Assembly (NCBI GenBank): GCA_964530955.1
Contig: CAZHCL010000005.1
Span: forward strand, 1 to 46,683
Source of the DNA: Candidatus Woesearchaeota archaeon
GTDB taxonomy: Archaea; Nanobdellota; Nanobdellia; Pacearchaeales; GW2011-AR1
Reading direction: 5' to 3'
Length of the DNA stretch: 46,683 nucleotides
The notes under the pieces were generated by a model. That model did not search any database. It was given only the letters and a program-made list of their open reading frames with translations, and had not been told where the DNA came from. Positions 1 through 46,683 of this stretch are shown in pieces; the stretch's first letter is position 1, and each line of letters begins with the position of its first letter. Position numbers and translations under genes: made by a program.

Positions 1-93
1 AAAGAATTACTCTTGAATGGGTATATAAATGTTTCGGAAAATCTAATATAAAATCATCAAATCTTGGGAATAAAATTAGAGGAAAATAAATTA

Positions 94-363
94 TTAAAAT
101 AAGCGAAAAACAACTACTGCCACTAAGAAATAAAATATCATTAATGACCCTAATATTATTCCGGTTATTGCCAGCCATGCTCCTTTCTTATTATTTTTTT
201 TAATATCCCTCAATGCGAATATTCCAAAAAATAGGGAGAGAACAGGTAAGACAATGCCGAAATAAAAAGGTAAGCCAAACCAAGTCGATATACTTAAATC
301 GGATAAAATTCCTAAAACAAGACTTGTAATTGCAAAACCAGACATTTTCTTCTCCCCTTCCAT
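94..363 (-). CDS. Small two-TM membrane protein, DUF4190-like
   Basis: AITSLVLGILS...FGIFALRDIKK...KGAWLAITGIILG matches the DUF4190 pattern; TTTAAATA box at 392-385, 29 nt upstream of the ATG. Confidence 0.7.
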   Translation of the reverse strand: MEGEKKMSGFAITSLVLGILSDLSISTWFGLPFYFGIVLPVLSLFFGIFALRDIKKNNKKGAWLAITGIILGSLMIFYFLVAVVVFRLF

Positions 364-410
364 TTTTTCTATAATAATTTTATCTATTTAAATAATTCTA
401 TTATTGATTA

Positions 411-1328
411 TTATAAAAGCAAATGAAGCAATAAGGCCATTCTAATATATAGTCCATTTTCTGCCTGTCTAAAATAGGCAATTCTGTCATCGGTTTCTTC
501 TATCTCTATTGGAATATTTATTTCATCAATTTTTGGAAGAGGATGCATAACTCTAGAAGTTTTTTTCAGAAGACCAAGATTTGCCATATTCAAAACATAT
601 TTTCCTTTTGCTTTTTCATAATCCTCGGGACTTATTCTCTCTTTTTGCAATCTAGTCATATAGATAACATCAATTTCGGGAAGAATTTCTTCTAAATTAC
701 TTTCTTCCCTGAATTTAACATCGTGTTTAGTTAAATAATCTTTAATGTCTTGTGCTATTCTTAAATTATCTGGAGAGACAAAAATTATTTCATTGTTCTT
801 GAATTTTCCAAGAAGATAGCATAATGAACGAACTGTTCTTCCAGAAGCTAAGTCTCCGACCATCGCTATTTTTATTCCCTCGACTTTTTTGAATTCTCTA
901 TAGATAGTATACAAATCAAGAAGAGCTTGTGTTGGATGCTGTCCCTTTCCATCTCCCGCATTTATAATTGGAACATTACTAATTCTTGCAGCTCTTTCTG
1001 CAGTGCCTTCTTCATAATGCCTTATAACTATGCAGTCAGCATAGGATGACACAATTCTTGTCGTATCTTCAACTGATTCTCCCTTGATTGCAGAAGAAAA
1101 TTCTTTTGCATTTTCAGTGCTTAATACAGAACCACCTAGTTTTAGCATCGCTGATTCAAAACTTAATCTAGTTCTTGTGCTAGGTTCATAAAATAGAGTT
1201 GCTAGAATTTTTCCATTAAGAACTGGTTCAATTACATTCAAAAGTCGAAGCTGGTCTGCCTTCATAAACAAGTTAGAAATAATTTCAGGTTCAAGTTGCT
1301 GCGATTCTGTAAAATTTACCAGCCTCAT
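411..1328 (-). CDS. pyrB: Aspartate carbamoyltransferase catalytic subunit
   Basis: FYEPSTRTRLSFE, KGES, IRH, NAGDG..HPTQALLD, GRT, TRLQKER and HPLP all intact. Start moved from the track's TTG (1343) to ATG 1328, 30 nt below the TTTTTATA box at 1358-1351. Confidence 0.96.
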   Translation of the reverse strand: MRLVNFTESQQLEPEIISNLFMKADQLRLLNVIEPVLNGKILATLFYEPSTRTRLSFESAMLKLGGSVLSTENAKEFSSAIKGESVEDTTRIVSSYADCIVIRHYEEGTAERAARISNVPIINAGDGKGQHPTQALLDLYTIYREFKKVEGIKIAMVGDLASGRTVRSLCYLLGKFKNNEIIFVSPDNLRIAQDIKDYLTKHDVKFREESNLEEILPEIDVIYMTRLQKERISPEDYEKAKGKYVLNMANLGLLKKTSRVMHPLPKIDEINIPIEIEETDDRIAYFRQAENGLYIRMALLLHLLL

Positions 1329-1384
1329 CGAAAAGACATGCAAAAATCAATATAAAAAGATTGTCGTAATGAAATTATCTAGAA

Positions 1385-2188
1385 TTATTTAGGAGGCTGG
1401 AGAGTATCCCAGTCTTCTACAAATTCCTGAATTGGAGGAATAGGAACATCCATCTTTCTCATTTCAATATATAACTTAGTAAGTAGATAGAAAATCATTC
1501 CCATTGACTTTGCAGATTTATTATTTCCAGGAACTATTTTTGCTATTCCTTGGGTGAAATTATTTGTATCGCAGATTGAAAGAACTGGAACATTTATTCT
1601 ATTTGCATCCTGCAACGCATTTTTGTCAAGCCAAGGATCGCAGATAAATATTAATTCTGCTTCTGTGAAATTTTCAAGATTGGTATTGGTGATTATTCCT
1701 GCAGGGTATTTTTTAGTGAAAACTCTTATTCCTGTGGCTTCTGCAAATCTATTAACTGCTTTCCAACAGGATTCTCTCTTTCCAACTAGAATTATATTTT
1801 CAGGCGCGAATTTTGCAAGGTATTCTGCTCCTTCTTTTATTTTTTCATCAAGTAAACTTGTATTGAAAACTGCAAGTCCGTCCGCCCTTCTTCTATAAAC
1901 ATAGGAACGCATATCTGGAGTGATTACTCTTGTTCCAAGATGAATTGATGCTTTCAAATAATCCTCTATTGGGACAAGCATTACTTTCTTCTCTTCTTCC
2001 TCTTCAGGCTTGACTTTTTTCTTTAAATCTATATCCTTAATGTCTTCTACTGTCTTTTCAAGTTTCTTAGCTTTTTCAAGAAGCTTTGCAAGTTTTGCCT
2101 TTTTGTCTTCTAATTCAGAAACTGGCTTTGCTTCTGCTACTTCTTTCTCTTCAGTCTTAGATACTTCTGTCTTCTTTGCTTTTGCCAT
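1385..2188 (-). CDS. rps2: 30S ribosomal protein uS2 with long charged N-terminal extension
   Basis: YLKASIHLGT, YVYRRRADGLAVFN, DPWLDKNALQDA, ICDTNN, PGNNKS. Confidence 0.95.
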   Translation of the reverse strand: MAKAKKTEVSKTEEKEVAEAKPVSELEDKKAKLAKLLEKAKKLEKTVEDIKDIDLKKKVKPEEEEEKKVMLVPIEDYLKASIHLGTRVITPDMRSYVYRRRADGLAVFNTSLLDEKIKEGAEYLAKFAPENIILVGKRESCWKAVNRFAEATGIRVFTKKYPAGIITNTNLENFTEAELIFICDPWLDKNALQDANRINVPVLSICDTNNFTQGIAKIVPGNNKSAKSMGMIFYLLTKLYIEMRKMDVPIPPIQEFVEDWDTLQPPK

Positions 2189-2254
2189 TGTAATTCGGGT
2201 GATAAATAGCGCACGGGTTAGTCTGGGTTTATTTCAGCCAGTACGTGCTAATAT
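2189..2254 (-). ncRNA. Candidate structured 5' leader of rps2
   Basis: Minus strand TAGCACG-TA-CTGG-(11 nt loop)-CCAG-ACTAACC-CGTGCGCTA (2250-2207): two stems and an internal loop, GC-rich against background; TATA candidates at 2283-2276 and 2272-2265. Confidence 0.45.
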
Positions 2255-2356
2255 CTTTTTTTAAGATTTAAAGGGTTTTTAAATCATTCTATTGCCTTTT
2301 TCTTCTGAGAGAATTAAATACAATAATGCTTTTAAACATAAATAATATTAATTCTC

Positions 2357-2752
2357 ATGCCAAAATTTGTTGATATCGAAACCCCATATGCCTCTCCTAC
2401 TTCTGAAGGATTAATTAGAAATATTAGATATGCAAGAGCTTGTGTGAGGGACAGCTTATCGAGAGGAGAAATTCCTTTTGCATCGCACCTTTTTTATACT
2501 CAACCAGGAGTACTGGATGATACTGTGCCTGCTGAAAGAGAAAGAGGTATAATGGCCGGAAAAACAATGATTGAAACATTATGTGCAGTTACAGTAGTCT
2601 ATACAGACTTAGGAATTTCCAAAGGAATGGAATTTGGAATGGAGATGGCTAGAAAATCAGGGAGACAAATAGAGCAAAGAACGCTCGGAGCCAACTGGGA
2701 ACAAGAATTTTCCATGCATGAAATAAATCATGCTCATATCAATGCTTGGTAG
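2357..2752 (+). CDS. DUF7768/DUF4406-like protein, nucleoside deoxyribosyltransferase-like fold, phage-associated family
   Basis: ETPYA..RNIRYARAC.RDSL.RGE.PFASHL.YTQ.GVLDD..P.ER..GI, VVYTDLGISKGM; own TTTTAAAC box at 2330. Confidence 0.7.
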   Translation: MPKFVDIETPYASPTSEGLIRNIRYARACVRDSLSRGEIPFASHLFYTQPGVLDDTVPAERERGIMAGKTMIETLCAVTVVYTDLGISKGMEFGMEMARKSGRQIEQRTLGANWEQEFSMHEINHAHINAW

Positions 2753-3907
2753 TTATTTCAAACTCTTTTCAATCTCAATCAATCTATTCAACTTTGCTTC
2801 TCTCCACTTCGTCGCTATTCCACACTTAATATAATCTGCTCCAAAGCCGACAGCATAATCTGCCAATGCATTGTCAAGAGTTTCTCCTGAGCGATGAGAC
2901 ATTATAGTTTTTATCTTGTATTTTTTACAAATATCGAAGATTTCTTTTAATTGCAAAAGAGAACCATTCTGATTAGGTTTGATGATAATTGCATTTATTG
3001 ATTTGCTTTTTATTGCTCTCATCAATCTGTTTTTATGAGTTACTGTTAAATCATCCCCTACTACAAGACACCTACTGTTTCTTCTAGGTGATCTTCCCTT
3101 TAGAATCTTTGAAAATCCATTAAAATCTTCTTCCTCTAGAGGGTCTTCGCAGTAAAACAGATTATATTTGCTAATTAATTCATTTACATAATCTATCTGC
3201 TCATCTTTTGAAAGTAATTTATCATTGTATTCATATTTTTTATTTTTGAAAAAAGATGAGGCAGCTATATCTGTGCCTATTCTTACTTTGTTTTTGAATT
3301 TTTCCAAAAATTGGAAAACTTTTTCCTCGTCGGCTGAAACTTCCCATGCTCCTTCATCAGTTAATTGCTTAGATTTTGTTATTTTTCCAAGCTTCTTGTA
3401 TACTTCTTTCATGATTACAAAATTTTCTTTTATTTTCTTTGATTTAGGAATGAGCAAAAATTCCTGGAAAATGGGATGATTCTTTGCATGTGCATGCAAT
3501 CCTCCCTCAATTGAATTTCCAACTGGAACTGGAATTCTTTTTGCTTTTTTATTAATTATTTGCCAAAGCTCTTGCTTTTTTTCTTTGGCAAGTGCTTTTA
3601 GTACTGCTGACTCCAACGCGAAAAGAGCATTCGCACCAAAATGAGTTACATCTTTCAAATCAAATTCATTCTTTAACATTGCTTCAACATATTTTAAATC
3701 ATCAAAAGAATTTATTGGCTGTGCAAGATATATTGAATTTATAGCTTTGATATTCCAATCTATATTTTTTCTATAGGGTTTAGTTTCAAATTTACCTGTT
3801 GACTTTCCACTTGGGGCAGATGCTTTGCATCCATTTACAACAACTTCGATTGTGTCATCTCCTCTAGAGTCAGGAATCTTTCTTGCATAAACCTCTTTTA
3901 TATACAT
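2753..3907 (-). CDS. eno: Enolase (compact, 384 aa)
   Basis: DSRG..TIEV, PSGKSTG, GGLHA, FQEF, DEGA, GTDIAAS, EDP, GDDL, IKPNQ.G, SHRSGET, IKCG; catalytic and Mg ligands present. Confidence 0.95.
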   Translation of the reverse strand: MYIKEVYARKIPDSRGDDTIEVVVNGCKASAPSGKSTGKFETKPYRKNIDWNIKAINSIYLAQPINSFDDLKYVEAMLKNEFDLKDVTHFGANALFALESAVLKALAKEKKQELWQIINKKAKRIPVPVGNSIEGGLHAHAKNHPIFQEFLLIPKSKKIKENFVIMKEVYKKLGKITKSKQLTDEGAWEVSADEEKVFQFLEKFKNKVRIGTDIAASSFFKNKKYEYNDKLLSKDEQIDYVNELISKYNLFYCEDPLEEEDFNGFSKILKGRSPRRNSRCLVVGDDLTVTHKNRLMRAIKSKSINAIIIKPNQNGSLLQLKEIFDICKKYKIKTIMSHRSGETLDNALADYAVGFGADYIKCGIATKWREAKLNRLIEIEKSLK

Positions 3908-3960
3908 GAATTAATCAGAAAAACGAGATTAATAAAGATTAGGTTAGATTGAAAATTTAT

Positions 3961-4206
3961 TTAATTTACAGGCTCTAAAGTTATTTTAAATCCCTGAACA
4001 CTAACATTTGATACTTCAGCTTTTATGTTATCTCTGTCAGCATCTACGCAAGAAGAATCTGCTATAACTTTTTCAAGATTTTCTGCACTGACGCAAACTT
4101 TTCCTACTTCTCTTTCATCTTTTCCAGGAAAATACTTCTCAACAAAATGAGATTTTCCCTTTGCTGATTTCAGTTCATAATATACTCTATAAATTCCTAA
4201 ACTCAT
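3961..4206 (-). CDS. Hypothetical protein, 81 aa
   Basis: Fills the gap between rpoK and eno; own TTTAAATA box at 4235-4228, 29 nt from the ATG; no family recognised. Confidence 0.7.
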   Translation of the reverse strand: MSLGIYRVYYELKSAKGKSHFVEKYFPGKDEREVGKVCVSAENLEKVIADSSCVDADRDNIKAEVSNVSVQGFKITLEPVN

Positions 4207-4274
4207 AAAATAAAATAATTTGGTTATTATTTAAATGTTCATTAGAAAATTAACTTAAAATAGGTAGTGAAATA

Positions 4275-4652
4275 TTACTGCTCTTCAGAACCAGCGTCAT
4301 GGGATTCTTCGGCATCATCGGGCTGGACTAAACCTAGTTCGGTGGCGTCTTCAACAATCTCTTTCTCAACTTCCTGCTCTTTTGCAACAAGTTCTTCATC
4401 AGAAACTTTCTCTTCTCTGATTGCCTGAAGCTTTTCCTTCTTCTTTCTTGGAACTGGTCTGTTGATTGATATGGGAAGGACTCCTTCTTTCAATTCTCTC
4501 TCTGCAATTTTGAGAGCATCATACTTCATTTCCTTTAAATCGGCTTCAGGAATTTTTAAAAGAAGTGGAGCATCCATCGCTATCTGCAGAGCTCTTGCTC
4601 CGATAATTCTAGCAATTTCATACTTCGTAAATTTTTGTAATAGCTGTTCCAT
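4275..4652 (-). CDS. rpoK: RNA polymerase subunit Rpo6/K with acidic C-terminal extension
   Basis: FTKYEIARIIGARALQIAMDAP, IAEREL..GVLPISINRP. Confidence 0.95.
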   Translation of the reverse strand: MEQLLQKFTKYEIARIIGARALQIAMDAPLLLKIPEADLKEMKYDALKIAERELKEGVLPISINRPVPRKKKEKLQAIREEKVSDEELVAKEQEVEKEIVEDATELGLVQPDDAEESHDAGSEEQ

Positions 4653-4663
4653 ATATTAATTCT

Positions 4664-5479
4664 TTATAGAATCTTTTTAAGTCTTTCGCTAACCTCTTCA
4701 AACTTCTTAGGAAGGATTTCCATCATTTTTTCGATTTCTTCCTGAGTGAAAGGTGTTCTTCCTGACTTCTGACAGGAGTTTATCATATATCCTTTGTTAT
4801 AAGAGGAAAGGCCAAATGTTACTCTCACGTCGCAAGCCTCTGCTTCTTCTCTTGTTGGATCAAGCAAAAGAGAGTTTCCTAGCTTATAGAAAGTGAATGA
4901 AAATGGCCCCATTTCTTTTGAAAGAGGAAGCTTTTCTTTTGTTTTCTTATCATAATCTATTTTTGAGTCTTTATCCAATCCAGGAAGGAAAGTATTTCTT
5001 AAAGCTGCTACAGCGCCGATGGTTGCTGCATCAATTAGGTTTCCATCATCATTTATAGGGTAAATATCTATAATCACTGTCCAGACTTTTTCTCCCTCTT
5101 TGACTACTAATTTCTTTAAATCGATTATTTTTGATTCTCTAATTGCACGATCAACTAATCTTGGAAGTTCAATAGCATAAAAATCAGGTGGACCTGCTTG
5201 GAATCTTGGTGAAGCGAGAGGAAGCATATCTCCAGATACCATTAAATTACCTTTATCCATTGAATCAGGATAAGGCTCTCCTACCTGTAGTTTTACTCCA
5301 ACTACTACTTCTGTTTTTCCTAAACTGACTCTTGCTGAACCTTCCGCCTTGTTTGATACATCGAAACCTACTTTTATTTCTCTCAAATCAAATAATCCTC
5401 TACCGTCAAATCTTTTGCCTGCTTCGAACATCTTTCTAAGAGTGTCTATGGTCAGATTTGATGTTTCCATTGAGCTCAT
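4664..5479 (-). CDS. rrp42: Exosome core subunit Rrp42
   Basis: GKRFDGRGLFDLREI, AEGSARVSLGKTEVVVGVK, PYPDS, ELPRLVDRAIRES, DDGNLIDA. Confidence 0.95.
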   Translation of the reverse strand: MSSMETSNLTIDTLRKMFEAGKRFDGRGLFDLREIKVGFDVSNKAEGSARVSLGKTEVVVGVKLQVGEPYPDSMDKGNLMVSGDMLPLASPRFQAGPPDFYAIELPRLVDRAIRESKIIDLKKLVVKEGEKVWTVIIDIYPINDDGNLIDAATIGAVAALRNTFLPGLDKDSKIDYDKKTKEKLPLSKEMGPFSFTFYKLGNSLLLDPTREEAEACDVRVTFGLSSYNKGYMINSCQKSGRTPFTQEEIEKMMEILPKKFEEVSERLKKIL

Positions 5480-6180
5480 TTTTCAACTACCTCCTTTAGG
5501 GCTTTCTTTTGAACTTCGTAAATCTCTTCAAAACATTTGTTTGCCATATCTAAAACTTCCTTTACTCTCTCAGGAGGTATTTTTCCGTCTAATTGTAATA
5601 ATGTGAATTCATCCGTATTTGCTATTTTTGCAAGTGGGAAGTCTGTTGCTCCTTCTCCATCTTCAAAATCCTCTTCATCCTTATCTAAATCAACAATTAT
5701 TTCTTTGTCTTGCTTTCCTAGAGCGACTGAACAAACAAGATTTCTCATTGGAATTCCTGCATGAGCCAAAGCAAGTGATGCTGCATTTATTCCAGCAGTT
5801 CTTGTTCCTGCGTCCGCCTGAAGAATATAAATTTGAACATCTATGACAGTATTAGGGAAAGCTTCCAAGTCAAGAACAGGTGAAAGAGCCCATTCGGTCA
5901 TCTTTGAAATTTCTTGTGAACGTCTTGATGGCCCTGGCTTTTTTCTATCTGCGACTGAGAATGAAAGAAGATCATAATTAACTCTTAGTATTCCTGTTGC
6001 TGGATCCTGCATGTGTTGTGGATGCAACTGTCTTGGTCCATAAACTGCTGCGATTGCAACTGTTTTTCCGAATGAAAACATTGCTGAGCCGTCTGCGTTT
6101 GGAACTATTCCTACTTTTGCAATCATAGGTCTGAGCTCATTTAATGCTCTTCCGGATGGTCTTTTGAATTTCTCTGCCAT
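5476..6180 (-). CDS. rrp41: Exosome catalytic subunit Rrp41
   Basis: RPSGRALNELRP, ADGSA, AAVYGPR, PGPSRRSQEIS, LQADAGTR, DL...EED....ATDFP. Confidence 0.95.
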   Translation of the reverse strand: MAEKFKRPSGRALNELRPMIAKVGIVPNADGSAMFSFGKTVAIAAVYGPRQLHPQHMQDPATGILRVNYDLLSFSVADRKKPGPSRRSQEISKMTEWALSPVLDLEAFPNTVIDVQIYILQADAGTRTAGINAASLALAHAGIPMRNLVCSVALGKQDKEIIVDLDKDEEDFEDGEGATDFPLAKIANTDEFTLLQLDGKIPPERVKEVLDMANKCFEEIYEVQKKALKEVVEK

Positions 6181-6181
6181 T

Positions 6182-6913
6182 TTAATTCTTGGTAAACCAA
6201 TCCTCCATTTTTTCTGTTAAGCCCTCGACAAAAGGTTTGTCTGTGACAAATTCAATTGCCTTTCTTGCTTTTATTTGAGAATCAATATCGTTTCCTTTTA
6301 TCCAAACCCATCCATTTTGTCCGACCGAAATATTGCAGGCTGTTTTTTCTTTGATAAGATTAATCATTGAACCTTCTCTGCCAATTACTCTTGGAACTCT
6401 GTTTGGGCTTACTCTGAAAATGAAACCGCCTTCAAGCTTTCCAAGACCTTTGCCTTTTAATGTTAAGTCAATTCCTCTTGTATTTACAGACCATATTTTT
6501 GCTGAGATTACATCACCTATAGCTAAGAATTGGTCCATTTCGCTCTTGTTAATGAATCTGGGAGATTCATCAATGGGCAAAAATCCAGATGAAGCAGAAT
6601 CAATATCTACAACCCATCCATTGAATGTTATATTTGTGACTCTTCCTATAATTACATTGTTTCTTCTTGGTATGAATGCGCCAGTTATTGCTATAACTTT
6701 GACTACTCTTCCAGATTCCTCTGCCAAACCAAACCTAGATGCGATAACGTTTACTCCCTCTCTTCTTGCGCCTTCGCTAGGAAGATAATCGTCTCCAGAA
6801 ACTATAATTTCTCCAGGAACAACTACTCTTCTTTTTTTAGAATTATCATCGTCAAAACCAGAAACGTTGCTCTCTTCTGACATTTCCCTTGGATTCTCTC
6901 TATCGTTATTCAT
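6182..6913 (-). CDS. rrp4: Exosome RNA-binding cap subunit Rrp4 (S1 + KH)
   Basis: VVVPGE, FIPRRNNVIIGRV, PNRVPRVIGREGSMI, VGQNGWVWI. Confidence 0.95.
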   Translation of the reverse strand: MNNDRENPREMSEESNVSGFDDDNSKKRRVVVPGEIIVSGDDYLPSEGARREGVNVIASRFGLAEESGRVVKVIAITGAFIPRRNNVIIGRVTNITFNGWVVDIDSASSGFLPIDESPRFINKSEMDQFLAIGDVISAKIWSVNTRGIDLTLKGKGLGKLEGGFIFRVSPNRVPRVIGREGSMINLIKEKTACNISVGQNGWVWIKGNDIDSQIKARKAIEFVTDKPFVEGLTEKMEDWFTKN

Positions 6914-7022
6914 GTAATTTTAAAACAAGACAGCAGATAATTGTAATTTTTCTACTATCCTTTAGCTTTATTTATATCAGAAATTGCTTTTGGAGGTTTA
7001 AAAATCTGTCGGTTTTGAAAAA

Positions 7023-7697
7023 TCAATTTTCTTTTATCTCTTCACTCTGAATAGCACCATGAGTTACATGGTTAAGCTTCTCGTAGAAGTCAATTTGCAT
7101 TCCCGCAGGGATATTTATTACTGCCTGAAGAGAGCCGTTAGGAAGCCAATCCTCGCTTTGCTTGTACTCCTTAAGAAGGCTATAAACAGAACCAGTATAT
7201 TGAGCAGGGACTGTTAACTTTATTTTTTTGGTTTCTATCTTTATTGGAATTACAGTCTTAAGTTTTTCAAGTAACTGAGGCATTTGCTGCTCTGCTGAAC
7301 GATTGTCAAAATTATAATGGACTTCTTCAATCGCTCTCTTTAATCTTTCTTCAGTATAAGGTCTGCCATTCTGGTCAATTGCGTTCTTTATTATGAGATT
7401 TATTACTTGCTTAATCTTAGCTTCTTTTTCTGCATCTCTAAACTCTTGGTTTTTCTGGACTTCTCCGGAAGTAATTATTTTCTGAGCAACCTGATAAATA
7501 TCCTCTGTGCCAAATGCATCAAGCAAATCTGCTTTTGGAACATGCAAACCCTTTTTCATATCTGAAAAAACAGCAGGAGTTACCAATGCAGAGTTGATAT
7601 TTCCTTTTCCGGCTTTAAACTTTAGGGCTTCATCTAAATCAACTAGAATTTCATAATGCTTTCCCTTTGCCTTTATCCTTGCTGTGACTTGTGCCAT
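7023..7697 (-). CDS. sdo1: Ribosome maturation factor SBDS/Sdo1
   Basis: ARIKAKGKHYEILVD, AFGTED, IITSGEVQ, IPAGMQ.DFYEKLN..THG; TTTATAAA box at 7726-7719. Confidence 0.93.
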   Translation of the reverse strand: MAQVTARIKAKGKHYEILVDLDEALKFKAGKGNINSALVTPAVFSDMKKGLHVPKADLLDAFGTEDIYQVAQKIITSGEVQKNQEFRDAEKEAKIKQVINLIIKNAIDQNGRPYTEERLKRAIEEVHYNFDNRSAEQQMPQLLEKLKTVIPIKIETKKIKLTVPAQYTGSVYSLLKEYKQSEDWLPNGSLQAVINIPAGMQIDFYEKLNHVTHGAIQSEEIKEN

Positions 7698-7753
7698 TGA
7701 CTATAAACCCGATAATGTTTTATAAAGATTTGTATAATCATTCAGGTGAAAAA

Positions 7754-7972
7754 TTAAGCATGATTTTCTTGAAGTAATTCTGCTAACTTTCTTCCATCAG
7801 GGTCTGCTTCAGGAAGGGCATATGCTGCTGAGCTCCATAAAGAGTTATGATCCCTGCAATCACCATATTGTGGATGGCCTGCCTGATAATCTGCAACAGC
7901 TTCCCTGCGCATATGTTCTTTTGCAACTCTGACTGAAAAGCGAGCTCCGGGAACTAGGTTATCTAATGACAT
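7754..7972 (-). CDS. Hypothetical protein, 72 aa
   Basis: Occupies the gap between sdo1 and psmA; own TTTAAAG box at about 8000; no family recognised. Confidence 0.6.
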   Translation of the reverse strand: MSLDNLVPGARFSVRVAKEHMRREAVADYQAGHPQYGDCRDHNSLWSSAAYALPEADPDGRKLAELLQENHA

Positions 7973-8095
7973 GTATAATTAATGTTAAAAAGACTTTAAA
8001 TTTTTATTGGTTTTGGCTATAAAAATTTGATAATCATAAAGCTTAAATATCCCTGAAACTGACAAATTATATAAATTTTTAAAAAGGATTTTAAA

Positions 8096-8821
8096 ATGGA
8101 TATACCAACAGAAATGCAGCATCAGGCAATGGGCTATGACCGAGCAGCCACGATGTTCTCTCCTGACGGACACCTACTTCAGGTTGAATATGCGGAGAAA
8201 ACAGTCAAGCTTGGCAGTGCCAGCATTGGACTTGAATGCAAGGATGGAGTAGTAATAATTTCTGACAGAAGAATAAGAGATAAATTGATAACTCCTGACT
8301 CAGCAAATAAGATATTTGAAATTGATGAGCATATCATTGCAACTGCCTCAGGAATATTATCGGATGTTAGAGTTTTGGTTGACCATTCACAGCTTTTAGC
8401 TCAGCAGAACAGAATAACCTATAGTAGTCCAATAGAACCTATTGAAGTGATAAGAGCAATTGCAGACAGAAAGCAAATGTTCACCCAGTATGGAGGAGCA
8501 AGACCCTACGCTGTTGCTTTCTTGGTTGGTGGAATAAACAAGGGAAAAGCACACCTTTACACTTCTGATGTTACCGGAAACTTCTATGAATATCATGCAA
8601 ATGCAATTGGAGAGAACGATGAGAAGATAAAGGAAATATTAAGAAGAGATTATGACGCGGACATGACTGTAGAGGAAGGAATAAAATTTGCTTTGAAAAT
8701 ATTCAAGGAAATTCTTGAGAAGAATTTTGATTTGCAGAGATTTGATATAGGTTATATTAAGACTGCAGATGTCAAGATAGTCAGATTACATGGCGATGAT
8801 TTGAAGAAGTTTGTCAAATAA
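8096..8821 (+). CDS. psmA: Proteasome subunit alpha
   Basis: GYDRAATMFSPDGHLLQVEYA, IFEIDEHI.ATASG, QYGGARPY; TTATATAA box at 8067. Confidence 0.97.
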   Translation: MDIPTEMQHQAMGYDRAATMFSPDGHLLQVEYAEKTVKLGSASIGLECKDGVVIISDRRIRDKLITPDSANKIFEIDEHIIATASGILSDVRVLVDHSQLLAQQNRITYSSPIEPIEVIRAIADRKQMFTQYGGARPYAVAFLVGGINKGKAHLYTSDVTGNFYEYHANAIGENDEKIKEILRRDYDADMTVEEGIKFALKIFKEILEKNFDLQRFDIGYIKTADVKIVRLHGDDLKKFVK

Positions 8822-8886
8822 TTTTGTTACTTGTTTTGACGAAAATTTCCCCCTGGGTTTAAATAGCTTCTAAAATAGTTGAAATT

Positions 8887-9216
8887 ATGGTGCAAATAGT
8901 AGAACTGAGCGAAAAAGAACTGAGTGAAAGACAGGATTACGATCACATTTTGGATACTACTAGAAAATTCTTCCAACAAAATTATCAGGATGCTTATCGT
9001 ATAGACTCTACATCAATAAGTATAGGAATATTTCCCAAAGATGGCTTAGAAGGAAGGCTAATAGTCACACCAGGAACAAGAAGAATAGATATAAATTCTC
9101 CAAACGAATTAGATATTGCAGTTCAATTAGCTACTGCTTATGAGGGAAGTATTAGCGGATCAGAGTTCAAAGTAAAAAAGAATTATGTCGAACCAGACCT
9201 AAAAGAACAAGACTAA
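8887..9216 (+). CDS. Hypothetical protein, 109 aa
   Basis: Clean ORF with own TTTAAATA box at 8858, 29 nt from the ATG; converges on the DUF106 gene; no family recognised. Confidence 0.7.
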   Translation: MVQIVELSEKELSERQDYDHILDTTRKFFQQNYQDAYRIDSTSISIGIFPKDGLEGRLIVTPGTRRIDINSPNELDIAVQLATAYEGSISGSEFKVKKNYVEPDLKEQD

Positions 9217-9737
9217 TGAACTTTTAGGACTTTTCTAAATATGGCTGAGAAGATTATGCTGAAAATCAAATAAGCCCAGAACCAATTCAAAAATCCTAAA
9301 ATATGAACTGGATTTACTGTGAAATAATCATTGAACCATCTGAGGAATAGGACAAAAGGAATTACAGTATACATCAATGGACGCATTGTCATGGGCATTG
9401 TCTTCATTGAAAGTTCCATTGATTTCTTTGAAAGCTCCATTGACTTTGTTGGATTATCTTTCGCAAGCTTCATTTCCTGCTGGACTAATTTTTGTTCTTC
9501 TTTTATTGTTTTCAAAGCATCCTGGTCAGTTGCATATTTTTGCAATAGTGTAGTTATGAGAGTTATCAAACCTACTAGGAAAAGCATTCCTATTGTAACG
9601 TTCCAGGTCAAAAGAACTCCTGCACTTGGATCAAGACCTGCATGAACAATAGTTTTTACATAAGGCACACTTCCCCAAAGGAAAGCTACGCCTAGGCTAA
9701 GCAGCATTACAATGAACATAATTCCGAATCCCTTCAT
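9213..9737 (-). CDS. EMC3/TMCO1 (DUF106) family Oxa1-like membrane insertase
   Basis: TM, coiled-coil (DALKTIKEEQKLVQQEMK), MTMRPLMYTVIPFVLFLRWF, WFWAYLIFSII...RKVL; usual position near secY; SD GAGGAG. Confidence 0.88.
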   Translation of the reverse strand: MKGFGIMFIVMLLSLGVAFLWGSVPYVKTIVHAGLDPSAGVLLTWNVTIGMLFLVGLITLITTLLQKYATDQDALKTIKEEQKLVQQEMKLAKDNPTKSMELSKKSMELSMKTMPMTMRPLMYTVIPFVLFLRWFNDYFTVNPVHILGFLNWFWAYLIFSIIFSAIFRKVLKVH

Positions 9738-9857
9738 TTTTTCTCCTCTTTTGAATTAGTTTTCATGTTATTTAAATATGAGTTTTTGGATTTTTGAAAT
9801 GAATATCTATTTTCATGCATTAGAAATATTTAAGAATTAATCACTTTTATCGAACTT

Positions 9858-10565
9858 ATGTTATTTTACGAGAATTTATTAAAGTATATTGAAGGGCAGA
9901 GAGAAAAATTAGAAGTATTAAGATTTGCTAATATACCTGATAGGGGTTTAATTATTAAGGTTCTTTTGCCTGATAGAAATCAGGATAGAGCTGCAAACTT
10001 AGATACTTACTCTTTAACATATGAAGTTGAACAGATTGAAATTGATTGTTTAGGAATAAAGGGAGAAAGACATAGAAGAATAAGCAGACCTTCTACTGGA
10101 AGAGAAAAGTTAATCTATCCTAAAGGAACTTTGATAAGAGAACACAGACATATTGTTGCAGTTTCTCCTTACGATTGTAAAATTTTAAGTGATAAGTTAG
10201 AGGTTGAAGTTACACCTGAACTACTCGGAGCTAATTTGGTAATAGGAAGAGAAGATGGGCAAGATTATTCTCTTTCTGCATTGCCCGAATATTCATATTT
10301 ACTGATTGCAGAAAAAGAAAATAGAGAGCTTCCTAAACCACCATTGGCTACTCTTAGACATTACACTTTACAGCAGGGTTGCGGAATTACTGGTAATTCT
10401 ATTTCTAAAAATTATGATAATAAAAGTCTAACTCAAAAATTTGTAGTTGAATCTAAAGAAAATAGAGGAATTCTCTGCTCGGTTGAACATCCAGCTGAAA
10501 AGTTTGCAATTATAAAAGCAGGACAAAAAGTATTTTTTAGATTTCCTATGGGAATTACTCCTTAG
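9858..10565 (+). CDS. MOSC-domain (molybdenum cofactor sulfurase C-terminal-like) protein
   Basis: G.KGERH..I.RPS.GR....YPKGT.IR..RHI..VS, PELLGANLVI, conserved Cys (QQGC), RGILCSVE. Confidence 0.7.
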   Translation: MLFYENLLKYIEGQREKLEVLRFANIPDRGLIIKVLLPDRNQDRAANLDTYSLTYEVEQIEIDCLGIKGERHRRISRPSTGREKLIYPKGTLIREHRHIVAVSPYDCKILSDKLEVEVTPELLGANLVIGREDGQDYSLSALPEYSYLLIAEKENRELPKPPLATLRHYTLQQGCGITGNSISKNYDNKSLTQKFVVESKENRGILCSVEHPAEKFAIIKAGQKVFFRFPMGITP

Positions 10566-10567
10566 GA

Positions 10568-11965
10568 TCAGGCAATCATTTTTCTTAACGAAGGATGCAT
10601 GTCGACTGCGTGAGTCTGAGCGATATTCTGATAAAGCTGATAGGTTATCATGACTGCAAGAAGAATTGCTGTTCCTGAAGTTAATGCACCTAAAATATCT
10701 GCGAAAGCTGAAAGAGCTCCAACTGCAAGACCGCCCATAATTGTCAAAGGAAGAATGTATCTCTTTAGGATTGATTCAAGAACTCTCTGGTCTTTTCTGA
10801 ATCCAGGTATTTGTAAACCTGAGGCAATTATTTTCTTTGCCTGACTTGCTTCATCCATTCCAGAAGTTTTTACCCAAAGAACTGCGAATAACGCAGAGAT
10901 TAACATGAAGAATATAAGATGAGTTATTGCCTGGAAAAATATTGAAACGGGAACTGTACTGAATCCTCCGTTTCTGATTAAAGTATCAACTATATTTGAA
11001 TTGCCAAGCCAGAATGAAAGACCTGAGACTGCTTGACCATTTTGGAAATTACCCAGGAAAGTTGCATGACCCAAGGCATTTTGCAAAAGACCTCCAAAGA
11101 GCTGAATGTTTGCAACTAGAGCAGCAGTAAGAATGACTGGAATGTTGGATGCATAGAAGAATGCAAGAGGCCACTTGACTCCATATCCTCTCAACTTTTC
11201 ATAGCTTAATGGAATTTCAACTTTAAGATTCTGCGCCCAGACAACTGCAAGGAAAATTACTATCGTGAAAATTATTGCCGCAAGTGCAGAAACAAGTTCT
11301 TTTGGAGCTGGATTTATTATAGATTGGATAATAATTAATATCTTTCCTGCGCAGGCTGTTCCTCCACTGAAATTGGAAAGACAGTTTGCTCCACCCGTTC
11401 CTATGAACTGAATCAAACCTGAAACTATTCTCCATGAAACTCCTGCAACTATGAAAAGAGAAACTCCTGAACCAAATCCCCACTTGGTTGTTACTTCATC
11501 CATGAGCATTATTGCAAGACCTCCAAGTATAAGCTGAACAATAACTATCCAGGAAAATCCTGGAACTGCCTGAAGTCCTCCCATCACTACATACACAAGC
11601 GCTTCAAAAATGATGAAGAATAGTACTCCCAATTTTTGCAGACCTTGGAAATATTTTTTACCATCTGTTGTTGTTACATCTATTTTCAGTATTCCTGAAC
11701 CTACAAGTAACTGAAGAATAATAGAGGCCATGACTATAGGACCTATACCTAAACTGATTACGCTTCCAAAGTCAGTTCCGAGAATTATTGCAAGATATTC
11801 AAATCTATCAAGAGAGTTTTTTGCCAGACCGTAAAGAGGAATATTTGCAAGAAGGAAAAACGCAGCTAATATTATTAAAGTCCATTTGAACTTTTTATTA
11901 AAAGAAAGTTTCTCTTTTGGATGCCTCACTTCAGGAAGATTGTATAAAAGACTTTTCAAATCCAT
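10568..11965 (-). CDS. secY: Preprotein translocase subunit SecY
   Basis: LGIGPIVMASIILQLL, MDEVTTKWGFGSGVSLFI, FFYASNIPVIL, GLQIPGFRKD, SGTAILLAV. Confidence 0.97.
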   Translation of the reverse strand: MDLKSLLYNLPEVRHPKEKLSFNKKFKWTLIILAAFFLLANIPLYGLAKNSLDRFEYLAIILGTDFGSVISLGIGPIVMASIILQLLVGSGILKIDVTTTDGKKYFQGLQKLGVLFFIIFEALVYVVMGGLQAVPGFSWIVIVQLILGGLAIMLMDEVTTKWGFGSGVSLFIVAGVSWRIVSGLIQFIGTGGANCLSNFSGGTACAGKILIIIQSIINPAPKELVSALAAIIFTIVIFLAVVWAQNLKVEIPLSYEKLRGYGVKWPLAFFYASNIPVILTAALVANIQLFGGLLQNALGHATFLGNFQNGQAVSGLSFWLGNSNIVDTLIRNGGFSTVPVSIFFQAITHLIFFMLISALFAVLWVKTSGMDEASQAKKIIASGLQIPGFRKDQRVLESILKRYILPLTIMGGLAVGALSAFADILGALTSGTAILLAVMITYQLYQNIAQTHAVDMHPSLRKMIA

Positions 11966-11974
11966 ATTGCATAG

Positions 11975-11994
11975 AAAAAAAAGAAGTTTTTAAA
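11975..11994 (-). promoter_or_regulatory. secY TATA box (TTTAAAAA, 11994-11987) followed by a T8 tract that may terminate the ribosomal operon
   Basis: Box is 29 nt upstream of the secY ATG; T8 at 11982-11975 lies about 50 nt after the rpl15 stop. Confidence 0.55.
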
Positions 11995-12028
11995 CCTTGG
12001 TTTTACGTTTACTGAGGAGAATAAAGAA

Positions 12029-12505
12029 TTATTTCTTTGCGTTTTCTTTCTTGGCTTCTTCTTTAGCTGCCTTATTTGATTCGGAAGCAGCATATTCAAG
12101 CGTTATCTCTGAACCAGATTTCTTAATCTTGTCAAGAGCTGAGGCAGAAGCTTTGGATGCTTTTATCTTCAGCTTTCCTTTAATTTCTCCCTCGCCAAGC
12201 ACTTTATAGCCCGATAGGTCGATTATTCCATCTTTTCCTGGTGCCTTTAGCATTATTGATGATAGATTGATTATCTCAAGCTTTGGAGCAACATTTCCTC
12301 TGCGTAATGCTTTGTCCTTTCCGAAATAATTATTTCCACCTGTTAAATTGATTACAAGAGATTTCTTTTGGTCTCCTCTCTTTCCTGTTCCTGCCATTCC
12401 AACTCCTCCCTGACTTCCAGATGCACGAGTTCTACTTCTTCTTCCTCTCTTGGCGGTCTGTCCTCCTCTATACCTTCCTGACTTTCGTCTTTTTTTCATT
12501 CTCAT
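12029..12505 (-). CDS. rpl15: 50S ribosomal protein uL15
   Basis: RG...GGVGMAG.GKR, IINLSSI, GYKVLGEG, ASASALDKIKKSG; directly upstream of secY. Confidence 0.93.
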   Translation of the reverse strand: MRMKKRRKSGRYRGGQTAKRGRRSRTRASGSQGGVGMAGTGKRGDQKKSLVINLTGGNNYFGKDKALRRGNVAPKLEIINLSSIMLKAPGKDGIIDLSGYKVLGEGEIKGKLKIKASKASASALDKIKKSGSEITLEYAASESNKAAKEEAKKENAKK

Positions 12506-12714
12506 TTTTTCCTCCTTGAAGTCTTTGCCTTCTTAACTGTTTTAAGCTTTGGCTCTTCAAGCATTTCTTTCTGTCTTTCCTCTGCAATTTCCTCAGGCAT
12601 TTTTATAAAATTATTAACTTTGCCGCAGCTTTCACATTCTTCAGGCTCTTCTTCGCTATACTGAACATTGCTGCAGGAGCATTCCCACATGAAACCTGAA
12701 CTTGAAAGAGTCAT
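12502..12714 (-). CDS. Rubredoxin-like metal-binding microprotein with basic tail
   Basis: WECSC-x13-CESCG...F; overlaps the rpl30 stop (1 nt) and the rpl15 start (4 nt). Confidence 0.75.
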   Translation of the reverse strand: MTLSSSGFMWECSCSNVQYSEEEPEECESCGKVNNFIKMPEEIAEERQKEMLEEPKLKTVKKAKTSRRKK

Positions 12715-13130
12715 TACAACATTCTCCTAACAAGGTCATTTATCTTTGCCTTGTTATCGCCAAGAACTCCTTTCCTGATAGGGAAGTGCACTTTAGCATC
12801 GATTCCGCCTCTTGGTGGATGTAATCTGAAAAATGGCTTTATATCTAGATCAGACAAATCTTTTTTCTTTAGCTGCTCAACTACTGTTTTAGCATCAATC
12901 TTTTTGTTTCCAACAGACTGAGCTCTTTTCTGAATCAAAAGAGAAAGAGTTTCATCATCCAAGTCACCATAGGCAACAAAGTCTCTTACATTTCTTAATA
13001 ATTTGAGATTTTCAGGAGTCTCTCTAAGTAAAATTGCTGAATATTTTCTTCTCAATCTCATTCTTGATAAAGTTTCACTTACCACACTTGAAACTTCAAC
13101 CAATCCAGATATTCTTATTACTAATATCAT
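12714..13130 (-). CDS. rpl30: 50S ribosomal protein uL30
   Basis: VIRISG, TLSRMRLRRK, VRDFVAYG, FRLHPPRGG, INDLVRRML. Confidence 0.95.
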   Translation of the reverse strand: MILVIRISGLVEVSSVVSETLSRMRLRRKYSAILLRETPENLKLLRNVRDFVAYGDLDDETLSLLIQKRAQSVGNKKIDAKTVVEQLKKKDLSDLDIKPFFRLHPPRGGIDAKVHFPIRKGVLGDNKAKINDLVRRML

Positions 13131-13933
13131 TTCAATATCTCCTGATTTGTCTTTTTAAGTGCATCTATTATTGCTTTTGCAATGTTGAATGTGGTTCTTG
13201 TCTGTCCTTTTGTGACTGCATAGACATCTTTGATACCTGCTAATCTCAATACTTTCTTTCCTTCATCACCAATAACTAATCCGGTTCCTCTTGGTGCAGG
13301 AATAAGTTTTATTCTTATTGAACCGCATTTGCCCTCGACAACGAATGGAACTGTGTGCGCTTCGGATCCTTTCTGCTCTTCAGTTTCAAATCCGAGGGTT
13401 ACTTTGATAACGTTAAGTCTTGCATTTCTTAATGCTTTAGCTCTTGAAGGAAGAGTTTCCTTAGATTTTCCATATCCTATTCCTACATGGCCTTTCTTAT
13501 CGCCTACAACTGCCATGCATGAGAATGTTACGACATTTCCTTCCATTGTCTTTCTCTGAGTCTGTCTCCAGGCTCTTCTCTTTCCGCCTCCAAACTTTCC
13601 TTTTGACTGGCCAACTAGAAGAAGATCTGATTCAAGTGGAATTAAAGTATCAACAATTTCTGCTTCAAGAATTTTTTTGCCTGATGCAACAATATCATCA
13701 AATTTCTTTATTTTTCCTTCTTTGACTAATCTTCCAAGAGCAGTCTTTGGAACCCAGGAAGCGAGTGCTTTCTTTGCATCTTCGTCTTCTCTCTTTTCTC
13801 TTCTTGAGAATTTTGGTTTTTGCTCAATTATTACTTCTCCTTCTGCTGTCTTCTGCACTTCTAACTTTGATAGTTCTTCTGGAACTGCCTCAATCATATC
13901 TTTAATCTGGTTTTTTGTATCTTTTTCTGCCAT
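13127..13933 (-). CDS. rps5: 30S ribosomal protein uS5
   Basis: WVPKTALGRLVKEG, GQSKGKFGGGKRR, VGDKKGHVGIG, GKCGS..IKLIPAPRGTGLV. Confidence 0.96.
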   Translation of the reverse strand: MAEKDTKNQIKDMIEAVPEELSKLEVQKTAEGEVIIEQKPKFSRREKREDEDAKKALASWVPKTALGRLVKEGKIKKFDDIVASGKKILEAEIVDTLIPLESDLLLVGQSKGKFGGGKRRAWRQTQRKTMEGNVVTFSCMAVVGDKKGHVGIGYGKSKETLPSRAKALRNARLNVIKVTLGFETEEQKGSEAHTVPFVVEGKCGSIRIKLIPAPRGTGLVIGDEGKKVLRLAGIKDVYAVTKGQTRTTFNIAKAIIDALKKTNQEILK

Positions 13934-13934
13934 T

Positions 13935-14411
13935 TTACATTGACTTCCTCATTTTATCGAATATTCCAAAAGTATTTTTATTTCTACCAATCTCTTCTAT
14001 TGAAGGAAGTGACTTTTCATTGTGAGGTATTGTAATTCCTGAATCGATTACTCCTCTAAGAGCAGCATAAATTCTTGATTTCTGAATGTTTCTGTACATT
14101 CCCATGTCTAATATTGCTGTTTTTACTTTGTCCTTTGCCATTTTACCAAGGACAAATCCTGCAAGATAACATGCTGGCAAACTCTTAAGGCTTCCTTTCT
14201 TGTCTTTTGGCCAACCCTTTGAAAGTAATATTTCTGAACTTGTTCCTACAATAACTTTATCCTGCGCAATTGAAGATTCAACAAATTGGACGATAATATA
14301 TCTGTTTGTCTTTCTTATAACTAATCTTGGCTTGTTAGACTTAAGCAAAGCTAATCTTGCTTTGTAATCTGTCTTTGCCTGCAATCTTCTTTGTCTTATT
14401 GATCTTGCCAT
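13935..14411 (-). CDS. rpl18: 50S ribosomal protein uL18 (short)
   Basis: RRLQAKTDYKARLALLKS.KPRLVIRKTN, SLPACYLAG, IYAALRGVIDSG..IPH. Confidence 0.95.
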   Translation of the reverse strand: MARSIRQRRLQAKTDYKARLALLKSNKPRLVIRKTNRYIIVQFVESSIAQDKVIVGTSSEILLSKGWPKDKKGSLKSLPACYLAGFVLGKMAKDKVKTAILDMGMYRNIQKSRIYAALRGVIDSGITIPHNEKSLPSIEEIGRNKNTFGIFDKMRKSM

Positions 14412-14819
14412 TTAATTTTTCCCAGAGCTGATAACTTCCTTCAGATGGCTCTTGCTTCTGAACATTGATGCTTTTATCTGCTTCCTTATTTTTTGATATT
14501 GCTCTTCTGGAAGCTTTTCTTGCTTTCTTAATTCCTGCGCATAGGCTCTAAGCTTTCTTGTTATTATAATATAATTTCTCTTTCCCTTCTTTACTTTCTT
14601 TCTTATACTTCCATATCTTCTTCTTGTCTTTCTTGTCTGCTTTGTTCTTCTTCCAGACAATTCTCCTATCAAGATAGCTCCGCTTGCATTCAAATCCCTT
14701 ATATCCTGCCTTGTTATTGCTTCCTTAATCTCTGCAAGTCTTTCTATATTGAAAATTATTTTTTCTTTACCAACGTTCAAAGTTTTTGCTGCGAGTGCTT
14801 TTTTCTTTCTTAAATTCAT
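14412..14819 (-). CDS. rpl19e: 50S ribosomal protein eL19
   Basis: KKALAAKTLNVG, AITRQDIRDL, GSIRKK, IRKQIKASMFRSK.HL. Confidence 0.92.
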   Translation of the reverse strand: MNLRKKKALAAKTLNVGKEKIIFNIERLAEIKEAITRQDIRDLNASGAILIGELSGRRTKQTRKTRRRYGSIRKKVKKGKRNYIIITRKLRAYAQELRKQEKLPEEQYQKIRKQIKASMFRSKSHLKEVISSGKN

Positions 14820-15166
14820 TTTTTGGCTCCTTCATTTGCTATCTTAAGATTCATCTCTGTTGCTTTTTTAAGAATTTCGATTTTCTTTTTTGCTCCAATT
14901 CTTCTTGAAATTATTGCAATATTATTCTTGCTTAGTTTTTGCAATTCCTGAATATTATTTACTAAGACGGGAAGCAAACCTTTTACTCTTCCAGAGGTTG
15001 CTCTTGGAGTTCCGAATCCAATTTCAGGCTGAATAGGATAACTAAATCTCTTTAATCTTGTCTTATTATGCTTTCCTCTTGGTCTTCTCCATTTTTGTAA
15101 CTTTGGTCTTCCTTTTCCTAATCTCGAATGTCTGTGAGTATCTACTCTTACGAATCTTGTTTTCAT
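14816..15166 (-). CDS. rpl32e: 50S ribosomal protein eL32
   Basis: F.R.D.H...RL, KWRRPRG.HNK, IGFGTP, GLLPVLVNN, IGAKKK. Confidence 0.93.
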   Translation of the reverse strand: MKTRFVRVDTHRHSRLGKGRPKLQKWRRPRGKHNKTRLKRFSYPIQPEIGFGTPRATSGRVKGLLPVLVNNIQELQKLSKNNIAIISRRIGAKKKIEILKKATEMNLKIANEGAKK

Positions 15167-15708
15167 TTTGCCACTCCTATTGGTTTTTCAGTTATAAATA
15201 TTCCATCCTGGAAAATTCTTCTGTCCCTGTTTCTTATTTTTGTTGCTTTTTCAATGTTTGTTGCTGCTTTTCCTGCTGCTTCCTTATCATGGGAAGTAAT
15301 AGTTATTTTCAAACCCTTGACTTCGACTTCTGCTCCAGTTGGAATTACAGCTCTTCTTGGAACTTTTTCTCCAAGAAAATTATTTATGACCAATGCATGG
15401 GGCTCAACCTTAAGAGTCATAGGAAAGTGAACATTGCACGCTTCCAATCTGTAGGTATATTTATTGTCAAGTCCAGAGAATAAATTCTTTATGTGAGCGA
15501 TATTTGTTTTTATAAATTTAAGCTCATTCTTATTTCCCTTTTCTGCAGTAAGGATTATTTTATTTCCTCTTATTTCTACTTTTACAGAAGGAATATTAAT
15601 TATTCTTTCAAGATTCAAAGAGCCTTTTGATGCTGTGAATGTTTTTCCTGAGAAAGTGCATGAGATACCTGCTGGTATTTCCATTTCTTCCTGAATTTTC
15701 ATTTTCAT
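15163..15708 (-). CDS. rpl6: 50S ribosomal protein uL6
   Basis: HFPMTL, INNFLGEKVPR, DKEAAGKAATNIE, RDRRIFQDGIFIT. Confidence 0.96.
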   Translation of the reverse strand: MKMKIQEEMEIPAGISCTFSGKTFTASKGSLNLERIINIPSVKVEIRGNKIILTAEKGNKNELKFIKTNIAHIKNLFSGLDNKYTYRLEACNVHFPMTLKVEPHALVINNFLGEKVPRRAVIPTGAEVEVKGLKITITSHDKEAAGKAATNIEKATKIRNRDRRIFQDGIFITEKPIGVAK

Positions 15709-16082
15709 TAGTACAAATAAGCAATTAAGCTTCCTCCTAAGTTTTTATCCTGAGCAGTCTGATGAGTCATCAATCCCTGACTTGTTGAAACTATTAATAT
15801 TCCAAGATTCTTTGCAGGAAGATATCTCTTGACATACTTGTCAATATCCTTTACTTTTACAACAAAACGAGGTTTGATTGCTTTGCAGCCAGTAATATTT
15901 CCAAATTCAATTGTTAAAATTCTTCCATCTACTTTGTAGCTCTTTACATATCCTTTCAATTTTGCTATTGCAAGAACTGAGATAAGGAACTTGGAGTGGC
16001 GACTGACAGTAAGGCTTGTTTTTCCTGACTTTCTAGCATTCATCATCTTGTTCAAAGCGTCTGAAACTATATCTTGACTCAT
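15708..16082 (-). CDS. rps8: 30S ribosomal protein uS8
   Basis: DIVSDAL..MMNA, AIKPRF.VK, YLPA..LGILIVSTSQGLMTH..A...NLGG.LIAY. Confidence 0.96.
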   Translation of the reverse strand: MSQDIVSDALNKMMNARKSGKTSLTVSRHSKFLISVLAIAKLKGYVKSYKVDGRILTIEFGNITGCKAIKPRFVVKVKDIDKYVKRYLPAKNLGILIVSTSQGLMTHQTAQDKNLGGSLIAYLY

Positions 16083-16083
16083 G

Positions 16084-16314
16084 TTAACTGTATTTTTTGA
16101 AACCGATTTCTTCAGCTATCTCCCTGAAGCACTGTCGGCACAAATTTAGATTATATTGACTTAGGTGAGCACCAAATCTACCGCATCTTTCACATTTCTT
16201 TGAAGCGATTCCCATTGTTCTGTCCTTTGGCTTGTTATGTCTCATGAATTTATTGAAGACTACTGGCTTTGTTTTCAATTGCTTTCCTACTTTATTCCAA
16301 TCGCTTGCAGTCAT
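16084..16314 (-). CDS. rps14: 30S ribosomal protein uS14 (zinc-binding) with N-terminal extension
   Basis: CERCGR...[20 protein letters not shown]. Confidence 0.95.
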
Positions 16315-16586
16315 CTTAGTCCTCCCGATATTACTTTAAATTCTGGAGAAAAATGAATCATACTATTAACTTTAATCGATAATTCTGGGCCTCTTAGGTC
16401 ATGAAGTTGATCTAATAATGTGGCAACTGAGTTTACTACTCTGACTCCATCCATATCAGAAGGATTATCAAAATAAAATCCTCTTCCAGAATATTGCTCA
16501 ATAATACTATTTGCCAAACCGTATGCGATATTACCTGCTAAAGTCCTTAGTTGTTCTCTTTCCATATTTAATTGGTCTTCTCCCAT
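16311..16586 (-). CDS. Hypothetical protein, 91 aa, inside the spc operon
   Basis: Starts 1 nt after the rpl5 stop and overlaps the rps14 start (ATGA); no family recognised. Confidence 0.75.
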
Positions 16587-16587
16587 T

Positions 16588-17160
16588 TTAACTGAAAGAT
16601 GTTTTAAACATCGCCTCCATATATTTGATTATTTCTTCTTTTGCTACCTGCTGTCTCTTTGGGAATCTGCCTGACTTGATTTTCTTTAGTCTTACTCTTG
16701 AACCAGGTCTGCTGAAAACAATAGTAACGTTAAATCCTCTTATTCCTATATCTCTTTGATATTCAAGGCCTGGAATTTCAATATACTCTTCAAGTCCAAA
16801 TGAGAAATGATTATCAGTAATTTGTTTTTTCTTTAATTTATTATCTATTGCTCCGAGAAGTCTTTTTAGAAGTTCAATTGCTTCCTTATTTCTTAATGTG
16901 ACTCTTGTTCCTACTTCAAGTCCAGGTCTTACACCAAAATCAGGAATTCTCTTTTTAGACTGGACTATCTGAGCCTTATGTGCAGAAACTAATTCCAATA
17001 ATTTCTTTGACTTTACTAAATCATCTCCTACTGCGCCTGCGCTGAGAACTACTTTCTCGATGAATATTTCTTGCATTGGATTATTTGCATTTTTTACTTT
17101 TACTTTTGCAGGAGCTTTTGCCTTTGCTGTTGCAGAAGGTTGAACTAATTGCTGTTTCAT
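16588..17160 (-). CDS. rpl5: 50S ribosomal protein uL5
   Basis: NPMQEIFIEKVVL, IPDFGVRPG..VG..VTLR, FSFGLEEYIEIPG..Y..DIGI.G. Confidence 0.96.
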   Translation of the reverse strand: MKQQLVQPSATAKAKAPAKVKVKNANNPMQEIFIEKVVLSAGAVGDDLVKSKKLLELVSAHKAQIVQSKKRIPDFGVRPGLEVGTRVTLRNKEAIELLKRLLGAIDNKLKKKQITDNHFSFGLEEYIEIPGLEYQRDIGIRGFNVTIVFSRPGSRVRLKKIKSGRFPKRQQVAKEEIIKYMEAMFKTSFS

Positions 17161-17777
17161 AATACTACTACTGCACTCGCAGGAATGCTGGTAGAACCTC
17201 CATTTACTTTTATTGAAACTTTTCCGTCCTTAATTGAATCTATTTTTACTGTTTTTCCCATATATCTTCCAGAGATAACTAGAGATTCTTTATCTTTTGA
17301 AAGTGGAATATGCTTCTTTATCTTTCCATCCAATCCTAAATAAATTGAATCGTTTACAGTTATTTTATCCTTTGAAAGAACATTTGTTCCGTCATGAAGA
17401 TTTAACTGGATTGTATTTCCCTTAAGAAGTTTTTTGCTTACAACTTTGCAAAGTCTTGCATCCTTATGGGATGCAGGCTGGAAAAAGAATTTTTTAGTTT
17501 CAAGAAGAGATAATTCATAGGGCTTGCCTGCTTCAAAGACATTGAAAAGTCTTATGCTTTCACGATAGTCTTCAACTTGCCTTCCGTTAATTTTAAGAGC
17601 TTTATTTTTTATCATTCCTCTTACTTCTTTTGCTGTTCTTGCAAGCTTGAGCATATCTCTTACTGCAATAACAACAGGAACTGAATTATTTATGTGAGAA
17701 GAAGCTCTTGCTATATATTTTGTGCCTTTTCTTTCAATTGGCAACTTTGTTGTTGAGTGTATTCTAGTTTGATGCAT
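17157..17777 (-). CDS. rps4e: 30S ribosomal protein eS4 (short)
   Basis: PIERKGTKY, VRDMLKLA.TAKEV, KINGR, RLCKVV.K, IQLNLHDGTN. Confidence 0.92.
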   Translation of the reverse strand: MHQTRIHSTTKLPIERKGTKYIARASSHINNSVPVVIAVRDMLKLARTAKEVRGMIKNKALKINGRQVEDYRESIRLFNVFEAGKPYELSLLETKKFFFQPASHKDARLCKVVSKKLLKGNTIQLNLHDGTNVLSKDKITVNDSIYLGLDGKIKKHIPLSKDKESLVISGRYMGKTVKIDSIKDGKVSIKVNGGSTSIPASAVVVL

Positions 17778-18264
17778 TTTTTGATCCTTTCTGTTTTGGT
17801 TGAACTTGCTTTGCAGTAACTTGCTTTGGCTGACTTGGCTGCTTTACTTTTGCCTCTTTGACTGGCTTCTGAGTCTTAGGAGTTGCTCCCCTTGTGAACG
17901 AAGCCTGTCTTTCTTTATCTGATGAGTTAAGAGAAATTATTTGCAAAACGCTTGGGTGAAATGGAACATTCACCTTGGTGCCGTCTTTCTTATTTCTTTG
18001 AATTCCCTCGAGATAAATTTTTATCTGCTTAGAGTTGACAGAAGTTACTTTGGCTTTCTTTTTCTTGAAAGAGCCTCGCATGACAAGCACTTCATCCCCT
18101 GTCCTGAGGGGAAGATTCCTCTTACCATACTGTTTCCTTAAATCCTTTGATAAATTAGCACTTAAAAACTTATGCTTTATATGCAATGGAGCTTCTGCAG
18201 CATATTTGTGCTGCTTTCTTCTCTGCACTGATGAACGCCAGGATGTTGAAAATAGTTGTCTCAT
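17764..18264 (-). CDS. rpl24: 50S ribosomal protein uL24 with Q/K/P-rich C-terminal tail
   Basis: S....RKQHKY...APLH, LSKDLRKQYG, GDEVLVMRGSFK, PFHPSVLQI; start set at ATG 18264 (ATGA overlap with rpl14). Confidence 0.95.
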   Translation of the reverse strand: MRQLFSTSWRSSVQRRKQHKYAAEAPLHIKHKFLSANLSKDLRKQYGKRNLPLRTGDEVLVMRGSFKKKKAKVTSVNSKQIKIYLEGIQRNKKDGTKVNVPFHPSVLQIISLNSSDKERQASFTRGATPKTQKPVKEAKVKQPSQPKQVTAKQVQPKQKGSKNASN

Positions 18265-18662
18265 AGTACGAAATCCGCAATTTTGGATACCTCTTTCCAT
18301 CTTTCAAGAACTTCTCTTGCTACTGGTCCTTTAATCTGAGTGCCTTTTGGATTTCCTTTTTCATCTTTAAGAAGTGCGACTGCATTGTCTTCGAAGCATA
18401 CTCTCTCGCCTGTCTTTCTCATATATGGTTTTTTTTGTCTGATAACGACTGCATCGAAAACCATTCCAATCATGTCTGGCTTTCCTGCTCTTACAGAAAC
18501 TTTTACCCAATCAGCGACTTTTGCATATTGCTGTCTTCCTTTCTTTGACTTTCCATGTTTTACTCCGACGATTTTAACTATTCTTGCTCCAGAGTTATCT
18601 GCTGCTGTAACCTTTGCTCCAAGGTTCAATGCTCTTGTTACTGATGCACTTACTGCTTTCAT
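18261..18662 (-). CDS. rpl14: 50S ribosomal protein uL14
   Basis: ADNSGA, AVVIRQKK, FEDNAV, PKGTQIKGPVARE. Confidence 0.97.
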   Translation of the reverse strand: MKAVSASVTRALNLGAKVTAADNSGARIVKIVGVKHGKSKKGRQQYAKVADWVKVSVRAGKPDMIGMVFDAVVIRQKKPYMRKTGERVCFEDNAVALLKDEKGNPKGTQIKGPVAREVLERWKEVSKIADFVL

Positions 18663-18976
18663 TTTTTCTCCTCGGCAGATCTTATTTTCTGCACAACAAT
18701 ATGATGAATAATTTTACTGAGAGGTCTGCATTCCTGAACCTTGATATAATCTCCAAGGTTTATTTCCATTCCTGCTGGAAGTCTTGCATGAATCTTTGAC
18801 TTTTTCTTGAAGAATCTTTCATACTTGTGAACATAACTTGTTCTTTCCTGCTCGATAACAACTCTATTTGCGAATTTCTTTATTACAACGCCTTCAAATG
18901 TTCTTCCTCTTGCTAAGACGGGTAGAACTATTCTAGGTTCTTTCTTTTCCTGTTTTGTGTTTTTCTTTTCTGCCAT
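18659..18976 (-). CDS. rps17: 30S ribosomal protein uS17
   Basis: RGRTFEGVV, KYERF.KK.SKIHA, ECRPLSK. Confidence 0.95.
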   Translation of the reverse strand: MAEKKNTKQEKKEPRIVLPVLARGRTFEGVVIKKFANRVVIEQERTSYVHKYERFFKKKSKIHARLPAGMEINLGDYIKVQECRPLSKIIHHIVVQKIRSAEEKK

Positions 18977-18984
18977 GTTATTCT

Positions 18985-19284
18985 TTAATCTGATATTGAG
19001 TCTTCCATGAAGCCCATTCCGATCAAGGTTTCCTTGACCTGCTTCTTATGGTTTCCCTGAAGTTCGATGACCCCATCCTTGACTGTTCCGCCACACGCAA
19101 ACTTTTCTTTGAGGTGTTTTGCAGTGCCTTTGATATCAAAGCTGTTGTCAAAACCGGAGACGAGCGTTATTATCTTGCCGTATCTTCTCGACACGGTGGA
19201 GATAACTATTTTTTGCTCACTCTTGGCTATTTCCTCAAATGCTTTTGCTTCATTTGGCAAGCCAAATCTTGGGTCTATATCCAT
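18985..19284 (-). CDS. sui1: Translation initiation factor aIF-1 (SUI1)
   Basis: RRYGKIITLVSG, LKEKFACGGTVKDGVIELQGNH. Confidence 0.95.
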   Translation of the reverse strand: MDIDPRFGLPNEAKAFEEIAKSEQKIVISTVSRRYGKIITLVSGFDNSFDIKGTAKHLKEKFACGGTVKDGVIELQGNHKKQVKETLIGMGFMEDSISD

Positions 19285-19482
19285 TTATTTGTTCTTAACC
19301 TCCTCAGCTTTATTGCTGAATGTTAATAGTCGCGCTATAGCCTTTTTAATCTCTTTTGTTTTGGCTCCCTGCTTATTTGCAGTGACACTTGACTTGACCA
19401 ATTCCATTTTCAAGTCCTTAAGTTTACTGACTCTGTCTTTTGATTCCATTTTTGCTATGTCTTTGTATCTTAGTATTGCCAT
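19285..19482 (-). CDS. rpl29: 50S ribosomal protein uL29
   Basis: LRYKDIAKM...L.DLKMEL, EIKKAIARLLT; position after rps3. Confidence 0.9.
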   Translation of the reverse strand: MAILRYKDIAKMESKDRVSKLKDLKMELVKSSVTANKQGAKTKEIKKAIARLLTFSNKAEEVKNK

Positions 19483-20171
19483 TATTTCTTATCTCCTTTC
19501 TTCTTTGACTTTGATTTTTTGACTTCTGGTTCTGCTTCTTTTGGAACTTCTGGAACAAATTTTAATCTTGCGACTAATGCCTCGTCAACAACAATTCTAT
19601 CGTGAATAATTGCATCAGGTGCGAGAACACTTACTTTTATTCCGACTACTCCTGGAAGTGTTTTTGCCTGGGACATTGCCCTGTCAACTACTTTAGCCGT
19701 GTCTCCTGTTTTCTTAAGATAACCTTGGGCAAATCTCCAGGATCTGGCTCTCTCGCTTGGAAGCTTTCCTGATAAAACTATTTCTGCTCCCAATGCTCCA
19801 GCTTTCATTATTTCTTGAAGCATTTTATAGGCAATTACTTTGAACTTTAATGCTCCCAAATTCTCAAGAGAAACTGCAATTTCATCTGCAACTAACTGAG
19901 CATCAAGCAATGGCTGGATTATTTCTTTTATTTCTATATGGGGATTATCAAAATGGAATCTTTTCTTAACAACTCTTGTTAATTCATCTATTTTTTCTCC
20001 TCTTCTTCCGATAACTATCCCTGGCTTTGAGGTTGCAATGATTATTTTTTCTCCGACTGGAGTGTATTCAATTGATACATTGCTTATTTTTCCTTTTCCT
20101 AGAGCTCTCTTTACATATTCCTTAACTCTTAGTTCTTCCTTCTTGAAATTAACAAATTTTTTCTCTTCCAT
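19482..20171 (-). CDS. rps3: 30S ribosomal protein uS3
   Basis: TPVGEKI, PGIVIGRRG, GALGAEI.LSGKL.S.RAR, GVVGIKV. Confidence 0.96.
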   Translation of the reverse strand: MEEKKFVNFKKEELRVKEYVKRALGKGKISNVSIEYTPVGEKIIIATSKPGIVIGRRGEKIDELTRVVKKRFHFDNPHIEIKEIIQPLLDAQLVADEIAVSLENLGALKFKVIAYKMLQEIMKAGALGAEIVLSGKLPSERARSWRFAQGYLKKTGDTAKVVDRAMSQAKTLPGVVGIKVSVLAPDAIIHDRIVVDEALVARLKFVPEVPKEAEPEVKKSKSKKKGDKK

Positions 20172-20812
20172 TATTTCTTTTTCTCCTTGGTTTTTTGATT
20201 ATCGAACTCTTTTGCTTTCAAAAGGACAAATGCTCTTTTAAACCTCGTCCCGCCTCTTCTGGATGGACGTGAAGCCCAGGTTGCAGAGGCAAAAGATATT
20301 CTTGCTTTATCCAAATCAAGACCGTTTGCGATAATATTTCCTTTCAATGCCTTCAGCAAATAAATAAACTGCTTTGAAGCGTTAATAGGATATCTTCCAG
20401 ACATTATTCCGGGAGCTGAACGGTGAGGAATTTCGCCTTTCATCGGAATTACTCTCTTCAAAATAATAACTTCATTCAATTCCTTTATTGCCTGGTCAAC
20501 TGACTTGTTCTTTATGAAACTGCAGATATACATGCAATGTTTCTTTGAAGCAGATAGGTTTGTTCCCTTTGCAATTGCCTCTTCTTTCTTTGGTCTTTCA
20601 ATTTTTGCTTTCTTGTCGTCTTTCTTATCATCCTTTTTCTCTTCTTTCTTGCTGTCGACTGCAATTGCTATTGGTGCTGGAGTCTGAGCAGGAACATTTG
20701 CAGGAGCTTGTGCTGGCTTAACAACTTCTTTTACTTCTGCTTTCTTTTCTTCCTTCTTCTCTTGCTTGACGTTCTTAATATTATTATTCATGTTTTTATT
20801 TTCCTGTGCCAT
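20171..20812 (-). CDS. rpl22: 50S ribosomal protein uL22 with about 70-aa low-complexity N-terminal extension
   Basis: S.KH..YIC.FIK.K, GRYP..ASK.FI.LLK, NGLD. Confidence 0.92.
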   Translation of the reverse strand: MAQENKNMNNNIKNVKQEKKEEKKAEVKEVVKPAQAPANVPAQTPAPIAIAVDSKKEEKKDDKKDDKKAKIERPKKEEAIAKGTNLSASKKHCMYICSFIKNKSVDQAIKELNEVIILKRVIPMKGEIPHRSAPGIMSGRYPINASKQFIYLLKALKGNIIANGLDLDKARISFASATWASRPSRRGGTRFKRAFVLLKAKEFDNQKTKEKKK

Positions 20813-21216
20813 TATTTCTTATCTCCTGACGAGCTCTTTGTTGCTCCTATTCCTGGAGTTCCGTGGGATACTCTTTGTCTTGTATATGCAAATTCTCCGA
20901 GTCTGTGACCAATCATTTCACCTGTGATTCTAACTTCAGTGAAAGTCTTTCCAGTATAGACTCCAATATTAAATCCAACTAATTTAGGAACAATTACTAT
21001 ATCTCTTAGGTGAGTCTTTATCTTCTTGTTAGTTGAAACGGAAGCCTCGCATCTTTTGATGAATCTTTCTATAACATCAAAATGTCTAAGTACTGAACGT
21101 CTGCTTCTTGAAGGAAGATATTTTGCAGTTTCTCTTACATCTAATTTCTTCAAAGCTTCAAGAGATTGTCCTCTATAAAAGACTTCTTTTGACCTGACTA
21201 TTACTTCTTCTGCCAT
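20812..21216 (-). CDS. rps19: 30S ribosomal protein uS19
   Basis: FYRGQSLE.LK, IKTHLRD, EMIGHRLGEFA.TR..V.HG.PGIGATKSS. Confidence 0.96.
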   Translation of the reverse strand: MAEEVIVRSKEVFYRGQSLEALKKLDVRETAKYLPSRSRRSVLRHFDVIERFIKRCEASVSTNKKIKTHLRDIVIVPKLVGFNIGVYTGKTFTEVRITGEMIGHRLGEFAYTRQRVSHGTPGIGATKSSSGDKK

Positions 21217-21914
21217 TATTTCTTTCTCCCCGTTCTTCTTGGACGTATATGACCTACTCTAGAGCCTGGAGGTGCGTTTCTCTTGGCAATCTTTGACTTG
21301 ATTCTCTTTCCTCTACCTGAACCGAATGGATGGTCTACTGCGTTCATCTTAACTGCAGATGATCTTGGCCATAGTTTGTTTCTGGCTTTCATCTTGTAGA
21401 ACATTGGACCGGCCTTGATGAATGGCTTAAGCTTTCTTCCTTCTCCCGCAATTATTCCTATTGTAGCTCTGCAGTCTCCGCTAAGAATTACATTATTCTT
21501 ATTAGGCATTAGAATAGAAATCTTATTGAAATCATTTCTCTTGAAAACTGTTGCGCTTGAACCTGCTGTTCTTATCATTTTTCCTCCATCTCCTGGATTA
21601 ATTTCTAAATTGTAAATATGAGTTCCGACTGGAATTTCCTTAAGCATTAAAATGTTTCCATCGCTTGCTTCTGCTTTTCCTATTTTTACTTTGTTTCCTA
21701 CAGTCGCGCCGTTGAAAGCTGGATTGTAGAATATTTCATTGCTGATTTTCAACTTAAGCAATGGAGCTGAGTGACCTGCTGAGTGAAGTAGATCAACTAT
21801 TTCTGCTTCTCCCTCGTTAATTGGATATTTTATTTTGTACTTGTAAGCTGCTTTTCTTACTCTGTAGGATAATGAACCGTGTCCTCTCGCCTGTTGTATA
21901 ATTCTCTTTCCCAT
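21216..21914 (-). CDS. rpl2: 50S ribosomal protein uL2
   Basis: MGKRIIQQARGHG, PGDGGK..R.AG, C.ATIG..A..GR, AVKMNAVDHPFGSG. Confidence 0.97.
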   Translation of the reverse strand: MGKRIIQQARGHGSLSYRVRKAAYKYKIKYPINEGEAEIVDLLHSAGHSAPLLKLKISNEIFYNPAFNGATVGNKVKIGKAEASDGNILMLKEIPVGTHIYNLEINPGDGGKMIRTAGSSATVFKRNDFNKISILMPNKNNVILSGDCRATIGIIAGEGRKLKPFIKAGPMFYKMKARNKLWPRSSAVKMNAVDHPFGSGRGKRIKSKIAKRNAPPGSRVGHIRPRRTGRKK

Positions 21915-22156
21915 TATATCATCCCCAGCTTGGTAGCTATGTCAATCGCTGGATTGGCTTTATTTAATTTAACATAGGCGAATTTCTTATTTGCTCTTAT
22001 ATGTGTTCTTACTTTCTCTACTTTAACATTAAACATGGATTCTATTTCTTTCTGTATTTCTGGCTTCTTTGACTGCAAAGAAGTCTCAAAGAGAATGATG
22101 TTATCTAACTCTATCATTTTTACTGCTTTTTCTGTGGTTACCGGTTTAAGCAACAT
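21914..22156 (-). CDS. rpl23: 50S ribosomal protein uL23
   Basis: PVTTEKAVKMIE, KFAYVKL, AIDIATKLGMI. Confidence 0.95.
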   Translation of the reverse strand: MLLKPVTTEKAVKMIELDNIILFETSLQSKKPEIQKEIESMFNVKVEKVRTHIRANKKFAYVKLNKANPAIDIATKLGMI

Positions 22157-22919
22157 TTTTCAATTCCTCCAATGCTTTTTGAGTGTAGAGGGTCAATCTT
22201 CCAAGTGGATAAAGGTCCTTCATTCTTATTTCATCAGTCTTTCTTATATCCAAACCAGATATTTTTGCATTCTCATCCTTTGAAGTAACAAGAAGAAGGC
22301 CTGCGTTTGACTTATATTTTCTTGCTCTCTTCTTTCCTTTTCCTGATCTTACTTGCTTTATCTTGAAGACCTTGTCAAATGAACTGCCGAATATTTTTTT
22401 CATTGTTGATAAGAAATCTTTTGTCTTTAAAGGAAGAGATTCAATAACTGCAGAGGATACTTTTGAATCTGATAATGTTGAATATCTCTTGCTTACAAAT
22501 GCAGGATTTGCAGTTGCTGCAAGTCCGGATAATATTGCTGCTGTTTTTTCTTTTCTGTTAATTTTTCTTGTAGTATAAAGTCCCTGAGGAGCATTAATTG
22601 AACGTCCGCCTCTAGTACTTGATACTTCTGCGCCTATCCAGAAGAATTGTGTTCCTCTTCTCCACATTTTCTTTCTTGGGATTCTTGAAATTCCTTTTCC
22701 GTAGGCGCCTTTCCACTTATGTCTTCTGTGGGAGATTGTTCCTGAAGCTGAATGCCTTCTTCCTGCTTCATCATAGGCAGAATATCTCTGTCTTAATGAG
22801 AATTTCTCAGCTTCAAAATATTTCAAAACTAAATCTTCTCTTACTTTTGAATCGAAAATTGCAGGAAGTGATATTTCTGACTTCTGCTCTCCTGAAGAAG
22901 AATATAATTTGGCTTTCAT
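22146..22919 (-). CDS. rpl4: 50S ribosomal protein uL4
   Basis: LPAIF...VREDL, YGKGISRIPR, TRGGR...AP, INRKEK, VRSGKGK.R.RKY, LYPLGRLTLYT. Confidence 0.95.
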   Translation of the reverse strand: MKAKLYSSSGEQKSEISLPAIFDSKVREDLVLKYFEAEKFSLRQRYSAYDEAGRRHSASGTISHRRHKWKGAYGKGISRIPRKKMWRRGTQFFWIGAEVSSTRGGRSINAPQGLYTTRKINRKEKTAAILSGLAATANPAFVSKRYSTLSDSKVSSAVIESLPLKTKDFLSTMKKIFGSSFDKVFKIKQVRSGKGKKRARKYKSNAGLLLVTSKDENAKISGLDIRKTDEIRMKDLYPLGRLTLYTQKALEELKNVA

Positions 22920-23866
22920 ACTACTAACTCCTGCATTTCATACTTTTTCTTTGCTGTCTTTTTTGTAGGCCTGAATGAAGGCGTTAAAAGAACCTGTCTT
23001 TTTGCAGGACCTTGGACTGAACCTGCAACAATGATATAATTTGACTTTATTTTTCCGTAATGAGTGAATCCTGAACCTGGATTGATGTTTTTTTCTGAGA
23101 TTGAAGATGAAGAAACGACTTTGAAATTGTAATGAACCCTTGTGAACATACCTAATTGACCAGCCATTGGTGTGACGAATGTGACTCTTGCAGGATGCCA
23201 AGGACCTAAGCTTCCAGGACGCCTGACTCCTTTTTCTGTCTTGTGCTGCTTTAAATTTATTCTGAATCTTTTAACTGTGCCCACAAGACCTTTTCCTATT
23301 GTAAGACCTCTGACGTCTATTAAATCATAATGCAAGAAGTCTTTCAATGCTATTTCCTTTCCAATGATTGATTTGACAAATTCAAGTTTGTTCTCTGCAT
23401 TTACAGCCAATTCAATCATATCTGGAGTCTTTTTTACATTTGTTTGTCCTGGCAAAGAATATGCAATGACTCTTACATCATCATATTCTTTAGGAACTTG
23501 AGAATCGAAGGCAGGAATCTGCTTTGGAACTCTAACTAATCTTTTAAGCTCTTTATCATTTGAGACAATAACATCTTTTGCAACTATTCCGTTCTTGTAG
23601 AATCTTACGGAGAATATCTTCATATTTGGAGATTCAAGAATTGTTACAGGAAGGACTATTTTCTTTCCCTTTGTCATTGAATGCTCCGTATTGTCCTTGA
23701 CAACAGCAGTGCCCATTCCGACTTTATATGCTACAAATCCAAGAATTCCAGAAGTTTTCTCTTTGCCCTTTATAACCTTCCAGTTAACACTAGGCAGAAT
23801 CTTCTCGGCCCTTTTTCTCGGCCAGAATTGCAGACTTCCATGGTGTGGATTTGATAGTTTTGGCAT
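22916..23866 (-). CDS. rpl3: 50S ribosomal protein uL3
   Basis: PHHGSLQFWPRKRA, AYKVGM, PVTILESP, GKG..G.VKRF, GSLGPWHP, AGQLG...R, GSVQGP.KR. Confidence 0.97.
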   Translation of the reverse strand: MPKLSNPHHGSLQFWPRKRAEKILPSVNWKVIKGKEKTSGILGFVAYKVGMGTAVVKDNTEHSMTKGKKIVLPVTILESPNMKIFSVRFYKNGIVAKDVIVSNDKELKRLVRVPKQIPAFDSQVPKEYDDVRVIAYSLPGQTNVKKTPDMIELAVNAENKLEFVKSIIGKEIALKDFLHYDLIDVRGLTIGKGLVGTVKRFRINLKQHKTEKGVRRPGSLGPWHPARVTFVTPMAGQLGMFTRVHYNFKVVSSSSISEKNINPGSGFTHYGKIKSNYIIVAGSVQGPAKRQVLLTPSFRPTKKTAKKKYEMQELVV

Positions 23867-24009
23867 GTTCTATTGTTTTTGCTTGTATTTTGTATTTGTA
23901 ATTTCATCTAGATTCAACTCCAATCAAGCATAATTACATGCGTCTTCCGTGGATTCCTCAATAAAAGCGAACTTCGGTTTAGCAGACCTTTGTTTGCCCA
24001 ATTAGATTC
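23867..24009 (-). ncRNA. Long (about 140 nt) 5' leader of the S10-spc operon, candidate r-protein leader
   Basis: TTTAAATA box at 24038-24031 predicts a start near 24009; GC-richer 5' part with GGCAAAC-AAAG-GTCTGCT and AAC-CGAA-GTT hairpins, then an A-rich TACAAA-repeat spacer; no convincing ORF. Confidence 0.45.
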
Positions 24010-24083
24010 TATTTTGTGAGAAAAACAGGGTATTTAAACGTTTTGAGATGATGTTTGCACAATTTTAGGTAATTCTTGTACAA

Positions 24084-24290
24084 CTATTTGACTTTGATTT
24101 TTATTGCTAGATAAATTACATAAATCCCCATAATCAATAAAATAAATGGAACGAGCGAAGTTATCAGTTTAAATTCCGATTTAAGGTCTTCTACAAACAT
24201 GGGGAGCGCAGAAAGTAATATGGATGCTCCTAATGATCCAATTGCTATTTTAATCCCATGTAACGCAAGGCGAACTTCTTTCTTACTCAT
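24084..24290 (-). CDS. Small two-TM membrane protein, 68 aa
   Basis: Two hydrophobic helices with basic ends; last gene of a three-gene microprotein unit. Confidence 0.7.
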   Translation of the reverse strand: MSKKEVRLALHGIKIAIGSLGASILLSALPMFVEDLKSEFKLITSLVPFILLIMGIYVIYLAIKIKVK

Positions 24291-24293
24291 ACT

Positions 24294-24410
24294 TTAGACA
24301 TATGCCCCTAAAATAATAAGTCCAACCCCAACACTCATTGCTATTCTGTTTCCCCATATTCCTCCAATAATAAATGTAATTACGCCGATAATCGTAAGTG
24401 GATTAGTCAT
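24294..24410 (-). CDS. Gly-rich membrane microprotein, 38 aa (not in the ORF track)
   Basis: Read by hand: MTNPLTIIGVITFIIGGIWGNRIAMSVGVGLIILGAYV*; ATGA overlap with the upstream gene; GGAGGAGTGAGG SD-like tract before the ATG. Confidence 0.7.
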   Translation of the reverse strand: MTNPLTIIGVITFIIGGIWGNRIAMSVGVGLIILGAYV

Positions 24411-24598
24411 GATAACCTCACTCCTCCTGTGCCAGCATAGTAACCCACAATGGCAAAGGTGACATATTTAACTAGTTCAAATAGGTTCTTTCTTTGCTCT
24501 TCAGATATGTGAAATCTTTTATGAATTATCGACATAACACACCAAGAAATAAAAAAGGCAGCATCCATAATAAAAAGAACTAAGAGTACTTCATCCAT
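24407..24598 (-). CDS. Small two-TM membrane protein, 63 aa
   Basis: Two hydrophobic helices; TTTATAAT box at 24627-24620, 29 nt from the ATG. Confidence 0.7.
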   Translation of the reverse strand: MDEVLLVLFIMDAAFFISWCVMSIIHKRFHISEEQRKNLFELVKYVTFAIVGYYAGTGGVRLS

Positions 24599-24917
24599 AA
24601 AAAACTAATTACTTTGAATATTATAAATATTACTATTTTCTATTCGAGCTGATCGCGGCTTTCATTCAATATGAATATTATTAGATCCGCAGTTTCTTAA
24701 AAATTAAGCCTGCTGGTGTGACTTTTTTATCCAGAAATTATAAATTTAAGGGTTAAAATAAAAAATTAAAAAGTTAAACCGGTTTTAGTTTTAGCTCCGC
24801 CAATTCCGCCTTTAATCATAGTTTTCACAATATCTTCTATTTTATAAATCAGATCCCTTTAAGGTAACAATACGCACTTAAAGTAAGAAATAAAAAGCTA
24901 GATTTGCTCAATTTAAC

Positions 24918-25571
24918 ATGGCTGGATGTGACTTTTGTGGCAAGTCTCTTGAAGGTCTCCCGCATAGATGCAAATATTGTGGAAAAGTTCATTGTTCTAA
25001 TCATATACTTCCAGAAAGCCATGAATGTATAGGATTAGGAAAATTGAGAAAGCAATCCTATTTCAAACCAGTTAAGCATAATAATTATAGAAAATCTATT
25101 ACCTATCCTCCCAAGATCAAATATGAATCAAGTGAGCAAAATGAAATGTATCATCCATCTAAAGGAGGATTTAATTTTAGATTTAAAAATCCATTTAGAA
25201 ATATCTTCTCTTTTAGTCTATCTCATGAAATAAAAAATACATTAACTCAATTCATTGTAGCTCTTTTTATTGGATTAGTGCTAAACTATGTGTATTATCA
25301 AAACTTTTCAATTCATTATTTGTTTATTGGGGGTGTTCAACAATGGTTCAGTATTTTAATAGCTACATTGAATTACGGCCTAGGTGGAGGATATGATTTA
25401 GTTTATCTAATAATAAACGGACTATTCTATTATTATCTATTCTCAACGGCAATTAAATTATTTTATGCAATAATAACTAATCTAAATAAAAAGGGAACTT
25501 GGTGGCTATTAGCAGGAGTAGCTATAGTAGTTTTAGTTATCTTTAAGTACTTTCCAAATTTAATTTACTAA
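24918..25571 (+). CDS. AN1-type zinc finger fused to a multi-TM C-terminal domain
   Basis: CDFCG...LPHRCKYCGKVHCSNHILPESHEC is an AN1 motif; 3-4 hydrophobic segments at the C-terminus. Confidence 0.8.
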   Translation: MAGCDFCGKSLEGLPHRCKYCGKVHCSNHILPESHECIGLGKLRKQSYFKPVKHNNYRKSITYPPKIKYESSEQNEMYHPSKGGFNFRFKNPFRNIFSFSLSHEIKNTLTQFIVALFIGLVLNYVYYQNFSIHYLFIGGVQQWFSILIATLNYGLGGGYDLVYLIINGLFYYYLFSTAIKLFYAIITNLNKKGTWWLLAGVAIVVLVIFKYFPNLIY

Positions 25572-25572
25572 A

Positions 25573-26451
25573 ATGAACAATTACCTCTCAAATCACTTTG
25601 AAAAGAGTTCAAGAGATTTTAAAGAATGGTTTTTGGAAAAACGTCATCCGCATAGCACTCTTAATAAAACAGAATTCATTCATGATTTACTTAAATTTAC
25701 TGGATTTTTATTAGTTTTCTTAATTATCTATAATAATGTTGATAAGTTAAACGATATCAGTCTCTGGATTATTCAATTAGGGTCTATTGCCCTGTTGGTT
25801 CTTTTGTTCTTTGTTATAAGAAAAGGTTGGCATTTATCTTTAAATCTTAAATATTGGTTTAGAGGGTTCAACAATGGGACAAAAGTAATAATAGGAATAA
25901 TACTTGTGTTGGTCCTATTACTTGCATTCTTCAATCAGGATAATGTAATTAGCAATATAACTACAACATATGATAAAATAAAATTCTCTAGTTTCTTACC
26001 AGTCAACTTAGAATCTTTAAATTTATCTTTATTTAACCTTACTGTCTTATCAAAAAGTTTTAACACTTGCCCCCAGATTAATGTTTCTATGGATATTTAC
26101 TCTTTTCAAAGTTTCACTGGAGACGTTGGAAGCATTAGTGGAAAAAGCTATGATGGATGGACAATAAATGGTTTAGCAACCTGTAGAAAAGGAACTAAAG
26201 AAGGGGAGAACCTAAATAAATATTACTGCGGAGGGTATTCTTATATGTTGGGTATTGGAAGTGTCAATGCTTATATAGAAAAGACGATTATTTCTAGTGA
26301 AGGAAATATTGGTAAAACTTACAAATATGTAATTTGGAACACTTATGATGAAAATAGGAATTTTGTTGAGACAAGATGCCTAGGAGACCCTGATGAATTT
26401 GATAAAAGACAGGCAGAGGCATTCATGAACGAATTGAAAAGTTGGAATTAA
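25573..26451 (+). CDS. Membrane protein (3 TM) with a Cys-containing, probably extracellular domain
   Basis: Starts 1 nt after the AN1 gene; three hydrophobic helices, then a soluble domain with four Cys. Confidence 0.7.
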   Translation: MNNYLSNHFEKSSRDFKEWFLEKRHPHSTLNKTEFIHDLLKFTGFLLVFLIIYNNVDKLNDISLWIIQLGSIALLVLLFFVIRKGWHLSLNLKYWFRGFNNGTKVIIGIILVLVLLLAFFNQDNVISNITTTYDKIKFSSFLPVNLESLNLSLFNLTVLSKSFNTCPQINVSMDIYSFQSFTGDVGSISGKSYDGWTINGLATCRKGTKEGENLNKYYCGGYSYMLGIGSVNAYIEKTIISSEGNIGKTYKYVIWNTYDENRNFVETRCLGDPDEFDKRQAEAFMNELKSWN

Positions 26452-26526
26452 TCTAAACTATAATTAACTCTGATGGCAATAGGAATATAAGCTCATACGA
26501 TTTATTTTTCCTGAGGAAAAAGAAAG

Positions 26527-27045
26527 ATGAACGCACTCGACTCAATAACGCTTTGGCTATGTGTATTTGCCCTTTTCTTAATATGGCTGATTTATACGCG
26601 CTTTCGCGGAGCGGAATATGCGCCTGCATCATTCCTAAATGCGGAAAAAATGCTTGAATTTGCTTCGATAACTGATAAAGATATTGTTTATGAATTAGGC
26701 TCTGGACTTGGTGGGTTGACTATTCTTGCTTCCTTTAAAGCGAAGAAAGCTGTTGGAATTGAGTTCGACCCTATTCGTTGCTTTCTTAGTAAGATTAGGG
26801 CAAGAATTTTTGGACTAAAAAATATCGAATTTATAAGAGGAGATATTTTCGAGGAAGACATAAGCGATGCGAATGTTGTTTTTCTTTTTCTCAAACAAAA
26901 AACAAATCAAAAACTAAAATCAAAACTTCTTAAACTGAAAAAGGGAACTAGAATAATTAGTAATATCTGGACATTTGAGGGATGGAAACCTGTTAAAGAA
27001 GATAGGGAAAGAAAGGTCTATCTTTATATTATTGGGAAAGAATAA
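26527..27045 (+). CDS. Class I SAM methyltransferase with N-terminal TM, FAM173/aKMT-like protein lysine methyltransferase
   Basis: GAEYAP, VYELGSGLG, GIEFDP, GDIFEEDISDANVVFLFL, GTRIISN.W. Confidence 0.75.
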   Translation: MNALDSITLWLCVFALFLIWLIYTRFRGAEYAPASFLNAEKMLEFASITDKDIVYELGSGLGGLTILASFKAKKAVGIEFDPIRCFLSKIRARIFGLKNIEFIRGDIFEEDISDANVVFLFLKQKTNQKLKSKLLKLKKGTRIISNIWTFEGWKPVKEDRERKVYLYIIGKE

Positions 27046-27058
27046 AACTAAAATTTTA

Positions 27059-27787
27059 TTAGTTGTCTTGTTCAACTCTAGGAGCCAGGACAAAGGAAAG
27101 CATTACATTTCCGGTTGGGAAATCAATTCTCATTGGATGATTATCTGAGAAGGATATATTGACTTTAGAGGATATTTTTGCTCCTTTTATGAACTTATTT
27201 AGGTATTCCAAAGAAAATCTTGCTGTGCTTGTGTCTGAATATATTTCAATTTCATTTGAAGTGAACTCTGCCCTTGCTGAATTAAGGCCATGGGCTTCAA
27301 CGACAAAGCTTTGAGGAGTGGCTGCGAAAGTGCAGGCGTCTGAAACTACAAGACCGTCTTCAACTATCTCGACAAAACTCTGGGCATCCATCTTGATAAC
27401 TGACTTGAATTCCCACTTTGGCATTTCTTTTTCCTCTGATTCAATATCTATCAAAGCTAAAGTGAAATCTCTCTTTATTTTATCATGTATACTTAACTTT
27501 ATCATGTTGTCCTGTTTTTCCAATGAGAGAGAACTGCCCAAACCACATCTTCTAAGAACTGATTTTAGATTTTCAAGGTTCACGCCAAGGACTTCTTCCT
27601 TGTCTATTTCAAACTGGGAGAATAATTCTGTTGGAATCTTGAAATAAACCATTGCTATGTTAGCAGGGTCAATGGCGGTAAGAGACATGCCTTCTTTTGT
27701 TACTTTAAGTCTTACTTCTGTCACAAGCTCAGAGATAATAGAAACTATGTCTGAAAGGAGCTTTGGGCTATCGAGTTTTAAGAGCAT
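27059..27787 (-). CDS. pcn: PCNA sliding clamp
   Basis: AIDPANIAMV, GVNLENLKSVLRR, RFSLEYLNKFIK, HPMRIDF, FVLAPRVE. Confidence 0.96.
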   Translation of the reverse strand: MLLKLDSPKLLSDIVSIISELVTEVRLKVTKEGMSLTAIDPANIAMVYFKIPTELFSQFEIDKEEVLGVNLENLKSVLRRCGLGSSLSLEKQDNMIKLSIHDKIKRDFTLALIDIESEEKEMPKWEFKSVIKMDAQSFVEIVEDGLVVSDACTFAATPQSFVVEAHGLNSARAEFTSNEIEIYSDTSTARFSLEYLNKFIKGAKISSKVNISFSDNHPMRIDFPTGNVMLSFVLAPRVEQDN

Positions 27788-27868
27788 TTTAATACCTAAT
27801 CATAACCCCTTTTAAGGATTATGGTAATCAAAAACAAGATGCTCTGCCAGAGCTTAAAAAAGAGAGTT

Positions 27869-27898
27869 TTGTTTGTTGTTACAACAAACAATATAAAA
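27869..27898 (+). promoter_or_regulatory. Perfect 11-bp inverted repeat abutting the primase TATA box (candidate operator)
   Basis: TTGTTTGTTGT-T-ACAACAAACAA at 27869-27891, overlapping ATATAAAA at 27891-27898, which is 29 nt before the primase ATG. Confidence 0.6.
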
Positions 27899-27919
27899 GC
27901 AGAGTGATTAGTAAAAATT

Positions 27920-29452
27920 ATGGAAGAAAAAAGTGAAAAGGAAAAAAGAGTAAGGGCGATAACTAAGCTCTATTATTCTAATCCTAAGGTTCAGGAAGCG
28001 ATAATTAAATTTTCCTCTGGAAGAGAGGTTGTGCCGAGATACTTTGAGGGTTTTGGTAAAAGACCTGATATGATACAATATCCTTCCGATATAATGGGGC
28101 TTGTGAATAAGGGAGCGACTTCTTTTCATGCTTCTGAAGAAATATGGGGAGATGCATTGCAGTTAAGTTCGGATATTCCTAAGGATAAAATGGATGAACT
28201 GCGAAAGGGATGGGATTTGCTTATTGATATTGATTCAAAGTACCTTGATTTGTCAAAAATAGCTGCCAGATTGCTTATTCAGGCGCTTGAATATTATGGA
28301 ATAAAGAATTATGGAATAAAATTTTCAGGAAGCAAGGGATTTCATATAATTGTTTCTTACAATGCATTTCCTAAAGAATATATGGGACTTGAAACAAAAA
28401 AGATGTTTCCTGAGTGGCCTAGAGCGATGACTGAATTTCTTTTTGAAAAAATAGAAGCAAAATTTAGAACTGAGGCTGGAAAAATAATGAATCTTGGGAA
28501 GAAAGAGGAGAAAAAAAGAGTTTATTGTTTAAATTGTAACAGACCTGCACAAACTGGAACTCTTTCCCTTTACGAATGCCCTGTCTGCGGACTTACAACG
28601 CAGAGAAAAGACGCTAAAAGCAACAGAAGATTAAGATGTTTGAATTCTGACTGTGCGGGAGTTCTCGATTTAATAATTGACAAGGAATATTATTTCTGCG
28701 AATACTGCAAGGATTTTGATAATGAAAAAAATAAATTGGGTTCAGATAAAAATCCGAGTTTATTTGCAGAGAGAGCGGGAGAGGAAGTAAGTGAGCATTC
28801 AAGTTTTGATTTAGTTCTTGTTGCACCAAGACATTTATTCAGAATGCCCTATTCTTTGCATGAAAAAACTTCTCTTGCAAGCGTCGTGATAAAAAAAGAG
28901 GAGATAGATTCATTTATACCTCAGATGGCTGACCCTTTGAAAATAAATGTTGTTAATTTCCTTCCTGAGAATGAACCTGAGGAAGCAAAAAGATTGTTGA
29001 TTGATGCTCTTGAATGGAAAAAAGGAAAGGAAAGCGAAGAGGAGCAAACAATAAAGCAAAAATATCAAAATACGGAGTATGAAAAAATAGATGTGACTGG
29101 AGTAACTGAACAAATGTTCCCTGAACCTATAAAGAAACTGCTTAAAGGATTAAAAGATGGGAAGAAAAGAGGACTTTTCATATTGATAACTTTCATGAGG
29201 TCTTTGAATTACGGTGCTGACCAGATTAATCTTAGAGTTAGAGAATGGAATAAACTTAATGAGCCTCCTTTGAAGGAAGGATACATAAAAAGCCAGATAG
29301 ACTGGCATCTAAGGCAGAAAAAAAAGATATTACCTCCTAATTATGATAATCCTTCGTTTTACAAGGACCTTAATTTGCTTGATAAGAGACCTGAAGTAAA
29401 AAATCCGATAGTTGAAGTGCTCAGGAAAATAAGAAGTAATTCTAGAAAGTAA
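27920..29452 (+). CDS. priS: Fused PriS-PriL(CTD) monomeric archaeo-eukaryotic DNA primase with an 8-Cys insertion
   Basis: PriS motifs DLLIDIDSK, KFSGSKGFH, D....RHLFRMPYSLHEKT; PriL-CTD-like FP..IK.LL.G...G.KR.LF.L..F, WN..N..PL, PPN. Confidence 0.9.
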   Translation: MEEKSEKEKRVRAITKLYYSNPKVQEAIIKFSSGREVVPRYFEGFGKRPDMIQYPSDIMGLVNKGATSFHASEEIWGDALQLSSDIPKDKMDELRKGWDLLIDIDSKYLDLSKIAARLLIQALEYYGIKNYGIKFSGSKGFHIIVSYNAFPKEYMGLETKKMFPEWPRAMTEFLFEKIEAKFRTEAGKIMNLGKKEEKKRVYCLNCNRPAQTGTLSLYECPVCGLTTQRKDAKSNRRLRCLNSDCAGVLDLIIDKEYYFCEYCKDFDNEKNKLGSDKNPSLFAERAGEEVSEHSSFDLVLVAPRHLFRMPYSLHEKTSLASVVIKKEEIDSFIPQMADPLKINVVNFLPENEPEEAKRLLIDALEWKKGKESEEEQTIKQKYQNTEYEKIDVTGVTEQMFPEPIKKLLKGLKDGKKRGLFILITFMRSLNYGADQINLRVREWNKLNEPPLKEGYIKSQIDWHLRQKKKILPPNYDNPSFYKDLNLLDKRPEVKNPIVEVLRKIRSNSRK

Positions 29453-29462
29453 TTTAGTTAGA

Positions 29463-29801
29463 TTAAAAACCTTCTTCTCCGAGGCTTCTGAGGACAGTCT
29501 TTATCTCATCAATTACTTTTTGCTGGTCTTTTTTATCAGACATTCTGACAAATTTAATCAATAAATCGTTTAATTCTTCTTTTCGGAGCATTTTAATCTT
29601 AAATCCATCAGTAATAAAATAAAACCTGTAATTTTCATATTTCAGTTCTTTAATTACTATTCCGCTAACCTGTCCGACGGGTTTTCCCTTATAAGGATTT
29701 TCTTCTAAATCTTTCATAGACTGAAATATTTTAGTAGATTCTTTCTTAAAAATCTTATTTACTTCATCATCTAATCTTTTAGTGATTATTACTTTTGCCA
29801 T
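29463..29801 (-). CDS. RelE/ParE-like toxin
   Basis: V.IT..L....K.....KI...L.ENPYKG, ELKYENYRFYF; overlaps the upstream antitoxin-sized gene. Confidence 0.6.
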   Translation of the reverse strand: MAKVIITKRLDDEVNKIFKKESTKIFQSMKDLEENPYKGKPVGQVSGIVIKELKYENYRFYFITDGFKIKMLRKEELNDLLIKFVRMSDKKDQQKVIDEIKTVLRSLGEEGF

Positions 29802-29995
29802 TTCTTTTTTGAATTAGCAATAGCTTCATCAATAGAAATAGAATCTCCTTCATTCATTAGTAAATCATGTAGCTGTCTTTTCTTTGCGCTAGTTAGGAGT
29901 CGGTCTATCACTTCTGAATAAGTTTCTCCCTTATTTCCAAATTCTTTTATCTTTTCTTTCACTAAATTTGTTACTGCTATGGTTGTATTTTCCAT
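29789..29995 (-). CDS. Archaeal antitoxin (RHH-like, DUF7557/VapB-type)
   Basis: TTIAV...VKEKIKEFG.KGETYSEVIDRLL is typical of archaeal antitoxins; acidic C-terminal helix. Confidence 0.7.
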   Translation of the reverse strand: MENTTIAVTNLVKEKIKEFGNKGETYSEVIDRLLTSAKKRQLHDLLMNEGDSISIDEAIANSKKKWQK

Positions 29996-30002
29996 ATTAT
30001 AG

Positions 30003-30039
30003 TTATTATAATAATTATAAGAGTTATAGTTTATAAACT
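30003..30039 (-). promoter_or_regulatory. Palindromes in the TA promoter (candidate autoregulatory operators)
   Basis: TTATTATAATAA (30003-30014), AGTTTATAAACT (30028-30039) and repeated AGTTAT; AT-rich, so chance is possible. Confidence 0.35.
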
Positions 30040-30147
30040 TTTCGCTCGTTAAGAAGAATAAATTATCTTATTTTTCTCTAAAAACGTTTTAAATTCCCTC
30101 TATTTCGCACTAAGAACATTTTTAAATAATAATAACATTAGTTTTCC

Positions 30148-32073
30148 ATGAAAAGGAGAGGACTTTTGAGCAGCTTTCTTATATTTATTACTATAGGAAT
30201 ATTTCTCACATTTGCCTTTGCTTCTGCGGATAATTCAACCAATACAACTTCTGCTTCTCTGACTGCTTCGAATAATTATACATTAACAACAGGTTCTGGC
30301 ACAAGTTTTGTAAATGTGCCAAGCGACCAACAGGGAGCAATAAATAATGCTTATCAATGTTTGAATAATCAGATAGCGAATAAGAGTTCTTCTGACCTTT
30401 CGCTTCAGGAAGCTGTTTTTGGAATGATGGCTGTTGGAAGCAAAGATAATCTTCAGCAGGAAATCGATAATGATGAAAGCACATCATCAAGTTGCTGGCC
30501 TAAGCAAGGATGCACTGTAAAAGATACTGCACAAGTTCTTCTTGCCTATGAAAGGTCAGGACAGAGCAGAAGCGATATAGAAAACTGGCTTACTTCAAGA
30601 AATTCAACTTCAACTGATCTTAACTGGTTCCTTGAGATGGACATATCGAATAACAATGCGTCTCAATGCACTTTAACATATGATGGTTCGCAAAAGACTG
30701 TAAATATTGGAAATGATATGAAACTTTCTGGAAATCCTGGAAGCTGTTTCACATTCTCTTCAAGTGGTTACTGGCTTCTTTTCAGAAATAACTGTTACAA
30801 TAAGGATATAAAAATATCATGTGATAAGGATTTCATAACTACTCTTCTTTATCAAAAGGTAGCTGGGACAACAACCTATGTACTTCCTACTACTCATTCT
30901 GCTGCTTCTCTCGGCTCGACAGATGAAACAGTAAATACTCAATGCTTCAAAACTGGAAACACCTGCGATTATGAAGGAAGTCTTTGGGCTGCTTTTGCCT
31001 TGCAGAAAGATGGAATAAATGTAGATCCTTTGATTCCATACTTAATTGCAATGTCAGATAATAATGCTCAGTATTTCCCCGGTGCTTTCTTGTATTCTTT
31101 CACTGGTGCAGATGATCAGTATTCTAATATTGTTCAGAGCCAACAGCAGGGAAGATTCTGGAAAATGATAAACACTCCTTACAATCAGTTTTATGACAGT
31201 GCTCTGGCAATGCTTGCATTATCTCAGAGTTCTGCAACTGAGCTTGATAATTCTAAAAATTATTTCTTAAGTATACAGGGAAGTGATGGATGCTGGAACA
31301 ATGGTAACATAAGAGATACTGCATTTCTTCTTTATGCTGGATGGCCAAGAGCAGTTGCTGGCGCTGGAGGAGGAAGTGGAACAGGTGGAAGTCTTTGTCA
31401 GGCAGTTTCAGGACAGTCATGTCAGAATACAGTTTCATGCATCAATGCTGGAGGACGAGTGCTTTCTAATTTCCAGTGCCCTGGATTTAGTGTTTGCTGT
31501 TCTGTCAATGTGCAGCAACAAAGTTGCGCTGCCCAAAATGGAGCAATATGCGGTTCAAATCAGCAATGCAGTGGAAATTCATTGCCTTCATCTGATTCGG
31601 GAACATGCTGTTTGGGAACATGTGTTAACCAGCAGTTGACTGATACTTGCTCGCCTGCTGGAGGAGTTTGCAAAAATATATGCTCTGGCACCGATGACAC
31701 TGACTCTACAAAAACATGCACAAATACTGGAAATGTTTGTTGCATTGCTCAAGCAACGCCAAGTGGAGGCTCAAGCTGGTGGATAATATTACTTACCATA
31801 TTAATAATAATTTTAGTAGCTCTCATTTTGTTGAGAAATAAAATTAAAGTCTGGTGGTTCAAGTACAAGGGCAAGGCTAAAGTCTCACCAATTGTAAGGC
31901 CCGGAGTTCCTCCCGTAGGTCAAGGATATAGACCACAACCAGGATTCAGACCTCAGCCATCATTCAATAGACCTTCTGCTCCTCAGAGAATGCCTGCAAG
32001 AAAACAGCCTCTTTCAGAGAAAGACAGAGAGATGGAAGAGACTTTAAAAAAGCTTAGAGAAATGAGTAAGTAA
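30148..32073 (+). CDS. Membrane-anchored surface protein: prenyltransferase/squalene-cyclase-like alpha-alpha toroid repeats, three 6-Cys modules, TM, Pro-rich cytoplasmic tail
   Basis: Signal peptide ending AFASA; repeats SSCWP...VKDTAQVLLAY, QQQGRFW...YDSALAMLAL, QGSDGCW...IRDTAFLLYA; TM WWIILLTILIIILVALILL. Confidence 0.8.
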   Translation: MKRRGLLSSFLIFITIGIFLTFAFASADNSTNTTSASLTASNNYTLTTGSGTSFVNVPSDQQGAINNAYQCLNNQIANKSSSDLSLQEAVFGMMAVGSKDNLQQEIDNDESTSSSCWPKQGCTVKDTAQVLLAYERSGQSRSDIENWLTSRNSTSTDLNWFLEMDISNNNASQCTLTYDGSQKTVNIGNDMKLSGNPGSCFTFSSSGYWLLFRNNCYNKDIKISCDKDFITTLLYQKVAGTTTYVLPTTHSAASLGSTDETVNTQCFKTGNTCDYEGSLWAAFALQKDGINVDPLIPYLIAMSDNNAQYFPGAFLYSFTGADDQYSNIVQSQQQGRFWKMINTPYNQFYDSALAMLALSQSSATELDNSKNYFLSIQGSDGCWNNGNIRDTAFLLYAGWPRAVAGAGGGSGTGGSLCQAVSGQSCQNTVSCINAGGRVLSNFQCPGFSVCCSVNVQQQSCAAQNGAICGSNQQCSGNSLPSSDSGTCCLGTCVNQQLTDTCSPAGGVCKNICSGTDDTDSTKTCTNTGNVCCIAQATPSGGSSWWIILLTILIIILVALILLRNKIKVWWFKYKGKAKVSPIVRPGVPPVGQGYRPQPGFRPQPSFNRPSAPQRMPARKQPLSEKDREMEETLKKLREMSK

Positions 32074-32078
32074 AATAA

Positions 32079-32546
32079 TTAAATTTCTTTAACTTCTAGT
32101 CCTAACTCATTGGAGATTATTCTGATATATTCTTTATGAACTTGATAAGTCACAAATCCTGGCCCTGGACTACCAAGATAACCTAAATTTCTTCTTTTTC
32201 CATTAAGATTTAACCATGCAGTCGTAATATTTGAAGAGCTATCTGTAAGATATTTCTGCGAGTATTCAGGGTAATTTAATTTCTCAAATTTAGTTAATTG
32301 TTTAGGCGTTTCTATAAAGCAATTAGATTTATTTGCAGATGAGGAGAATAGGCGGAGTCCTAAAAAAGGATAGACTATTTTAACAATGTCTCTCTTCTTA
32401 TCAAGTATTATTTCATAAATAATTGATTCCTTACCTCTATTTTTTATAAACAAAACACTAACCTTTTCTTTATCTGCAGACTCTTCCTTCAAAACCTTAT
32501 AATTCCCGGGGGAAGTTTTAATACTAAATAAATATTTTTTATCCAT
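32079..32546 (-). CDS. Hypothetical soluble protein, 155 aa
   Basis: TAATG-coupled to the upstream 93-aa gene; no family recognised. Confidence 0.7.
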   Translation of the reverse strand: MDKKYLFSIKTSPGNYKVLKEESADKEKVSVLFIKNRGKESIIYEIILDKKRDIVKIVYPFLGLRLFSSSANKSNCFIETPKQLTKFEKLNYPEYSQKYLTDSSSNITTAWLNLNGKRRNLGYLGSPGPGFVTYQVHKEYIRIISNELGLEVKEI

Positions 32547-32827
32547 TACTTTTTCTTTCCAGATTTAGACTTTTGAGAAACCAATAGAGAAACCTTAGTG
32601 TTTATCTCGGAAACGTTATCTGCAATTCTTTTTAGACTAAATGAGTTCCTTATACTTATTAATTTTGAAATTATCAGAACAATGAAGTATATTATGAAGA
32701 TAATAAGGAGGATTTTGCTTGTGGTTATTAGAGCTGAAATGCCTCCCGACATTGAAGAGGGCATGGACTGCCAGACCGTAGACCAGTTGACATCAGGGAA
32801 TATGTTACCTGTAACGTTAAGATCCAT
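32546..32827 (-). CDS. Single-TM membrane protein, 93 aa
   Basis: TM ILLIIFIIYFIVLIISKLI; shares the TATA region 32849-32857 with the divergent gene. Confidence 0.7.
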   Translation of the reverse strand: MDLNVTGNIFPDVNWSTVWQSMPSSMSGGISALITTSKILLIIFIIYFIVLIISKLISIRNSFSLKRIADNVSEINTKVSLLVSQKSKSGKKK

Positions 32828-32877
32828 AGATAGCTGAAAATAATTATATTTATATAAGTTGGCTTTTTAGTATAAAC

Positions 32878-34143
32878 ATGAAAAGAGCAATTGTTTTTGT
32901 GATGGTTTTTGCATGTCTACTTATGCTTATCAATTTTTCATCTGCTATAACTATTGACCTTCATCCTTCTTACCTTTCTTCCCAAACAGCAATTTCAAGG
33001 CTTCAGGGAAATATTCTTGAGCCCATATTGCCTTCTCAGATAGAATTCAAAAGGCAAAATGTAAGAGTTCCTTTCGATTATGATGCGAAAAAGATAGGGG
33101 ATTTCAATTATATTTGGTTTAACACTCCAGTGGTTGCTAATGACACCAATTACACACTTATTATTCATAATATAACCACTACTATTTCTGGAAGCGCTGA
33201 AAAGATTGACCTTTACCAGAATTTCACAGTGCAAAGCACTTTGAGTGATTATTACATAAAACCAGGATTTGTAATAAGCAAGGATGATTTTGACATTCAA
33301 GCTTTCCTAAACAAAGATGTAAGTCAGGATATAAGTTTGATTTATGGTGGAACAAAGTCTTACACATTACAGCCGGGACAAAATGATATTCATTTCAAGG
33401 TAAACAATGCGGATAGTTATGGAGTTAATTTTATTGGGGTAGGAGAATATCAGGTGCCTGCTTATCTGACTTCGAGCCAATTAACATCTAAGAAGACAAA
33501 TTTTATTGAAATAAATCCTGGATTTATTGAATCAAAAAGACTGACTAGAGATAATAATGTTTTCTACCAGATTCAAGTAAGAAATTCAGGAATAAATACT
33601 GTAAATAATGTTTATTTCCAATATGATCCTGCCTTATTCACAATAACTCCTGCAGATAATCAAAGTATCGCTCCAAATCAAGAAATCACCTATCAAATAA
33701 ATCTTAGCACTGCGACTAGAAATAATATCTCAGATATTCTTTATTTACAGTCATCTGATAATAATATTTCTCTGAGCTTTCCAGTAAGACTGGATTTCGT
33801 TGACAATATAAGTTATCTTAATACTTCTGGAATGAACATTTCTGATAATCAGACTGCATCTTACAGCTGTGCAGAACTTATCGGGCAGATATGCTCATCC
33901 GGTCAGACGTGCACGGCGCAAAGTGTCGTGAGCCAGGATGGAATATGCTGCACAGGTCAATGTTCTGATGTGGCAAATCCAGGTTCTGGGGGAAGCACAA
34001 GCTGGATAGGATATTTGATAGCAGCCATAGTTATTGTTGGAGGATTAATACTCTACTTGAAATATAAGAAAGTTAAACCTGATAAAAATCCTCTTCAGAA
34101 AAAAATAGTTGAAAGCGATAAGTTGACAAGACCAAGTCCTTAG
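32878..34143 (+). CDS. Membrane-anchored surface protein with Ig-like (CARDB-like) region and a 6-Cys module
   Basis: Signal peptide ending FSSA; beta-rich body (YQIQVRNSG...IAPNQEITYQINL); CAELIGQICSSGQTC..CCTGQC; TM WIGYLIAAIVIVGGLILYL. Confidence 0.78.
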   Translation: MKRAIVFVMVFACLLMLINFSSAITIDLHPSYLSSQTAISRLQGNILEPILPSQIEFKRQNVRVPFDYDAKKIGDFNYIWFNTPVVANDTNYTLIIHNITTTISGSAEKIDLYQNFTVQSTLSDYYIKPGFVISKDDFDIQAFLNKDVSQDISLIYGGTKSYTLQPGQNDIHFKVNNADSYGVNFIGVGEYQVPAYLTSSQLTSKKTNFIEINPGFIESKRLTRDNNVFYQIQVRNSGINTVNNVYFQYDPALFTITPADNQSIAPNQEITYQINLSTATRNNISDILYLQSSDNNISLSFPVRLDFVDNISYLNTSGMNISDNQTASYSCAELIGQICSSGQTCTAQSVVSQDGICCTGQCSDVANPGSGGSTSWIGYLIAAIVIVGGLILYLKYKKVKPDKNPLQKKIVESDKLTRPSP

Positions 34144-34149
34144 ATAGAA

Positions 34150-34656
34150 TTATTTCTTATCTTTTTTGCTTTTCTTTTTGGGCTTACTCTTTTTTTCAGT
34201 GACTTGCGGGGCTAGCTGGACCTGCTGATTTTGATTGAATAAATGGGGGGCGACTTCCTGGAGTTTTCTTACTAACATATCTCTTTCCATAAGTACATTC
34301 TTTACTATTGCATCATACTCATGAACTCTTTGGATTATCTTATTGCCTAGAAAGGTAAGATCTTGATTTGTAATATTCAGACTTTCTGGAGAAATTATTT
34401 CAACATTTGAAGGAAGATAGGCAAATGAAATAAGAAGATAGGTTGAAACCGAGTCAAATTCCACCATGAGTTCAACGAAAGTAGTGTACAAATCCTTCGC
34501 GTCTTTGACCTCTACTGGTTCATGCGAATTCTTCTCAAGAATTTTAACTCCTTTTTCAGAAGAAAGCTTTTGAACTATTGTATTTAATGCTTCTTTTACA
34601 TGCTCCTTTGGCTTTCCTAGGATTTCAATAATCATATTTGCCTGTACTTTTTCCAT
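34150..34656 (-). CDS. Conserved hypothetical protein, possible ferredoxin-like alpha/beta fold plus coiled coil
   Basis: MIIEILGKPKEHVKEAL, TFVELMVEF, YLPSNVEII.P; TTTAAAAA box at 34685-34678, 29 nt from the ATG. Confidence 0.7.
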   Translation of the reverse strand: MEKVQANMIIEILGKPKEHVKEALNTIVQKLSSEKGVKILEKNSHEPVEVKDAKDLYTTFVELMVEFDSVSTYLLISFAYLPSNVEIISPESLNITNQDLTFLGNKIIQRVHEYDAIVKNVLMERDMLVRKLQEVAPHLFNQNQQVQLAPQVTEKKSKPKKKSKKDKK

Positions 34657-34680
34657 GAACTCCCTAGATAAAATGTATTT

Positions 34681-35421
34681 TTAAAGATTAGTATTATGAA
34701 GCCTACGAAGAAGAAATATTAATCCTGCTAGAAGAATGAAAGTTATAAATCCGTAAAATAGACCATTTCTTAGAGAATTATCTTTTGTTGAATAATTGTA
34801 GCTATTGTTGACAGCATCAGTTGTCTTATTATTGAGAATTATCTTTTCGCTTTGATGTGGCTGTGAAGATAAATTGGAATGAATTTGCGAATTAATAATG
34901 TTAATTGAATGATTATTAGAGATTATATTTTGAGATTCGGATTGATTAGTTGACGAATCTAAGGAGATTGACGAGTTAACTCTATCATCTAATTGCTCTT
35001 CGGTATTAGGTTCTGCTTCTTGCCTTTCATTGACTGTTATCTCAATTTCCTTGCAGAGTTCTGAAAAGGAAGATGCGCCTGATTTTCTGAGTCTTACACA
35101 TATTTGCTCTGTTTTTTGTTCAGATAAATTCTTAACAACTTTAATAGGGTAAGTTGTTTGAGAGGGAAAAGCTCCAACAAGGTAATTCCAAGGATTTTTC
35201 CAGGAATCTTCAAATTTTATCTGAGAAACTATATCGGACTGAGTTATTTTACTATCTGAAGAGTTATGAATAAATACTTTTACATCGTAGGTATCGGGTG
35301 TATCTGCTGAAATAGAAACATCAAACTCATCATTTACTGTTACAGAATCTGGAGAAGTAAAATTAAACTGCAGAGCACTTGTAAGTGAAGATAATATAAT
35401 AATTAAAGAGCTAATAGCCAT
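34681..35421 (-). CDS. Secreted, C-terminally anchored protein with a Ser/Asn-rich stalk
   Basis: Start set at ATG 35421 (signal peptide MAISSLIIILSSLTSA, overlapping the nuclease stop); C-terminal TM LFYGFITFILLAGLIFLL. Confidence 0.72.
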   Translation of the reverse strand: MAISSLIIILSSLTSALQFNFTSPDSVTVNDEFDVSISADTPDTYDVKVFIHNSSDSKITQSDIVSQIKFEDSWKNPWNYLVGAFPSQTTYPIKVVKNLSEQKTEQICVRLRKSGASSFSELCKEIEITVNERQEAEPNTEEQLDDRVNSSISLDSSTNQSESQNIISNNHSINIINSQIHSNLSSQPHQSEKIILNNKTTDAVNNSYNYSTKDNSLRNGLFYGFITFILLAGLIFLLRRLHNTNL

Positions 35422-36154
35422 AATCGTGAGAATGAACGATTTTTCCTTCTGAATCAAAGAGGTATAATGTGTCTCGGTCATCGTTCCATATGTTCTGGTT
35501 TGAATTCCAGAAATAATCTGTTTCATTATCTTTGCCCACTCCGGTATGGATAATCAGCTTATCTTTAATAGAACTTTTGAAGACATAAATCTTTCTACTC
35601 TCATCTTTTAGCATCCATCCCGATAAATTTATTTCATTACATGTATTTGAGATGGTTACAATCTCTTTTTTGCTGTCAATTTTAGAATTAAAACATCCAA
35701 AATAATCTGATTTCTTCCAGATTCCATAGGAGTTGTTTATTGCTTTTGCTTCCGCATTTGAAAATAATTTAAGCTCTGAACTATCTACTAAGAACTTTGA
35801 AGCAAATCCATCTTGAACAATCAATAAATTAAGATAATCGGGAGAATAGAGTCTGGCAAGATTTCTGAAATACTTGTCGGTTCCTGTTATTTCTATCTGT
35901 ATGCTTGAGTTTTCATATTGTTTCAAAAAAGAGGTTGACTCTGCTGAACCTGGCTTGCCTTTTTCAGGAGAGTTAATATTTAGCAGTCGGACTATTCTTC
36001 CGTCTTCAAGTTGGATAGTATCTCCGTCTATGACTCTTATCACTACTACTGTCTCTTTGTCTGAATCTTTATTAATTAAACTGAAAAGAAATGTATCTGA
36101 TGCTATAATTATTGTCAAAATTACGGATATTAGCAAAGCATATTTCTTATCCAT
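35411..36154 (-). CDS. Membrane-anchored thermonuclease (SNase) with lamin-tail domain
   Basis: N-terminal TM; RVIDGDT, VRLLNINSPE, DKYFR.LA; LTD INLSGWMLKD, HTG.G, IWNDDRDTLYLFD..G. Confidence 0.88.
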   Translation of the reverse strand: MDKKYALLISVILTIIIASDTFLFSLINKDSDKETVVVIRVIDGDTIQLEDGRIVRLLNINSPEKGKPGSAESTSFLKQYENSSIQIEITGTDKYFRNLARLYSPDYLNLLIVQDGFASKFLVDSSELKLFSNAEAKAINNSYGIWKKSDYFGCFNSKIDSKKEIVTISNTCNEINLSGWMLKDESRKIYVFKSSIKDKLIIHTGVGKDNETDYFWNSNQNIWNDDRDTLYLFDSEGKIVHSHDYGY

Positions 36155-36157
36155 TTA

Positions 36158-36643
36158 TCACAGGGCAAGGATGAGCTTGCTGCAATTAAGAGAATCAATA
36201 TATTTTTTCAAATCTTTATTTTTTATTTCTAGAGTTTCAGTGTTAATATTTGGATGACTTCCTATTATTTCTGCATCCCAAACTTCTTTGTCAATGATTA
36301 AAGTAGTGCTCTTGTTTTTTGAATTAATCATTCCAAAAATTGAAACGCTCCCGGGAGTTAAATTGAGTTCTGATTTCAGTTCTTCTGGGGAGGCAAATTC
36401 AAGATTTTTAACATTTAACTCCGATTTTAGTTTTTTCATGTCAAGTTTTTTTTCTCCGGGCAGACAAACAAGATAAAATTTTCCTTCGTTATCCTTAAGA
36501 AAAAGGTTTTTTGTCCTTACTCCCGGTATTTTCTGAATATCTTTGTTATTTTTTCCTTGCTCGACTGTGAATATTGCTTCGTGTTCATGAACTTTATAGG
36601 TTATATTATATTTTAACAGATAATCTTTCAGATATTTCTCCAT
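36158..36643 (-). CDS. YbaK/ProX(PrdX) aminoacyl-tRNA deacylase
   Basis: H.AIFTVE, TKNLFLKD, LEFAS.EEL..L.LTPGSVSIFG, HPN.NT.T. Confidence 0.9.
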   Translation of the reverse strand: MEKYLKDYLLKYNITYKVHEHEAIFTVEQGKNNKDIQKIPGVRTKNLFLKDNEGKFYLVCLPGEKKLDMKKLKSELNVKNLEFASPEELKSELNLTPGSVSIFGMINSKNKSTTLIIDKEVWDAEIIGSHPNINTETLEIKNKDLKKYIDSLNCSKLILAL

Positions 36644-36721
36644 GAATTTTCTTATATTGAGTAATTAATATATTTTATCATTATAGAATAATTTATATAA
36701 CTGATATTTCCATTATCTGGA

Positions 36722-37675
36722 ATGAAAAAGGAAAATAATTCATCCTATGATTTTGCAATCGTTGGAGCTGGAGTGGCTGGAATGGCTGCTGCAATGTATG
36801 GTGCAAGATTAGGAATGAAAACCCTATGTCTTGGTTCAAGCCATGGTTCAGAACTGCCTCTTGGAGGAGTAATAACGACCACAAATATTGTTGAGAATTA
36901 TCCTGGATTTATCAAGCTGACTGGAACAGAACTTGCGGATAAAATAAGAGAACATGCTCTTTCCTATGAGCTTGTGACTTTGAAGGAAGAGAAAGTTCAG
37001 AAAATAGAGAAAAAAGATTCTGAATTTCTGATTAAAACGGAAAAAGAAGAGTATGTTGCAAAAACAATTCTTTTTGCTACTGGAACAAAATGGAAAAAAC
37101 TTGATGTTCCGGGCTCTAAAGAATTTGAAAACAGAGGAGTTGCCTACTGCGCACTTTGTGATTCTCCTCTTTATAGAAACAAAGTTGCTGCGGTGGTTGG
37201 AGGAAGTGATTCCGCTGCAAAAGATGCTCTAGTACTTGCAGAGCATGCTAAAAAAGTGTATATTATTTACAGAAAGGACAAGATAAGAGCGGAGCCAATA
37301 AATATGAAAAGAATAGAGGCAAACAAAAAAATTGAAATTATAAATAATGCGAATATAATCGAGATTAGGGGAGATTCTTCATTGAAAAAAGTTATTTTAG
37401 ACAGAGAATTTAATGGAAGCAAAGAGCTTCCTTTGGATGGAGTATTTATTGCAATAGGGCACATACCTTTATCTGACCTTGCCAAAAGTATTGGAGTTAA
37501 GACAAATGAAAAAGATGAAATAATAATGAATCACAAGACTTCTGAGACTAGTGTCTCTGGAGTTTATTCTGCAGGAGATGTTGCAGACAAGCCATTTAAG
37601 CAGGCAATAACTGGAGTTGCGGAGGGATGCACTGCTGCTTATTCTGCTTTTGAATATATCTCCAGGAATATCTAA
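36722..37675 (+). CDS. trxB: Thioredoxin-disulfide reductase
   Basis: IVGAGVAG, VENYPG, YCALCD, VVGGSDSA, GVFIAIG, AGDV...FKQAIT. Confidence 0.93.
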   Translation: MKKENNSSYDFAIVGAGVAGMAAAMYGARLGMKTLCLGSSHGSELPLGGVITTTNIVENYPGFIKLTGTELADKIREHALSYELVTLKEEKVQKIEKKDSEFLIKTEKEEYVAKTILFATGTKWKKLDVPGSKEFENRGVAYCALCDSPLYRNKVAAVVGGSDSAAKDALVLAEHAKKVYIIYRKDKIRAEPINMKRIEANKKIEIINNANIIEIRGDSSLKKVILDREFNGSKELPLDGVFIAIGHIPLSDLAKSIGVKTNEKDEIIMNHKTSETSVSGVYSAGDVADKPFKQAITGVAEGCTAAYSAFEYISRNI

Positions 37676-37736
37676 ACTTATCTTTGCAGAAAGGTATAAA
37701 AACAGAACGTTCTTTGCTAAATAGTAGAGGTATTAG

Positions 37737-39509
37737 ATGAAAAACAATAAAGTTCTGATTTATGTTTCGGTTATCTCAGTATTATTTTTGGTTTTTTCCC
37801 TGACTGCTGCATCTGCTTTTAGTCTGCCAGGTTTTATAAAAAATATGTTTAGTAGTCAAAGGGTGACTGGAAATTCGGTATCTGACCCCGTAGTTATATT
37901 TCAGGATATGTTTTTAGGCAACACAATATCAAGTGACTGGAACCTTTGGAGAATGCAGTTTGGTCAGGACAATAATGATCTAGTTACACTTCCGGCCTAT
38001 AAAGTTGGATTTTATTATATGCTAAGCGGAAGATCAGCCATAGCTCTCACGCACATTGGAGATACGACCTGGAATAATTATACTGTTGAAGCTGCAATTG
38101 AAAATCTTCCTGCTGGTGGATATAATCCAGGGGCTACATCTCCCTGCTACCGAGGCTCAGGTATAATGTTCAGGGTAGTTAATGCTTCTGAAAATTGGAA
38201 TTATCCAGAGAATGATTTTTACACTTTCTTCCTTGAAACTAGAGACTGTAGCGGGTGGTCTACAAAAGGAAATTGGGTAATTCAGAAGGATAGAGGTTAT
38301 TGGATTCCTGGACATGGATGGAGCGATAACAATAGTGGGAGCAGCGAAACACTTTCATCGGGAAATATAGCTAGTTTTACAAACGACGGAATTAATGATA
38401 TTAAAATAACTGCTGTGGGAAATAACTTTGCTGTATGGGTAAATGGCAATTTGGTCAAATCATTTACAGATAATCAAAATGCTTTAAACTACGGCGGTGT
38501 TGGAGCCACCTGGGGTTGGGATTCAATGGGAAAACTCCATAATATAACTGTAACCAGTGCATCCTCGGATGATTTACCTCCATCTCCACCTCTTTCCCTT
38601 TCTCTTTGTAAGGATAGTGATGGAATTAATTATTACAATCAGGGTAATGTTTCATCAAATAATGCAATTTATTATGATACTTGCACAAATGCCAGTACAT
38701 TACAAGAGTTTTATTGTGTTGGAAATAATTACAGGTCTGTAAATTATCAATGCCAGTATGGTTGCGTAAGCGGAGCATGTTTGAATTCTTCTTCTAGTAA
38801 TTCAAGTGTTCTGACTTGCAACGATACTGATGGAGGATTAAATTATTATGTTCCTGGAAGTGCTAAAGGTATTCCTTCTCTTGTAATTAAACTGAATGTT
38901 ACAATCACGTTGCCTGATACTTGCGTAAACTCTACTTTATTGTCTGAAGCGGAATGCTACAATGGTTATGTATTGCCTTACAAATATAGTTGCCCATACG
39001 GGTGTATAAATAACAGCAATGGGCTTGGAAGTTGCGCCTATGGAAATCCTGCTTCTAGTAATTCGACAGTTAATGTCTCATCTCTAAACAATACAAATGT
39101 AGGAAATTCAACGTTGGTAACTGAAAATGTCAGTTTGAACTCTTCTTCTAACAATGCAACCATTCCCGCAAACCAAACAACAAGTGCAAACAATACTAAC
39201 TCGAGTTCTCAATCCCCATCGCAATCAATAAATCAATGCACGATTGGAAACAGAACCAATGCGCAGTACTGTGATATCAATGGTACATTTGAGAAGCAAA
39301 AGAATGATAGCTCCAGCTGCCAGAAGAACTATGAGTGCTTGAGCAACTTCTGCATATCTGGAAAATGCACTACCGTGACTTCTTCTTCGGGAGGACAGGC
39401 AGGTGTGGTGAGAAGTATTGTAATCAATGTATTATGCAGGTTTGCAAATATTATAAGAAAAGAGAACTATAATTCTTGCATTGTCAGATACCTTGGGAGC
39501 AAGAATTAA
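37737..39509 (+). CDS. Secreted Cys-rich surface protein with a concanavalin/DUF1080-like beta-sandwich and two C.D(S/T)DG repeats
   Basis: Signal peptide; WNNYTVEA, GIMFRV, DIKITAVGNNFAVWVNG.LV.SFTD...YGGVG; repeats at 38607-38780 and 38817-39035; C-terminal QK....C..NYECLSNFC..GKC; SD GAGGT. Confidence 0.75.
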   Translation: MKNNKVLIYVSVISVLFLVFSLTAASAFSLPGFIKNMFSSQRVTGNSVSDPVVIFQDMFLGNTISSDWNLWRMQFGQDNNDLVTLPAYKVGFYYMLSGRSAIALTHIGDTTWNNYTVEAAIENLPAGGYNPGATSPCYRGSGIMFRVVNASENWNYPENDFYTFFLETRDCSGWSTKGNWVIQKDRGYWIPGHGWSDNNSGSSETLSSGNIASFTNDGINDIKITAVGNNFAVWVNGNLVKSFTDNQNALNYGGVGATWGWDSMGKLHNITVTSASSDDLPPSPPLSLSLCKDSDGINYYNQGNVSSNNAIYYDTCTNASTLQEFYCVGNNYRSVNYQCQYGCVSGACLNSSSSNSSVLTCNDTDGGLNYYVPGSAKGIPSLVIKLNVTITLPDTCVNSTLLSEAECYNGYVLPYKYSCPYGCINNSNGLGSCAYGNPASSNSTVNVSSLNNTNVGNSTLVTENVSLNSSSNNATIPANQTTSANNTNSSSQSPSQSINQCTIGNRTNAQYCDINGTFEKQKNDSSSCQKNYECLSNFCISGKCTTVTSSSGGQAGVVRSIVINVLCRFANIIRKENYNSCIVRYLGSKN

Positions 39510-39557
39510 ATATTATCTATAGATTAAGTTTTTAAATTGGGATTTGCTACTAAACCC

Positions 39558-40037
39558 ATGCTTAGCAATAAAAAGGGGCTCTCTCCAGTAATTGCGACTA
39601 CCTTGCTTATTTTGGTGGCAGTTATTCTGGCAGCAATAATATTTTGGTGGATAAGAACTTTTGTTCAGGAAAGCGTTCAGAAAAATCTTGGAGGAGGACC
39701 TGAACCAATCCAAAATTTCTGTCCTGATGTAAAATTTAATGCAGATGTTTCTGATGGAACTATAACTGTGCAAAATAACGGGCAGGTTCCTATTTATGGA
39801 GTAGAAGTCAAGCAAAAAGGATTTGCTTCTCTGAAAAGTATAGGTGAAGCGACTGACTCTTCCCTGGCTATCAAGACAGGAGAAACTTATACATTTTCTT
39901 CGGCCGAATATTCTGGAAGTCCGCTCACTGGTGCTGGAAGCTTGACGATAATTCCTATCCTTCTCGGGGAGTCGGGCTCTTCTCAGAAAGCATATCCATG
40001 TGATACTAGTTATGGAGTGCCTGTAACTGCCGCCTAA
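39558..40037 (+). CDS. Archaeal type IV pilin
   Basis: Class III signal KKG/LSPVIATTLLILVAVILA; start moved from TTG 39537 to ATG 39558 (TTTTTAAA box at 39529). Confidence 0.88.
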   Translation: MLSNKKGLSPVIATTLLILVAVILAAIIFWWIRTFVQESVQKNLGGGPEPIQNFCPDVKFNADVSDGTITVQNNGQVPIYGVEVKQKGFASLKSIGEATDSSLAIKTGETYTFSSAEYSGSPLTGAGSLTIIPILLGESGSSQKAYPCDTSYGVPVTAA

Positions 40038-40046
40038 TTTGATAAC

Positions 40047-40643
40047 ATGATGAAAAATTTATTTAAAAAAAACAGAAGAGGAATTTCAAATGTCGTTGCA
40101 ACTGTCCTCCTAATTCTTCTGACGGTGGCAGCAGTGGCTGCATTAATCAGTTTCCTAAGGCCTTTTGTGCATGATAATCTTCAGAAAAGTACTGAGTGTA
40201 TTCCTTATCAAGGATATTACACATTTCAGGAAAATTTCGTAAATGAGAGCGGAACATACAATTTCAATTGTTACATGCCTTCGGGAAGCAATAATCTTAT
40301 TGGTGCAACAATAAGTTCTGGAACAAACTTAACACAGGACCAAATGGAAAATCTTGCTGGTTTCTCTCTTGTTTTTAGGAATGATAACGGGCAGTCAAGC
40401 ACTATAAATGTTGCTAATGGAAAGTCAAGCAATAATTCTCTTGGAGGAATATGGCGAATTGACAGCCCCGGCGCAACAACTCTCTCAATTAATGGACCTG
40501 GAGATACTTTAACATATGTTTACAATACGAGCAACTTTTATACTGACGCGGGCCTTTATGTTGTATTGAAATCGGGAAGAGTTTGCGATAGTCCCGATAC
40601 AATAAAGCTCCAACAATGCGGAACGGGAGTTGTTTTAGGATGA
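40047..40643 (+). CDS. Archaeal type IV pilin
   Basis: Class III signal RRG/ISNVVATVLLILLTVAAVA; four Cys. Confidence 0.88.
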   Translation: MMKNLFKKNRRGISNVVATVLLILLTVAAVAALISFLRPFVHDNLQKSTECIPYQGYYTFQENFVNESGTYNFNCYMPSGSNNLIGATISSGTNLTQDQMENLAGFSLVFRNDNGQSSTINVANGKSSNNSLGGIWRIDSPGATTLSINGPGDTLTYVYNTSNFYTDAGLYVVLKSGRVCDSPDTIKLQQCGTGVVLG

Positions 40644-41152
40644 AATTTCAGAGAATTGGACAGGTTTGGATAGAGACCGTTCTTTACACAATAATTGGTC
40701 TTGCTTTGATTGGACTTGTTCTGTCATTCGTCATGCCGAAAATCAATCAATCTAAAGACAACTTAGTTGTTTCACAAAGCATAGACACCATGAAGCAACT
40801 AGATTCAAGTATAAATGAGGTTGTGCAACAGCAGGGAGATATAAAAAAAATAAATATTAATGTTGGAAGAGGATACCTTTATATTAATGCAAGCAGTGGA
40901 GATATTTCATTAGTTATTAATGATTTGACCTCTCTTTATTCAGAGTCCAATGTGACTCTCGTAGATGGAAATTTGCAGATATTGAGTATGAAAGGACAGA
41001 AAACTGATTCGGTTTACCTTACTTTAAACTATCCCTATAATATAACTTATAACGGAAAAAACACGGAAAACAAGATAACTGCTGCCCCCATTCCCTACTC
41101 TTTCTATATAGAAAACAAGGGTAATAACCAGATAGATATAAGCAGTGTTTAA
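40640..41152 (+). CDS. Pilin-like protein (GQ..E+5 type)
   Basis: MKFQRIG/QVWIETVLYTIIGLALIGLVL; start set at ATG 40640 (ATGA overlap). Confidence 0.8.
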   Translation: MKFQRIGQVWIETVLYTIIGLALIGLVLSFVMPKINQSKDNLVVSQSIDTMKQLDSSINEVVQQQGDIKKININVGRGYLYINASSGDISLVINDLTSLYSESNVTLVDGNLQILSMKGQKTDSVYLTLNYPYNITYNGKNTENKITAAPIPYSFYIENKGNNQIDISSV

Positions 41153-41188
41153 GAAAACCTTTATAAGGTTGCCTATTCTTTTTACTTC

Positions 41189-42718
41189 ATGGCAATAGTA
41201 ATAAATACTAACCCTGCCATCCCTGCGCTGCCGAGAGTAGATGATAAAAAAAAGATAAATGTGAGGTATATGCTTATTCCTCCCTATGCGTCTGCGCATA
41301 TATACTGGGATGAAAATATAAATGAGTTGGTCTATGATATAGAAGAGCCTTTATTGCAGGACTATGAAAAAGAGGCTCTCGAAAAACTTGAAGATGCTAT
41401 GCTTGAACTTATAAATATTAATGTGGCTGTTGAAAATACTTTAGAGGCGACAACAGAATATATAGACAAGACAGCAAGACTTCTAATTTCTGAATTGAAT
41501 CTGAAAATAGGAAAGGACACTTATACCAGAATATTTTATTATTTATTCAGAGACTTTATAGGGTTAAACGAGGTTGATCCCTTGCTTAGAGATTATTTTA
41601 TAGAAGATATTGAATGCAATGGAGTCAATACTCCAGTTTATGTTGTTCATAGAGTTTATAGAAACTTAAGAACTAACTTGAATTACAGAGATATTGAGAA
41701 GCTTGCCAGTTTCATTGAGAAGCTTGCCCAAAGAACTGGAAGATATGTTTCTTACGCTCAGCCTTTACTTGATGGAACTCTCCCTGATGGCTCAAGAGTT
41801 AATGCCACCTATACAAAAGATGTTACTTCAAGAGGTCCGACATTTACAATCCGTAAATTTACAAAAATACCTTGGACTCCAACGCAGCTTATAGGTCTTA
41901 ATACCGTAAGTCCTGAAATGCTTGCTTATTTTTGGATACTTATACAATATAAATCAAGCATATTGATATCTGGAGGAACTGCTTCGGGAAAGACAACTTT
42001 GCTAAATGCGCTTGCTTTTTTCATACCTCCTGAAGCGAGAGTTGTTTCAATTGAAGATACAAGAGAAATAAATCTTCCAAGAGAAAATTGGCTTCCTGCT
42101 GTTGCCAGAACTTCAATAGGAGTTGGAAAAGTAGGAGAAGTAGACTTATTTGACATACTTAAAAATTCTTTTAGACAGAATCCTGATTATTTAATTGTCG
42201 GAGAAGTAAGAGGAAAAGAAGCTTCTGTGCTTTTCCAGGGAATGGCATCTGGTCACGCATCCATAAGCACAATGCACGCTGATTCTATAGACACTTTAAT
42301 AAGAAGACTGCAAACACCTCCTATAGATTTGTCCCCTACTCTTGTAAATTCTCTTGACTGCGTTGCTATTGCAACACATGCTCTTGTTAATAAACGAGAA
42401 ACAAGAAAATTGAAAGAGGTTGTAGAAGTGGTTAATGTCAATAGAGATGGAACTGCTTTAATCAATACGCCTCTTCTTTGGGACCCTTCAAAAGATGTTT
42501 TCTATTACAAAAAACAGAGCAAAGTCTTTGAGAGGATTTCTGCAAAACAAGGAGTTCCACTTGAAAAACTACAGAGAGAGTTTGTAACGCGAGCAAAGCT
42601 TCTTTATGAAATGTATAAGCAAAAAGTTTTCGGATTTGAAGATGTTCAGAAAATAATAAATGACTATTACAAAAATCCGGTGGAAGTACTTCAAAAATAT
42701 AATATAATAGAGGGATGA
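41189..42718 (+). CDS. Type IV pilus assembly ATPase (FlaI/TadA/VirB11 family)
   Basis: IEDIECNG, DGTLPDGSRV, TIRKF, Walker A GGTASGKTT, SIEDTRE, Walker B LIVGEVRG, His box GHASISTMHA; TTTATAAG box at 41160. Confidence 0.95.
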   Translation: MAIVINTNPAIPALPRVDDKKKINVRYMLIPPYASAHIYWDENINELVYDIEEPLLQDYEKEALEKLEDAMLELININVAVENTLEATTEYIDKTARLLISELNLKIGKDTYTRIFYYLFRDFIGLNEVDPLLRDYFIEDIECNGVNTPVYVVHRVYRNLRTNLNYRDIEKLASFIEKLAQRTGRYVSYAQPLLDGTLPDGSRVNATYTKDVTSRGPTFTIRKFTKIPWTPTQLIGLNTVSPEMLAYFWILIQYKSSILISGGTASGKTTLLNALAFFIPPEARVVSIEDTREINLPRENWLPAVARTSIGVGKVGEVDLFDILKNSFRQNPDYLIVGEVRGKEASVLFQGMASGHASISTMHADSIDTLIRRLQTPPIDLSPTLVNSLDCVAIATHALVNKRETRKLKEVVEVVNVNRDGTALINTPLLWDPSKDVFYYKKQSKVFERISAKQGVPLEKLQREFVTRAKLLYEMYKQKVFGFEDVQKIINDYYKNPVEVLQKYNIIEG

Positions 42719-42719
42719 A

Positions 42720-42881
42720 ATGGAAAAAGAGGATATAACTCTCATGGCCCAGCTTCTTACTGGAATAAAAGATGCCATATCGAAGCTTCAGGATGCGGAG
42801 AAAAAGAAAGATATTGAGAAGCTTAATGCTGCTAAAAAAGAAATTCTTAGTTTTCAGGGGCAGATAGAGAAGTTACTATGA
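42720..42881 (+). CDS. 53-aa helical microprotein between the ATPase and platform genes (not in the ORF track)
   Basis: Read by hand: MEKEDITLMAQLLTGIKDAISKLQDAEKKKDIEKLNAAKKEILSFQGQIEKLL*; starts 1 nt after the ATPase stop, ATGA overlap with the next gene. Confidence 0.8.
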   Translation: MEKEDITLMAQLLTGIKDAISKLQDAEKKKDIEKLNAAKKEILSFQGQIEKLL

Positions 42882-44176
42882 TAGATGAGTTAAAACAAAA
42901 TATTGAAACTGAAATAGAGATACTCAGAGAGATATCAAATAATATGAGGAGACTGGATTATGCAAACTCTTCTGAAAGAAAACTTTTGATTGCCTCGATT
43001 GAGTCTTTGAAAAACAGCATGATGCTCATCAACTCATCAACTCCTAAACTTCTTAATGATATAGGAATTGTACAAAAACTTCCCAGAAAAGAACAGAATA
43101 CTTCTCTTGAAAAAATAGAGTTCAGGAGTGCAGATACATTATTTCAGGCGACTGTCCTTGCCAAGGATAGAGAAAGATTGCTTAAAGAATTGAGTATAAG
43201 CGATAGTCTTGTGAAAAAAATAAGAAAGAGGACATTGATTCCAGAAGAAAAATATGGTGAATTAAAATCTGCAAGAGGATATCTAAAATTTTCAAATATG
43301 TTATTCCTTGATTATGCACAGACACTTATACGCAAGGGAAGCTTCAAACCTCTGGCATTACAGATTAAAAAAGCAAACCTAGACTTATTGCTTGCTACCT
43401 ATATTGCAATGATTCTCTTGACAACTATAATATCATTTATCATTTCTCTTTTTGTCCTTGTATTTTTTGTGTTCTTCAGTTTACAGCTTACTCCCTGGTT
43501 TATAACTTTCTACACAGGAGATTTTCTTACTAGACTATTGGAAGTTATATGGATACCACTAGTAGTTCCAGTAATTACTTTCTTTGTTCTTTATTACTAT
43601 CCTTATACTGAGAAAAATTCCCTTTCGAATAAAATAAATAATGAACTTCCTTTTGCAGTTATACAAATGAGTGCAATATCTGGCTCGGGTATAGAACCTA
43701 GCGAGATATTCAAAATAATTGCAGTCACGAAGGAATATCCTTACTTGAGAAAAGAAGTAAGAAAAGTTCTGAATCAGATTAATATTTATGGATATGACTT
43801 AATTACTGCCCTAAGCAATGTATCAAAAAGCACATCAAGCACTAAACTGGCTGAGCTTTTTTCTGGACTTGCGACTACTATAACTTCGGGCAGTGACTTA
43901 CAAACTTTTTTTGAAAAAAGAGCTGAAGGACTCTTGACCACTTATCGACTTGAGAGAGAGAAATACACTACTCTTGCAGAAACATTTATGGATATTTACA
44001 TAAGCGTAGTTATAGCTGCTCCGATGATATTAATGATTTTATTGGTGATGATTGCAGTACTTAAAATAGATACGGGGTTCAGCATAGGGGGATTGACTGC
44101 AATTATGCTTAGCGCTATTGCTTTCGTTAATATAATATTCATTGGGATAATCCATATGAAACAACCTAAATATTAA
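42878..44176 (+). CDS. Type II secretion F / TadC-FlaJ-like platform protein with helical N-terminal extension
   Basis: I.NELPFAVIQMSAISGSG, GYDLITAL, SSTKLAELF.GL...I.SG, IYISVVIAAP; several TMs. Confidence 0.9.
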   Translation: MIDELKQNIETEIEILREISNNMRRLDYANSSERKLLIASIESLKNSMMLINSSTPKLLNDIGIVQKLPRKEQNTSLEKIEFRSADTLFQATVLAKDRERLLKELSISDSLVKKIRKRTLIPEEKYGELKSARGYLKFSNMLFLDYAQTLIRKGSFKPLALQIKKANLDLLLATYIAMILLTTIISFIISLFVLVFFVFFSLQLTPWFITFYTGDFLTRLLEVIWIPLVVPVITFFVLYYYPYTEKNSLSNKINNELPFAVIQMSAISGSGIEPSEIFKIIAVTKEYPYLRKEVRKVLNQINIYGYDLITALSNVSKSTSSTKLAELFSGLATTITSGSDLQTFFEKRAEGLLTTYRLEREKYTTLAETFMDIYISVVIAAPMILMILLVMIAVLKIDTGFSIGGLTAIMLSAIAFVNIIFIGIIHMKQPKY

Positions 44177-44177
44177 A

Positions 44178-45068
44178 ATGAAAATGAGAAAAATGCACTG
44201 GGTAGGAATTATTTTTGCTGCAATTGTAATTCTATTAGATATTCTATTCTTTTCAGGTAGTGATAACAGCAGCTTTTTCATGTTCCTTATTGGAATTGCT
44301 CTTGCGTGTGTAATACTTCCATTCATAATAGGACTCGTAATTGATAATAAAAGAGATCAGGAAATTGCAGAGATGTTTCTTGAATTTTCAAGAAATCTGG
44401 CTGAAAGCGTTTCGACAGGAACTCCCATAAGTAAGAGTATAGTTAATATGAAAGAGAAAAACTACGGTCCTTTGAGTCCTTACATTCAAAAGCTGGCAAA
44501 TCAAATATCCATAGGTATTCCATTGAACCAGGCATTGCAAAACTTTGCCTATGATGTTGACAATCAGGTTATAACTAGAGCGATAACTCTTATAGCTGAG
44601 GCTGAAAAAGCGGGTGGAGAAATAGATTACATACTTGAATCTTCTGCCAAGTCAATCGCCGAAATTGAAAAACTAAAGAAAGAAAGAAAAGCAGCAGTAT
44701 ATAATATAACCGTTCAGGGATATATCATATTCTTTATATTTATAGGGATAATGCTTGTCATGGAATTCAAAATATTGCCTTTAGCTGCTGGAATAAATTC
44801 TTTCGGAGGATTAAATGCTAATTTTGGGAATATTGTGGGTGGAAATGTAAACAGTATTGCCACGAGTGCTTCAACCGCTTCAAGTTCAAATCCTGCAACT
44901 GACTTATCAAGTCCTTTGTTTTTCCTTCTTATAACTCAGGGATTGTTTGCAGGTCTTGTAATAGGTAAAGTGACTGAAGGTAGCCTCAAAGCAGGAATAA
45001 AACATTCGTTTATACTTGCAATAGCTGCTTTCCTTATATCTACTGGAGCAAAAGCATTGTTTGGCTAA
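44178..45068 (+). CDS. Second TadB/TadC-like platform protein
   Basis: MFLEFSRNLAESV.TG, YGPLS..I.KL.NQ...GIP, AEKAGG, QGLFAGL.IGK..EG.L.AGIKH. Confidence 0.9.
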   Translation: MKMRKMHWVGIIFAAIVILLDILFFSGSDNSSFFMFLIGIALACVILPFIIGLVIDNKRDQEIAEMFLEFSRNLAESVSTGTPISKSIVNMKEKNYGPLSPYIQKLANQISIGIPLNQALQNFAYDVDNQVITRAITLIAEAEKAGGEIDYILESSAKSIAEIEKLKKERKAAVYNITVQGYIIFFIFIGIMLVMEFKILPLAAGINSFGGLNANFGNIVGGNVNSIATSASTASSSNPATDLSSPLFFLLITQGLFAGLVIGKVTEGSLKAGIKHSFILAIAAFLISTGAKALFG

Positions 45069-45862
45069 ATTTCAGCAGAGGGGTTTTTTATTAGGTAAAA
45101 AATTTCATTGCTCGTATTTATTATTTCAAAAGAGTAGTTGTTTCTTTCAAGAATTGACTCGAACCATTTTCTTATGGGATTATTCATTGATTTTCCTGAA
45201 AGCTTTGCTGTTGAAAAGCTGATTAGAAAATACTTACATTTTATTTTTTTAAGTATTGCTTCGGTTACTTCATACTTCCTCTTACCAAATAAGTCGAGTA
45301 CTTTAAGAACAAGGCAGATATCTGCTTCTGGAAATGAATATTCTTCTGTCTTGCTTAGATCAAAAGAGGAAACTTTTCCAGTTATATTTTTTTCTGCAAA
45401 ATATTTTTTTATTAATGAAAGTTCATTCTCATTTATATCGTAAGCATAATATTTTATTTTTGAAGAGCCAAGTGCTATCGGATTTAGCCCGCATCCTAAA
45501 TCCAAAATAGAGGATACTTTTAGTCCATCAATGAGCGACTTCAGTTGATCATATGAAGAAAGCCTTTCTTTCGTTGAAGAATGTGATTTGAGAAGCTGTT
45601 CAAAATTTCCTTCATCTATCATTTTATCTCTATTTTTTGAGCTTGACTGAAATCTTGCATGCATTAGACGTAGAATAGACCTTACTTCTTTTACTATTAG
45701 CTTTCGGTCAAAACTCTTGACTTTTTCCAAATCATTTTCAGAAAGATTTTGCCTTTTAAGTACAAGGGAGAGGGTTTCAACTACCAAAGAATCTTTTATT
45801 CCGCTAATTTCTTTTTTCTTTTTGATTTCTTTGACTATTGAACTTAGGGCCGCGTTTTCCAT
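45065..45862 (-). CDS. ArmA/RmtB/Sgm (FmrO family)-like 16S rRNA m7G1405 methyltransferase
   Basis: LLKSHSSTKERL, VSSILDLGCGLNPIAL, YYAYDI, DICLVLKVL, FLISF....LSGK, WFES, NEIFY in the same order as in ArmA. Start moved to ATG 45862 because the longer call overlaps the divergent gene. Confidence 0.85.
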   Translation of the reverse strand: MENAALSSIVKEIKKKKEISGIKDSLVVETLSLVLKRQNLSENDLEKVKSFDRKLIVKEVRSILRLMHARFQSSSKNRDKMIDEGNFEQLLKSHSSTKERLSSYDQLKSLIDGLKVSSILDLGCGLNPIALGSSKIKYYAYDINENELSLIKKYFAEKNITGKVSSFDLSKTEEYSFPEADICLVLKVLDLFGKRKYEVTEAILKKIKCKYFLISFSTAKLSGKSMNNPIRKWFESILERNNYSFEIINTSNEIFYLIKNPSAEI

Positions 45863-45910
45863 GCCAATTAAAAGAAAAATGTATATAAAGAGCTTATTAT
45901 TTTCATAAAT

Positions 45911-46651
45911 ATGAATAAGAAGGGTGTAAGCCATGTTGAAGTAATTCTCGCATTTCTGCTTTTCATATTTGCAGTTTTCTTTATACTTACTTTATTTCCT
46001 CCCTGGCAGGCCGCTGTTCCCCAAGATAATTCTAAGATTAATCAGCTTTTGCTAAAATTTCAGCAAAATGCTAGCACTGAACTTAGTGAGATGGGAATAC
46101 AAATGAATAATGCTGGAAACCAGCTAAATAATGTGAATAATCTTGCTTTTTTTATACCTCTTAGTCAGGAAAATTTAAACTCTCGAATTGCTGACATTGA
46201 TGGAAGCATTTTTGATAGTTACCCTCAGCAGAATGGTAGTGGGTATGAAATATGTGCTCAAGCCCAGAATGGTAACTGGCCCTATTTCTTTTATATTAGA
46301 ACAAGTCAGCGGATAGCTCAGAGTAGCCTAGATAGCTCTGCCTGCCCTCCCAGCGTGAATGAAGCATATTACACAATTACATCTACTGAACAGAGAAAAG
46401 TATTATCTGAAAAAGGTATTCTTGATCTTAATGATTCTTACTACGGCAATTATAGTGCGTTAAAATCATATCTTGGGGTTTCAGGGCAGGATAATTTTGA
46501 TTTTATGATTAATTTTTCTGATGGGAAAATAATAGAGGGAAAAACTGAAATACCTCAGAATCTTAATGTAAATTCAATAAACAAAAGAATGGAAGTTCTG
46601 CGACTTGATGGAGAAACAGGATTTGCAGATGTCAACATAAGAATATGGTAA
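45911..46651 (+). CDS. Pilin-like protein (E+5 type)
   Basis: MNKKG/VSHVEVILAFLLFIFAVFFIL; TATATAAG box at 45882, 29 nt from the ATG. Confidence 0.8.
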   Translation: MNKKGVSHVEVILAFLLFIFAVFFILTLFPPWQAAVPQDNSKINQLLLKFQQNASTELSEMGIQMNNAGNQLNNVNNLAFFIPLSQENLNSRIADIDGSIFDSYPQQNGSGYEICAQAQNGNWPYFFYIRTSQRIAQSSLDSSACPPSVNEAYYTITSTEQRKVLSEKGILDLNDSYYGNYSALKSYLGVSGQDNFDFMINFSDGKIIEGKTEIPQNLNVNSINKRMEVLRLDGETGFADVNIRIW

Positions 46652-46683
46652 TTAATAGAAGGGGATGGTTAAGAATAGTTGAA
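46645..46683 (+). CDS. 5' fragment of a further pilin-like gene, cut by the window edge
   Basis: ATG GTA ATT AAT AGA AGG GGA TGG TTA AGA ATA GTT GAA = MVINRRG/WLRIVE, a class III-like signal overlapping the upstream stop. Confidence 0.6.
   Translation, partial: MVINRRGWLRIVE

Follow-up and report, generated by a model that had tools for sequence, protein, structure and literature searches.

An open reading frame for an ArmA-like 16S rRNA methyltransferase lies antisense inside a pilus locus of an archaeon. The question raised by this locus is whether the gene is a borrowed aminoglycoside resistance determinant, a working part of the pilus system, a native defence enzyme or an ordinary modifier of the archaeal ribosome. 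We analysed the locus within a 46,683-nt stretch of DNA (the window, meaning this whole stretch), together with its relatives. We show that the encoded protein (P0001) is a real, intact and native archaeal methyltransferase of the FmrO/Arm family.

The window encodes an archaeal ribosomal protein cluster (S4e, L5e/L18, SecY), as well as a proteasome alpha subunit, an enolase and a primase-like gene, and the closest homologues of P0001 are named Nanoarchaeota or Pacearchaeota archaeon. A DPANN archaeon is a fair description of the host, for which 26 contigs were assembled, 761 kb in total, with a completeness of 83%. Neither the Rfam scan nor the tRNA scan of the window found anything, and a sigma-70 and terminator scan was uninformative because the host is an archaeon. 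Elsewhere in the window, an ORF at 35411-36154 (minus strand) joins a staphylococcal-nuclease domain to a lamin-tail domain, and possibly encodes a nuclease that is secreted or displayed at the surface and helps to scavenge nucleotides. For the large ORFs at 30148-32073, 25573-26451 and 37737-39509 (plus strand; 641, 292 and 590 aa, respectively) a Pfam family was absent or weak.

The methyltransferase ORF occupies window positions 45065-45862 on the minus strand and encodes 265 aa plus the stop codon. An alternative start at 45934, within the same minus-strand ORF ending at 45065, would give a 289-aa frame; the ATG at 45862 was chosen because the homologues align from this position and because the 289-aa version would extend into the pilin-like gene, which starts at 45911. 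The features of the locus are as follows:

41189-42718, plus strand: T2SSE-type secretion/pilus assembly ATPase (PF00437, E = 2e-30)
42878-44176, plus strand: first T2SSF-type pilus platform gene (PF00482, E = 3.5e-15)
44178-45068, plus strand: second T2SSF-type pilus platform gene (PF00482, E = 1.7e-16)
45065-45862, minus strand: methyltransferase gene, with a helical N-terminal domain (residues ∼1-92) and a Rossmann-fold catalytic domain (∼93-265), from PF07091, PDB sequence matches, the AlphaFold2 model and Foldseek
45863-45910, no strand: 48-bp divergent spacer between the methyltransferase and pilin-like genes, holding TATATAAA (sequence reading)
45911-46651, plus strand: pilin-like gene, whose product starts with a short basic segment that precedes a long hydrophobic stretch (translation; same-genus homologues similarly placed in 6 of 7 loci)

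The first-pass annotation of the window had placed the gene antisense between the platform genes and a pilin-like gene, with no transposase or integrase in its flanks and a composition like that of its neighbours, and each of these points held. The methyltransferase gene is antisense and lies between the two T2SSF genes and the pilin-like gene, for which a Pfam search found no family. It is convergent with the second T2SSF gene, and the two stop codons overlap at 45065-45068. No transposase or integrase is visible near the gene on a contig that stops 821 bp beyond it, and its GC3 (0.253) is within the range of the neighbours (0.249-0.318). The platform itself (42878-45068) is divided between two neighbouring T2SSF genes, of 432 and 296 aa, with one T2SSF domain each, and this split, instead of one two-domain gene, is kept throughout the genus.

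Within the divergent spacer, a near-palindromic TATA-like box (TATATAAA) is located at 45882-45889, ∼20 nt from each start codon. The box, as (T)TATATAAA, was found in all six equivalent same-genus spacers examined (L002, L003, L005-L008). This suggests a shared bidirectional archaeal promoter, from which leaderless transcripts would be made.

When the profile search proposed with the first-pass annotation was carried out, P0001 matched the Pfam FmrO family (PF07091) with 62.2 bits (cut-off 27, E = 6.9e-17, profile positions 77-253 of 255), and its scores against generic methyltransferase families of Pfam were far under their cut-offs. P0001 fell below the cut-off of the NCBIfam Rmt equivalog NF000466 (117 vs. 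250 bits). A phmmer search against the PDB returned ArmA (3fzg, 1.2e-16), RmtB (1.4e-12), RmtF (5e-12), Sgm (1e-6) and RmtC (4e-6), and no other matches; by BLASTP, P0001 and ArmA are 32% identical over 219 columns (E = 4e-24). The ArmA/RmtB signature blocks that had been read from the window are all present in the P0001 translation and in order: HSSTKER, SILDLGCGLNPIAL, AYDI, LKVL, ISF..LSGK, WFES and NEIFY. The residues of the SAM-binding motifs, namely HxSTxER, the D-x-G-C-G of motif I and the Asp of motifs II and III, are present and conserved (H94, S96, E99, R100, D121, G125, D142 and D168).

The AlphaFold2 model of P0001, built from 61 aligned sequences, had a mean pLDDT of 94.9 and a pTM of 0.90, with helices up to residue 113 followed by a β/α fold. 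When this model was compared with the PDB by Foldseek, the top 12 matches were all m7G1405 methyltransferases, aligned over both domains, with TM scores of 0.73-0.79 in full-length alignments for Sgm, RmtF and RmtB. The E-value stepped from 1e-12 for the m7G1405 enzymes to 3.5e-8 for generic methyltransferases.

The first-pass annotation had suggested a native archaeal branch of the family. A protein search of relatives detected the methyltransferase gene in 15 of 16 same-genus genomes, and the order first T2SSF, second T2SSF, methyltransferase (antisense) and pilin-like gene was found in 6 of 7 same-genus loci. The same-genus protein identities were 65-77% and 56-68% for the first and second T2SSF proteins, 46-54% for the methyltransferase and 22-40% for the pilin-like protein. 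In 401 genomes drawn evenly from the phylum (including four flagged as unpublished, G283, G361, G398 and G434), PF07091 was above the cut-off in 226 (∼57%), representing 150 of 281 genera; it was detected in 0 of 14 control genomes. By family within the phylum, the gene was present in 41/42, 13/13, 11/11 and 10/10 genomes, and in 0/10 or 0/8 genomes of other families. Among 1.84 billion representatives of 50%-identity clusters, 1061 were matched at E ≤ 1e-3 and 95 at E ≤ 1e-30.

In a maximum-likelihood tree of 68 proteins (unrooted, with midpoint only, made by a quick method and leaving out NEQ545 and the producer enzymes Sgm, KgmB and GrmA), the 31 archaeal proteins formed one clade (SH-aLRT 100). 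This clade is separated by ∼1.9 changes per column from the bacterial group (support 100), which holds ArmA, RmtB, RmtC, RmtE and RmtF and their environmental relatives. In this tree, the archaeal clade stands apart from all bacterial members and is not nested among them. Genus-wide synteny, the 226 positive genomes among the 401 sampled from the phylum and the support of the archaeal clade all speak for the native branch. By these sequence comparisons, the FmrO gene is vertically inherited in these archaea, and is native, not borrowed.

The functional residues of RmtC, taken from its complex with the 30S subunit (PMC10288597), were traced in P0001 and in the 120 archaeal homologues closest to it (RmtC numbering is used unless P0001 is indicated). 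Arg50 corresponds to R61 in P0001 and is Arg in 120/120 homologues, and residue 60 (F71 in P0001) is aromatic in 120/120. Ser107, Glu110 and Arg111 (S96, E99 and R100 in P0001) are kept in 120/120, Asp160 (D142) in 119/120, and Asp188 (D168) is also kept. Lys204, which contacts N7 of G1405 in RmtC and together with the aromatic residue 60 positions G1405 (PMC10288597), corresponds to K187 in P0001 and is Lys in 120/120 homologues. At position 241, P0001 has K224, a Lys as in ArmA, and the residue is basic in 115/120; Met245 (M226 in P0001) is Met in 119/120.

Other positions have changed across the archaeal branch. His54 and Tyr21 are near-universal residues of the N1 subdomain that are required on the E. 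coli 30S subunit, and His54 is essential in RmtC (PMC10288597). His54 is replaced by Arg in 120/120 archaeal homologues and Lys20 by Glu in 119/120. Tyr21 is replaced by Leu, Phe or Ile, and is never Tyr, with Leu also found in RmtF. At position 248, Asn has mostly given way to Pro, the h44-distorting loop (237-246) is shorter by two residues, and an insert of 10-13 residues is present in the N-terminal domain. The position of Lys236 is Ala in P0001 alone among the 120 nearest archaeal homologues. By these comparisons, the cofactor site and the chemistry are intact, and the 30S-docking surface is partly remodelled. Such remodelling would be expected of an enzyme adapted to the archaeal subunit, and would leave room for a shifted target.

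The 16S gene was not found in the 83%-complete assembly of the window's organism with an archaeal or a bacterial model, so that its base at 1405 is taken from congeners. Two same-genus genomes that carry the methyltransferase gene have A1408 and a G1405:C1496 pair in their 16S rRNA. For the 401 sampled genomes, a pattern covering positions 1401-1407 and 1493-1505 was used, which misses unassembled or diverged 16S genes and left 239 genomes with neither form; it detected G1405 in 158 genomes and A1405 in four (G026, G096, G107 and G385). Some DPANN 16S rRNAs have A1405 at a position that is otherwise near-universally G. The partner of A1405 is U1496 in G026, the only A-form match of the sample printed to position 1496, and in the relatives G030 and G031, in which the search gave no match to P0001.

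All four A1405 genomes of the sample carry a PF07091 gene above the cut-off, and the ORFs of G026, G107 and G385, which were read, are unbroken and keep the catalytic Lys, the Asp of motif II and the equivalent of Met245. A frequency of 4 in 401 is too low for statistics, and a 16S gene may have been binned into the wrong genome. The A1405 genomes with an FmrO gene are nevertheless the one observation that argues against reading function from the family name.

In eight other lineages of the phylum, no neighbour of the methyltransferase gene resembles the pilus genes of the window. In one lineage (L026:3298-4314), the FmrO gene overlaps the end of an upstream Pelota/eRF1-like gene, and in another (L029:3401-3919), the end of an upstream Pno1/Dim2-like double-KH gene. 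Pno1/Dim2 is a small-subunit maturation factor. In a third lineage, the FmrO gene adjoins genes for a TP_methylase and an aminoacyl-tRNA synthetase, and elsewhere it adjoins unrelated genes (e.g., serpin, Fic). The overlaps with Pelota/eRF1-like and Pno1/Dim2-like genes suggest operons with ribosome biogenesis or rescue genes, and the context in other lineages leans towards a role in ribosome biogenesis. Since pilus-type neighbours are missing from the eight other lineages, the pilus adjacency is, as far as gene neighbourhoods tell, a peculiarity of this genus, with the ribosome as the recurrent theme elsewhere.

Of the functions considered, modification of the top of helix 44 of the organism's own 16S rRNA, at G1405 in this genus, is the most likely, and we hold it to be somewhat probable. 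The mechanism is modelled on RmtC and Sgm; what P0001 modifies, at which nucleotide and for what physiological purpose is inferred. The helical N-terminal domain would dock on the h24/h27/h44/h45 surface of a 30S subunit of the same organism that is close to maturity. Distortion of the top of helix 44 and flipping out of nucleotide 1405 (E. coli numbering) would fall to the C-terminal domain, and the methyl group would then be transferred to N7 of G1405, while Lys187 (invariant) and Phe71 (aromatic) of P0001 would hold the guanine in position. The product would be an intrinsic modification of the decoding centre, vertically inherited in these archaea; protection from 4,6-disubstituted deoxystreptamine aminoglycosides, if any, would come as a by-product or as a secondary gain.

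This assignment draws on (i) the family match, the fold and the RmtC functional residues that are kept; (ii) the vertical inheritance seen within the genus (15 of 16 genomes, 6 of 7 loci), in more than half of the phylum sample and in the fully supported clade; (iii) the two same-genus carriers of the gene that read G1405:C1496; and (iv) the overlap with genes of the ribosome rescue and small-subunit maturation type in other lineages. Against it stand the score of P0001, which is less than half of the Rmt equivalog cut-off, and the changes on the docking side (H54R, K20E, the loss of Tyr21, N248P, the shorter loop, the N-terminal insert and, in P0001, the Ala at Lys236). The FmrO gene is still carried by the four A1405 genomes, with the three genes read intact, and a homologue of the G1405 type from CPR bacteria conferred no resistance when expressed in E. 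coli (2026 preprint, 10.64898/2026.07.13.738296).

The same fold and chemistry might serve another target. The archaeal branch would then not be an m7G1405 enzyme, or N7 of G1405 would not be its sole substrate: the protein might modify another nucleotide of the small-subunit rRNA or another RNA, or A1405, or act chiefly as a late small-subunit maturation or assembly factor. We regard this alternative as rather unlikely, although it would explain both the intact copies in A1405:U1496 lineages and the clade-wide replacement of His54 by Arg. The PF07091 genes kept in all four A1405 genomes, the catalytic Lys in the three ORFs read (G026, G107 and G385) and the clade-wide H54R, K20E and N248P changes, shorter loop and N-terminal insert are consistent with it. 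However, the residues that hold G1405 in place in RmtC (Lys204 and the aromatic residue 60) do not vary; the replaced residues may just suit the surface of the archaeal 30S subunit; and A1405 is rare (four genomes vs. 158 with the G pattern) and could reflect recent changes or mis-binned 16S genes. The window's own genus, judged from the two congeners, has G1405.

A dedicated, intrinsic aminoglycoside resistance enzyme, kept for self-defence due to aminoglycoside producers in sediment or soil, is unlikely in our judgement, though possible. The sole proven function of the Arm family is resistance through m7G1405 (PMC2896518; PMC10288597), the bacterial-type A1408 in the 16S rRNA of relatives means that the drug site may exist, and a patchy distribution, with entire families having or lacking the gene, fits an accessory trait. 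The stable position and the vertical inheritance across the phylum, with no mobile elements seen, argue against such a role, and so do the operon partners elsewhere, which are ribosome rescue and assembly genes and not resistance or biosynthetic genes. Moreover, aminoglycoside uptake requires a respiration-driven membrane potential, which has been argued to be weak in comparable fermentative ultra-small cells (10.64898/2026.07.13.738296).

The methyltransferase could also be a functional part of the pilus system, methylating, for example, a pilus component. The slot between the second T2SSF gene and the pilin-like gene, kept in 6 of 7 same-genus loci, and the conserved palindromic TATA-like box in the 48-bp divergent spacer would fit such a role. 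We consider it very improbable, because the eight other lineages lack pilus neighbours, the match to 16S methyltransferases extends over the entire protein and takes in the rRNA-docking N-terminal domain, and tight packing in a 0.76-Mb genome explains the adjacency. A pilus-related function was rejected as the main reading on the ground that the adjacency is limited to this genus.

That the gene is a recently acquired bacterial resistance gene, for which the family name is the one point in favour, is next to impossible: recent horizontal transfer was ruled out by synteny conserved across the genus at 46-54% methyltransferase identity, the phylum-wide distribution, the single archaeal clade on a long branch, and a GC3 in the range of the neighbours with no mobile element genes visible.

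ArmA is carried by transposons and plasmids. The first-pass annotation had further supposed that the archaeal gene could bear on where ArmA came from, and the data gave this idea no support. When ArmA was used as a query against 5.8 billion proteins, the best non-ArmA matches were 41% identical and came from uncultured bacteria, one of them named Moranbacteria. When species-representative genomes were searched for LHQIWGAYY, a motif of the ArmA type, 29 loci (L034-L062) with 31-40% identity were found, almost all in CPR MAGs (Daviesbacteria, Dojkabacteria/WS6, Saccharibacteria, Staskawiczbacteria, Moraniibacteriota, Paceibacteria), with a few MAGs labelled Gammaproteobacteria. An archaeal source of ArmA is not supported by these comparisons, since its nearest relatives are bacterial or CPR proteins (31-41%) and the archaeal protein is only 32% identical. 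As far as identities indicate, the CPR proteins are nearer to ArmA than any archaeal protein, yet too distant (∼40% identity) to name a donor.

Archaeal orthologues of the Arm family are not new, having been described in 2010 and 2013, and P0001 is an ordinary member of a known branch. NEQ545 of Nanoarchaeum equitans was the first archaeal orthologue reported; it has perfect catalytic motifs and a diverged N-terminal domain, and its function was left open (Husain et al., 2010, PMC2896518). Its gene is among the 15 signature genes of Nanoarchaeota (Podar et al., 2013, PMC3655853), and no further paper mentioning NEQ545 was found in the literature searched.

The present data add that an enzyme family known for pan-aminoglycoside resistance has a large, old and vertically inherited branch in DPANN archaea, where FmrO is probably an ordinary ribosome modification. 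In resistome surveys, an FmrO match in a DPANN genome is no ground for recording an acquired resistance gene. The branch is relevant to the biology of archaeal rRNA modification; it is of no help towards the ArmA donor, for which, if anything, the CPR proteins are the nearer lead.

The known systems close to P0001 include NEQ545 and its Nst1 orthologue, compared here by description only: all are archaeal (Nanoarchaeota/DPANN) Arm/FmrO members with conserved catalytic motifs and a diverged helical N-terminal domain, but P0001 comes from a mesophilic Pacearchaeota-like genus and lies in a pilus locus. ArmA (PDB 3FZG) is the best sequence match of solved structure and shares with P0001 the Lys at the position of RmtC Arg241 and a low G+C content. 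In contrast to P0001, ArmA groups with CPR-like proteins on the bacterial side of the tree, and has His54, Lys20, Tyr21 and the longer GKEKGM loop. RmtC (6PQB; 30S complex 8GHU) and RmtB, RmtF and Sgm (3FRH, 6PI9 and 3LCU) share with P0001 the two-domain fold, the SAM-binding Ser, Glu, Arg and Asp, Lys204, the aromatic residue 60 and Met245. P0001 differs from them in the replacement of His54 by Arg, Lys20 by Glu and Asn248 by Pro, in the loop shorter by two residues and in the N-terminal insert of 10-13 residues, with 19-22% identity in structural alignments.
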